DNA from: Utricularia gibba
Lineage: Eukaryota; Plantae; Magnoliophyta
DNA length: 64,000 bases
Assembly: GCA_002189035.1 (NCBI GenBank)
Contig: NEEC01000009.1
Location: 2,356,001-2,420,000 of the forward strand
Direction: 5' to 3'
In this document: in pieces, positions 1-64,000 of the stretch
Layout of the letters: every line of letters begins with the position of its first letter
Numbering within the stretch: the stretch's first letter is position 1
Notes under the pieces: model-generated
Database searches by the model: none
What the model was told of the DNA's origin: nothing
Seen by the model: the letters and a program-made list of their open reading frames with translations, nothing else
Position numbers and translations under genes: made by a program

Positions 1-1625
1 GGAGACCACGCTAGCCGCCGACGGCAAAGTTGCCCTTCTCAATTTGGAAAGACCTCGCCGGACAAAGGAATAAGCCGCATCCATATACCCTGCAGCCCCC
101 CGCGACCTCTCCGGTTTGCCGCCTGCACTTCATTTCACATACTTCTTGGGCCCGTTTTATGGCTGCTGCGGTGTTATCTTTGGGCCCGTCGCTATGTCCA
201 ACTGAGAAAGAGAATTGAACAGTTGACAGTTGACAATTGACAGACTCAACGATGGTCCAGTCCAGTCCAGGTTTAGGTTGCCCCAGCTACGGCTAGGGTC
301 CTCAGCCCGGCCGGAAAACAAGCCCCGCAATTGATGACACCAGCAACCTTCCCTCCCCTTTCATCGCCTCTGAATCACTTTTCTAGTCGCATGTCTAGAG
401 TGGGAATCATCACAAGGTTGCTGGTCCATTGTTTAGAGCGGTCTGAAATCTGATGCAGCAGGCACCAGAAGGGAAGTGAAAACAAAAGGAGGGGACATGC
501 TTCGTAGCTTTTTGCATCGGGGGAGCACTGAATCAATGGCACACGATCTGCCCAGTTGCAGAAAACCAACACATGTGCAATAAGTGGAGTCTGATGTTTA
601 AGAAAGTATCATGACAACGCATAGATTCTCATGCGCCTCCCAAGTTTGTTTCTTTGAACATTAATTTCTTCTGCCTGCCCCCTATAGACCGTACACCATG
701 TCTATACCCTACAAGGATCTGTTGAACAAAATCCCATTGAATTCGTAGCTCTACATGCAAATCTAGGAGAGTCTGTTTGCAACAATGAACTGTTGCCCAC
801 GGAGGGCTTCTTTTAAAAGTCGAGAACTGTTATGTAATGAGTTGCAGGTTGATGGTTTATGTGCAGATTGCTTTTTGGAATATGGGTCCCCGCACCTAGA
901 GAGACACTCCTTCACTGCTTTTTTTCTGTACAAGACAAAGGGGAACAAGCAAACTCACCTAGAGACAGGGAAATGTGTTCATGTCATGTGAATATATCAA
1001 TTCATATGCCCTTTGACCAATATCACATCAATCACAGGGATGGAATGGATGCTCTTCAGTGTGTCATTGTAAACATGAAACCAGCCAACAACTCTGGGTT
1101 GATGTGAAGTTTCACATCATTGATGGCTCATGGGATTTCAAATGTTTCTCTTCAGTCTCTAGTTTACTCACAGATAAGATGGAATGGATTAGAAAGCAAG
1201 CATTAAGGAATAGGTTGTTCCCAAAGAGTCATGTGAACACTCTTTAAAAAAGGAGATTCCAAGTAGATATGTGCTGAGTTGTGGATGGAAAGGGGATGGG
1301 GCTGGACTCCAACCCCATCTGTTCAACTCCCCTTGCAATGAGTACTCTTTCCCTTTCTGTGACAAACTTTGCAGGGAATTCTTGTTTGAGGTTTTGTCCC
1401 TTTTGTTCCTGCCATTTGCCATACCTGTTGAACCATTGTGCTTCTTCAATTATTACACATCTTTGGTATATCTCTTCTTCCAAAGAGAGTACAGTGTTTT
1501 ATGCATCGCTGCTCATTATTTATTGCTGCCCACGGGGTCAAAGTAGCAGTGGCCAGAAGTGCTTCCAAAGTCTCCATAAGCCACTACACGTCTTCTTCTT
1601 CCTCCAAATCTTTCAATTTTCAATC

Positions 1626-2949
1626 ATGGCTTCTTCAAAAAGGCACTGGCCAAGCATGTTCAAGTCTAAACCTCATGCACAATGGAGCCATGAAATCAAC
1701 AATTCCAGTAACTGCCATGGAGCTCAATGTTCACCAGGTATGCATGTATGGTTCAAAAATTCTGTGTTTTGTAGTTGTTGATGTATTCTGATGATGGAAT
1801 GATTTGAACAGAGAGAACTCCGGAGCCAAAACCCAGATGGAATCCGAAACCGGAACAAGTTCGAATTTTGGAAGGCATTTTCAACTCAGGAACTGTGAAT
1901 CCAACGAGGGATGAGATTAGAAAAATCAGGATTCAGTTGCAGGAATATGGACAAGTTGGGGATGCCAATGTTTTCTACTGGTTTCAGAACCGCAAATCCA
2001 GGAGTAAACACAAGCAACGCCAGCAACAACAAAACGGCGCTGCACTGAAGTCTCCATCTCCGGCTCTACAAACCATCACTTCTCCTCCGCCCACGATCCC
2101 TCATTGTGACCAACCGTCGAGCAACCTGCAGGCGAAATCCCAAGACCCACAGTCCGCTCCTCCTCCCGCAAAACCGCCGGTTTCCAGCGAGCTCCTATAC
2201 GAACCCACGTTCCTTTTCGAATCACTATCAACATCTGCAAATGGATTTTGCTCATCTGATCGTAACTGCCCTGGTTTACTCCTCAATGAAGTGATGGTGA
2301 TGAGCCAGTGCCAATGCCATTCCTCTCCACAGACCCCCATTCTTCCTCCTCCCATCAATCAAAATCTTCTCGTCCCAGGTAACAAAATTTCAAATCTTTT
2401 GGGGAAATGGATGAAAGAAAGAATCAATGTGGAAACTTACGGAAGCTAACTGACATTCAAACGTAACTGTTCCTCATTTTTGGCATCACTCGGATGCGTT
2501 AATGCTAACGGGTAAAAAAGACAAGATTCCACTCCCCTTTGTTCGCTGTCTCTGGAATTTTCATTGACTAGTCATTTCACACAACTCTGCAACTTCTCCT
2601 TTTTTTTTCTGGGCAAGGTGCGGAAGTGGGACCTACGAGGTCGACGGTCTTCATCAACGATGTATGGTTCGAAATCGGATCTGGGCCGTTCAACGTGAGG
2701 GAAGCGTTCGGGGATGACGCCCTGCTGATCCAGTCGACGGGGCAGCCCGTTTTAACAGATGAATGGGGTGTTACGCTACAGCCGTTACAGAACGGCGGGT
2801 TCTATTATCTTCTCCGGCCGTTCGCTACGCAGTCGCCGGCCCACCGGACTTTCGAGCTGGTACTACTCATTTTGTCCCCTGCCTTGTTGGGAATTCGTGA
2901 ATCATTCCTCCCTAGTTTTGATCGTCTCAAATGCTTGGAACAGGTGTAG
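1626..2949 (+). CDS. WOX9: WUSCHEL-related homeobox 9 (STIMPY/COMPOUND INFLORESCENCE type); exons about 1626-1737, 1812-2378, 2618-2949 (possible extra intron 2860-2943)
   Basis: N-terminus [16 protein letters not shown]; homeodomain [24 protein letters not shown]...[18 protein letters not shown]; C-terminal domain [22 protein letters not shown]...[21 protein letters not shown]; GT-AG junctions keep the frame. Confidence 0.93.
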
Positions 2950-3408
2950 AGAAGGAGCTCAGAGCAGTTCCTTCTGCACCTCATGCCGCCGGCCGGGAAC
3001 CGTTTCCTTACCCATGAGTCTTCTGTATATGCAGACTGTAGTGGTGTGGTCGATAAATGTAGGATCCGGTGACGTTGCTTATTACAAATATTAATATTAA
3101 TTATTATATTTAGGAAAAATCACCGTTCATATTTTTTATTTATGTAAAATTTTCTAATATTGTATAAAAAAATCACAAAATAATTAATTATCTGGAACTA
3201 ATTAATTTATATCATTCTTAGCAATTCATGCCAAAAACCCATTTTAGATGGGTTGAACCGTCTTACTTCGACCGGGTTGGCGGCCTAGGGATGGACCGGA
3301 CGACTGGTTGAACTGGGTTTGTGATGGAGGAATGGGCCATTGAAAATCTGATTATCATCTTATCCTCACTGCACCACCAAGAAACGCGACGCCATAGCAA
3401 CACTCACC

Positions 3409-5034
3409 ATGGTAGGAGTACAAGGTGTTCCCTCATCCACGGCGATCTTGGCCCATACGCGTTTCTCCTCAAAGGCGTCGTCTTTCTTTGTGCCCTCAGC
3501 TCCCGGTACTCGACATTTCCTTGCTGTAACTTGTTACTTGAGTGTGTTATCAGCAACCCCTTGTCAGTTTGTTTCCAACTTTTTCACCAGGTTTCACAAT
3601 GTTGCGTTTTCCGGTGTTGTTTTTAGATGATTTGCATTTCTTGTGTTGCGCTTGGATTTGAAGGCGCGTGATGTATTTTTTTATGGGTCCTGATTAATTT
3701 TGGCTTATCGCTTCAGGGCTGAGCGCGGAGGGGAAATTCCATGGCGATCTTGGGGTTCCGATCAAGAAAAGGCGGTTCCCATTGCGCCTATCAGTTTCTA
3801 ATGTCGCCACCACCGCCCAAGAACAAGTATTTACTTTCTGAGTTGCGATGGTTTTTTAGTCTCAAGCTGCATTTTCTTTTCGCGTGCGTGCTTTTCATTT
3901 CTCTGCTGGTAAGGATATGGTAATGCGGTGAGTGCTTTCAACCTGTTCGCTGAAATGCTTGTGGCATATGAGTTTCAGGTCACGAAGGTTGCCGCCTCGA
4001 AGGAGAATCAGAGGCCAGTATATCCTTTTGCTGCTATAGTGGGGCAAGAGGAGATGAAGCTCTGCCTCCTGTTGAATGTGATTGATCCCAAGATCGGAGG
4101 TGTGATGATTATGGGTGACAGGGGAACTGGGAAATCCACAACTGTAAGATCTTTAGTGGATTTACTTCCTGAAATTAAAGTCGTAGGTGGGGATGCTTTC
4201 AACTCGGATCCAGATGATGCGGAGCTGCAGGGTCCAGAAGTGAGAGACAAGTTCCTCAAGGGTGAAGAGCTTCCTGTTGTGTGGACCAAGATCAACATGG
4301 TTGATTTGCCTCTGGGTGCTACTGAGGATCGAGTCTGTGGCACCATAGATATCGAAAAGGCTCTTACAGAGGGTGTAAAGGCATTCGAGCCTGGCCTTTT
4401 GGCAAAAGCCAACAGAGGGATCCTCTATGTGGATGAAGTTAATCTTCTAGATGATCACTTGGTAGATGTGCTTCTCGATTCAGCTGCCTCTGGCTGGAAT
4501 ACAGTCGAAAGAGAAGGCATTTCAATCTCTCATCCAGCACGGTTCATACTCATAGGCTCTGGGAACCCAGAAGAGGGAGAGCTCAGGCCACAGCTTCTTG
4601 ACCGCTTCGGAATGCATGCACAAGTAGGGACGGTCAGAGATGCAGAGCTTCGAGTGAAGATCGTGGAGGAGAGAGCCAGGTTCGACCGAAATCCAAAAGA
4701 GTTCCGGGAATCCTACAAGGCTGAGCAAGAGAAACTTCAGCAGCAAATATCAGCTGCAAGAAGCGGTTTATCTTCTGTCACTGTTGATCATGAGCTTCGA
4801 GTCAAAATCTCCAAGGTGTGCGCTGAACTGAATGTGGATGGACTGAGAGGCGACATAGTTACGAACAGGGCAGCAAGAGCATTGGCTGCTCTCAAAGGAA
4901 GAGATAAGGTGAGTGCAGAGGATATCAGCATTGTAATTCCTAACTGCTTGAGGCATCGTTTGAGAAAGGATCCCTTGGAGTCAATTGACTCAGGTTTGCT
5001 TGTCACTGAAAAATTCTATGAAGTTTTCAGCTGA
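3409..5034 (+). CDS. CHLI: Magnesium chelatase subunit I, chloroplastic; exons 3409-3505, 3717-3826, 3979-5034
   Basis: [43 protein letters not shown] Walker [13 protein letters not shown] Walker B, C-terminus [12 protein letters not shown]; two upstream exons encode a transit peptide in frame. Confidence 0.98.
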
Positions 5035-6619
5035 GAGATGTGATTTTGCGCGACTTTTTTCATGTATTCTTCTCATATGTAAGCTCTGTGACTTCCAAGT
5101 TTGAAGCATCTATCATATTTGCAGTATTTAGAGGGACACCTACAAGGAATGCTGAGAGAAGGATAAGACATGAAATAACTGTTTATTCTACTGTTCACAG
5201 GTTGATTTTGTGATGAAACTAAAGCAATGCAAGCAACCAAGTAAACTATTTCTTCAATCAGAGCTGCATAGATATTGCACCCATTGGACAAGTGTGTGCA
5301 CCTGGTCGAATTCAAATCAGCCCGTCAAATGAGAGAGGCTTCAGCTTTGCTCATCCTCCCCAAAACTTGGACCTTTATCACGTATTGATATTGCAAAACC
5401 AATCTTCTGCCAGTGATTCAAAAGAAGGGGTACAGTCCATCTTTCTGCTCCATCACAGAAGCCCCACTGTCAGCTCAGCAGTTGTCTTGATTTTCACAGC
5501 ACAAAAGCGAAGTGCCTCCCCATTCATCTCCCCGAATTTGCCATCGTGGGTCCACTTCCCTCCTGGGGTCGGTAGCTACACGCATTGGTCAACGCAATGA
5601 TTGCATCTGTTCAAACACCACCCAATATCCATGCCTGTATGAAACTGAATATCCTGTTTATGGAATCTAGTTCAACGAGCCGCTTTTCCTTAGAGTTAAC
5701 TCTTCCACTCATGACCACATGTTCCCTGCAGCAAAGACAAGGAGATGGAGCAGTACAGCTTGCTTCGTTATAGAATAACACTTTGAGTTTCATACGCCAG
5801 CTGACAAAATATAACAGGATGAATATGCACACAAGCCATGTTTTGTATCAACTAAGCACAGAGAAACATAGATATGCATAAAGACCTGCGATCACAACCT
5901 TACAAGTAGAAGGTAAGAGAGAACGAAAAATCAGATCAAACTCGCGACTAGAATCTCAACCATTAGATGCTAATTGCAAAACATCATTCTGCAGCTTGTA
6001 ATTGAAGTCTCACATTGTAATTCAGGAGGATGAGTCGGGGGTTTGAAGAAGGAGAAAGGGCAACTGCAAACAAGTATCACCCTTGCATTTAACTTCACAA
6101 GAGAGTGCATGGGTATTTTTTTTTATGGTCACATTCTAAAAAATAAAAACAGTATCCAACCGGCCGCGAGTGAGATTTGAAAATTATGCATGTGCAACAT
6201 AATAATCCAAACACACAAGTGGACTTGAAAGAAGGCCTAAAAAGTGTACTTGACTGATCTATAACGAGAATATCCTTAGAAAGAAAATATATGGTCCTTG
6301 GCTAAAACCAATTACGTATTCTTCATAATACTGCAGAGCCTATGAGAATCAACTAGAAAAAAGAAAATATTACAGCAACCATGAAGCAAGCTACTGAAAT
6401 GATTTCAAATAAGAGCTCTGCGTCAGTCTACCAAGTATATAACATGAAATATGTAAACGTCAAAGCCGCATTTCAACTCATCCAAAACAGCGGAATGCAT
6501 TTTGCCATCATCTGCTATACCAAAAAAATAGTGCACCAAGTTGTATACAATAAACAGTTGTGGAATAACAGATAGATGGCACATAGAAAGTAGCAAATGA
6601 TTTTCATTTCTACATCACC

Positions 6620-7802
6620 TTAATATGGATGCATGCCCTGACACGCAGGAATCCTATGGCCAGGGACGGCAGTAGGATACCCATAGCTCCCAGCATCAGG
6701 GAAGCCTCCCGAGCTCTGTAACCCCATGTAAGTAGGGGGTACTCTGTAACCCAATCCACCACCGTATTCCAAAGGTCCAGCCCCTCCAACACCATCGTGA
6801 ATTGACGCACTGGCTCCATATCCAGCACCATAACCTTGTGCCCCTGGTCCTAGAGGGCCAACAATTGGTGCATTGTAGTTAGCACCCTGACGCATCATCC
6901 CAGCCTGTGGTGCAGGTGCCATGTTAGGCGCATATCCCATGCAACCTCCATAATTTGGTACGGGCGTTCCCATAGGCCCAGAACCTGACATCCCAGAAAG
7001 CATTCCGCCAGGAAGTCCCATCATAGGCTTTTGTTTTTTTATTGTCCGTGGCTAACTTGCAAACCACCTTATGCCCATCAATCGTTTTCATAGGATCAAC
7101 CAGAGACGCCCTGGCACCATGTTCGGTCTTGTACACAAAAAACGCAAATCCCTTATCTTTTCCTGTCTGCTTATCAAAGCCCAATAGCCCTTCCTCAATC
7201 TCGCCGTACATCGAAAAGTGGGCTAGCAGTATGTCTGACGAAATCTCAAATGGAATATTACCAACATATATTTTCCTCAAAGCCACATCAGCGGACTGCG
7301 GGTTACCTGAATTGCCCGCTGCCGCAAGCTGAGCCACCGTTATACGTCCGCCGATCTTCTTATTGGAATCTTTTAAGGACAATATCGCAGCATCAATATG
7401 CTTAAACGTGACAAAGCCATAACCTTTAGATTTCCCTGTGTTCTTGTCCGTGATAACAATTGTGTTGGCTTCATCTAACTCCCCATATACAGAAAATGCC
7501 TGGCGAAGTTCTCACTCGTCGCCTCCCAACCAAGGCCACGAACAAAGAGTTTTCTCTGAATAGGATCGGCATCAGCAACGGTTCGCACCGCCTATAACAC
7601 ACCGGGATGACGACGTATAGCAACGCGTAATATCTGGACAATCTGTTCCTTCGACAGGGGTTTCAAGAATCTTCTCCGCGTCATCGGGAGATAAGAATCC
7701 ATCAGCCACTGGAGTTACCGCGGCGGCAATGTCGCTCAGACTCCCCGTAAACGGAATAGCCCCACCGTTCTCGTCTGCCTTTCGCTTCTTAGTATCATCC
7801 AT
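6620..7802 (-). pseudogene. UBA2c: UBP1-associated protein 2C-like (two RRM plus Gly/Pro/Tyr-rich tail) pseudogene
   Basis: MDDTKKRK..ENG start, [48 protein letters not shown]; broken by +1 at about 7661, in-frame TAG at 7592-7594, -1 at about 7509 and +1 at 7034-7040. Confidence 0.85.
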
Positions 7803-8220
7803 GGCAGGGCAAAAAAGAACGATAGTTCGAAAAAACTCGAGTATCGAAATTCCAATGCCCTAGAACCGCGAAAACGAATTTATATACAACTGCCCTCAAC
7901 CAAAACGCTGCGTTCCGAATAAATATCTTTCGGATTTCGCCCCATTACCATTTTCAAATAAATAATAATATACCTTTTCGGGAAAAAATTTTTTTTATAA
8001 AAAATGGAATAATATAAAAAAATATTCACTCATATCTTATTATCAAAAATCATCATTTTTTTTACACATGGATGACTGCATAATATCTCCACACTCATAT
8101 CAATCATATATATACTTTTATTGGGTTAAACAGGTACATGGGCCGATGAATGCTCGGCCCAACACGCAGTTCACGCCCAAAAAGAATTAGTTTTTTTGAT
8201 TCACCTACCTTAATAATGAT

Positions 8221-8408
8221 GTATGTTTGGTAGATTAATTTAATGAAACACAATTGTTTTACAAAACCACCGTAAAAAATTCCAAATCAGGTATTTCAAA
8301 GCTTAACTTCTACATATCTTTTACCAAACAACCTAATTAATAAAGTATTTGTTTTAAACAAATCTATCCAATATAATACTATTCTAAACACGTATGTACC
8401 AAACAAAC
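8221..8408. mobile_element. Degenerate MITE-like element (Tourist/PIF-Harbinger-like ends)
   Basis: GTATGTTTGGTA at 8221 and TACCAAACAAAC ending at 8408 form an 11/12 inverted repeat around an AT-rich core; TAA lies near both ends but no clean target-site duplication. Confidence 0.4.
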
Positions 8409-9379
8409 TTTAATCATAATCATATAATATATTAGCATTATTGAAAATGGCGGTTTTATTACATATATTTAAGTGTGGATTTGATGGTGACGAGGATGAG
8501 GAAATGAATGTCTGCGTGCCTGGGCAGTGGCCACTTGCAATGAAAATAAAAAAGCGAGATGGGGATCGGGATTGTGTAGTCTTTCCGGGACTGGGAGGGA
8601 GGACCAGCTGCAATGAAGGCGGTGGAGGATTCGTTCAATTCATTCCGGGAAGGGGAACGAATCATGCCTCCTGTCCGGACGGCGACAATCCCCACTTGGG
8701 GACACCCCACGCCCTAAACGCGGCGGAGGCAACACGCACCACATGCACTGTCTCACTGCCACTTATCACCACCCCCTTTCTAATTAAAGCTGTTATGAAT
8801 GGTATTAAAAAAATTAGAAATATATGATAATATTTTAAAAAATAAATGAAAAAAGTGAAAGAAAAAAACTCTTCAAGTTATACGAGATTCAAATGGTTTT
8901 TAAATTTTTAAAAAGTGAATCGATTCATAGTATCTTAAACTAACTTTGATTTTACATTTAATGAAATTTTATATTAAGATTGTTCACATTCATATATGAA
9001 AGTTGACGAATCGAAATCCTTTGTTAAGATATTATCGTATTTGTGTGTAATGATTTTTGGAGTTGGATAAGAGTAAGACTATTAAAAGAGAAAAAATGGA
9101 AATTGTAAACAATGTTTATAATGATATATTGCTATAATAACGTTATAATCAAAATCAATTAATTTTGATAATATGAAAAATTAAATATATAATTTCATAA
9201 GTTTATAGATAGGCTTTTTAAAAAATATTAAATTGAATAATCTATGATTCAATTTTGAAACTTGAAATTCAAATTCTTTATATTAATTATTATTTGAAAT
9301 ATAGCATGTAAACTTAACCCAAAAATAAATACAGGAACTTGATATTTTTCGGTTATTTTTAAAATCGGGATAAATAATT

Positions 9380-9470
9380 GGGGGGCCCAGGCGGGGAGTT
9401 TCAAAATAGGGGGGGAGGGGTTAGGTGGGGCCATTAATTTGGGGAAGAAGGGAAATGACGAATATGGGGC
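9380..9470 (+). other. G-run cluster with a canonical G-quadruplex motif (9409-9430)
   Basis: G6, G4, G7, G4, G4, G4, G3 and G4 runs on one strand; GGGGGGGAGGGGTTAGGTGGGG fits G3N1-7 x4. Confidence 0.5.
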
Positions 9471-10267
9471 GGAAGAATTAAAGCCGTTTTCGCCTAACTG
9501 TCCTTGTAATTAGCCCAACGGTATTCCCGTGACGTGAGGTTTGTCTACGGACACGACAAACGCAGCTTTAATGGTTTTCTCTTTCTTTTTCTTGCCCAAA
9601 GGATATGTAATGATTTTGGGGAAGCTCCGGATCCGCCATGGCCGGTTTCTCACTCACTCACTTTTGGCCCCCACCACGTTCGCTCTTGCTTTCGGTAGTT
9701 GTCGCTACTCCGTGTCAAAACCCCCCTTCTTTGCAACAGGGAGTTTGGAGGAGCCTATTTCTTCTGGCTTGGTCGTTGTTTTTCTTTCTCGTGTTGTCTT
9801 TTCTTTTGATTTGTTTTTCTCCGTCTCTATTGCCAAGACTAGCGGCAGTCACGGCCAGGGAAACAGCCTTTTTCTGGTTTACTCGGGTACGCTTTTCTAA
9901 AGGCGTGAGCTTTTCTTGTTTTGTGGGTTGAGTTTGCTCGTTGTTCCTACTGCCTTTTGTTTTCTGGGTTCGGGAAAATCTCCGCTTCTCTACTTTTTGG
10001 GTAAATACATTTTGCTTCGTGTATGTTCTTTTTGCACTACCCATGATTTCTCCTACTAATTTTTGTATTCTCAAGGTGGATTCTTAACAGTTTTTCCATG
10101 GCTTTTTACTGTGTTTCTTTGTTTTCCAAGATTTGGTTTCATATGCACGCTCTCTCCCCTTCGAATGTTGTATTTCTGTCTGATGATCGTAAAGAAGTCC
10201 TTTTTTTTTAATCTGATTCACAGTTTTATTTCAGGCTAGCAGGAAAGCTTGATGCCTTAAATCTCAA

Positions 10268-12392
10268 ATGGAGAAAAGACAATTGAATCTTAATGCTCCA
10301 TTGATATCTGCCAGGAGATACTCATCGCCATTGAAGTCATCTGAGCTTGTAAATAGTCAGGTTATTCAAGTGAAGTTATCCAGCAACCACCACCCTGGTG
10401 CAGCTGATACATCTGAATGGGACTCTGAGGCTCTGATACCTTCTGGAATCCCATTTCAATGGGAACAAAGCCCTGGGAGACCTAAAGATGATATTGTTAC
10501 CACAGGGAAGGGTGCTTCCCGGCTTCCTCCTGCTCGAGCATTGGATGCCTTTCGGCGTTACCGTTCGGGTGAACTTCCCAGGGGTCCTCCAGGAGGGATC
10601 TCCAGGTTCAGTTCCGGAGAAAGAATCAATGATCACAAAATTCTCAAGCCCCAAGTCGAAGGTTTTGCCTTCAATGATCATGCTGTTCTCCTAGAGAAGT
10701 TGAACGAGAGTTTGAACTGTGATGAAGGGAATGGCTCTGAAAGTGGCCATGATGCATACTCCGATGCACTTGACATGCTTTCTTCTGAAGGACCTGCGGC
10801 CATGGACAACAACAATTTGGGTGGAGGTGGTGATCTTTCTTCACATCCGAATTTATCAGGGCCATTTAGTGTTGACACTCAAACCAGAGACTTTATGATG
10901 AAAAGGTTCCTTCAGGCAGCTAAGGCTGCTGTGGTGGAAATGCCAAAGTATGATGTGAAGACGCCTCTGGTTGTCAATGAGCTGCCCAAAACAATGGTGA
11001 AGAAAACGGTTTCCAGAGCAATAGCACCCTCTCCAAAGCATAACAGCATCACAGGTGGTTTTCCATATGATCATCACCTTGCAGATGATGGGAAGAGTGA
11101 AGATGAGCAAGAGCGTAGAATGCCTGTTAAAAGATCAGGGAGGTTGTCTTGGTGGGTACTTCCCCGGTTTTGCGTTAAGAACACTTTTCGCCTCTTGAAT
11201 CCGCTTCCGGGACTGAAAGCAAAGAAGATGACACCATCTTTTCCCAAAGCTATCTCTCCTGGAACATTCACAAGAAATGCAAGGAGTGGACCTCTTGACA
11301 GGGTAATCCTAATCTTCCCCTTCTTTCTCGCCTGTACTTTGATGGTAAAGCTGTTTTCTGATCTGATTTTGGAATGAACTTCTTGTGTAAATGCAGAGTG
11401 GATTGCCTGCACCAGAGCCTCCGAAAAAGAAATTCTACTCCGGATTGCTATCTCGGGACATGTTGGGGAATGAGAATAAGCTAAACTCTGCTTCTCATTA
11501 TTCTTACAAACCAGAGGTATCCCAGTTGAGGCGCTACAGAAGTGGCAACTTGTCTCCATACAGAAATGAATCACCAAAGTCTCCTTTTCGTGATGGGGCT
11601 GCATTTCTTGGCTCCCCGAGGGAAGTTGACGCCTCCAATGCTAACAAGATTGCATCTTCTCGCAAGATCTTTAACGCTCTGCGTAATGTGTCATCGAAGA
11701 GCCATAGAGATGAGAAGAGATCAGGGATAGTCGTGGAGGCAGAGGAGAAAACAGTGTACATAGACAAGTCTTCTTACAGGAAAAATGCACATGTAGACTA
11801 CTACTCGGGCGAGAATATGACGGCTGCTGCTGCTGCGCATGGATTCCAGAGCATAGAAGATGTGAAAGCTCGGCGCTTTAGGTACGGATCACCGGACGCA
11901 TTCCATGATTCTGCTTTTCCTGACGCCAAACGAAACCAGAGGCACGACACAAGGCTCGTGGAGTGCACGAAACAGCTCGCTGTTGCCCCGGTAGAGGTTC
12001 TGAAACCGGCATCATATGCTAGAAACGAGCTGTTGAAGTCTCCGTTACCACCACCATTACCAAATTCACCCACAGAATCATGGCTATGGAAAACCCTGCC
12101 ATCGGTTCCTCCGGAGAAGCCCTTCCCTCCTTCTCATCAACGAGTGCAATGCCAGGCGAAGCACCAGATTCCCAAAGCTCGATCCCTGTGGAGAAACCCT
12201 GCTGCCATCGACCCCTCTTGGGAGACGATTGTGAAACACTCTAATGTAGGACAACAACATAGGCCATACTCACAGGTGCGAGGCTTTTCTACATTCATTC
12301 CTTCACTATCCTAACCTTCCACTCCTGCTTACAACCATGCAATTCTGCAGGAATTCCTACCCCGTGCGACTCATCGACAGACCACATCATAG
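10268..12392 (+). CDS. DUF688 family protein; exons 10268-11302, 11397-12275, 12351-12392
   Basis: KRQLNLNAPLISARR, SGIPFQWEQSPGRPK, DAYSDALDML, RDFMMKRFLQAAKA, TESWLWKTLPSV and WETIVKHSN motifs; phase-0 GT-AG junctions. Confidence 0.9.
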
Positions 12393-13150
12393 CTGATGGC
12401 ATGCTACCAATCACCCGCCCCAACACAGCACTCTAGAGTAGAAGCTGAGTAGGGAAGATCAAAGCATACCATCACCATCCATTCCTTGTCTTTCTCCATT
12501 CGTGTGTTTGTTGCTGTTAGTTCATGACAGAGCTTCTGCTCAGTCCATGGGGTTCTGTATTTTCAGTTGTTGCAAGATAAGGAAAGGAGCGCACACTCAG
12601 CTCCTACCTTTCCCATGCAAAAGCACCCACCTGCTTCCACATTTAGTTGACGAATCCCCCAAATCTACCACCACAGAGGACCCCTACCCGAACCGGGGGC
12701 CGTACCGATCTGCATGTAAATTATTTGGTAATAATAAGAATACAGGTACTGTGTAGGGGTCTCCCTCTTTCAACTCCCGACTCAATTATCGTGACGTCAT
12801 ATTGGCCAATCATGTGCTGTAAATTTATGTACAATCAACAGCCGCCAGTCTAGGAATTTTTGTTTTTTTAATTCTTTTTTCTTTCTCGCAATGCGATTTA
12901 TGAGAATTATATTTTTTCATAAAGATTTAAAACATATAATATCATTATTTCTTTTATTTTTTTTTTAAAAAAATGACTTAATTGAACATTTTTTAGGTAT
13001 TTTTTAAAACTAATCATTCTAACATTCTCTCACATATTAAGATAAACATTTTGTACTGTTTATTTTAACAATATAATGTTTACTTTTCGAAATCATCCAA
13101 ATTTTTGTATACAAGCGAACAGCTACAACGTTAAATGTTCTGTCTGAAGG

Positions 13151-14487
13151 CTAAGCTAGAGAAAGGCGTGTGTCGATGCCGGAGTCCATCAGCTCATGGC
13201 TACTGGAGGAACTGAGGGTTAAACTCAATCGCAGATCATCTCGGAAATCGGATTTGGGCTGCAAGTTAAATACGAGAGTCGATGGGTGATTATGGAGAGT
13301 CTATGAATATACTCTAAGTTTCTGGAAGTCGAACTGTTCACCTGAACTTCCAAGGGATCCTCGAGGTTTGCGGACTTGGCGTCATGAGGGATGATGCTGG
13401 AAACCGGGCTCGATAAGCTGCGGGTCGCTTGGGGTTCGAAGCTGGTGTCTGTAGCTGAGTGGTGATTGTGGAGCAGCCTGGAATCGACATGATTTTTGGG
13501 TTGTTGTTGGGATGAACAGAAAGGTTGAAACCTGTGCATGCATACAGTAAATTTGAATGCATTTATTGTATCTAGTTTTTAATCAGCTTCTAATCAAAAT
13601 CTAATTCTGGGTTCTTGTCTGATCAAAAGGATGATCAGACATTTCACCTCACCTGGATGACAGAGAGTTGATGTCAAAGGGATTAGGAGATTGAGGGTTT
13701 TGTAAGAAACTCTGGAGGCAGGTGGTTTTCAGATACGGATATGGATTCCGGAAGAAGACGATGCCTCCGTTTTCCGATCTCAGCTCCTGCAAAGAGCTAC
13801 TGCATTGGCTGTAGGGTGTACCAAGAAGTAGGTGTCTCCCATGAATGCTGCTGTATAGCCTACTTGTTTGACCTACACACCACATTGCATGGATCCTTTA
13901 GTTCATCAGAAAAATGTGTGGTGATTGCCATTTAACCACTCACCCTTCCCGGAATCATCAAGCTTCTTACTTCTGTGCATCTGATTCAACACAGAGTCGC
14001 AGAATCATTACCATGAAGGCTTGCAGATAAGAGGGAATGAAAAGGGAGCAGTTTCAAGCACCTGCAGGTGACTTTTGACATGGGCGATGCTGAGTCCTCT
14101 CACGTTCATCAGCTGGAGGACAGCTTTGGGAGTTGCTCCTGAGAAACATTCCAAGGTTTTCAATTGAAATAGACTGGAAAAATGAAAGGCTGCGTATAAG
14201 CTCACTTTCTTGCCCCCTAATCTCTCAACTGCATCAACGAAGCAGAGGTGAAGATCACGAGTCCAACGCAGCCTCGGAATTTTCGATCGAATATACTGAC
14301 GAACGCCGGCCTTTCTCTCGTTCCCTTGCCCTGCTTTCGAGCTCGAATTTTTGCCTTCTCTCCTGTCAACCTCATTGGTAAACCCAGCTTCCTCATTCAA
14401 GTGAATGGAGGACGAAGCATTGTCTTCTGATTGCGAGCTCCCAGATTCTTCATCAGGGATCGTCAAGCTTTTCTTGATCTCAGCCAT
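13151..14487 (-). CDS. GARP/G2-like (SHAQKYF-class) MYB transcription factor, At1g14600-like; six exons; apparent -1 frameshift at C-run 14213-14217
   Basis: VRQYIRSKIPRLRWTRDLHLCFVDAVERLGG(QER)ATPKAVLQLMNVRGLSIAHVKSHLQMHRSKK; the last exon gives LRLSLTL...IDTRLSLA*; one extra G restores LGGQERATPK. Confidence 0.9.
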
Positions 14488-16214
14488 GGAAGGTATGATG
14501 CTCTCTTCCAGTTACCTCTTTTTCAGCAGCAACTATAGCACCCAGTCAGCTGTTGATAAGTATCAACTAAGGAACGTTTTTCCTACCACAAAAGTCAAAA
14601 AACACCAGAAGCCAAGAATTCAAGATTGAATAACCTAAACTTCTTCCTCATCAAAAAGAAGACTTTCAAAACCCTAACATGGAGAAGAACACAAGAATCC
14701 CACACCAAAGGTGAGGTGAATACACAAACTGCACCAAAACCCTTGATTTATTCGTATTGGATCCGAACCGAAAAACGGGTGAAAAGTTCGATTCAAGAAG
14801 CTTCTACATGAGGGGAAAGAAACCAAAACGAGGAGAAGCAGCAGCATATGCGCAGCAGCTGCGCCCTCTCCAGTTCATGGCTGCTGAAGGGTGAGCTTTG
14901 ATGATGATCCACCCATGGAATTAAATTCAAATGAGGGGATGAAAACCCATCTACCAGAATTCACTATGCTCCATACTCTTCATTATGACAAAAGGAGAGA
15001 CCAGCGAGAGATGAAGGATCCTCGGACAGTCACCTTGTAATGGTGCAATAATTCTCCACCTGTAGAGTTAGATGCCCAGCCTGTCCCCTTTCCCTGGTGC
15101 CTCCATTATTCTGTGCTGACTGTCTGCTCCCAGACGCATCATTGAACCCTCATTCTTCTTCCCTACTTCATTGAAACGCGCTCTTGATTTGGTAAAGAAT
15201 GATAGATTTAATAATTATACAATGACCAATATTCTTACACAACTAAAAAATGTACAATATTCTTACATAACTCAAAAATGTTTTTCGGATTTACATCATT
15301 GTAAACCCGAAACATGATTGTAATAATATATATATATATGATTCACAATATCTAAATTATCAAGTCATATTTATGATAGTATATATTTATTTAAATATAA
15401 ATTATTAATTAAGCTAACATACCGAAGCTCAAAATTTATATTATAATCATTGAACGAAAGGAATATAACTGGTAGAAAAGAAAAAATCAGAGGCGGCTTC
15501 AAGACTTCTAGAAAACTTCACAAGACGTTGAAAAAAGGAATGGACTTTAAATCTTCTAGAAACTATTAAATAATCAATTTGTAAAATGTGGTGGGTGATA
15601 ATTTGACAAAAAATAATAATAATTATTCTTTTCGCACTTGTATTATTTGTATGAAAACTAATATTTTCTTTAAAAAATACTAACTTTTATTCATTAAAAA
15701 ATAATTATTATTTTTACCAAACAAACTGATCTTAAATAAATGATTGGATGATAATTCTGGCCTGATATCATTAGTTAAAAGGCGAATCGATTTCCATTTT
15801 TTAATCCCGAGGCGATTGAATAAATAATTTATGACGTGGACTGTACGTAATTGCTTCTTTGCCGTCCCCTACAGTAGTAGGCCCCACTTATCTTCTTCAA
15901 AGTCTTCAACGACCCCTCCCCTTATGGGCCCATATGGGATCGGGGCCCTAATTTACCCGGCCCGAAACCCAAATCGGGTTACGTATTTGGGTTGGCCCAT
16001 TGGGCATCCACATGTGATATATGACCCGATAATATCAACATCCATTAGAATATTTTGAAATTAAAAAAATATATTTCGAATTCCGACGTCATCAGACAAT
16101 ACGTTTTCTTTTTTTTTGTATTTTAAAAACAAATTGACACCCTATTTATTGAACTGAATGAATAATAATGACACAGAAATGTCATATACAGGTTACAATG
16201 CGAGTTGGCAGCCA

Positions 16215-16277
16215 ACGTGGAAAATGTGTAAGGAAATAAAAGGATTTACACGTGTCGGAAATACGCACGTCCACGTG
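16215..16277. promoter_or_regulatory. ACGT/G-box cluster between the ICL 3' end and the MYB upstream region
   Basis: AACGTGG near 16215, CACGTG at 16249-16254 and 16272-16277, CACGTC at 16266. Confidence 0.4.
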
Positions 16278-16399
16278 TTATGTAATTTAGGTGAAAATTT
16301 TATTCCATAAGGAGCAGAGTCTCATGCATCACATAACTCAACATAATTCGAAGAAGTTGAAATATACGTCTTTAGGTTGGACTACTCCGGCACCGGGAG

Positions 16400-18340
16400 C
16401 TACATCTTCGATTTTGCGACCACAACTCCGCTTTCCGCCGCCGTGCTTCCGGGCCTCGTCCAGGTACCCTCGAACTGCGCCTCCGTCACACCTAAAAGGC
16501 AAAGAACGAAACTACTGATTTCTGCACTTGATTAAAAATATGCTGATTGGAAACTTGCCTTTTCCCATGGCGGCGGTGGAAGTGATTCCGCCTTGCACGG
16601 TACGAAGGACCCGATCGTAGTAATTGGCGCCGGACCATTTCTGATGAGCCAGGGTATCAACTCCGTTGTTCCTCTCCTCCCTCTGGATCCTCTCTACATA
16701 GGCTAGCATCCCCCGTCGCGCAAAGTCCCGGGCGAAGACATCTGTGATGAGAGCATCGGCGTGGAAACCGCCGAGAGTGATGAACTGCCAACAGTAGCCC
16801 AATTTCGCGATCATCGGAATGAACTCCATCATCTCCTTATCCGTCATCCCCGAGGCGTCCCAGTTGAACGACGGAGATAAATTGTACGCCAGCATCATCT
16901 CCGGATGCCGCGATTTCACTCCGGCGGCGAATTCCGTACACTCGGCCAGATTGGGGCTCGTTGTTTCCATCCAGATCAGATCCGCGTGAGGGGCGAAAGC
17001 CCATGCGCGAACAATGGCGGCCTTCACCGACCCATTGAATCTGTAGAACCCCTCTCTGGTTTTGGGCAAATCCCAGTCCCAGAACAGATCCACGATCCCT
17101 AGGTTCGCGGCGATTTCGCGGCCGCGTTCGTTGGATAAGCATTTGTCGAAGGTGGAGTGACTCATGAACTCCTGCAGTTTCCTCTCTTTCTCCGGTGCTG
17201 CAATATTCATCCTGTTAATTGCATCGATGACGCAATCGGAGAAGGTTTTCAGTTTCCCCATTGACAGCCATTGGTCTTCGATAGCTTGGAGTTCCGCTCC
17301 CGATTTCCCAGCGCCCATCGCCTCCGCTAGAATGGAGGCTATGGGCTTTCCCCTGAGATCATGATTCGTGACTCCCAGAATGAATTGATGATCCCTAGAG
17401 TCCACATTTGTTTGAATCAGTGTCGCCGCTTCTGCGTCCGTGCGCGCCACCAGAACCGTCTCCACCCCATCACGTCGAACTGCAGCCGCGCCGCAACTAG
17501 CCTGTTGACATGCTCATTGACGCCCACGAGGACTTTCCCTGCCATGTGGCCGCATTTCTTTGTCACAGATGACTGATCCTCGAGATGAACGCCGGCGGCG
17601 CCGCGCTCCACAAACATCTTGCACAGTTTCACAGTAGCGGTGGCGGCGCCGAAGCCAGTATCCCCGTCAGCAATGATCGGCTTGAGGTAATCGATGTACG
17701 GCGTTCGTGCTCGCTCCTCACGGCTCATGCTGAACCGCGCCTCCCTCTGTTTCCGATCATGATACTGCTGCGCGAAGAAGAGATGCTCCACTTTGTTCGG
17801 CACCGTGTCGTACGGATAGTCCGCCAGGTCCGGCCCGGGCTCGTTGCTTGAAGTGTGGGTCGACGAGCACTGCCACCCCGACACATAGATCGTGTCCAGG
17901 GACTTAGCCATCATCGTCACCTGAACCGGTTAACCAAATACAGATAAAACTGAAAGAGCTTCGACCGAACTAATCCAAAACCCGGTTCGAACCGCCGACC
18001 TGGACAGGGTCAAGCGACCCGAAAGTGCGCGAAGCAGTGAAGTTAGCCTGGTGGGTTTTGAGGGTTCGCCAAAGCTTCTTAGCCATCTCGTTGGAGGCAT
18101 AGCTCTGACGGAGGGTACCCCGGAGAGCCACCACGTCGCGGGCGGAGTAAGGGCGGCGCGCGAGCCTGAACCTCTCGGAGCTCCACCACGCCTCCACCTC
18201 CGCCATCTCCGCCTCGAAACGGCCTTCCTCATCCATGATCTGCGCCCACGAAACTCACAAACTCAAAACAACCAAAGAAGAAACACAAGAAAAGAGATGA
18301 GGATCATCACCATCGAAGGTGAAGAGAAGGATAGAGCCAT
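16400..18340 (-). CDS. ICL: Isocitrate lyase, peroxisomal; exons 18340-18311, 18239-18000, 17920-16559, 16491-16400; apparent -1 frameshift at 17465-17468
   Basis: [45 protein letters not shown], catalytic [18 protein letters not shown]-terminal PTS1 SKM; the last intron is GC-AG. Confidence 0.97.
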
Positions 18341-18417
18341 GGAGGATCGAGCAGGCAACCCACCAACTCCAATCCAATCAACAATGCACGTAGACCAAGG
18401 GATTCCCCTGCGTCTTG

Positions 18418-18713
18418 ATTTATAGCCCTCTGCATGGATAAAACAAATTGTAATAACACCAACCAAAGACAAAAAAGGATAAGGATGTAATAAAGGATAA
18501 AAACAGACCGTGGAAATGCAATGAATAAAATTGCAAAAGAAACCCAAATTCACACTGTTCTATTCAACGCAGCTCCCCGGCCCAGTACGTGTCGCATGCA
18601 TGCATGCACGAGCAACCTTGTAACGGAACGGTGTTCTCACCATTAAAGAGAGAATTTTTAATATGGGAAAATGGGATGGGGGATATTAATTTAATATTAA
18701 AAAATGACGTGGC
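18418..18713 (-). promoter_or_regulatory. ICL promoter: TATA box, ABRE elements and a triple RY repeat
   Basis: TATAAAT on the minus strand at 18424-18418; ACGTGTC at 18587-18593 abutting GCATGCATGCATGCAC at 18594-18609; TGACGTGGC at 18705-18713. Confidence 0.65.
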
Positions 18714-20294
18714 GGGTGATAGCAGATAGGAGTCGGGCGAGGTGGTTACCTTGGGAATCCCAATGGAGGAGGAGGATTTTGATCAGGCTTCGTGTTAGCC
18801 AGCCACATCATCCGTCCAATCACAACAAGAGGTGGCATTTTCTCGGGAAATGACAGTTGGGCTGGATCCTCTGATCACGCGGCCCATGTTGAATGCTGGG
18901 TCGATGGCCACATCCCATGGGCGGCCCACGAGATGAAGCCCCGGAAAATCCCAACAAAGCACATGGGGGTTGAGTGACGATGAGTCATCTAATTCACAAT
19001 TGAGCTAGTATATATAGATACATATGCGTGTATTTGTATATTTACAGATTTAGGTACGTTCAATTGTGATTTGAAAAATTATGAATGTGTTGGATTAATT
19101 TAAATTTATAATATTTAAATCATATTAATTTTTTAAAAATATTAAAATAAAATAATTTTTAATAAAAAATGAATAAAAATGAAAACGATAACTAATAAGC
19201 GATGATCGTCAAACTTTAAATAACACATAATGACAACAATCAATTTAGTTATGATCGAACACTCAATATAAAATAAATGAAAATATGATAAAATTAAGTG
19301 AATGGATGAAAATTTTGATTAGTTAATTAAACGAATAACTATTTATTATTAAAATTATTGATTAAAAATATTTAAAAAAAAAAACACAACATACGGCAAT
19401 TCGGGTGAATGACCGATTCCCCTAGTAATGGAGATCACACAGTTGCCGATTTAATTTAATTGTGCTTACGATCGTGTCTTATTTGAATGAACATGTGATG
19501 ATGCGCCGTGTCCGCCGCGTCCTGGATAACGAAATAGGAGTGTCGCGGTCGCGTTGGTATTGTATGCCTATCAACACCCCATTTCCAATCTGTTTATTGA
19601 ATAATTTAATCAATATAATAACAAGATATAAAGCAAGCCACGCGGCGTTCCGAATATATTATATAAAAAAAACTCACTTGATTAAACAACTGTTGAGTGT
19701 TCTCATACCATCTGCTGCTCTGCTAGTTGACAAAGCGGAGATGGATGGTGGATGGTGGAGGATGATGCACAATTATTGATGATCAACAACTGTGATCTGG
19801 TAATCTATTGATGATTCATGCCTTGGAGCTGGTTTCTGTACCAATCAAGGTCCCTTCCAGGCCCAGAATCCAGTTTACACCTTCCATGCATCATGTCATT
19901 TCCCCATCACTGCCAGCCCTCTACTTTCTTCCAAATCCCAGTCAAATCTACCTTCTTCCACGTTGCGGAGGAGTTGGTCCAAAAGCAGATTGATCCATGC
20001 CCAGCTTCTCTGTATTCACTGCAGTGGGCCCATGGCATGGCACCAACCTGCAAAATACTAGGCTGTGTCTTCAAGACGTGTCATCTATCAAATGGAATTG
20101 GCGCAAGAGTTTTTGAGGTCGACCTTGAACAGTGCAAGTCTGGACCTTGGGCCACTAGTTCTGCTAGCGCCTCCAGCTGAGTCCCACTATTTATATGTAT
20201 GAGATGATGGATAGAGTAGTCGTACCTCGTAACCAAGTCTGAGTGAGCTTCCCTGTGTGATCCAATCCTACAGTAGCATTTCATCGAACATCTC

Positions 20295-20642
20295 ATGGGG
20301 TGTAGGTCTGGAATCCTTCTTGTGACGTTGAGTACCCTGTTCTTCACGATCCACGCTCTTGACGGGGGACCGTATGCTGGGCAGAGGGATCTGCTTCAGG
20401 AATCGTTTGTTGAGAATTTCGCGGAATCTCCGGCTGGAAAAGAGCCGGCTTTTCGGGGCGGAGAAGTGGTATCGGAAACTCCGACAGCGTCGGAGAGTAG
20501 GAAGATGGGGAATCATCGTATGGAGGATAACTCCGCCGCCGGCGGTGGAGTCATCATCGGCGGCCTCGTCAGTGCCATTTTCGCAGCGGTGTACTGCTAC
20601 ATTCGGGTCACGAGGAGGCGGGCGTTTCAACAGGACGCTTAA
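20295..20642 (+). CDS. Small single-pass membrane protein (signal peptide plus C-terminal TM), conserved uncharacterised plant family
   Basis: Hydrophobic N-terminus; conserved GGGVIIGGLVSAIFAAVYCYIRVTRRR TM and basic stop-transfer motif; intronless 115 aa. Confidence 0.85.
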   Translation: MGCRSGILLVTLSTLFFTIHALDGGPYAGQRDLLQESFVENFAESPAGKEPAFRGGEVVSETPTASESRKMGNHRMEDNSAAGGGVIIGGLVSAIFAAVYCYIRVTRRRAFQQDA

Positions 20643-20930
20643 GCTTTGAGATTTGAATCTCAACGGTCGGTCATCAGCTTGTAATTAGTTCTTGTGATCA
20701 TATTATGGAAAGTTTAAAAATTAATATTTTTTTATTTAGCAAAATAAGAAAGAAAAAGGACAATCCCTAGTTCCCTGCCGAAATGATTTACCCACTTTGA
20801 GAAACTGTTTGGCGCGTATCTCAAGTCTTGTAACGAAAGCGAAAAAGACGCAGACTTGAATCCGCTTCGCTACACTGGGGCAAAGAGAGGACCAGAATTG
20901 AGCCCAGTAGAAGACCTTTGCCTGGGGGTA

Positions 20931-23900
20931 ATGGTGAGTGCGCTTTTCTTTGTGGAAATCTACTCTGCCGCTTGTTGGATACTATGGTTCAGCGGCATGC
21001 TTGATGATTTTGGGGTTTCTTTGCAGCCGCCGGACGAAGAGGAAGGTGTGGCTGCAGCCACTGAAAGTTTTCAAGAGACAGTGAATTCTAATCCCAATTC
21101 CCTGTCTTCGCATTTTGAACTGGTATATTTTGTTGAATTTCTTTTTTTAAAGTTGGCTCTCGTTTCTCTGTGTGTTGAGATTTGCGGTATTTGCGGACAA
21201 ATTTTTCAGGGGATGCATCTGTGGAAACGGCGAGAGAAAAGCCAGGAAATGAGGGAGAAAGCTGTGGAGCATTTTATGGCGGCTGCAAAGCTTGAACCCC
21301 AGAATGCTGTAGTTTTTAGATACCTGGGTCATTATTTTTCTGGAATTGAGCGTCAACGGGCTCTCAAATGTTATCAGAGGGCCGTCGTCCTTAATCCTGA
21401 TGACTCCGAGGCCGGGGTATGCCTTTTTTCTTGTTCTTGTTTTTTCTTCTTTGATTTCTGAGTTTTGATGTTTCATAATTCCATTAAGAAGTGTATTATA
21501 AGATTCCTGCATCAGAGCATAGTGATGGAATGTTCTGAGTTCTGAACAAGCGGCTGGCTATTCTACTTATTTTCATTATTGCTTTTCATCTAAAAGCTTC
21601 CTATGAAATATATGCATGCAATGTATCTATTCCTATTTATAATTGCAGGAGGCTTATTGTATTTTATTGGATGATGATGGAAAAGAGAGCTTGGTGCTTG
21701 TTGCCTGTCAAGAAGCTTCTGAGAAGTCTCCAAAGGCTTTTTGGGCATTTCGTCAACTTGGATTCTTTCAGGTTTTCTTTTCTTAGGTCTTGTGTTCTAA
21801 TTCAGATCATGTGGGATGAATATCACAGAATAATCTACCGCAGGCTCATAAAAAAAAATGGTCAGAAGCCATTCAAAGCCTTCAGCATGCAATCCGTGGA
21901 ATTCCTACTTGTGCTGACTCGTGGGAGGTCGTAAAGTTAATTGCTTTCTATAGCACTCCTGAAATGAAGATGCTTTTGTTTGTTTGTTTCCTTCATTTAA
22001 TTGATCAACATTTATTGTTAAATGTGATTATGCAGACCTTGGGTCTTGCATATCAACGAATGGGGATGTTCACTGCTGCACTTAAGGTTGGCTTTCTACG
22101 TAGTGCTTTCACTTATAAGTTTTTTACAAAATCTTTTTTGATGGGACACTTTTTTAACTTGCCGATTTTCACGTTTCTGTTAAATGGTAATCTGAATTAA
22201 AATTTTTCCACTTTCAACAGTCATATGGAAGAGCTGTTGAGTTAGATGCTTCAAGGGTGTTTGCGCTAGTTGAAAGTGGAAATATTTGTTTGATGCTGGG
22301 TTCCTATAGGGAGGTAATTCATTGAGCTTAAACAGTTTTTTAGCAAGTACGATTAATGACGCTGGCAATGACTATTAGTTATGAGCTACTGGAATATACA
22401 CACAAATTGATCGTTTTGGTTTGTCTGATGGTTTCACTTCATGTCCTCTAAAAATAGTTAATCATGCAATCATGACTAAGTTTAGTTGCTATTATTGGTC
22501 CTTCACTACTTTTCGTGTTGCACACAAATGCAACGGTATCAGGATCAATTTCCATTACTAATCTTTGTGAAAGCCTGAAGCAATACAATTTTTATCATCT
22601 CTTCAAGTAGACATGAATGACTTAGTTTTTGTTGGCAATACATGTTTTCAAGTATCATAGTTTTGTTATTCCATTTGTTTACTTTTCTTTCTTTTCACTT
22701 GAAGGGGATCAAGAAATTCCAACAAGCTTTAGAAATTTCACCTGGCAATATATCAGTTCTTTACGGGCTTGCTTCTGGTCTTCTTGGTTTTGCCAAGGAA
22801 TGTGCCAGTTTGGGTGCTTTAAAATGGGCAGCCTCTACACTAGAGGTCAGTATCTTAAAATAGTCTTGTTCCTCTGGACTTGCTCGTGTAATGATTGAAG
22901 TTTGCTAAGCTTAAATTCTTTGTATAGGAAGCATCCGAGGTGATAATACATAGTACACTTTTAGTTGGCAACTTCTCTTGTTCTTGGAAGCTACTGGGAG
23001 ATATTAAGGTATGGCAGTGTCCGAGTACCCTGTCCAAAGATACTTTTCTGATCTTGTTATCTACAATATTTAGTTCAAATTTTCTGTCCTGCGTCTTTTC
23101 TTAATATGACTATTGTAGTAATGAGTCCTGTTTCTTTTTTTAGCTTCTGCAGGCCAAATGTCACCCGTGGGTGCAGGAAACTATGCATGAGCATTTTGAT
23201 GAGAGCTTTTTCCGTTCTTCCATCGATGCATGGAAGAAAGCCCGCTTAATGGCTGCAAGAATGGCTAGAAGCGCCTATCAGCGTGCTTTGCATTTGGAAC
23301 CTTGGCAAGCTAATGCATATGTAGATGTTGCTATAGCAACAGGCCTCTGTTTGCAGTTTCAAGGGCCTTCAAAACAGGACCTTAGTGTATGGTAATTACT
23401 TTTTAATTATGACATTTTTGCAAAATCATATATCTTATCTAGTACAATCTCGCGGAAGGCCTGTGGCTGAAAAGATGTGCGTGGGTTCTGTACTACTTGA
23501 GGGTCACAAGGAAGAGTTTTGGGTGGCGCTAGGATGTTTAGCTGATCATACTGGATTAAAGCAGCATGCCTTGATACGTGCACTTCAATTGAATGTTTCC
23601 TTAGCGGTTGCCTGGGCATACCTTGGAAAGGTAACTTCTGAGCTTCTAAAAAGATTGCTGTTGGTTCTATCGCTTTTTATCCACAATGCTAGATGATGTC
23701 TTATTCTCACTTCCTGGCGTGCTTGATGCTTGACACCTTTGGAGATATAGAAATGGATGATGTTCATGCATTAATTTTGTGAAATTCTGTATGTGCAAGT
23801 ATGCTACACGGCTTGTCTGTTACATTCTTTCCAGGACATGATTTTTATGTTGCTTTTTCGTGGAGTTTTTTGATGGCCTCCATACAGTTAGGTTTCAGTT

Positions 23901-26900
23901 TTACAGGCAGCACGGAGATTCTAAATTGGCTCAGCAAGCATTTGATCGTGCCAGAAGCATAGATCCTTCACTTGGATTGCCGTGGGCTGGGATGTCAGCA
24001 GATGCTGCTACTAGGTACTACTAATGGGTGTGCCATCTAAAGGGTTGCACTAAGACATACTTGGAGAATTTTATTCTATTTCTTTCGTATTTCCCTGCAG
24101 AAACCTTGACCAGAATGAAGCATATGAATGCTGTTTGCGGGCTGTTCAGATATCTCCTGTATGTGGAATTTTGTGGGCAATTGTTAAATCGAACTATGAT
24201 TTATTCAAAGAATCTATTAAATATAATGTTACTGGCATTTAAATTTAGGCCTTTTTAAGCATAAATTCTTTGGTAGTTGAAAGTGCACTTACTGTCACAT
24301 AAATTATTTAGCTTGCAGAATTCCAAGTTGGTCTTGCAAACCTTGCCTTACGATCAAGTTGCCTCTCATCTTCTGAGGTATTCAGCATGGTTTTTTCTCC
24401 TTCTCGCGGCTTTACTTTATTTCCAAGCACACCATAGGCAGCTTAATATGTGGATCTTAACCGGTTTTGGTTCCCATGTTAGGTTTTTGCAGCAATCCAA
24501 CAGGCATTGGAGCGCCTCCCACACTACCCAGAATCTCACAATCTAAGTGGATTGGTTTGTGAATCAAGATTTGACTATCAAAGTGCTATTAAGTGCTACA
24601 GACTGGCAAAATGTGCACTGCTTTCGACTGAGGATGAATCATATGAATCCCGTTTGAGGCACATATCCATTAATTTGGCTAGATCATGTGTCCTGGTATG
24701 CTGATATGCTGATATGTTCCCTAGTTCAAGACAATTAATTTAAATGTTTTTTTAGTAATGCAAGTGATTCTTTTTTTAGTATCACTTCTAATGGCATTCC
24801 CCTGATGTGTTTAGGCGGGAGATGTTGGTGATGCGGCAGAAGAATGCCAAAATCTAATGCAGACAGGTTGAACTTGGGGGATTATTATTTTTCTCTTTAG
24901 TTCATGTATATTCTTTATGAAAGAAATTCCAAAGCATTATGACGAACATATTCCTTTTTGTATCGAGGGTAATGCTATTCGAGAAAATGAATGTTATTAA
25001 ACTTCAGGTGAATTTGTAGTAACACCCAAAAGTGTGCATGTGCTCTAAAACTGTAGATGTATTTGTTTGTAGGGCAGCTTGATGTGGAATGTCTGCACAT
25101 CTATGCTCTGTGTCTATGGAAACTTGGGAAGAAAGATATGGCGCTGTCAGTGACGAGATCAATTGCTTCTCATATTTTGTCCATGGAAGAAAATATGGTT
25201 GGTGCTTCTGCTAGCTTTATCTGTAGGATGCTGTATCAAGTTTCTGGACAGGAAGCAGCAATCACTAGCATCTTGAGGATGCCCAAGGATCTGTTCAAGA
25301 GTTCACAAATCAGCTTTGTTGTTTCAGCCATTCATGTACTTGACAGAAAGAATCTTCTGGAGTCCATTGTTTCTGGCACTCGTTCTTTTGTTACATCTCA
25401 GGATGAGATCATTTGGATGCATATTTTGATCACGCTTGGTAAACTCGTAAGTACCTGTTGTGTAAGTTTTGCTGAATTGTTTTGATTTCATTGATTACAT
25501 AATGATTTCTTCTTTCAGCTAAAGAGTGTCCAGGGCTCCAACCTTGGATTTAATCATGGTATTAACCACCTCAAAAAAGCTCTTCACATGTACCCTAACA
25601 GCAATGCTCTTAGGTATATTTAATTTTGGGTTCTTTACTTTTAGCGCTTGCGATTCTGACTGTATGCCTGGTTGTTGTAATATCATTTTTTCCATATACA
25701 AGGAGATTGCCAAACACTAAAAATAATAGAATCATGCAAAGAGTGACATACATTGTAGTCTCATTTTAGTTTTTCTCTCAACAGAAACCTTCTTAGTTAT
25801 CTCTTGCTGAGTAAAGACGTGGGAGATAGTCACCTTGCAACTAGATGCTTGCTCTTGAACTTCAGTGAAGACCAAAAGGACAAGGTTCTAAAATCTCCAT
25901 GCGAGATCTTTGGTGCAGCAAATGTTGCTTGTTACACCCCAGAGATATGTGATGGGAAATTCTCATTCCGTACCTGTAGATCTCAAGTGTCTTGTGGATC
26001 TGGTGCTATCCGAAATATGCAGAAGTACGTTTTTCCTACCTATCAAGTCTTTAAACTGCTATTTAGTCTTTGATCTTCAGTTTTAGAGCTCAATCTTGTT
26101 GCTTGTATTGTTTTCATTCCCAATTACCAGGTTTCTGCACCAGGAGCCGTGGAACTTTAATGCTAGATATCTGCTTACACTGAGCTGTTACCAGAAGGCC
26201 CGTGAAGAGAAATTTCCTGAAAATATATGCAGGCTTTTAAAGCGGCTAACGGATGTTGCCTTTTCAAATCAGTTAAATCCACTTAATGGCATAGGCCATT
26301 ATCAGCACTTCCAACTTCTTCTTTGTGTCGCGGAGGTTAATCTTCAACTAGGCAATAAAACTGAGTGCTTCAGATGCGTAAAAAGTGCTTTAGCTTCTTC
26401 GGTTCTTAGTAGCTACCTATTTTTTGGGCATCTGCTGCTCTGTCGAGCATACTCGCTTGAATATGATGTGGTCAACTTGAGCAAAGAATACAGGGAATGT
26501 TTGGAGCTTGGCACTCATTTGCATACAGGATGGATTGGTCTGAAGTTCATTGAATCTAAGCATTGTCTAGATGATTACTCAAACGAGCTATGTTTGAGAT
26601 ATGAAAGTTGCTCTGTGGATTTGACGTCAAAGCAAACTTTATGGCCTGCCCGATTTAAGATGGTGGAGGGTTTGATTTCTGTTTCATTGGGTGACTTTGT
26701 TGCTGCAGAACACTTATTTTGGGAAGCATGCTCTTTAGCAGATGACGAGAGCTACTTGTTCCTCTGTCATGGTATTATCTTAAAACCCAGACACTTTTTT
26801 GTGTCGACATTTATCTCCATCTGATGCTTGAGCTATCTCCGGTGTTTATGGTTCATATTCAGGCGCGGTTTGCATGGAAGTTGCTCGAAGGGAATGCGAT

Positions 26901-27335
26901 TCTCAGTACATTTCACTTGCCATAAGAAGTCTGAAGAGAGTGAAAAATGCCTACCCCTATCCGTTGCCTATGGTCTCACTACTACTGGCACAAGCAGAAG
27001 GTAGCCTGGGATCAAAGGCCAAGTGGGGAGCATGCTCGAGGACGAATGGCGCTCTTGGCCTTCAGGTTCAAACAATGAATCTTCCAAATTGGATGTAGTT
27101 TGTAGTCATTCATCTTTGTTGAAACCCGGATGGTTGCAATGAATGATGAGATGATAACAGTTACCATCGTGGATGTTTCAGGAACAAGACCTGCGGAAGT
27201 CATGTTTCAAATGCACCTCCTTGCAAGACAGAAGATGGGCAACATCCCCCCAGCAGCAACAACTCCTGGATTCTGAGAGCAATACATATGAACCCCTCTT
27301 GTTCCAGGTACTGGAAGTGTTTGCTGGAGATGTAA
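20931..27335 (+). CDS. SKI3: Tetratricopeptide repeat protein SKI3 (SKI complex), multi-exon; apparent -1 frameshifts at 27025-27028 and 27246-27251
   Basis: Exons encode [104 protein letters not shown] and [17 protein letters not shown]; the first coding exon is ATG only (20931-20933). Confidence 0.95.
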
Positions 27336-27416
27336 GTGGATTTATTGCATTCAGTAAGCATGTGAATTGTTAACACTAGTTCTCAGTGAAGTGAATATGC
27401 AGTATCAAGAAAAAGT

Positions 27417-27740
27417 TTAAACATCATGAGTTCTGTACAACCTAGCAGCACATCTGTGCATCAACTCTGGGCTTGATCTGAACATGAGCAAGCAGAACTC
27501 CATCTGATCGATCACACCATCCCCGTTTTGATCTCCATCCTTCATCATCCCTACCAGCTCCTGGTCGCTTAGATCACCCACACCCAGAACAGCTGAATTC
27601 CTCTTCAAACTCTCAAATGTGATCACCCCTTTTTCCCTATCCATCAGCAGCCTGAACCCTTTACAGAGCTCTCTGATCAGCCCTTCCATTCCATGTTTGT
27701 CGGCAATCACAGGAAGCATGTCATGGAAGACAACCCCCAT
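27417..27740 (-). CDS. Calcium-binding EF-hand protein, KIC/PBP1 family
   Basis: ELCKGFRLLMDREKGVITFESLKRNSAVLG and EF-hand DQNGDGVIDQMEFCLLMFRSSPELM; intronless. Confidence 0.92.
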   Translation of the reverse strand: MGVVFHDMLPVIADKHGMEGLIRELCKGFRLLMDREKGVITFESLKRNSAVLGVGDLSDQELVGMMKDGDQNGDGVIDQMEFCLLMFRSSPELMHRCAARLYRTHDV

Positions 27741-28805
27741 TGAAGAACAGTATCCGTGTTTGTTGAAGGGAAGGGAACACACTTCAGCAAATTTATAGAG
27801 AAGAAGCATCAGCTTCTGAGAAACCTGCTGCAGCTTGACGTGTTCTCAAAGAAGGGGAAATTAAGATAGTTGAAATGGTTAAGGAACTGATAAGGTTCTC
27901 CATTGGTCCATGGGAAGGTTGCAGGAAGGTGTTTCAGAAGTTTCCATAGCCCATGCCGTGACTTCTGGTTCAAGTTTTCAAACCGGGTTCAAAACCGGTC
28001 CGACTTACTCCCGATTCCATTCATGACCCTAAGTTACACGATAATAAATTATATTTTTTAGATTTTTTAATAAATTACAATAAATTTAAATAAAGCATTA
28101 AATATCAACATATAATATTAATTTTTTAATTTTTATTTTATGTGAAGGAAAATATTTGAGAATTAAAAAATGCCGTACGTATTATGTAATCAGAGCATGG
28201 CGTCGAACACATCTGGCACTCAACGATAAAGAAGCTATTGGATTTTGAGTGGATAAAATGAAGAAACCTGGAAGGATTAGATGGCGGCGGCGGCGGCTGC
28301 AAATGTCGTTGTCATGGTGATCCGCATCAGGCGACCATTTCCAACCACTGCATTATTAGTTTGAACGAAAGTTCAGTTAAAGCGTTACCCGAAGTCGCGC
28401 GTCTTATTTACCTTTTATGGGGCGTTGATATTTTCAAGGATCTGATTTTTTTGGGTTGAGGGGAGTAATTGTCTTCAGATTCGGTAGGTTCTTTCCCAGA
28501 TCCTAGTATTTCGCTTACGTCTTTTTGGAAATTCTATTGCATCTGTGCTTGCTTTTGGTTGTTTTGGCTTGTATAAGACGACTCCTTTTGCCATATACTT
28601 GATCGATCGGTTTTTGTGGGCGAATCTTTCATTTGCTGATTGATTTTTTTTTTATGCGGTCCATTTTCCACGAGATCGAGATTAGACAGGGCTGTAGAGT
28701 AAAAAGTAACTTTCTTGAAATCTAGTTCTTTTACTGGGGAACTGCAACGTATTAAAAGCATGTACTTCTGGTGTTTGAATTGGGGTTGTTTGTTTGGATT
28801 CAGGA

Positions 28806-31800
28806 ATGGCAGGTTTGGATCTTGATAATGAGGAGTTCATCCAGAAGTTTCGAATCCCGGAGTATATACTTCAGCCGGACTCTGCGGTCGAGCGTTTGAC
28901 TTTTAAACCTGACTGCCCCGTTTTAGTGTTCATCAACTCCAGAAGTGGTGGGCAGCTTGGCGGAGAACTTTTCCTGACTTACAGATCCATTCTAAACGAG
29001 AAGCAGGTTACTACTCCATCGGGGATCGTCATCTCGGTTTCTCTGTTTTTTTTTCCTTTTTTTGAACTTGATTTTGTATGTTTTCAGGTCATTGATTTAG
29101 GAGAAGAATCTCCTGACAGCGTTCTAAGGAGAGTCTTTCTGACTCTTGAAATGTTGAAGAATAATGGAGATGAAGTTGCTCCTGAGATCGAGAGGAAGTT
29201 GAGAATAATTGTGAGTTATGGAAGCATGCCATGATATTTGAACCCCTATAATGAACCGTTCACTGGATTATCATGGCCTTTGATGTGTAGGTTGCAGGTG
29301 GCGATGGTACAGCGGGATGGCTTCTTGGAGTGGTTTCGGATCTTAAGCTCTCCCAGCCACCTCCAGTTGCGACCGTGCCTTTGGGAACTGGAAACAATCT
29401 GCCATTCGCATTTGGCTGGGTGAGGACTGCTTTCTTTTTCTTAACGTACTTGAGATCGGCTGTTGTGCTAGTTTCCAAATTGGAAGAAAAGCATGCAAGT
29501 TGCTGGGTCCTAAGCGTATAGCATGCCCTCAAATTCAAAGAAAAGCGTTTCATCTTCCACTGTTTGCTATTGCGTCCCTTTTCGTACAAGTTAGGCTCTT
29601 TTCATGCCTAATGTTCCCCTAATTTCAGGGAAAGAAAAATCCCGGTACTGATCGTCTATCAGTTCTCTCTTTCTTGGACCAAGTGATAAAAGCGAAGGAA
29701 ATGAAGATAGACAGGTACACATACTCCATCTTAGTGCACGGTCAGATACATCCTGTTTGCCACGACAGTCTTTCTTTCTCTTTTCCATCAAAGGGTAAAG
29801 TTTCTGAAATTAAAAGTTTTTTAATAATCATTCCGATTGTGCTTGAGAGTGACATGTGACGCTTGTGATTCAACCCCCAGTTTGCAGACTCCCAATTTTT
29901 TACTATTTTCGTATCATTCACTTTTGCCTCCAGAATGATATCTGAATAGGTATTAAGTCATCACTGTGTGTGTGTCCATCGTCGTTCAGAAAATTGTAAT
30001 TGCCACTTGACTACTACCCTTTGCTTTGTGAGCTTCATGATGTTATGGTTGTGTTCTGGTGCCAGATAAGATGAATCAAGTTTTTTTCTTTCTTTCTTCC
30101 AGTTGGCATATTCTTATGCGGATGAAATCTAAGGAAAAAGGTCACTGCGATCCGGTTGCTCCTCTCGAATTGCCACACTCGTTGCATAAATTTAGTCGAG
30201 TTTCCTCAACTGATGAACTCAATGTGGTAACACATATTATTTCACTGCTCTTGATGTCTCATCCTCTCATCTTCCAGCATATGAAACTATACTAGTTATT
30301 CTGCTTAAGGGCACCCACTCAGTTTGAGGTAGTGGGGAAGTTACAAACAGCTGCTTCTTCTCAAAGTTATGATGCCCTTCTTAAAATTCTCAGGAAGGTC
30401 ATGACACGTTTCGTGGAGGATTCTGGAATTACTTTAGTATGGGTATGTGTATTCCTAGTTCTAAAGAGGCAAACCTCCTGTCAAATTTCTCTTTAGTCAA
30501 GTCAATTCTTGAGATGCGCTGATGTTCTTGTGGTTTCTGTGTTTATGACGCCCTGGTTCCTCTGGATTTCAGGAATGGATGCTCAAGTTTCATATGCATT
30601 CCACACTGAGAGGAAGCTTCATCCAGAAAAATTCAAAAATCAGCTGGTTAATCAGGTGTGCTGAAGTTAGAGCTACTGATGCTTGTTACATGGGCATGCT
30701 TCTGATTCAGTGTAGTCCTGTTCTTGTGTTACTCGCCTAACACATAGCCTGGTGTATTTTTCGTTGTACCTGATATCTCTGCTCACCTCATTGCAGACTA
30801 CATATGCAAAGCTTGCCGGCTCACAAGGATGGTTTTTTGCTTCACTGTTTCATCGGTCTTCAACGTGAGCTCACACGATCTGTTCTTCCAACTCTGTTCT
30901 ATGTGCTTGCGTATTTATTTGGTCTCCTTTAACATTTTCCAGAAATATATCAAACCTCTGCAAAGTGTTTATCAAAAAGGGACATTATTGGCAAGAACTC
31001 CACATTCCACACAGGTAAATCACTTGTTTTCATTTGAAACAGAGGCAATGCAAGGTCCAGATTGATGAGCCTTATCCTTTGTTCTGAGAATCGTTATTTT
31101 ACTCGTTTGTCTAAAATATACAGCATCAGATCAATTGTGTGCCTGAATTTGCCAAGCTTTTCCGGTGGATTAAATCCCTGGGGAACTCCAAATAGCTGTA
31201 AGCGCCGTGATGTAAGTGATCTTAAAAAAACCCTGCATTCTTCACCATGTATCGTAAGAAAATGCCCGTGAATTCAATGATATTTACTTGGTTCTGCCCT
31301 GATGCAATCTCTGAAGAGGAACTTGACTCCGCCATTTGTGGATGACGGGCTGATTGAGGTTGTTGGTTTTAGAGATGCTTGGCATGGCATGGCTCTCCTT
31401 GCACCAAATGGACATGGAACTCGCATTGCACAGGTCCGTCCATCTTTTCTCTCTTCTCATCCTCAACCTGCACGATTCAATGGTGCAAATTCAATCACGA
31501 TGTGTTCACTGCAGGCGCATGGAATCAAGTTTAAATTCCATAAAGGAGCAGCAGATCACACTTTCATGAGAATCGATGGTGAACCATGGAAGCAGCCTCT
31601 CCCACCAGATGATGATGCTGTGGAGGTTGAAATCTCTCACCTGCACCAAGTCAAGATGCTGGCGACTCATGACTGTAGATCCAAAAGCTTCCTGGACCCA
31701 TCCTCTCCAATGTCTCACCATGCGGATGAGAAGGACAGTGACGATGAAGAAGCTGCTGGGGAAGAATGGAGAAAGTTTGGAGCAGCAGATACTTTCAGGA

Positions 31801-31835
31801 TTCCTGATGAAGTTGATATTAGCCATCTGAGCTGA
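28806..31835 (+). CDS. DGK5: Diacylglycerol kinase, DGK5/6 cluster, multi-exon
   Basis: [105 protein letters not shown]. Confidence 0.95.
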
Positions 31836-32341
31836 GCTGAGCTGAATGGCGGCCCTGTTGCCTGTTGGTGGTATATTCATTTGTGTGCCAGTTCCCCCGT
31901 GAACTGAAGTGAATCTGATTCCATGTTTGTTCCAGAAATACCAGTGTGATAAAATGGAGTGTATTAGGAGAAGCTGCTCTTGTAAGCGTGCCCTCTGGTA
32001 AGTTTATTTATGATTCTAGTTCAAAAAGAATTATGATACGTATTAAATTTATTATAAAAATAAAATAATTATTCAGTTTTTTTAATATTTTATAAAAAAA
32101 AATATTGAATTGATTTTAAAATACTAATGTGTAATAGGTGATCAGTATAATTAAGGTGGAAATTTTTAATCCAGTTTAATTTTTAAAATATAATATTATT
32201 TAAAATAAATATTTATCAAATTAAATTTCAATTTTAAGAGATGTTTTGGACATTAACATGCGATCCAGAAGACACGATCCGTTGTCTTAAGGGTGAGGTT
32301 TTTTTGAAAAATAAAAAATGAAAGAAAAAATAGTGAATGAA

Positions 32342-32352
32342 GATAAGCCACT
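32342..32352 (+). promoter_or_regulatory. I-box (GATAAG) with adjacent GCCAC upstream of TSP9
   Basis: GATAAGCCACT about 85 bp before the TSP9 ATG; this motif pair is typical of light-regulated photosynthesis genes. Confidence 0.4.
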
Positions 32353-32429
32353 TGTGGGAGAGCTAGTGGCAGGAACGGTGAGGTTTTCTATTTCTTCATC
32401 AGCTGAGCTGAAGGGAAGAAGGCGCAGCG

Positions 32430-32729
32430 ATGGCTTCTCTGAACATGTTCATCCCTCCGGTGGCTTCACCTCAGAAGAGGGCAGTAAGGACTTTTGCCAC
32501 GACGGCGAAGGCCTCCGGCGGAGGTAGCGGGGAGAAGAGTCTGTTGGACTTCATCCTTGGAGGACTTCAGAAGCAAGAGCAGATCTATGAAACTGATCCC
32601 ATTTTGAAGAAGGTGGAGGAGAAGAGCGGAGGCAGCACCACCGTCATCAGAAAGAACTCCGCGGCTGCGCCGCCCGCCCAGAAGAAAGATGGTGGCTTCG
32701 GCTTTGGTGGACTCTTTGCAAAGAAATGA
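32430..32729 (+). CDS. TSP9: Thylakoid soluble phosphoprotein TSP9
   Basis: Transit peptide then EKSLLDFILGGLQKQEQIYETDPILKKVEEK...GGFGFGGLFAKK*. Confidence 0.93.
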   Translation: MASLNMFIPPVASPQKRAVRTFATTAKASGGGSGEKSLLDFILGGLQKQEQIYETDPILKKVEEKSGGSTTVIRKNSAAAPPAQKKDGGFGFGGLFAKK

Positions 32730-33113
32730 ATCTGGGATGTCTTGTCTCGTTGAATTCGAGGTCTTGTTCATCAGTGTGGTTGTTGTATTCATCTGCTGAT
32801 CCAAAAAACTCAGGTTATTTGTCATTCTGCGGCGTTCTGCACATCAAACATGGTAAGGGTATTCAAAGTTGTTCAACGAAAAAACCGGATTAACAATTGA
32901 GTTAACAAACGCCAAAGATCTCTAACCATGGAGCCGATTTTGTGATCTTGGAAGTTGCAGAAAAATGCACGCTGAGATCACTAGTTTTGGCAGCTTCCGC
33001 TTTAAACAACCAGGTGCAAAGAAAAGGGAATGCTATGGTGCTTGCTTTGCATCCATTCTTTAAAACCTGTATTCTTTCTGGTTCTTTCTGCTCTTTGTAA
33101 GAAGAGGAGCACA

Positions 33114-35122
33114 TCAAAATGAGATGAGCTCTTCAAGGAGTTCATGAAACAGCACGTCTTCAAGGCTAAGCGCCACACATTCAGCGTCCATTTGGAGGTT
33201 CATCCACCGCCGATCATGTCTCTGATCATATGACAGAAGGCTGTTCATTGACTGCTTCTCTTCCGGTTTCATATCCAGCAGCCCACCAGCTCTTGCGCTG
33301 ACCTCCTCTATCATGCGCTTTCCGACCGGAAGCAGCCGGACGTCGCAGCTCGAGAACAGGGGACTGGGATAGTACGGGCACGAAATGTCGTATACATCCA
33401 CCAGCATCTCATTTACCAGATCAAACATCATATGATGGTGCCAATAGCCACAGAAGTCCGGCAGGTCATCTTCTTCGCCTTGTCCTCCCTGGCAGCAAAA
33501 AGCTTCGACTTCCTCTAATACTCGGGGCTTAGTGGCTGATCGGAAGAGTGCCATGATGTCGCTTGGGGGTCTGTTGCCAGCCCGATTGATTAAGAATCTG
33601 CCTGACATACTCCAAGTCAGAGACTTTCTGATGAATCTTGGCTGAATTCCCTGAATCTTCTCCTGCTCCACGTGCTTCAGAGTTGTTCAGGGTGTCAGCA
33701 GCAGCAGTCAGCTTCGTGGGTGAAGCCGGGGGACTGAAAGAGAATGAATCCAGTAAAACTTTAAGCTCTGCAGATAGAGCCTTGGCTTCATCCAAATTGG
33801 ATTTCAAGACCAACTCAGGAACTCCAAATTCATCGAACTGATCATCAGTCTTGTAGTCCATGATCGGATCTTTTCTTGTCACCCCAATCATAATATCATT
33901 TAGAATCTCGGGGTTTTCAGAATCCTTACTACTGAAAGGATCATCATCTGAAGGAACAGCAGTTAAGTTCTCCTCCTCCTTCTCCTCCCTGTCATTGCCA
34001 ACTGCTTCGTCTTCCTGAATGTTTTCCAAAGCTATACCACTCCCCTCACCTTGACAGGGATCCTCATCCATAATCTCACACCTGAAGTCAGCATTAGATA
34101 GTGAGCCTTTCTGCCCGTGAGCATCCTCATTAGCAAATTTCAAGCTCCTGGAAGCGTTCAGCTTCAAGTCCCCAAGAAAACTCATGTTCTCGAAGAGTCG
34201 GGTGTATTTTTCCATTGAATCATTCAGTGAAGAACATCTGCGATGAACTTCCTTTCCACTGTCATCTGCAGTACCTGTCTTTCCATCTCTGTCATTCTCA
34301 CAGGACTGCATTTTATTCGACCGGGAAGCTTTTGTTGTGTCCTTGGGAACCATCCAGACATCTCTCTGTTTGCTTTCAAGCGTGACAGGCTTAGCTTTTA
34401 CACCTACTGGCAATCTACCCACCGGGAATGATCTCGATTTGCTCAATGTTGATTTCGAACTGGATCTCAGTGCACTGCAGGAGAAACCAGCAAGAGCTTC
34501 ATCAGCACCCTGCAGATGCTTCCCAAGCAACTCCTTATCATCAACCTTGAATTTCTCAAGAACACAGAGGCCCCGGCTTATATCTGTGTTGGCTTCCAGC
34601 TTGTTAACACGATCATCCAAACTACTGTGGAAGAAACCGATGGGGTGTTTCCAGTGACCCCTCCACCTGAAACTGCTGCCCGCATCTTGTTTGCTTCTTC
34701 TGCCACTGCTCCCGTAAGATACCTCTTCAGAGATGAACGCCTTTATCCTTTCTCTGATAGACCGTTTCTTGGTTGCAGGGGAGGTTCTAGTGCTCTGAGA
34801 ACTCACATGGGATAGATTCTCGCTTTCATCAAGAAGTCCCTTCGTCTCAAGGTCATCAACGGGGTTCCACTTACCTAAAGATCACCAAAGCAAGGAGATA
34901 TTCAGAAAGTAAACTTACTTATCCTGTTACCTCCAAATTCGAAAGGGAAAGATGCTCACAAGGATCGCGAGTCTGGGTGCTGTGTTTGTGATGTTTGATC
35001 ATTTTCTTGATGTTCAACCGCCAATGGTGGTACCCCAGAGAATGAACAAGTCCCCAAGCGAAGCTTGACCGTTTGTTGCTTGAGTCATCGTCTAAACGCT
35101 TGGACCAGAAATGCTTTCCCAT
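33114..35122 (-). CDS. TON1-recruiting motif (TRM32-like) DUF3741/DUF4378 protein; intron 34959 to about 34876; two apparent -1 frameshifts (33565-33569, 33524-33527)
   Basis: MGKHFW..WGLVHSLGYHHWRLNIKKM, IKAFISEEV motif, DUF4378 YVRQILNQSG...WH...PLSP.VLEEVE...HMMFDLVNE...WMNLQMDAECVALSLEDVLFHELLEELI. Confidence 0.85.
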
Positions 35123-37120
35123 CAAAAAACTCCAGCAGCAGCTGCAAACAGCTCAAGCTAAGGCAGCAGGGGAAGGAAAAGGAGGAAGCGTTCACCTACA
35201 AATGGTTTTTTCTGCTTCCCTCTTGCACTTGATGTTACAAAGGAATCAACTTTCTGCTGTTCAATACAATCCCAGAAAATCATTAAGCTACGACTCCCAT
35301 GTCTGGAGAAATCAAGAACACATGAAGACTGAGACGAGAAGGGAGAATTGATCTTGATGAAAGCGATGATTTTCAGAAGAGAAGTATCGAACTCGGCCAA
35401 ATTGAAAGATTGATTTACTCCCCAAAGCCGGCAAGAAAAGGGTGTAGATTTCTTTCTACTCTCCGCCGTTGCTCTCCTTGGAAAGATGATCAAACTTAAC
35501 GGCAAATATGGAAAACCAGGCCGCCGGACAAAATCTGACTGGATTTATTGCGTCTGCTTAAGCAACAGCAATATATAAAATGAGAACGTTGGAGGCCGTT
35601 GATCTACAAACAAGACAACGACAATAAACAAATCACTACCCAAATACCCGTCAACTCTCAAAGCCAACAGCGACTTGATAAACATAAGTAGAGTAGCGAA
35701 ATCCTTCTGTTTTTTTCCAAAAGATGCACATGAATTCATACCTCCACAACAGTGAAAATATGATCTTTTTTGTCTAAACCAGTTCAGAAATTGGATTACC
35801 AACTTCCCACTAACTGAAGACATCATCGCTGTTGAAATCCCGCCAACAAAGCTTGACTTTTGATCACGATATTGCGAGGGCTGAGGGTCAAAAGCTTGAC
35901 TTTTGACGGCATACTTAGTCGTTGCTCTCCTACTTTTCAAACCGCGTCAACTTTCTTCATCACTTTACCAATTCAGAAGTCCTCATCGTGTAGGGCTACT
36001 TACCGTTGACGTCATCGTCTTCCTCACTATATCTATTTTTGGAGGTCCCAAGACTGTTCTGTTACCAGCTTAGGTCACAAAATGGCTATAAAGAGGGTTT
36101 TCTCATCCCCCGATCAGATGCATTTTTGGGCTGTTTGAGTTCTCGGGATGATGTAAAAAGATTATCAGCATTCGTCGCAAGGGCGCTCGGCAGACAAAAT
36201 CATATCTGTTTTCACTACGATCTTCGAAAATGAGATTGGGAACTTTTGGATTGAGGAAACGGAAGACACGATCTTCAAAGGCAAAATCTTGCTCCATTCC
36301 ATCCAGATTGTTTTCGGATTCGGGGTGTAGCACAGAGTATCATTCAAACTGGTTTACCGGCGTAATGTAGGGTTCCGACGGCCAATCGGCGGCATTCCAC
36401 CGTGATTCCCAGTAACCGTAGTCTTCCCCATCACTGGCCACGCCGATTCCGGTCACCTCCGTGAACATCTTCTACCCGTCTTTCTTCCTCCGCCTTGGTT
36501 TGTACACAGGACGCCCAGTTGAAACTACACACAGTACTCTGTCACGGATTGGACTTTGACGAGTATAGACATTACGGCTCTGACCTGTGAATTTTTCCGT
36601 CAGAAAGATGGGTATACATGCCATTTCAAGAACCCTCCACCCAAAAACAACGAGCAATATTGCATTCGGTGCAATGCCGAATCCACAGCCCTAGACGGCG
36701 GCGCATTCTTTGGCGCCCGTGAGTGCTCCGTCTTCGCAAGGCTGCTGAGTTGCTGTTCACCATTTACTCTCGGCTTTGAATTTCTTTCAATGGACTTGGT
36801 ATTCATTCAGACTTGAAGTTTCCATTCACAAGAAGCCAGATGCTCCGAGTCTCATTCATGGCGACGACAGAGAACCAAAATTTCTTCAAAAGAAAAAAAG
36901 AAAGATCTTACATTTGCACGAGGGACACGCAACTCCAAGTAAACCCCCCTCGCGTCTGGCATTGCGCATCGAGTGAGATGGCTGGTCGTCATGAAGGCTG
37001 GGATCGGAATTCTGTACAAGAACCTCACCCACCCAATCGGATTCGCTGCATTCGCTTGCGTCCCAAGCCATTATTCCCATATATACGGCTGGCGCCAGAC
37101 GCACTTCAGCAAGAACTGGG

Positions 37121-37267
37121 ATGGAGGCGAACAAGGATAGCTCCAGCTCCAGCTCCAACCCCAGCGGCAGCGAGGATCCACCCCAGAAGGCTAAGAAGCG
37201 CAACCACAGGAAGGAGAAGGATGAGTTTCTGCTGCAGCTAATCGTCTTCGGACCAATCTTGAAGTGA
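37121..37267 (+). CDS. Candidate orphan small ORF, 48 aa (MEANKDSSSSSSNPSGSEDPPQKAKKRNHRKEKDEFLLQLIVFGPILK)
   Basis: TATA-like ATATATAC at 37079-37086, gggATGG context, GC-rich coding-like composition; no family recognised. Confidence 0.35.
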   Translation: MEANKDSSSSSSNPSGSEDPPQKAKKRNHRKEKDEFLLQLIVFGPILK

Positions 37268-37683
37268 TCGGATCAGATGCATGCTGTGGTTTCCATCATG
37301 GTACCTGTTCTAGCGACAAGCTGCGCATTGCTCCCTCTCCAATCAATCAAGACCCACTTCGATTGCCACTCGCTTCTGCACAACAGAATCAAGTCAAAGC
37401 AGCACGAGAGCATCCATGGAGTTCTCCTGGTTTTGGTAATAAAAGCCCTTGTCACTCGTTCAAATTTTAATTTATTCGAAGTTTAATCGAATTTAATTTA
37501 ATTCCTTGAACGAAGGATTTATATTTCAAAGTAGTTCAATTTATAATTTAATTATGATTTTTTAAATAAAAATTTAAAATATTGATTTCAGTTGGTACAT
37601 TAAAAAAAAAAATCTATATTACCATTGAAAAAAACATTAAATATTATGAGTGTCGGAAACGTCTCCTTTTATACAGACAAGAG

Positions 37684-37821
37684 ATGGGCCGGAGTTATTG
37701 GGCTCCCGCAAATGAGCCTATAATATTAGAATTTCCAGCCCATGTCTTTCTACTGTGCTAGCTTGGCACTTGGGCCACCTTCATGTCTTAGCGCAGCTTA
37801 GCTGGCCCACACTAAATATAC
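37684..37821 (+). promoter_or_regulatory. Site II (TGGGCY/GGCCCA) cluster followed by a TATA-like element
   Basis: TGGGCC, TGGGCT, AGCCCA, TGGGCC and GGCCCA within about 125 bp, then TAAATATA near 37813. Confidence 0.45.
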
Positions 37822-39191
37822 AGCGGCAAGCAGCACTCTGGTGCTTCTTCTTCCGGTAGACACTGCTTCCTCCGATCTGAGCAGTTTTTCTTTTTCTTTT
37901 TCCCTGCCCACTTTGCACATCTGTAAAGGCTATGCAGCCCTTTCAGTCTGTGAAATGGCGGATCCTCGTGGGGTGAGAGAGATTCATCTCAGAGCAGGTG
38001 ATTTCTGTTGGTGGACTTGTGCTGTATCATGAATGCTTAGATCATTCATTGACTTGCTCATCCGTGCAATCTCAACCACTACGAATTCTCTAATCCGAGG
38101 ATGTGGCTGAAGCCTCAACACAGAAGCATGAGAAGGGAATTTCAAGAATAAAAGAAGCCACAAACAAGGAGCCAATGTGACTGTGGTGCATTTAATCCCG
38201 GTGGGGTCCGAGTTGCTGTTGTGCTTGTCGGATCACATGCTCCTGCCTTAAGCTTAGACCCCCATCAGCCAAACCCACAAAGACAGAGTAGTTCAACTGC
38301 CTGGTAAAACATGAAGAAAAGCATACTGTTTCCGATGCTTATTTGCAGCCGCAGCAGGAAGAGGATGGCCATGACTTTAGTTAACGCACGCTGGTGCTTT
38401 GTGCTCACCGCACCTCCATTACTCTTCTCTCTGTAGGCATACAACCAGTAAAAGAAACGCCTTCAGCTACATTCAGCAGTTCATATTCATCTTCTTTTCT
38501 AGCAACGCATAAGAGAAGGGAGGTAGAGTTCTGCATAGATATTGATCATCTTTATGTTGTGTAGCAACATAGAAAGGAATACACAAAAGAAAGGAGGGTA
38601 GAGTTTAACTGGAGCAGTGTAACCTGGTGCACAAGTGAAAGCGAGGGGACCTCTCTGTGTTGAGTATATTTTGCCAATCTACTATAGCTCTGGCTACTCC
38701 TGGCAGCAGATCCCTCTTTTTTTGCCTGGAAATCCCATCCAATTTTGGAAAATCAGACATGTAACTTTTTCAAAAGTGCAAAGGAGCCAGTTTCAACAAG
38801 CCTTCACCTTTGCTTTCAAACAAAGTCATGTTGCTACTCCTTTATATATTTATTGATCCATGTATTCATAAAAACTTACGCGTAGACAGATAAATACAAG
38901 ATTGGAGCAGGCAGGCTTTGGTGCTGTTGAACCCCAGGGGTAAATGAATGGAGATAGAGCGAAGAGCCACATCCACAGCATGGATTTTTTTCCTGAAAAT
39001 TTATAAAGTGAGGGCCAAGTGTCTGAGGATTTTACTGGGGGCATCGTCATGTGATCCTGCTGCAAAACTATCAACGCCACCCACCACTCTTCTTAAACCT
39101 CTATAAATCTCTTCCAACCATTGAAAAGAACACACCCCACATCCTATAAACAGAGAGCATCTATCGATTTCACGGGTAGTTGGAGAGGAAA

Positions 39192-39530
39192 ATGGACTAT
39201 TACATGGATGAAAAGTGGCAGGCGCGTAGGGAAGATAAGGGAAGTCATTCTAATTGCTCCAGCAATCCCTCTCTCTCAAGGAGCATGTCACAGTGGAGTT
39301 CCTCAACAAGAAATCTCTCAAACAAGAACTCCTCCAGTCTGACAAGGAGTTCTTCACAGAAATGTGTTTCCTCCAAGTCATCATCGCTTGTGAGAAATTC
39401 GTCTCAGAAGTGCACAGATTTCACCCGCAAGTGCAGCAGCTTAGCCAAGGAGCAAAAGGCCAAATTCTACATTGTCAAGAGATGCATTGGGATGCTTGTT
39501 AAGTGGAAGAAGAATGGGGAGGATTCTTGA
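39192..39530 (+). CDS. RTFL: DEVIL/ROTUNDIFOLIA-like (DVL/RTFL) peptide, long Ser-rich form (start 39192 or 39204)
   Basis: MDEKW N-terminus; RTF domain FTRKCSSLAKEQKAKFYIVKRCIGMLVKW; TATA box CTATAAAT at about 39100. Confidence 0.9.
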   Translation: MDYYMDEKWQARREDKGSHSNCSSNPSLSRSMSQWSSSTRNLSNKNSSSLTRSSSQKCVSSKSSSLVRNSSQKCTDFTRKCSSLAKEQKAKFYIVKRCIGMLVKWKKNGEDS

Positions 39531-40680
39531 AGAGCAATTATGAAGATGAAATGAGCCATGAATCTTCCAACTGTAAGATGGATCTTCGCTTCCTGTTGGC
39601 CTGTTGACGTTCTCAGTCATCCCTGAAAAGAAAGCATCTGAAACCACTCAGAGCCTGTGTTTAATTACATTCAAGGCCAGGGTATATTTTAAGATGTGAA
39701 GCAAGGGAATAAAATATTATACAACATTCCATCCCATTCTCTCTATATTTTCCTGCAGCAACAGAGATTTATAAAACACGAAATCATCCATACAAATCTC
39801 ATCAATTTTTTATTTTCCGCTGGCAAAGTCTCTCATACCAAACACAAATGGAAAGAAAGATTCCTCTTCACAATAAAATGAGTATGTTTTTTTTTTATTC
39901 CACGTATATCATCTCCAGAATGCTTTTCAAGATTCAAATTAAAGTACTATACCTATCCGTCTTAAGTCATGGAATCTGTAACCAGGATCTCCAAGTTTGA
40001 CGTGCCTTTATAAGGTCACTACTTCTGCGCAAGTGCTCATTGAGATGCTTCAGAAAGAACGCAACTTCAGTTGTAGCACAGGTTCCAGGGAAGATACAGA
40101 AATACATGGAAGGCTAAGTTTCAGCCTTAAAACTCGCCAGATCTCTGCCATTGCCAGGAGTAGAGCAACTGAAACATTAACTGTTGTGAATTGACCCCAC
40201 GACTATTCCTTGTCTGAAATTCAATTGAACAGATGAAAATTATTCCACCCGGGGAATAAAACATGTTAACACAAAGGGGTAGGACTGTCCCCAATGAAGA
40301 CAATTCAGCCAGCATGACAACATGCGAAGCCAGCTCACAATTTGACAATAATTTAGACAGATGGACAGATGGAAAGATAGATGAAGTCGTAATTTCTCAA
40401 AATGAACGGGAAGTTGAGATCAGTAACATGCTTCAAAAAAAGAAAACGCAACATACCAAAATATTATGGAGTGAAAATAGTTGAAAAGCCTGAGAATTGA
40501 CATTATTTCAACATCCATAGTGGATGGACCTGAACCAGACTTTACCAACCAAGCAAAAAGATGTTGAGCCCCTTCACGTTTCCCATCACTTCACAGAACC
40601 TGAATAGTAAAATCTGTAACCAGCTACATTAGGAACCATGTATAGTGATGCAGTGACGTAGGTCGAGACATTAGGCATAA

Positions 40681-40754
40681 TCCTATTCTCTTGGACTTCT
40701 CAGAATATCATGTGTGCTCCTATTCTCGTGGACTTCTCAAAATATCATGTATGC
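40681..40754. repeat. 37-bp tandem duplication (2 copies, 3 mismatches) inside the PPR pseudogene
   Basis: TCCTATTCTCTTGGACTTCTCAGAATATCATGTGTGC / TCCTATTCTCGTGGACTTCTCAAAATATCATGTATGC. Confidence 0.9.
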
Positions 40755-41160
40755 TCTGTTTGTTTTTCATCGTATTCTCAGAATAGCAACCACGCATAGG
40801 TTTCTCATTTCCAGAAACAAACTTTCAGCATTTATAGCTTCATCCTTGGTAAAGCAAGCTCCAACGAATGTAGCATATCACAACGGCATTGGGTATGAAA
40901 CCCATATTGCGGATTTCGCTCAGTATCTCAAAACCCTCGTCTAGATCCCCGTTCAGGCAGCAACCCTTCATCAAAATCCCAAGACCCAAATGTGTACTCA
41001 GCCAATCGAACTTCATCAAAACGCTAAGCGCGTACTCTGCCAACCGAACAGCTCCCCCTGTTTTTCTCAAAAACCCTCGAAGACCCATCAAAGTTGTTAG
41101 CGAAAACCCTTATAGCAACTACATCATCGAACACGAACCAAGTTTGTTCTTAAGGAGTAA

Positions 41161-41180
41161 ATTGCCCTTTAAAGGGCAAT
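41161..41180. repeat. Perfect 20-bp palindrome
   Basis: ATTGCCCTTT-AAAGGGCAAT. Confidence 0.95.
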
Positions 41181-41673
41181 GAGCGTCTCGTAAACCAGAG
41201 ATTAATTACAATTCTTGACCTCACAAATGAAGGGTAGACACGAGATTGTAAACAACGAAGGCGTAGGTTTACCAGATATCATCTCAAGAATACATTCTGC
41301 TATTGAGGGAGAGCAGGTAGTAAACGATCATGGAACCGCCAACTGGTTAGGTGTAGAGCACTTCCGCAGGATTCAGGAAGAAGATAAACAGGGAAAGCGC
41401 CTTCCGCGGCGGCGATTTGAACATTCAAGGGCTTGATCACTCCGGCCTGGCGTTTTCGCCACACCCATACCTTCAGATTCTCTACAGCTATGAAGTATCC
41501 CCGTGCTGTGTGCGGTGCATGGAGATGAATTTTGTCTTATTGTATACCCATTTGACCAAATTTTACATTACTCGCTATGAAATTAAATATAATTTGTGTA
41601 CATGAAAATATGCCCTAATTAATAAAAGAGAGCGGCTTCGACCCGAACCCGAATCCGGACGCTCCGCTCCATC

Positions 41674-42567
41674 TCACATCCGGTTCCTGCGAAATACCGC
41701 GCCCAAATTCCAGAAAAACCTACGCAGGCGGCCGCCCCTCCTCCGCCGGACCCACTCGAATTCCGTCGATACGCCGCTGCTGAGGTCTAATCGGCCATCT
41801 AACTCCGAGAAAACAGTCGGCATCTCACCGTAGGAAGCTCCCACAAACCTCCCGACTGCAAATCCGCCGCCGGGCAACCTCCATATCGTGAGACCGAAGG
41901 GCTCCGCGGCGTGGTCTGAGTTTTCATTGGAATCGCCGCTCGGCAGCTTGAGGCGACAGATGGGGCACGAATTATGGAGATTCAGCCAGGGGACTATGCA
42001 ATCGGTGTGGTAGATGTGCTTGCAAGGCATTTCACGGGCCTCAGATCCGAGATCGAAGGCCTCCGTACACACCGCGCAGTGCGCGTCCGAGTCCACGTGG
42101 CTCTTCCCAATCTCCACCGTCGGCAACGCCGCAACGGCGTGTTTGCTCGCCGGCGGATTCTCTGAGCGCGTCCACAGACTAATTCCGATCTGCGACAACC
42201 GGTCAAGCATCATCTCAAACCCCGATCCCAGCAAAGTCGCCGACACGGCCGGCGGCACCGGGCGGAGCCCCAAACCATCGGCGTCGTCATAGTAAAGCTC
42301 ATAACTCCTCCCCTCAGCCCCGTCCTCCGATTGCTGCGTAGGGTTCCGAAGGACAACCAGTGGGTTGAAAGAGAACCCTCTCCGACGGCGCCGGTTGAAT
42401 CCAGACCGTAGCGGTTGTGCAGGGGTAGTAGCCATCTGCATAAATCCTCCACGGCAGTGGGGGCAGAGCAGCTCCGACTCCGAGGCGACCGCGGAGACGA
42501 CTCTGGTGCACTGAAAACACCAGTAGGAAGAGGCGGAAGGCGTGGAAGACGGGAGCTGAACCTCCAT
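41674..42567 (-). CDS. RDUF: RING-H2 E3 ubiquitin ligase, RDUF type (zinc ribbon + RING-H2 + DUF1117)
   Basis: YWCFQC..CPHCRGGF, SFNPLVVLR, YELYYDD, NPPASKHAV, CAVCTEAF..EMPCKHIYHTDCIVPWLNLHNSCPICR, GLTIWRLPGGGFAVGRF; intronless. Confidence 0.93.
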   Translation of the reverse strand: MEVQLPSSTPSASSYWCFQCTRVVSAVASESELLCPHCRGGFMQMATTPAQPLRSGFNRRRRRGFSFNPLVVLRNPTQQSEDGAEGRSYELYYDDADGLGLRPVPPAVSATLLGSGFEMMLDRLSQIGISLWTRSENPPASKHAVAALPTVEIGKSHVDSDAHCAVCTEAFDLGSEAREMPCKHIYHTDCIVPWLNLHNSCPICRLKLPSGDSNENSDHAAEPFGLTIWRLPGGGFAVGRFVGASYGEMPTVFSELDGRLDLSSGVSTEFEWVRRRRGGRLRRFFWNLGAVFRRNRM

Positions 42568-44421
42568 GGGAGAAGCACAGGCGGATTTGGGGACTGCGTA
42601 TTAGTAAGAGAGGGGAGGAATTTGTCCTTTTTTGTCTAAGCGCTTGCGTTGCTGCCTTCGCGGCGACAGCGCAAATGAAAGATCCACCTAAAATTTCACG
42701 CGTCAATCCAATATAAATATAATACAAAAAAATAATTAAAATTATTATTCTTCTCATCACTCAGAACGTAGGAGAAGAATAGTCAGTCAAACGAGACCGC
42801 CGCCGCCGCCACCGGCCGAAGGAGGAGGTCGCCGAGATGCTTCTTGTTCATTATCTTCAAATAATATTTTGTCCGATGCTTCAAAAAATAAATAAATTCG
42901 TGATTCGAATATTCTCCCAATTTTTTAATTAACATTTTTAAAACATGGTTGGATATAGTTGTGTTGATGCATCAATCATAAATTATTTAATATTTAAACA
43001 ATCAAATGAAAAATATAATTTATTTCATAAATATTTAAATTAAAATAATTCTAATATCTATAAATACAAAAAAATTAACATTGAAAAATCGGATACATAT
43101 TATTTTATCTTTATAATTCAAAACGATTCAATCATGATTAACAATAAGTTCGTATTACTAACGATTTATAATTTAAAACGATTTAATCGTAATTTTTTAG
43201 AGTGGACTTGTTAGGGAGAAGGCGTCTAAGGTATTAGCGGTTGTTAATTGCTAGGAGTAGGGTTTGGCGTTAACACATTGGGTTATCTTTTAGGGCACGG
43301 CCCCTCCCTCTCCCTCTCCCCCATCCCTACTCCAATTATTGATCGGCAGGCCATGTCACTAGGTGGGAGATGCTCCCCATTCTCGGAAAGGAATTTCACC
43401 GTCCAGCACGCGGCTCTTTCCGGTGGGGGTACTGGACGGAGCTCGCCTTCAATGCGTCGAATACGGATGCGCAATCGTATAGTCACTCGATCCGGCGAGG
43501 GTTTTGAAACTTGATTGTTGGGTTCTGGTTTACATGAGGAGGAGCAGCCGCTGTTAATGCATTTCTTCGTAGGGGACGCGGCTGCGCCGAATGCAATTAG
43601 TGGGCGTGTCGCTCTTTCATTGATTCCCTCCTTTTGCGTGCGGTCCGTGTCAGTGTCCATGACCGCGTCCGGGTGCTCGATTTTAGAGACAGAGAGAGAA
43701 AGGGGTGTGTGTTTGTATGTACGGAGGATGAAAAAGGGGAAATATCAGAATTAGGAAGTTTTTAGTGAGATTTGAAATTTTGGGAAGGAGGAAAATTTTA
43801 ACCTGAGGAGCGAGTCACTGCATTTAATTGACCCACTCCTCTTTCTTTCTTCGTGAATCGCCAGTGGACAAACAAAACCCTAAAGGGGGTTCTATGCTAG
43901 AAAAATTCGCCGCCACATAGTTCTTGTCATCGCTTATATGTGTAACTGTGTGCTTCCTAATTCTCTTCTTCATCCTCTTCCTACACCCGGGTCCTCTTCT
44001 TGGGCACCTATGGTTCTGTGTGTACTCTGGATTATCAGACTGTGTGGGTATTCGATATCTTGAAGGATTGTATTCAAGGTCACTAATCGGTTGTAAAGAT
44101 GTTTTCTTTCGCTTCAGGGGGCACCGGGTATGATAAATTTGTGTATATGTTTCGTTTTGGTCGATTGTTTCTCTTCCGGGTTTCACTTCTGTCAGTGAGG
44201 AGCTTTCTCGGGAACCTGATGGTCAAAGTTTTTCTTTTTTTGTAATTTTTGTGACTGAAGATCTAATTTTCCCACAAGAAGTCTTGGACTTTGCATCTTG
44301 TAGCCATGAATCTGATCGAGTTTTTCTTTTGGTAGGGGTTCCGCGATGTTCTCCGTTTGACCTGATTACAGTCTGTATATACAGTAGTCGGTGAATATTA
44401 TTTTAACCTGGGTTTATTGTC

Positions 44422-47400
44422 ATGTTATCTGATTTGGGTAGAAGACCAATGATCGGTAACAATGAAAAATCATTTGGAGATAACTTTGAGATGGGGTTCT
44501 TGCTCGGAGATCAGAGCAGGCAAGAGGCTGATGATCGTGAAAGGGAGTTGAATTTGTACAGGAGCGGATCAGCTCCCCCGACTGTTGAAGGTTCCCTAAG
44601 TGCTATTGGTGGTTTTTTGAAACATGGGGACAGTGGAGTCCTTGTTTCCCAGTTCCCTGAGTTAGCCAAACAGAAGGTTGGCAACGGATTTCTGTCCGAG
44701 GATGATCTTAGGTCTAATCCATCGTATTCTTCTTATTACTACTCAAATGTCAATCTTAACCCAAGGCTGCCTCCTCCTCTGTTGTCAAAAGAGGATTTGA
44801 GGTTTGCACAGAGGCTGCAAGGAGGGAATTCCGTAATTGGGGATAGGAGGAAGGCAAGGACTGAGAGTAGTAGCAACGGGAAAGGAGCCCCTTTTCAAAT
44901 TCCTCCCGGTTTTAATGCTAGAAAGCAAGATGGTGAGGATGACAACAAAATTCTGGGGACTTCGGATTGGGAAAATGATGGACTTGAGTTGCCTGGGTAT
45001 GGTTCGGGTAGCAAGCAAAAGAGGCTTTCTGATACCTTCAATGTCAGTAACTTGTTTCATGCAGTGCATTTCACATTTTCTTATTCCATCTCTATTAATG
45101 AGCATTTACATTCATCAATAATGAAGTTTTATTATGGATTTCATGGGATGCCTTTGTAATTTTTGTCCATTCTTTTGGTATTGCTTATATTAGTGATGAT
45201 TAAATGTCGTTCGCTTATTGGGGGAGGATATTGACGTGAGATGTGATTTATAATGGCTTCATCCATTTTAAGTTGTTTATATCTGTGTAGGAAGGCTTGA
45301 GCGGCTCCAATCACCCAGATGGTGCAATGGGTGACACGTCCGGCGTTTTGGGGTCAGCTGAGGCGGAGTTGGGTTTTCTTCGTAATGATTTTACTCACTC
45401 TGATCCTATCCACTCCTTGTCTCCGATTCACAGCTCATCATCTGGCCATCATGCTAGAGCCCCTGCGTCATATCCTCACGCTAATGCCCTGGGAGCTTCA
45501 TTATCAAGAAGCTCAACTCCTGATCCCCAAAGCATTGCAAGAGTTCCCAGCCCATGCCCGGGAACCATTGGTGGAAGCAGACCAGGTTACTCAGAAAAAA
45601 GAAATGTTAATAGCCCCAGCATTTACAGTGGGGTATCTTCTAAGGGTGATGAACCCGGAGATCTTGTTTCTGCATTGGCATGCATGAACCTTTCAAATGG
45701 AATGGAGGGCGAGGACCATAATTTCTCTTCGAGTTCTAAACCTGATTATCTCTTCAATCTTCATGATGGGAAAAATGATTTCAGACAGCAGGGTTTTGCA
45801 AAAGAGACTGGGCATGCGCATATGATGGCTGCACATTTGAACCAAGAAAGTACGGTTTATCCTGATTCTGGAATTGGTGATGCTGGTTGTTTGGACTTCA
45901 CTGGAAATGTATCTTTACGGGCTGAGATTAAGAAAAGCACCAATGCTTCAAGTAAGCGCTATGGGAAGGGGTCCCCAGGTGCATCCAGTAATGGTGCGGG
46001 CATGTTGCCTTCTCAATATGGGCATCTGGATAGCCCTAATTCATCATTTTCTAGCCGTGGTCTTGCTGGATATGCCAGGAGCCCTATTTCAGGCCAACTT
46101 GGGAGCCCAAATTTGCCACCATTGTTTGAGAATGCTATTGGTGAATCTGCTATGGCACTACAGGGAATGGAAACCAGGATGTCTCGAGGTGCAAACCTTA
46201 ATGCAATGGCTGAACAGAACCTGAACAGAGTTGGAAACCAGCTGGCTGGGGTATTTTGCAGCCACCTTTTGTGGATCCCTTGTACCTTCAATATCTGAGT
46301 GCCGCTGAATATGCGTCGCCGCAGGTTCCTGGTCTTAATTATCCATCTGTTGATATGAATTACATGGGAAATTCATACATGGACGTCTTTCAGAAAGCGC
46401 ATCTTGGGAATTTGTTGCCCCAACAAAGATCTCAATATGCTGCACTGTCAAGTGGAAACTCTACTCAGTCAATCCCTCATGGTTACTTTTCTAGTCCAAC
46501 ATATGGATTATCATATCCTGGTGATCTTCTGGCCAACCATGCTGCTTCAAACTCTTTTGGGTTGCCTACCAACTCTTTGAGGCATGGTGATTATAATATG
46601 CGCTCCCTTGGTGGGACGAGAAACTTCTCTGGGAGCGTTTTCGGTCCTTGGCATTTAAATAATATTGATAATAGGCATGATTCAACGCTGCTCGAGGAAT
46701 TTAAGAGCAATAAGGCGAGATGTTTTGAACTTGCTGAAATTAGTGGTCATGTCGTTGAGTTTAGGTATCACTTTCACAATATTTTACTGAATTCAGTGAG
46801 GGAAAGATTGATGATTTAATCTTTCCATTTTAATGTTATCAAACAGTGTTGATCAATATGGAAGTCGGTTCATTCAACAAAAGCTTGAAACGGCCACCAC
46901 AGATGAGAAAAACATGGTTTTCGAAGAAATCTTCTCTGAAGCTCTTACACTGATGACTGATGTTTTTGGTAATTATGTCATCCAGAAGGTAAGAACCAGT
47001 CTTTCTTTGGTCCAATCAGCGTATGATGATGACTTAATTTTACTATTTTTCTTTCTTAGTATGTTCAGTGTTTCTAAATTGCATTATTTGGTGTCCAGTT
47101 TTTTGAGCATGGATTGGCGAGTCAGAGAAGGGAGTTGGCTAGCAAGCTTTTCGGAAGTATACTGACTCTAAGCCTCCAAATGTATGGTTGTAGGGTGATA
47201 CAAAAGGTAATACTAACCTAAAAAATTCCATCCTGTCTTCTCTTTGGTAGGTGATGGAGGCTGCTTTAGGTTTTCCTTTCGAATATGATGAGCCCATCAG
47301 CACAAACGCCTGGAAACTACGTGTCCTTTTATTTTAGATTGAATCTAATTGTTAATAAGTGATCTGTGTTTCTAACTTTTGTAGGCAATAGAAGTTGTAG

Positions 47401-48887
47401 ATGTGGATCAGAAAATAGAAATGGTGAAAGAGCTCGATGGGCATGTAATGCAATGTGTACGTGACCAGAACGGGAATCATGTAATTCAGAAGTGTATAGA
47501 ATGTGTTCCTGAGGAACATATAGAGTTTATTGTCTCAACGTTTTTTGACCAAGTTGTTACCCTTTCAACACATCCCTATGGTTGTCGTGTAATACAGGTT
47601 AGATACGTGCTTGTATATTGGTTTAGAATGCTATCCTTATCTCTCCTCCTGGATTTAAGCTCATCTCATAATATGTTCATAACCATGAAATTTTACAGCG
47701 AGTTTTGGAGCACTGTAAGGATGAAAAAACTCAGAGTAAGGTGATGGAAGAGATTCTTTGCTCTGTAAGCATATTGGCGCAAGACCAATATGGAAACTAT
47801 GTTGTTCAGGTTTGGGAATTATTATTGACTTTTTGAAATTTTATGGACCTCTTTCTTAATTGAAAGAATCTAGGATCTGTTCCCTTGTAATTGATTAACC
47901 AAGTTGTGTCACCAACCGGTTGCTGTTTTGGCTCCCATTTAACCCTTTGGATTTACCTCATGATTTTGTAGTCAATGTTTGATTTTTCAAGATTTGAATT
48001 TTTGTCTTGTCCTGTACATTTGTTTTAAATTTGGTGTTGTGATAATCTTGCCTTGAATCTGTTTTTTTTTGTGACTTCCAGCACGTGCTGGAGCATGGGC
48101 AGCCGGATGAGCGATCGACCATAATTCAGGAACTAGCGGGGAAAATCGTTCAGATGAGCCAGCAAAAGTTTGCATCCAATGTTGTAGAGAAATGCTTAAC
48201 TTTTGGTGACCTTAGCGAACGACAACTGCTGGTGAATGAAATTATTGGAACGACTGATGAGAACGAGTCCCTTCAGGTGCCTTTTAATTTTACCAGTACC
48301 ATCTTTACTGTCCATTTTGTTGCAGTCTTTTACATGTTGCTGGGATGCTGAAATAGTGTCCAAGGCTTCCTTTGCATTTGAAGTAACTACATTTTCTCTT
48401 TGATTCTGGATTCTTGAAGTGCTTATTTTGAAATTTGTTCTATGTTGAAGCTTGGATATTCATCCATTGTCTATATTCATGCCAACAGGCTATGATGAAG
48501 GACCAGTTTGCAAACTATGTTGTACAGAAAGCACTTGAGATTTGTAGTGACCAGCAAAGAGAGCTGATTTTGACAAGAATTAAGGTTCATTTGAATGCGC
48601 TGAAAAAATACACTTATGGAAAGCACATAGTTGCCCGTGTAGAGAAACTCGTTGCTGCTGGAGGTCAGCAGTCTATACTCTTTTAGTCTTTTGTTTGCGC
48701 CAACTCTCTTTCTGATTGATGTTTTGGAGTTAATTGATTGATCTTTTTCAGTAGCTGGTAGGATTTCTTGATTTACTGAAAAATCCAGATTTTCTGAATG
48801 GCAAGTGGTCTGAAATCTAACACATGGTCCTTTTTATGTTTTTCAGAGAGGAGGATTGCTGCTGGTCAATCCTTGAACCAGATTTAG
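44422..48887 (+). CDS. PUM: Pumilio/PUF RNA-binding protein, APUM1-4 type, multi-exon; apparent -1 frameshift at 46248-46251
   Basis: [44 protein letters not shown]; eight repeats SRFIQ, NYVIQ, CRVIQ, NHVIQ, CRVIQ, NYVVQ, SNVVE and NYVVQ (canonical UGUANAUA code); ends KLVAAGERRI. Confidence 0.96.
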
Positions 48888-49402
48888 AGAGGAGGGAAGA
48901 AAAAGAGATTGTACAGCTAACTGAGGCAAGTTTGAACTACCCTCTCTTGTCTTCCTTTCCTCATGTATTATCATAGGAAATAAACATGTACTGAAAAACC
49001 TGAATAGCTCTAGGAGTGTGTGCTCCTTTAGGAGTCCTGAGAGGGCATTTCATGCTCCTTCGCCTGTATTCTAATCCTTTCTATCAAACTTGAGTTCCCA
49101 AAGGAATGACATGAGTGTGCTGTACTAATTTGAGTGTTGGCATTGCTTAATTCTATAAGCATGATGGTGATCAATGAAAAAAACACAAGTGCCATATTTT
49201 CATGTAAGTAATAGTTTCATAGAGAGGAAAAATGGTGCTTGCTCATATCAGTTTGCTCTTCTAGTACTCAACTCCTCCAACAAACACGCTCACCTACTCG
49301 AAAGTTCTTTCCATTGTCTTTGGTAATCTTCAACTGTTTCTTCGTCACATCTGTTTGGAACAAAATGAAATTGCAGAGCCGCATGAGAGAAGAGTGAACC
49401 CA

Positions 49403-50043
49403 TTAGGAGTCTTGCTCCTGTTGTTGCTGTTGTCCAAAGCCTCTAGGTCCATTTCTTGCACTCCCCACAGAAACTTTTCCCTTCTTCCCGCCCCTGGTTT
49501 TCTTCTTGTTTGCAGCAGCCTCTTCTTTCTGAAACTTCTCATTTTCCCTTTTATCCAGGAAGTCTGTAATTGCAATGTAGATAACCTAACGAAGGAGTGC
49601 AACATAACCAAATTTCAGTAGAAGGAAATGGCAGACAAACTGTGATCATAAAGAATGCTGGGCAACATCCTTACCCCTACAGTGAGAATAGATAAAGCTA
49701 AGAAGGCGATGAAAAAAAGACCCGATTCGATTGTCGAGACGAGGTCGTTATCACTTGTCGTCGGAATTGACTGGATTGGGCTTGCTGCCGATTCGATTGT
49801 CGAGACGAGACCGTCATTTGTTGCCGCCTCAACTGATTCGATCGGGCTTGCCGTTGCCGAGACCAAGACAATGCGATTTCTTGCATTGGCTTTGCAACCG
49901 AGTGATGATTCTGCGAAGGGAAGAGGAGTAGCTAAACGGGGACTCATTCTGCGACATCGAGTCTTGGGAAGAGAAGGAAGAAGAAGAAGCAGAGACTCGT
50001 AGTGAAGAACGGGAGAGTTAGCTAACGGCGCCGCCATCGCCAT
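49403..50043 (-). CDS. Uncharacterised, probably plastid-targeted single-TM protein; exons 50043-49675 and 49585-49403
   Basis: Transit-peptide-like N-terminus; TM LFFIAFLALSILTVGVIYIAITDFL; basic tail KRENEKFQKEEAAANKKK..GPRGFGQ. Confidence 0.85.
49722..49853. repeat. 66-bp in-frame tandem duplication (22 aa x2) in the coding exon
   Basis: CCGATTCGATTGTCGAGACGAG at 49722 and 49788; protein ASPIESVEAATNDGLVSTIESA / ASPIQSIPTTSDNDLVSTIESG. Confidence 0.9.
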
Positions 50044-50589
50044 GGCTTATCACCTGGAGAAGCTTACAAGAGACTTCTCTCCAACTGGAGGAGACACGTC
50101 TTCTACTCGGTGGCTTGGGATCGCGCGATTTCGGATAAGATGTAATATTTACGTTTTACCCCCCAACATTGTCTTAATTTCAATTCAGTCCCCAAAATGC
50201 CCTAAAATGATTATTCTCATATCGTCCGGTAACTCTAAGCTAGTTTCACCGATCGATCGGAAAAAGGATTAATGATAATGATCAGTCAAATTTGACGATC
50301 TGGCCGAAAGTATAAAAACCCACCATCCAAAACTTAGATTAAAATCATAATATTTAATCAAGGGCAAGTGCACTTTTGAAAGAAACAAAGGAATGTAGAG
50401 TTGAAGAATGATTGTTGTATGTACAGAGGAGCATCGCCAGCCAGCCATCTTCAATTATTCATTCATTGCCCTTTGGAAAACAACAACCGTGTACCATTCA
50501 TTACCTTTGTAGCACGGGACCGGCCCCAGCATTTATTGTGTTTCTTACCCAATCTCCAAGGCAACATCTCTCGGCTACCGCCAGCTTTA

Positions 50590-51923
50590 TCAGTAAGTCC
50601 ACTCCTGTGGTAACTGCACCGACTCCTCAGCCTCTGGTTGCTGTTCATCTGCAACACCAGGAAGTCTCAGATCAATTGCATTGTTTCATGGAGCGCAGAG
50701 CTTGAATGTAGAACAACTCAGAGATGAGGGTAGGACCAAGGAAAGTTGACTACACAACATGTGTTGGAATGGTGGGTAGGCTGTTAATGCTATCCATCAC
50801 ATAGGATATAGGAGGAAAGAAGGAAACCAGGAAACAAGCATTCCCAAATCTAGAAGTAGGGAAGCAGTTGCACCTTTTGCAAGGAGTACCATGGCCATGG
50901 GGGATCCCACTCCAGGAGATGATGAGTCTGAGTGCAGTCTTCTGTTGTGGTGAAGCTCCAGAAGCTCTAGAACTCTTGTGGGGATCAGAACGGTGGAGTA
51001 GGCTGCGAAGCAGTGAGTGATATCAGTGTGATCTTGTGGCAAATATCTTGAGTTCTAAGATTCTGAATATAGAAAACAACTGGGGCGTGACACAGTTAGG
51101 CGAGTGACAGATGCTTGGGACCAACGTTAATGCAGTAACTTGGGAACAGGCTTCAAATGCATTTTGAAAAAGATACCATCTTTATAGAAAAAGATGCCAA
51201 AATAAGGTGTTGGTTGGGTTTAGTGGACCTGATTTCTTCCGGAACCCGACGGGGACGGTGTTTACTTGAGGAAGAAAAACTCCGGTACCGGAAACCCCGG
51301 TTTTGGGTGACTGGAGAAATACAGCTCGCATACCGCGCCCCGGGTGGCTCCTCCTCTCTGTAGCATTACTTCCATTGCGGTTTTTGGGGAAGCTTTGAAC
51401 GGTTGAATTTGGGGAAGGATTTTTCACTTCGTAAACCTAGAATTCGAGATCCAATTCAATTCCAATGGTGAATCTCTTCCTTCTGATTCAGATTTTAGTT
51501 ACCTGGTCACCAACTGAAGAATCCAGAGAGCACCCCTGTAAGTTAAGTTAACCAGAAAAAAAGACAAGGTTGAGTTACAGAGTTGTTAACATCAAGCGGC
51601 CGACGTAATCTAATTCTTTGTTGGGTTCACCTGCGACAGTTGAGTCGGCGCGGAATCATCTCGAAGCATGCACTCAGCCATCTGCCTCGTCAATTCCGCG
51701 GTGAAATCCCCTCATCGACCTCCGAGGAGCAAAGCTCCGACGCAGCCGAGGAAGAAGACGAATCCCAGGCGGAGAAGAGCTGGCTGCTGCCACTGCTCCA
51801 GCTAGAGCTTCGCGACTGTGATTCTCGTACCACTGCCGCGGCCGCCTTTACGTTATCGTTAGCGGAACAGGAACTAGCTTTGAAGAGATCAGCATAGAGC
51901 AAACGGTGCTTCGGCTCCGCCAT
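50590..51923 (-). CDS. Uncharacterised plant protein family (At5g59050/At3g54000-like) ending LPQEWTY; five exons; apparent -1 frameshift at 51708-51711
   Basis: Motifs DFTAELTRQMAECML, GMRAVFL..GTGVFLP..RKKS, STVLIPTRV and LPQEWTY* joined by GT-AG introns in phase. Confidence 0.85.
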
Positions 51924-52612
51924 GGAATCCGGGGACGGAGAAGAAAGGAATCTGGAAGGATTCCAAATTCAGGGGTGGGTTCACTTCAAGATTCGTCGAA
52001 TTGTGGCCTCCGTGCTTTAATTTTAATAAGAGCCGCCCGGCGCGGGCCCCGCCTACTGCTTCGTGGCAAATGGCAATGCTCACTCAGAGTCGCTCCTTGG
52101 ACTTTTCTTTTTAAAAAACAAATTAAAATGCTTTTCCTTTATTTTTATTATTATTAACCAATTATCAAATAAAACATCTATATTTTTAATACAGAAATAA
52201 AAAAAGAATACAGCATGTGGGGGACATAGATTTTTTTTTTTAATAAAAAGGAAATGGCAAATTTCCTCAACTTTGGTTCGGCGGCGGCGGGAAAGCGCTT
52301 CTATGCCATGAAGACGGAATAGTTGACGAAACGGCGTCGTTTGCGGACTTTGTTTATTTTATTTCATTTTTGTTTTATGCTAACAGCAGCGAACATTTCC
52401 TATTCACACTGTGAACCATGAGGCGGTTCGCCGGTGGCCGGTAACCGTGGACGGTTAGGAACACGTTGAAATCCCGTTGCTTCCGATGCAGAAGGATTCT
52501 TTACATTTATGGCTTGGAAGAGTAAATGAGAGTCGCTGATGCTTGGTTCTATCACGGCCGAATCTTGTGAAATAATCAATGCTTTTTTGATACCCATTGA
52601 ACCAATTCGTCA

Positions 52613-53632
52613 ATGACGGTGATGTTTGTGGCAAGTTACGGATATCGAATTTCTGTTAGGGCATTTGGGATTGGGAAATTAGGATTCCCAAGTTGGTTTT
52701 CGGCTCAGGCCTGTCCAGGGGAAAGCACTGATGCAATTGTGAATAGAATTCTCGCGGCCGGTGAAGAACGCCCTTTTTGTAGGGAGGAAATTTGTTTAGA
52801 TTATATTCGAAAGCTGTGCGCTTCAGGGGATCTTCAATCTGCTGTTAAGGTCCCGCATGCTTTGATTGAGAAGCGGATTTTTCCTGGGTATCGTGCGTAT
52901 GATTATCTTCTGGAAGCCGCTGATAGGGAGAACGATTTTCATCTTCTCTTCCAGGTGTTCAGGGATCTTCATTTTTCATGCAGATCTGTTGGGCTGAATT
53001 CGTATCTCATTGTTGCTAAAGCTTTTGGTAAGCATGATGATTCTAGTATGCTGTTGAGATTTGTCGTTGATGTTTGTCATATGAAACTGATTAGAAGTGT
53101 TGGTGTGATTCTCAATAGGATTATCTATGCCTTAGCTAAATGTGGGTATCCTGACAGAGCTTTGTTGGTGTTTAATTACATGAAAAGTTCAAGAAACAAA
53201 CCAGACTTGGTTTCTTATAACACGGTTCTAGCATTTCTCGGCCGTCTTGGTCGAGTTGATGAAATGCTGTGTGAGTTCGATTGCTTGAAAAAGTCTGGTT
53301 ATCTTCCAGATATTGTGACCTATAATACCATACTGCATAGCTTGAGAAAGATGGGCAGACTAGATTTATGTTTGGTTTATTTCAAGGAGATGACTGAGAG
53401 AGGCATTCAGCTGGATGTAATAACTTTCAAAGCTCTCATTGAAAGTTATGGGAGATCAGGTAACATGGAAGAGGCTTTGAGAGTATTTGATGACATGAGT
53501 GGGAGGGGTATCCATCCTTCAATTCATATCTACAGAGCTCTTGTTTACAGTTTGAAGAAGATGGGAAAGCTAGATTTGGCTTTTCAATTTTTGGCCGAGA
53601 TGAAGAAACTTAAGGTTTGTGTCCATCTGTGA
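52613..53632 (+). CDS. P-type pentatricopeptide repeat protein (At1g11900-like)
   Basis: Tandem PPRs: PDLVSYNTVLAFLGRLGRVDEM, PDIVTYNTILHSLRKMGRLDLC, DVITFKALIESYGRSGNMEEALRVFDDM, PSIHIYRALVYSLKKMG. Confidence 0.92.
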   Translation: MTVMFVASYGYRISVRAFGIGKLGFPSWFSAQACPGESTDAIVNRILAAGEERPFCREEICLDYIRKLCASGDLQSAVKVPHALIEKRIFPGYRAYDYLLEAADRENDFHLLFQVFRDLHFSCRSVGLNSYLIVAKAFGKHDDSSMLLRFVVDVCHMKLIRSVGVILNRIIYALAKCGYPDRALLVFNYMKSSRNKPDLVSYNTVLAFLGRLGRVDEMLCEFDCLKKSGYLPDIVTYNTILHSLRKMGRLDLCLVYFKEMTERGIQLDVITFKALIESYGRSGNMEEALRVFDDMSGRGIHPSIHIYRALVYSLKKMGKLDLAFQFLAEMKKLKVCVHL

Positions 53633-54000
53633 GCATTATCAGTTTTTAAAAGAAAGCAGGGATGACTCTGTTGCTTGTCAGTAAAAGGCCGGGGCTTTAG
53701 AACAAAAGAAGATTTTGTGTTTCAGGGTGTTCTAGAGAATTGTGTCAACCTCATTGGATTCCCAGTACAAAGATGAACGTGGTAATCTTGTCGGCAAAAA
53801 AAAATAAAAAATAAAAAAAGATTCTGAAGCTTCACATAAAGATGTCCGAACCCAAAATGTCATTGTAATCGCATTGTAATGGCACAGGGAAAACTACAGA
53901 AATGAATGACTGCATGTGCAAGGCCGGTGCTTGACTCATGCATCTTTGTAGCTCAGATATGTATCTGCATCTGGTTGAGAATCGATCATTATTCTCAGCT

Positions 54001-56602
54001 TCATATACGACTTGAATCTCTGCCGAAAACATATCGCTTTGCCCAGTCTCCAACAACCAGGTACCTCGTGCGCCAGCTAACTTGCTTGCTGCATGTAAAC
54101 CAAGATCATATCCACTTTCAAGTACTATTTCTTGTAAGATATTGACTCACCTTGCGTATACAGAGTACCAAAGCCACTGTGAACTCCGGCCGATGGAAAC
54201 CCAGTCTCCAGGCAACTCTGCTGCTGCTTGTTCTCCTCCGAGGGGGGCAAATTGGCCAAGATGCTTGTACCTGCAGGGCCAACGTTGATACTCTACTCGA
54301 GCATGAATCAAGTTGGTTCACAAGTTGAGGTTGTTTGCTTGCCAACCTGAACGGGCGAAACTCGTGACGGCCTCCGCTTTTGAATTTGCGAGGCCCTTCA
54401 GGATTTGATACGCATTTCTCCCGAATATTGAAGCAGTGAGCAAGATATTCTCCTTGTTGAGCAGCAACCTTGGATCAAGAGATGTTAGGATTGATTTGCC
54501 AAAGCAGTGAAACGCATTGCAAGTACCTGTGCAGTAGCGGGAAGGCTCTTCATCTGTTTATCTGCGTTGGAAAGAGCCAACTTGAAACCTTCAATATCCA
54601 CTTCTTCCTTTTCTTGTCCCTCCACCTCTCTTAGAAGGTCAACAGGATCAAATAAATGCTTGTTCTTCAGGTATAGTTCCACTTGAGGGTACCGGATGAT
54701 GATGTCTTCAATCACCTCCTTGAATTCATCAATTGTTAAGGTGCCGGAATTGTCAGTGTCTGCAGCCTTGAAAATCTCAGAGATATCGTCCTGGAAGAAG
54801 GAAATATTACAAGGATGATGTAGGTGGCAATATCTGCAGGTATTGTTAGTTGAAAACAAGTATTTGCATTACGATGATTCTCTTTTGGTTTATTGTTGCA
54901 CAATCACCAAGAGCATACACATCATCACATCCTTTTACTCGCAGCCACTCATCAGTTGCCAGAACACGCCGCGAACCCTGCACCCAAGCCAATAGCAGGA
55001 CCCGTTCAGAAGCAAAATGGAGGTGGGAAAGGGGTGAAGACAACAACCCAAACCACCGTACCTGGTCAATATGTTGCATGAAGTCCTTGACAAATGGCCT
55101 TGTACAAATTCCAGTTGACCAGATCACCATTCCATGAGGTATTGATACATTCTCGTCAGTGGATTTCATCTTCATGTGAATCATTCGCTCAGAGACACTC
55201 AAAACACGCTTCCCCGTAAGGACTTCGATCCCATCTCTTTGGAATTTCTGTTCTGCAAACTTGCTAATCCTCTCATCAAACCTACAGAAACACAAGGTGG
55301 TGAGATGCAGCGCAATGCTCGAACCTCTGCGTAGATGGAACTGAAGAAGAACACTTTTACAGCTTACGAGTTCAAGATATGATCCCCGGACTGTATCAAT
55401 GATATTTTCACAAGATCTTGGAGACTCGGGTAAAGATTCACCAAGTCTTCATGAATGAAGTCATGCAGTTCAGCTGCAAATTCCACACCAGTAGGCCCCC
55501 CTCCTACTATAACAAAGTGGAGGTTAGTCCTGCGCTCTTCTTCTGTCAGCTCAGGAAGAATAGCTTTCTCAAAACAGTCTATTACAGTCCTGCGGATCCT
55601 CTGAGCATCCTCCACTTCCTGCAATAATTTTTGTTATAGAAAGGTTAACTCAGTTTTGTACTTTCGGTTTTTGGCAGCAGGGGGTGTCACCTTGAGAAAA
55701 TGGCAATGCTCTAGGACGCCCGGAGTGCCAAACGTATTGACTTGTGCTCCAACAGCCACAACCAGATAATCATATTCCAGTGAGAAATCATCCTTCCCTG
55801 CCAAGCTTTCATCCACCGTGGATCGGCAAAAAACCCTTTTGCTATTTGGATCAATCTTGAGGCACTCTGCTTCCCAGTACTTGATTTCACCTTTTTTCTA
55901 GCCAAGGAAACGGCTTGTTAATCGACACACAGAGGGGGCTCATGTTATAATGTGTTGCATTTGGGTCAGTACCCTTTTGATGAGGTTTCTAATGGGTTCC
56001 ACGATGCTTCGTGCTTCAACTGTTCCACAGGTGACGCTGGGTAACAAAGGGGTGAAAGCGAAGTAATTCCTCGGCGAGACAACCTGAACATCATAAGATG
56101 AGATATCCAGATTTCTCAAGAAACTAGTGGCTGCCCAGCCTGTTCCAAGAACTATGACCCTCTTCTTCTTCTCTTTCTCCGTTTCATTCTTCTCGCCAAC
56201 GCCCGACGCCGGCTCGGCGGCAGCATATGCTGTCAAGCTTCCTCCGCTGGAAAGTTGAAAACCAGAAGTCAACAAAATAGCTCTTACGAAGCCACTGTTT
56301 ATTCAGTTGGAAGATTTTGAGCCTATTCTAGCGTGATTTCACGTGGAAAGGTGTTATTCAGTTTTAGGTGGAATTGGATTCCTTGATCCGATCAACTGAT
56401 AAAGAAAGAAAATGTTGAAGCTTTTTCCCGTCGTACCTCGGAACACGATAAAAACCAATGATTGGGGATCGCAATGACCACCAAAGTATCTGGATATGCA
56501 AAGGGAACTGAAATCGAACCTGAGAGAAGCTAGAACCAAAATCCTGAGTGTTGCAGGAGATGGAGGAACAAGAATCCGACGAAATGATGAATAAAACCCC
56601 AT
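54001..56602 (-). CDS. NDB1: External alternative NAD(P)H:ubiquinone oxidoreductase B, NDB1 type (mitochondrial, EF-hand)
   Basis: VIVLGTGWA, VSPRNYFAFTPLLPSVTCGTVEARSIVEP, FVIVGGGPTGVEFAAEL; LIQSGDHILN (Gln at the pyridine-specificity site, as in NADPH-type NDB1); EF-hand DTDNSGTLTIDEF; ends VGDWAKRYVFGRDSSRI. Confidence 0.95.
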
Positions 56603-57071
56603 GGATCAACTCCAACTCCACTTCCAACCCCAACTCCTCAACGAAAAACAGGCAGCAATTTCGTTTCAAGTACTGTCGGTGGTCCGTTTTGGTCCACCCC
56701 CCAGAAAATCAACGCCCTTTCCAGAAAGCTAAGTGAAGAAGACGAACAGTAAATGTCATCCGATGGCTCCAATTTTCCAGCACCTAATATGACGTTGAGT
56801 GGAGCACGACGGAAAATCAAATTATTGTAACTTCCCATTCATTAGTTTCTTTGACTTCAATGCTTTCATTGTATCCCTCGCTGTTCTTCATTCTGGTATT
56901 AAAAGTTTTTGAATAAATTTGACAGGATGTCTGGTCAGTATTTAGTTAAGTTGATCCTTCGAGCAGAGCTCCAGGAACTTTGAATCCAATCAAATCCAAG
57001 TAAAATTAGTACACTGAATATGGATCTGGTTCATTAGAGAAATAACAGGATCAGGATCAGGCACAGCAGGA

Positions 57072-60000
57072 TCATCCGCCAAAGAGAAATGAGGCAGCTT
57101 GTTCTTCATTGCCACCAAAAAGCCTCAGTGCTTCAACCACTTGTTCCCTACTGAACCCCAGTTGCACGAGCTTTTCAACTTTAGCTTCGGAATCGGGTCT
57201 CTGCAGTCGAAATCAAAAACCATTGCACAGGGCGTCTCGCCGAAGAAGCAAGAAAACAAGGAAGAGCAGATTAAAACATGATACATACCTCAGAACCAGT
57301 CCTTGGACCAAGTCCTGTAGTTTTTGCAACATGGAAGGAAGAAAAAAGGTTAGTTTCAGAAAGAGGGAAAAAAATATCGAGCCTTACAAAACAATGATGG
57401 AGTCACTTGTAGATAATACCGTAAAAACACATACACACATTGCATGGACAAGGGACTGACTGTAGTGGCTGTTAGCCTAAAGTTCAAGATGGGTTTTCTG
57501 AACTTGTTTGGCACGGATTCTGTGTTCTAAACTTACCCGTGTACTCAGAATGTTTGTTCAATTCTCTGCTAGATAAGGAAAGGGTGTATATAGAGAAGAC
57601 AGCAAAGTCTATGGGATTTCGTGTATGGCAAAAAAAATTAGCTAAGGTGTCATTGTCGGCAAAGAGCAATAACAGGCCACAAAATCATCATCAGTAATTC
57701 TTGAATGAGAGAAAAAAAGAGAGCAGAAAACTGACCAGACGAAGCCCCTGCTGTTGAAAGCATTTGTTCTCTGGCTGCAGGTTTCTCCTGATAACCGAAA
57801 CATATTTGCTAGGTTTAAAAGGAATGGAGTAAGAAAATGTATCAGTAGAAAATGCTTACGCACTTGTGTCACACCAGAGATGGAGGCTTCCTTGGAGCGT
57901 CTCTCTTCATCAAAAAACTGGGAGGGAATGTCCTTCTCTGATATCATTCAGCAGCAGGGAGATGAAAATAAAGACCAGAATAGAAGTGATGTTTGAGAAG
58001 AAACAGTGAAATATCCAGCATAAATACCAGCAAGAAAGGGCACAGCAACCTCCCCCCCCCACTCTCAGCACGTTGTCCTTGAGATCAATAATGCACTGGA
58101 CATAATAATGTCGTAAGTGAAAAACCACATTTGGTTTAATAAAATTCAAAAAAACATTTCACCGATGATAAAGGCTTTACTTGGTGCTTGCGAAGCATAT
58201 CCAGACCAAAGAGAAACTCCATGTTGGGGAATCCAGCACGATGAAGGAACATGGATAGAATATACTTCCAATCTGGCATATTAAATATTTAAGTAAAACA
58301 GGAACTCGAATTTGGTAATGCAGAATTGAAGAACAGAGATTCATTTGATACATGAATAACATAAAATATAGCATAAACACCCAAAAGAGAGAGAAACTGC
58401 AGTCATTGCCAGCATACTTTAATTGGAGCAACATGTATGCGCCCTATAATTTCTGACTGGCCAACTCCGTGTGCAATACCTTTATACCTAGTATCCAAAA
58501 GCCTTAATAACCTAGAGAACAAAATAAAAGGTAGCTGCGTCACCAAAAGCCAAAAATTGAATAATCAGTAGTTTTGAGGATGACTGACCCACAACGTTCA
58601 GCACAGCTTTTTGATATAATTGTAGACTGAGCCCCACTGTCAACAAATGCCTATGGAAAAGAAATATGGAGATATAACTATGATACCAGACAAGCTTTTT
58701 CCATCAAATCTGATTTGAGACACATGACACATCACTGTATAAACTTTACACCTTCAGTGGGACACCATTGACTTCCATGTCCACATACAGCATTACCTTC
58801 AGTGGGAAATAATAATAAGTTTAAACCTTAAAAGTTACAATAACCCAGAATTCAAATATAATTTTTGCAAACAAGTTACCACTCGTGCAAATCCTTCAGG
58901 ATTGTACTCCAAGGCTGCCGCCCAGTTCTCATCAATGCCTTTCTGCAATACAAGAACAGGAATAACAGGCTCAAGCTATTTGAAGAAGAATGCAGTGCAA
59001 AAATGTGCAAGAAAATGGATTGCTTAATCATCAGCATCAGTTAAAAAAGACATAAGAAAACCAAATAATATACAATAAAAAAGAAACGAGAGGTTGGTTT
59101 GTTTGGCATCAGCATCAGTTAACAACCATATCAACACAATCATAACCAAAAACAGAACATCTCGAAATACGCCACAAACAACAACCATCCTGTCCAAAAG
59201 ATGACCAAAACCCTAACAGTATGTTTCTCTACTGCAACAAAACTACACCCTCCCGACCTAGCAACATAACTCTCTATCGAAACTAAATGTAGATTGATAT
59301 AACCTCCCTGTATGACACAAAACCAGAGATACGACATAAACTAAATAAACTGGGGAGGTTAAGGAGAAGCCTTGCAAACCTATTGTAAGCTAGAAAACAG
59401 AAAAACACCGACATGATAAAGGGCATAAAGTTGCTAATTTAAAAAAAAAACAGTAAATAATGCCTGTCGTATGGCTGCTTCAATTTTCTTTTGAGCCTCC
59501 ACATCAAAGGGATCTGCATAAAGCAAAGCCTGCAAAAGTAAATCAGAAAAACATGTCGGATGAAATGCACTCCAGCTCGATTAAGTAGGTAACCAGAATA
59601 TCAAAGACATCATGCTTCTCATGCATCTAATCAGAGAAACCATTAACATTAACCAGATGAAATTTCCAATACTTGATAACAAATTTAGCATGCATACAAT
59701 TGCAGCACGACTTCCCATCAAACATCAGTTATCATCTAAAAGATAGTTAAATAATTTAAAAATGTAACCAGCTAATAATTCCCAATTCTACCACCAAAGT
59801 CCAGTATTGTTGAACAAATTCATCAGTAAAAATGACTACTTTTTGGGCACAAAGAGGCACACCCATGCAATTTTAATATATAAAATAACAGAAGCAAATG
59901 TACATATGAATCCAAAGATGAAACAGACCATCTCCTCTTCGTGTTGGCGCCTTAATTCATTTCTCTGTTGATTTCGTACACGTAATAGTTCTTGCAGCCT

Positions 60001-60998
60001 GTTGAGATCATTTCCGAGAATAGCTTGTGCTAACTCAGGATCATTCTGTGTGTTCAATAACACTAGGCCTTAGTTTAAAATGATTAATGATCAAACAAAT
60101 CTTATAACTAACTTTCCGTACCTGAAACAATTGGGTCATTATATTAGGATCATTGCGCAACTGCTGTTGAAAGGCAGAGGCGTTCACTGCTGATCCATCA
60201 GGATTGAAGCCGCCTAGGTTTTGGGGCCCTCCAACTCTACTATACTCAGACAACACATACTCAATGAGGACGAAGAAGGAATCAAAAACATTCCTTCTAC
60301 ACATTTCCATTGAAAAAAGAAATTGAAAAGATGAGGATCTCATTGTTAAAACCATAGCCAAGTATTGAAAGTTACAAGGCTTATGAAAGCTGCATATTTG
60401 CAGACGACACATGATATTTTCAATTTACATGATATGTCAGCTCTAATCCTAGTCATCTACAACGAAAGTTAACCTGGATTGTATTGATGACAAGGCACCA
60501 GAAACCATCATAATCAGATCTCCATCGCTGACCCCAACAAAACTCAATTTCTCGGAGTTACCCATCTCCCTTCCATTATACAGCAACTGCTGGTTGTGAT
60601 GAGGAACCTGGGTCTGTTCACTCAAAGTTCAAATTACATGGAGTTACACCCTACTACCAATTACTATCTCTACAAAGACCAGAATCAATCAGGACAGATT
60701 TAACCTCAACTTCTAGCAGCGCTTTCAAGTTCTCAACCTGGAAAAAGAAATGCGATGTGGGTGGGTTCTTTCAAGTTTCAACCATAAAAATGTCAAGAAA
60801 CTAGGAAAGAAAATAAAAGAAAAAAAAACAGCAAACGGCCTCAAAACATCATAGAAAATCCAAATATGAGATCTTTCGATTTCCGGCCATAAAACCGCCT
60901 CAAAACATGGAATTCCAGTAAGGATGAATTACAGTTTCCTCCCGATCAACGTCAAGCGTGACGATTTGCTCGTCGGCTGTCATCACAGTAATCTTCAT
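57072..60998 (-). CDS. DDI1: DNA damage-inducible protein 1 (UBL, retroviral-like aspartyl protease, UBA), multi-exon; apparent frameshifts at 58226-58229 and 58052-58060
   Basis: MKITVMTADEQIVTLDVD, ADPFDVEAQKKIEAAIRQKGIDENW, MLYVDMEVNGVPLKAFVDSGAQSTII (catalytic DSG), UBA KLVQLGFSREQVVEALRLFGGNEEQAASFLFGG*. Confidence 0.96.
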
Positions 60999-62130
60999 CT
61001 TTCTCCGGCTCCCAAGTGTTGAAGGGATTGTAGATCAATTGGGCAATTAAACACAACAATGGAATCCGAGGAACGTTCTCGAATTGAGTAGAGCGACAGC
61101 TCCTCTGCCGTACTTCCCAAGTTATCTTCCCCTTCACTTGACCGTCTTCGCTTCCATCTAGACCTCTTCTTCCCCTTGGGTTTTCTTCGCAACAAGTAAT
61201 TTTCAACTACAGAATTTTATTTTTATATTTATCGCACTTTATATTCTAAAATAACAAATATAAACTCAACATTCATTGCAAGAAATCGATCCGTCTGTGG
61301 AACGAATTCCAGTAAATTCGAAAGCGCTCGGGAAAAAAACCAGGTAGGTTTTCATCCATCCCGCGCGATCCGCATCCGCTTCTCCATTTCCTTTCATCTC
61401 CAGATTAATTTTCGCACACGGAATTCCGGTAACGAATCACGATCGCCGCCACAAAATCGGATCTGCCGGACGTTCACAGATGAGGAGTTGTTCAATTCTA
61501 CGGCGTATACACAGCATTTCGCCGGCGTATTCCTCGATCGAAGTATGGATAAAATTTCTTCTTTTTTGTGTGTGAGTCGATGATTAGTAGTTAATTTCAC
61601 TCCTGCATACGTGGTGTGCATGTATAATCCTCCTGTTTTCACCTTTGGATTTTATACACAAATTCTATTTTATACCGTGCTTTTCGAATTCAATAATTTT
61701 TAATTATATTTTAAAAAATATTATTGAATATATTTTTCGATTTAATTATTTAAAAAATATTATTGAATATTTTAATTATAAAAAATGTTTTTTTGAATGA
61801 CAACGTGACCATCGCGTCATCTCCAACTGGCAGAACGGAACGTGACAAGCGCTGTAATGTTAGCGCCGGATATTCCTTTTATTGGACCAAAGTATCTGAA
61901 ATAAATATATGTGTACCCGCCTACCACAATAAAGGGCAGTCGCTTTCAGTAAAAAAATTCCACCTTCAATAAATGTGCAACTCTTTCTTGGTATTCATTT
62001 GTACTGCCGCTCTCTCCTCGAATCTCCCACGCCGACGCACCAGTCTCTGACCCGGCGGCTGATTTTTCTCCGCCGCACGTCTCGGATTTCGACTGCCGTT
62101 GGGCTGGATCTGGTGACGCGCTCTGAGGCG

Positions 62131-64000
62131 ATGTCGTCGGGGAGGTACATGGCGTACTCGCCGTCTCCCTCCGCACCTCAGTCTCCGCATATCGGCTACG
62201 CGGGATTCCACGGTTCCTTTGATCGTGTCGATCTTGAGAAGTAAGTCGCTGTGCTTCCTATTGTTTTCGTAGCGATGACAGGGAGTTCATGGCCTGTTGC
62301 GGAGTGATTCGGGTGTTGTGTTACCGATCAATCGGCGCTTTTGCTTTCCTCCTGTACTGTTTGTCATTCTTCTCCCTTTTTGAGACTGTGCGTTTCAGTG
62401 TGTATCAGAAAACGAAAAGTTTACTAAATAATGGTTTAGAATGCGGAGGAGTCGGTCGTGTATATAGTATGTGTTGCTTCTCCGCCGCTGCACATGTATA
62501 TTTCTCGTGTTTGTGATCTCAAGCAGCTAGTAGACAGCTGCCTTTATATCGTACAGAAAATGAGTAAAGGGAGAAACTGTTTCTTTTCATGAAAAGAATA
62601 AAGCTGCCATCTTTGATTATTTTCTGAGAGCTTCTAAACCAGCGCATTACAGAATTTCAAATCTACGCTTAATTCTCCCCATAATTCTGGATCTGTTATG
62701 ACCTTGCTATTAATGCTTCTGCTCATAATTTTCAGGTATTTGGTGGAGTTGCTAGATGAATGTAAAAAGCTCAATCCCTTTATGCCTGTGCTTCCAAATT
62801 GCTATCAGTTGCTGAATAAAGGTGAGCTTTTCTTGTTTTATGCGCAATTCTTAAAGATTCGGCTCCCCTATTGTGATTCAGTGTTCATTTTTCCTTATTC
62901 CATCATTTATTTCTGCATTCGGTCCCTGGTAATGTGAATCCGCTGATGAATACTTAAAACAGGGTTATGTAGTCTCTAGAATTATGTCGAAATGTTATTG
63001 TTGTCGTCATCGGTAGAGGTTTCATCATTGCCCGTTAACCTGGTAGCGGTGCACTGTTGTCCCATCAAGCAAAATGTTAATCTGATTTACACGAGATTGT
63101 GCTGATTTATGTCTCTTTCTGACCTGGCTTTTATTTTTGCTCTGCATGTGCCTCAGATATAGGCAGAAAAATCTGCCATTTGTAGTCAATTTCTATTCTG
63201 GGATTAGCACTGGCTCATTTCAACTTCAATGGGGAAAGCTTGAAAACTATTTCCCTTGTGTTGTTGAGCAACATGTGCAGTGACTAACCACTACAGAACC
63301 AGTAGTGTACACATTACGATCTTAACTATCTTTTTGGTGTGCATCTGTAATTTTAGCGCGCATGTTTTTCTAGGGATTTGGACTAACCAATTCACTATTG
63401 GCTAATGTTAAGCAGCCTAACTGGTGTATCTTATTTCAAAATTGACCTTTTTGAAGCAGAAATTTTGGATGTAACTACTCTGTTGAGGAATGCATCAGTT
63501 TTAGAACAAAGTGGGGCTGAACATGCAAGCCCCGTGGCTTCAGGAGGGATGTATTCAAATGCAGGAGCTAAAGTGAACGGATGGGCATCACCATTTCAAT
63601 CAGAAGTATGAATGCCAACCATTAACATAACCTTTATTTGATCTGATTATGCTATGTTTCACGCAATATAAATCCAAAATCTAATTCTAACTTTACTGTA
63701 CTGCATTCATTCTTTGACTCATTAGATTTGGGTTCTCGTAACAGGTCTGCGAAGCTAACAGATGACAAATGATATGCTATTTGCCCTTAGCCCACCTATT
63801 ATCCATCCTTCATTTGGCACAATATGTTCTTATTTGACATCTCTCTTCTGACCTCTGCTAACTGGCTTGTGCTTAAACTTAGATTAACATGTAGATTGCT
63901 TTTCTTTTTTAAATAGTTTCACAAGATCTGTATGATGAATGAATGAAGCATTTAGATAATGATATGCATGGCGTGTTTAGTTCAGTGTCAATACACTCTT
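62131..64000 (+). CDS. STAR/quaking-like KH-domain RNA-binding protein (At4g26480/At5g56140-like), 5' part only; exons 62131-62240, 62736-62821, 63460-63605; continues beyond the window
   Basis: MSSGRYMAYSPSPSAPQSPH, EKYLVELL..KKLNPFMPVLPNCYQLLNKEIL.VTTLL.NASVL.QSG.EHASP.ASGG. Confidence 0.9.

What the first reader, a model, noticed from the sequence alone, without database searches (positions are those of the whole stretch)
40480..41470. Dead PPR gene resembling ABO8, a mitochondrial nad4 intron 3 splicing factor: possible nuclear-mitochondrial co-loss
Seen in sequence: N-terminal, central and C-terminal fragments stay colinear but are riddled with stops, indels and duplications, and most PPR repeats are deleted. 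From memory the fragments match Arabidopsis At4g11690 (for example FGILIKGCC and LAPNVASYR). That gene is ABO8, reported to splice nad4 intron 3 and to affect root meristem activity through ROS. Inference: the gene became dispensable because the mitochondrion lost that intron, or the function moved to another locus. If the host is a rootless Lentibulariaceae species, the root link adds interest. The ORF track shows only one small fragment, so annotation would miss it.
Basis: partly seen in the sequence, partly recalled or inferred. Interest (0 to 1): 0.7.

Follow-up and report, generated by a model that had tools for sequence, protein, structure and literature searches.

The report
Dead ABO8-type PPR gene relic
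A bladderwort-family plant carries the decayed remains of the gene for a mitochondrial RNA-splicing helper (ABO8) at that gene's ancestral position; this is an ordinary pseudogene, and the proposed joint loss of its target intron is not supported.

Summary
On the minus strand of 40480-41470 lie colinear N-terminal, central and C-terminal remains of a P-class PPR gene. They carry at least 9-10 frame changes and 2-5 in-frame stops within the aligned codons, more if the frames are read straight through. A 37-bp tandem duplication is present, and about half the gene (roughly eight PPR motifs) is missing.

The ABO8 identification also holds. The relic scores far higher against At4g11690-type proteins, with Lamiales members best, than against about 330 other PPRs or shuffled controls. 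It sits between the same neighbours as the intact gene in other Lamiales: a RING-DUF1117 gene upstream and a DVL gene downstream.

DNA contigs from two separate studies show no insertions or deletions against the window inside the relic, so it is not an assembly error. RNA coverage is only read-through from the RING gene plus background.

- A congener, Utricularia reniformis, has a four-exon nad4 with about 2.4 kb between exons 3 and 4, so intron 3 is present in the genus.
- abo8 null mutants are viable, and other factors (PCIS1, maize DEK41) also act on this intron.
- This plant family's genomes have reportedly been duplicated repeatedly, so an intact copy elsewhere is likely.

I could test neither an intact second copy nor this plant's own nad4. 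The earlier scan notes I retrieved do not mention this finding.

The parts
40480..41470 (-). Whole relic of the ABO8/At4g11690-type P-class PPR gene: about 990 bp left of about 1690 bp
   Evidence: Colinear frameshift-aware alignment to ABO8-group proteins; controls
41386..41424 (-). N-terminal signature MFKSPPRKALSLF (group consensus KxPPLKALSLF); no start codon remains upstream
   Evidence: 10 of 13 residues identical to Coptis P0012
41175..41312 (-). Pre-PPR region (PSIAECILEMISGK...LVYETLI) with one in-frame stop, in a different frame from the piece before
41054..41149 (-). Remains of the first PPR motifs (EQTWFVFD, FANNFDGSSRVFEKNRG); 15 residues deleted between them
40879..40986 (-). Best-preserved PPR motif (GILMKGCCLNGDLDEGFEILSEIRNMGFIPNAVV); part of the only open stretch, 40840-41109
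   Evidence: Pfam PPR E 1e-4; 56-68% identical to Lamiales and Castanea orthologues
40785..40877 (-). Next PPR motif (YATFVGACF...SLFLEMRNL), shifted by one frame
40640..40796 (-). Scraps of PPR motifs that cannot be placed uniquely. They bridge the deletion of about 280 residues and contain in-frame stops.
   Evidence: placement differs between reference proteins
40681..40756 (.). 37-bp tandem duplication, 2.1 copies, 92% matches, inside the scraps
40480..40639 (-). C-terminal end (MVPNVAGY / TIQVL*SDGKREGAQ...LVKSG...) with an in-frame stop
41674..42567 (-). Intact intronless RING-H2 gene (Zn_ribbon_19 + zf-RING_2 + DUF1117). It is the upstream syntenic anchor and is well expressed.
   Evidence: Pfam; the same gene lies upstream of ABO8 in Fraxinus; RNA contigs
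41183..41683 (-). Read-through or long 3' UTR of the RING gene, overlapping the relic's N-terminal third
   Evidence: one 501-nt contig at depth 71, against about 800 over the RING coding region in run X4
39180..39530 (+). DVL/RTFL-family small-peptide gene; the downstream syntenic anchor
   Evidence: Pfam DVL E 3e-9; 75-82% identical match downstream of ABO8 in Handroanthus and Paulownia

Best explanation
This is the non-functional remnant of the plant's ABO8 (At4g11690-type) gene. ABO8 is a mitochondrial P-class PPR protein that in Arabidopsis helps splice nad4 intron 3. The relic lies at the gene's ancestral position between a RING-DUF1117 gene and a DVL gene. It has lost its start codon, its reading frame and about eight of its PPR motifs, through small indels and one or more large deletions. 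The same kind of deletion has shrunk the flanking spacers from 5-9 kb in relatives to 0.2-1 kb here. It makes no protein, and the little RNA over it is read-through from the RING gene. Inferred, not shown: it marks the loss of one copy of the gene, most likely a duplicate left over from genome duplication, rather than a joint loss with the mitochondrial intron. nad4 intron 3 is still present in the genus. Its splicing is presumably served by a surviving ABO8 copy elsewhere, or by other factors acting on the same intron.
For: Identity: ABO8-group proteins score 181-282 in the frameshift-aware alignment. Ten named other P-class PPRs score 87-135 and shuffles 37-62. The top five of 350 stored PPRs are all Lamiales ABO8-group members. 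The best single matches by tblastn are also group members. The group is tied to At4g11690 by the RefSeq name of P0166 and by Trp148/149 in Brassicaceae members, matching abo8-1 W149stop. Position: RING-DUF1117 lies upstream on the same strand in Fraxinus, and DVL lies downstream in opposite orientation in Handroanthus and Paulownia, as in the window. Dead. Real: two DNA runs from different studies show no insertions or deletions against the window within it. Not expressed as a gene: depth is 0-6 over 40457-41143, against about 800 for the RING gene. No co-loss: U. reniformis nad4 has exons 1-4 with about 2.4 kb between exons 3 and 4. Redundancy is plausible. abo8 nulls are viable. PCIS1 in Arabidopsis and DEK41 in maize also act on nad4 intron 3. 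Decaying ABO8-type copies also occur in three other Lamiales assemblies.
Against: I could not search the rest of this genome, so a surviving intact copy is assumed, not shown. The protein collection does not hold this genome's proteins. It also missed most canonical ABO8 orthologues, so its silence means nothing. This plant's own nad4 was not examined; the intron evidence comes from a congener. The relic lies at the ancestral locus, which is equally what a true single-copy loss would look like. The history of genome duplication in this lineage is from my own knowledge, not from a tool result.
Confidence: 0.6

Rival explanations
1. True genome-wide loss with the intron kept. This relic was the plant's only ABO8 gene, nad4 intron 3 is still in the mitochondrial genome, and it is spliced, perhaps less efficiently, with the help of other factors.
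For: The relic lies at the ancestral syntenic locus. abo8 null mutants of Arabidopsis are viable with reduced, not abolished, splicing. PCIS1 and DEK41 also act on this intron. No Lentibulariaceae ABO8-type protein appeared in three protein searches, though that blank carries no weight.
Against: ABO8-type genes are kept across eudicots, including a ranunculid. Loss would be expected to cost complex I function. The lineage reportedly underwent several genome duplications (my knowledge), which supply spare copies. Depth doubling and a variant contig over the neighbouring DVL gene hint at a second, similar block elsewhere.
Confidence: 0.2
2. Co-loss. This plant's mitochondrial nad4 has lost intron 3, for example by retroprocessing, which made ABO8 dispensable so that it decayed.
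For: Only the logic of the proposal. ABO8 is reported as specific for nad4 intron 3, and the gene is dead here.
Against: The congener U. reniformis keeps a four-exon nad4 with an intron of about 2.4 kb before exon 4. Its mitochondrial genes are reported as about 94% identical to those of U. gibba, and no such difference is noted. None of the papers I opened reports loss of this intron in Lentibulariaceae; the papers found with the term nad4i1399 were not opened.
Confidence: 0.07
3. Artefact or wrong family. The lesions are sequencing errors in a live gene, or the pieces are chance or other-PPR similarity.
For: Long-read assemblies can carry indel errors. PPR motifs resemble one another.
Against: A short-read-derived contig from a separate study shows no indels against the window within the relic. 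About half the gene is missing. ABO8-group proteins outscore other PPRs two- to three-fold and shuffles five-fold. The non-repeat N-terminal signature and the synteny are family-specific.
Confidence: 0.02

Closest known systems
[quoted passage not shown]
   Same: Same orthologous group by similarity, N-terminal signature and conserved neighbours in Lamiales. Same intronless P-class architecture in the intact relatives.
   Different: Here the gene is dead: no start codon, at least 9 frame changes, several stops, and about eight PPR motifs deleted. No function can be assigned to it.
Intact or nearly intact Lamiales ABO8-type genes (Fraxinus L004:12232-13920; Handroanthus L001; Paulownia L003; Abeliophyllum L002)
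   Same: Same position relative to the RING-DUF1117 and DVL genes. 40-46% amino-acid identity over the aligned codons against Handroanthus and Abeliophyllum, 39% against Fraxinus, and up to 68% in the best motif.
   Different: Fraxinus has an open 563-codon frame. The other three have only one or two lesions. Their spacers to the neighbours are 5-9 kb, against 0.2-1 kb here.
Gene relics left by loss of duplicates after whole-genome duplication, and by deletion-driven genome shrinkage, as described for Utricularia gibba (my knowledge of the 2013 and 2017 genome papers; not read here)
   Same: A recognisable, heavily deleted gene remnant in a very gene-dense region with shrunken spacers.
   Different: I did not show that a duplicate block with an intact copy exists.

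Membership tests
PPR protein family, P class | Tandem 35-residue PPR motifs recognised by the Pfam PPR models | tested here: inconclusive
   The only open piece matches PPR, PPR_2 and PPR_1 at E 1e-4 to 2e-3, all below their gathering scores. The same piece finds 335 PPR proteins at E<=1e-3. At least three motifs are recognisable by alignment.
ABO8 / At4g11690 orthologous group | Closer to ABO8-group proteins than to any other PPR | tested here: met
   Scores are 181-282 against 87-135 for ten named other P-class PPRs. The top five of 350 are Lamiales group members. The highest score I could not assign to the group was about 152. The comparison set is limited to the 350 proteins fetched.
ABO8 / At4g11690 orthologous group | Group-specific non-repeat N-terminus (KxPPLKALSLF ... 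LVYExII) | tested here: met
   MFKSPPRKALSLF at 41424-41386 and SLVYETLI at 41201-41178, in the right order and spacing.
ABO8 / At4g11690 orthologous group | Conserved genomic position | tested here: met
   RING-DUF1117 upstream as in Fraxinus; DVL downstream as in Handroanthus and Paulownia.
ABO8 / At4g11690 orthologous group | The group really is that of Arabidopsis At4g11690 | tested here: inconclusive
   For: the RefSeq name 'At4g11690-like' for Salvia P0166, and Trp148/149 in the A. halleri and Brassica members, matching abo8-1. Against: the A. thaliana protein itself was never retrieved. The paper's primers did not match the two Arabidopsis-genus loci fetched, which I take not to be A. 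thaliana sequence.
ABO8 / At4g11690 orthologous group | Intact reading frame encoding a mitochondrial protein | tested here: not met
   No start codon, at least 9-10 frame changes, 2-5 in-frame stops in the aligned codons, and about 280 residues missing. It is a pseudogene of the family, not a working member.
ABO8 / At4g11690 orthologous group | Promotes splicing of mitochondrial nad4 intron 3 | not testable with these tools
   Needs genetics or RNA analysis, and is moot for a dead gene.

The most novel reading that the evidence does not exclude
This relic was the plant's only ABO8 gene. A rootless carnivorous plant would then have discarded a conserved complex I splicing factor whose loss in Arabidopsis raises mitochondrial ROS. 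It would either splice nad4 intron 3 by other means or have removed the intron. That would tie a specific gene loss to the long-discussed altered respiration and ROS of bladderworts.
Probability: 0.2. Interest if true: 0.55.

Novelty: new member of a known kind. Interest (0 to 1): 0.3.

Why it matters
As it stands, this is a well-documented example of how a compact plant genome erases a gene, with both neighbours still in place, and annotation would miss it. It would matter more only if no intact ABO8 copy exists elsewhere. Then it would be a natural knockout of a conserved mitochondrial splicing factor, and a direct test of how dispensable such factors are when several proteins act on the same intron.

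Tried and rejected
1. The full-library phmmer search with the 89-aa open piece ranked proteins by summed repeat scores and did not single out the orthologue. Re-ranking the hits by single best match did.

2. Three word-index protein searches returned only truncated, fused or lesion-bearing ABO8-type models and no canonical 560-aa orthologues. They cannot show absence in Lentibulariaceae.

3. Exact look-ups of three window-encoded proteins failed. This genome's proteins are therefore not in the collection, and there was no route to a second copy.

4. The primers from the ABO8 paper did not match the Arabidopsis-genus loci L006 and L007 with up to 4 mismatches. I take those loci to be from A. 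arenosa-type genomes, so this says little.

5. Earlier scan notes hold nothing on ABO8, At4g11690 or nad4.

6. Papers on Lamiales mitogenomes gave no intron table for this family.

7. Differences between the relic and Fraxinus by codon position (0.42, 0.33, 0.64) still look coding-like. The alignment was driven by amino-acid similarity, so I draw no age from this.

8. The second PPR gene in the window (52613-53632) is only about 30% identical to anything in my set and is not an ABO8 replacement candidate.

Pieces of the broken gene were sent to the tools separately.

Full report
**What is there**

The window is gene-dense plant nuclear DNA. Earlier notes of this scan call the genome a bladderwort-family plant. 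The assembly size implied by those notes, about 1590 windows of 64 kb, makes Utricularia gibba likely. That is my inference and no tool result names the species.

On the minus strand of 40480-41470, three-frame translation shows PPR-like pieces that keep switching frame and are cut by stops. The longest open stretch (40840-41109, 89 aa) matches the Pfam PPR models only below their gathering scores. It nevertheless finds 335 PPR proteins at E<=1e-3 in the 1.84-billion-protein library.

**Is it more than chance, and which PPR is it?**

I re-ranked the 150 best library hits by their single best match to the region. This put a set of mutually related proteins on top, led by P0017 from Abeliophyllum, a member of the Lamiales. 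A search with P0017 showed these belong to one group that includes a Salvia protein RefSeq names 'At4g11690-like'. The Brassicaceae members of the group carry Trp at 148/149. That is exactly where the abo8-1 allele of At4g11690 has its Trp-to-stop change at nucleotide 447.

I then wrote a frameshift-aware protein-to-DNA alignment.

| Query set | Score |
|---|---|
| Handroanthus P0157 (278 codons, 46% identical, 10 frame changes) | 282 |
| All ABO8-group members tested | 181-282 |
| Ten named other P-class PPRs | 87-135 |
| Median of all 336 stored proteins outside the N-terminal hit list | 99 |
| Shuffled queries | 37-62 |

The five best of 350 stored proteins are all Lamiales ABO8-group members, which is the pattern expected for vertical descent.

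The pieces are colinear:
- the group's non-repeat N-terminal signature, at 41424-41386
- the pre-PPR region, at 41309-41178
- three recognisable PPR motifs, at 41149-40785
- unplaceable scraps containing a 37-bp tandem duplication at 40681-40756
- the C-terminus, at 40639-40480

On the intact 563-codon Fraxinus frame, residues 15-228 and 510-562 survive. About 280 residues, roughly eight motifs, are gone. No start codon remains.

**Position**

- In Fraxinus, a RING gene with Zn_ribbon_19, zf-RING_2 and DUF1117 domains lies 5.4 kb upstream of the ABO8-type gene on the same strand. It matches the window's intact RING gene at 41674-42567 with up to 67% identity.
- In Handroanthus and Paulownia, a DVL-family gene lies 8-9 kb downstream in the opposite orientation. 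It matches the window's DVL gene at 39180-39530 with 75-82% identity.
- The window has the same order and orientations, with spacers of only 0.2 and 0.95 kb.
- A laccase gene that sits between the RING gene and ABO8 in Fraxinus, and just upstream of ABO8 in Handroanthus, is absent here.

The relic is therefore the positional orthologue, in a region that has been heavily deleted.

**Is it real, and is it expressed?**

Contigs of two DNA runs from different studies each span 39629-42070. One is identical to the window across the relic. The other differs by 23 substitutions over the whole contig and has no indel inside the relic. The lesions are therefore not assembly errors, and they predate the split of these accessions.

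In two runs guessed to be RNA, the RING gene is covered at depths of about 800 and 47. One 501-nt contig runs from the RING gene's stop codon down to 41183 at about a tenth of that depth. The rest of the relic is covered at 0-6 or not at all. The relic's first third therefore lies in a read-through or long 3' UTR of the RING gene, and the relic is not expressed as a gene of its own. These are contigs, so strand and exact ends are not shown.

**What it means**

ABO8 is reported as specifically needed for splicing of nad4 intron 3. Null mutants are viable but grow poorly and accumulate ROS.

The only evidence I could reach comes from a congener. The U. reniformis mitogenome paper lists nad4 editing sites in exons 1 to 4, with the last exon 3 site at 579324 and the first exon 4 site at 581798. 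Intron 3 is therefore present in the genus. The same paper reports about 94% identity between the two species' mitochondrial genes and notes no such difference.

Other proteins also act on this intron: PCIS1 in Arabidopsis and DEK41 in maize.

From my own knowledge, this lineage has gone through several genome duplications followed by massive loss of duplicates. A decayed copy at one of the duplicated loci is what that process leaves behind. In line with this, three of the four other Lamiales loci I fetched carry one or two lesions in their ABO8-type frame. That sample is biased, because the search returned only unusual gene models.

**What I could not do**

I could not search the rest of this genome for an intact copy, and I could not read its nad4. 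The choice between loss of a spare copy and loss of the only copy therefore rests on inference. I put about 0.6 on the first, with the intron retained. I put 0.2 on true loss with the intron retained, and 0.07 on co-loss.

**Verdict**

- The co-loss and rootlessness story is not supported.
- This is an ordinary pseudogene of a known gene, well anchored by synteny. It would become interesting only if a whole-genome search shows that no other copy exists.

Noticed in passing
window 39134-39669: Over the DVL gene, the DNA contigs of both runs break into 100-140-nt pieces, summed depth roughly doubles, and one run has a variant contig with four substitutions at 39478-39500. This suggests a second, very similar copy of the DVL region elsewhere in the genome, possibly a duplicated block.
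   Followed up: no
window 40214-40456: One low-depth contig (3.7) of a presumed RNA run skips 243 bases whose ends read GT..AG on the minus strand. That indicates a spliced minus-strand read-through transcript just beyond the relic's 3' end.
   Followed up: no
L001:9935-11689, L002:9947-11690, L003:9941-11658: The ABO8-type genes of Handroanthus (two in-frame stops), Abeliophyllum (one frameshift) and Paulownia (one frameshift, short end) carry lesions in these assemblies. This explains their odd annotated models. I cannot tell whether these are errors, decaying duplicates or the only copies.
   Followed up: partly
window 52613-53632: An intact 339-codon P-class PPR ORF on the plus strand, only about 30% identical to any PPR fetched here. 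It is unrelated to ABO8.
   Followed up: partly
window 44422-46819: Plus-strand ORFs with the NABP domain typical of Pumilio-type RNA-binding proteins, apparently exons of one gene.
   Followed up: no
protein searches: The word-index protein search returned only truncated, fused or otherwise unusual ABO8-type models. It returned none of the canonical full-length orthologues that many plant genomes should hold, so blanks from it for this family are unreliable.
   Followed up: partly
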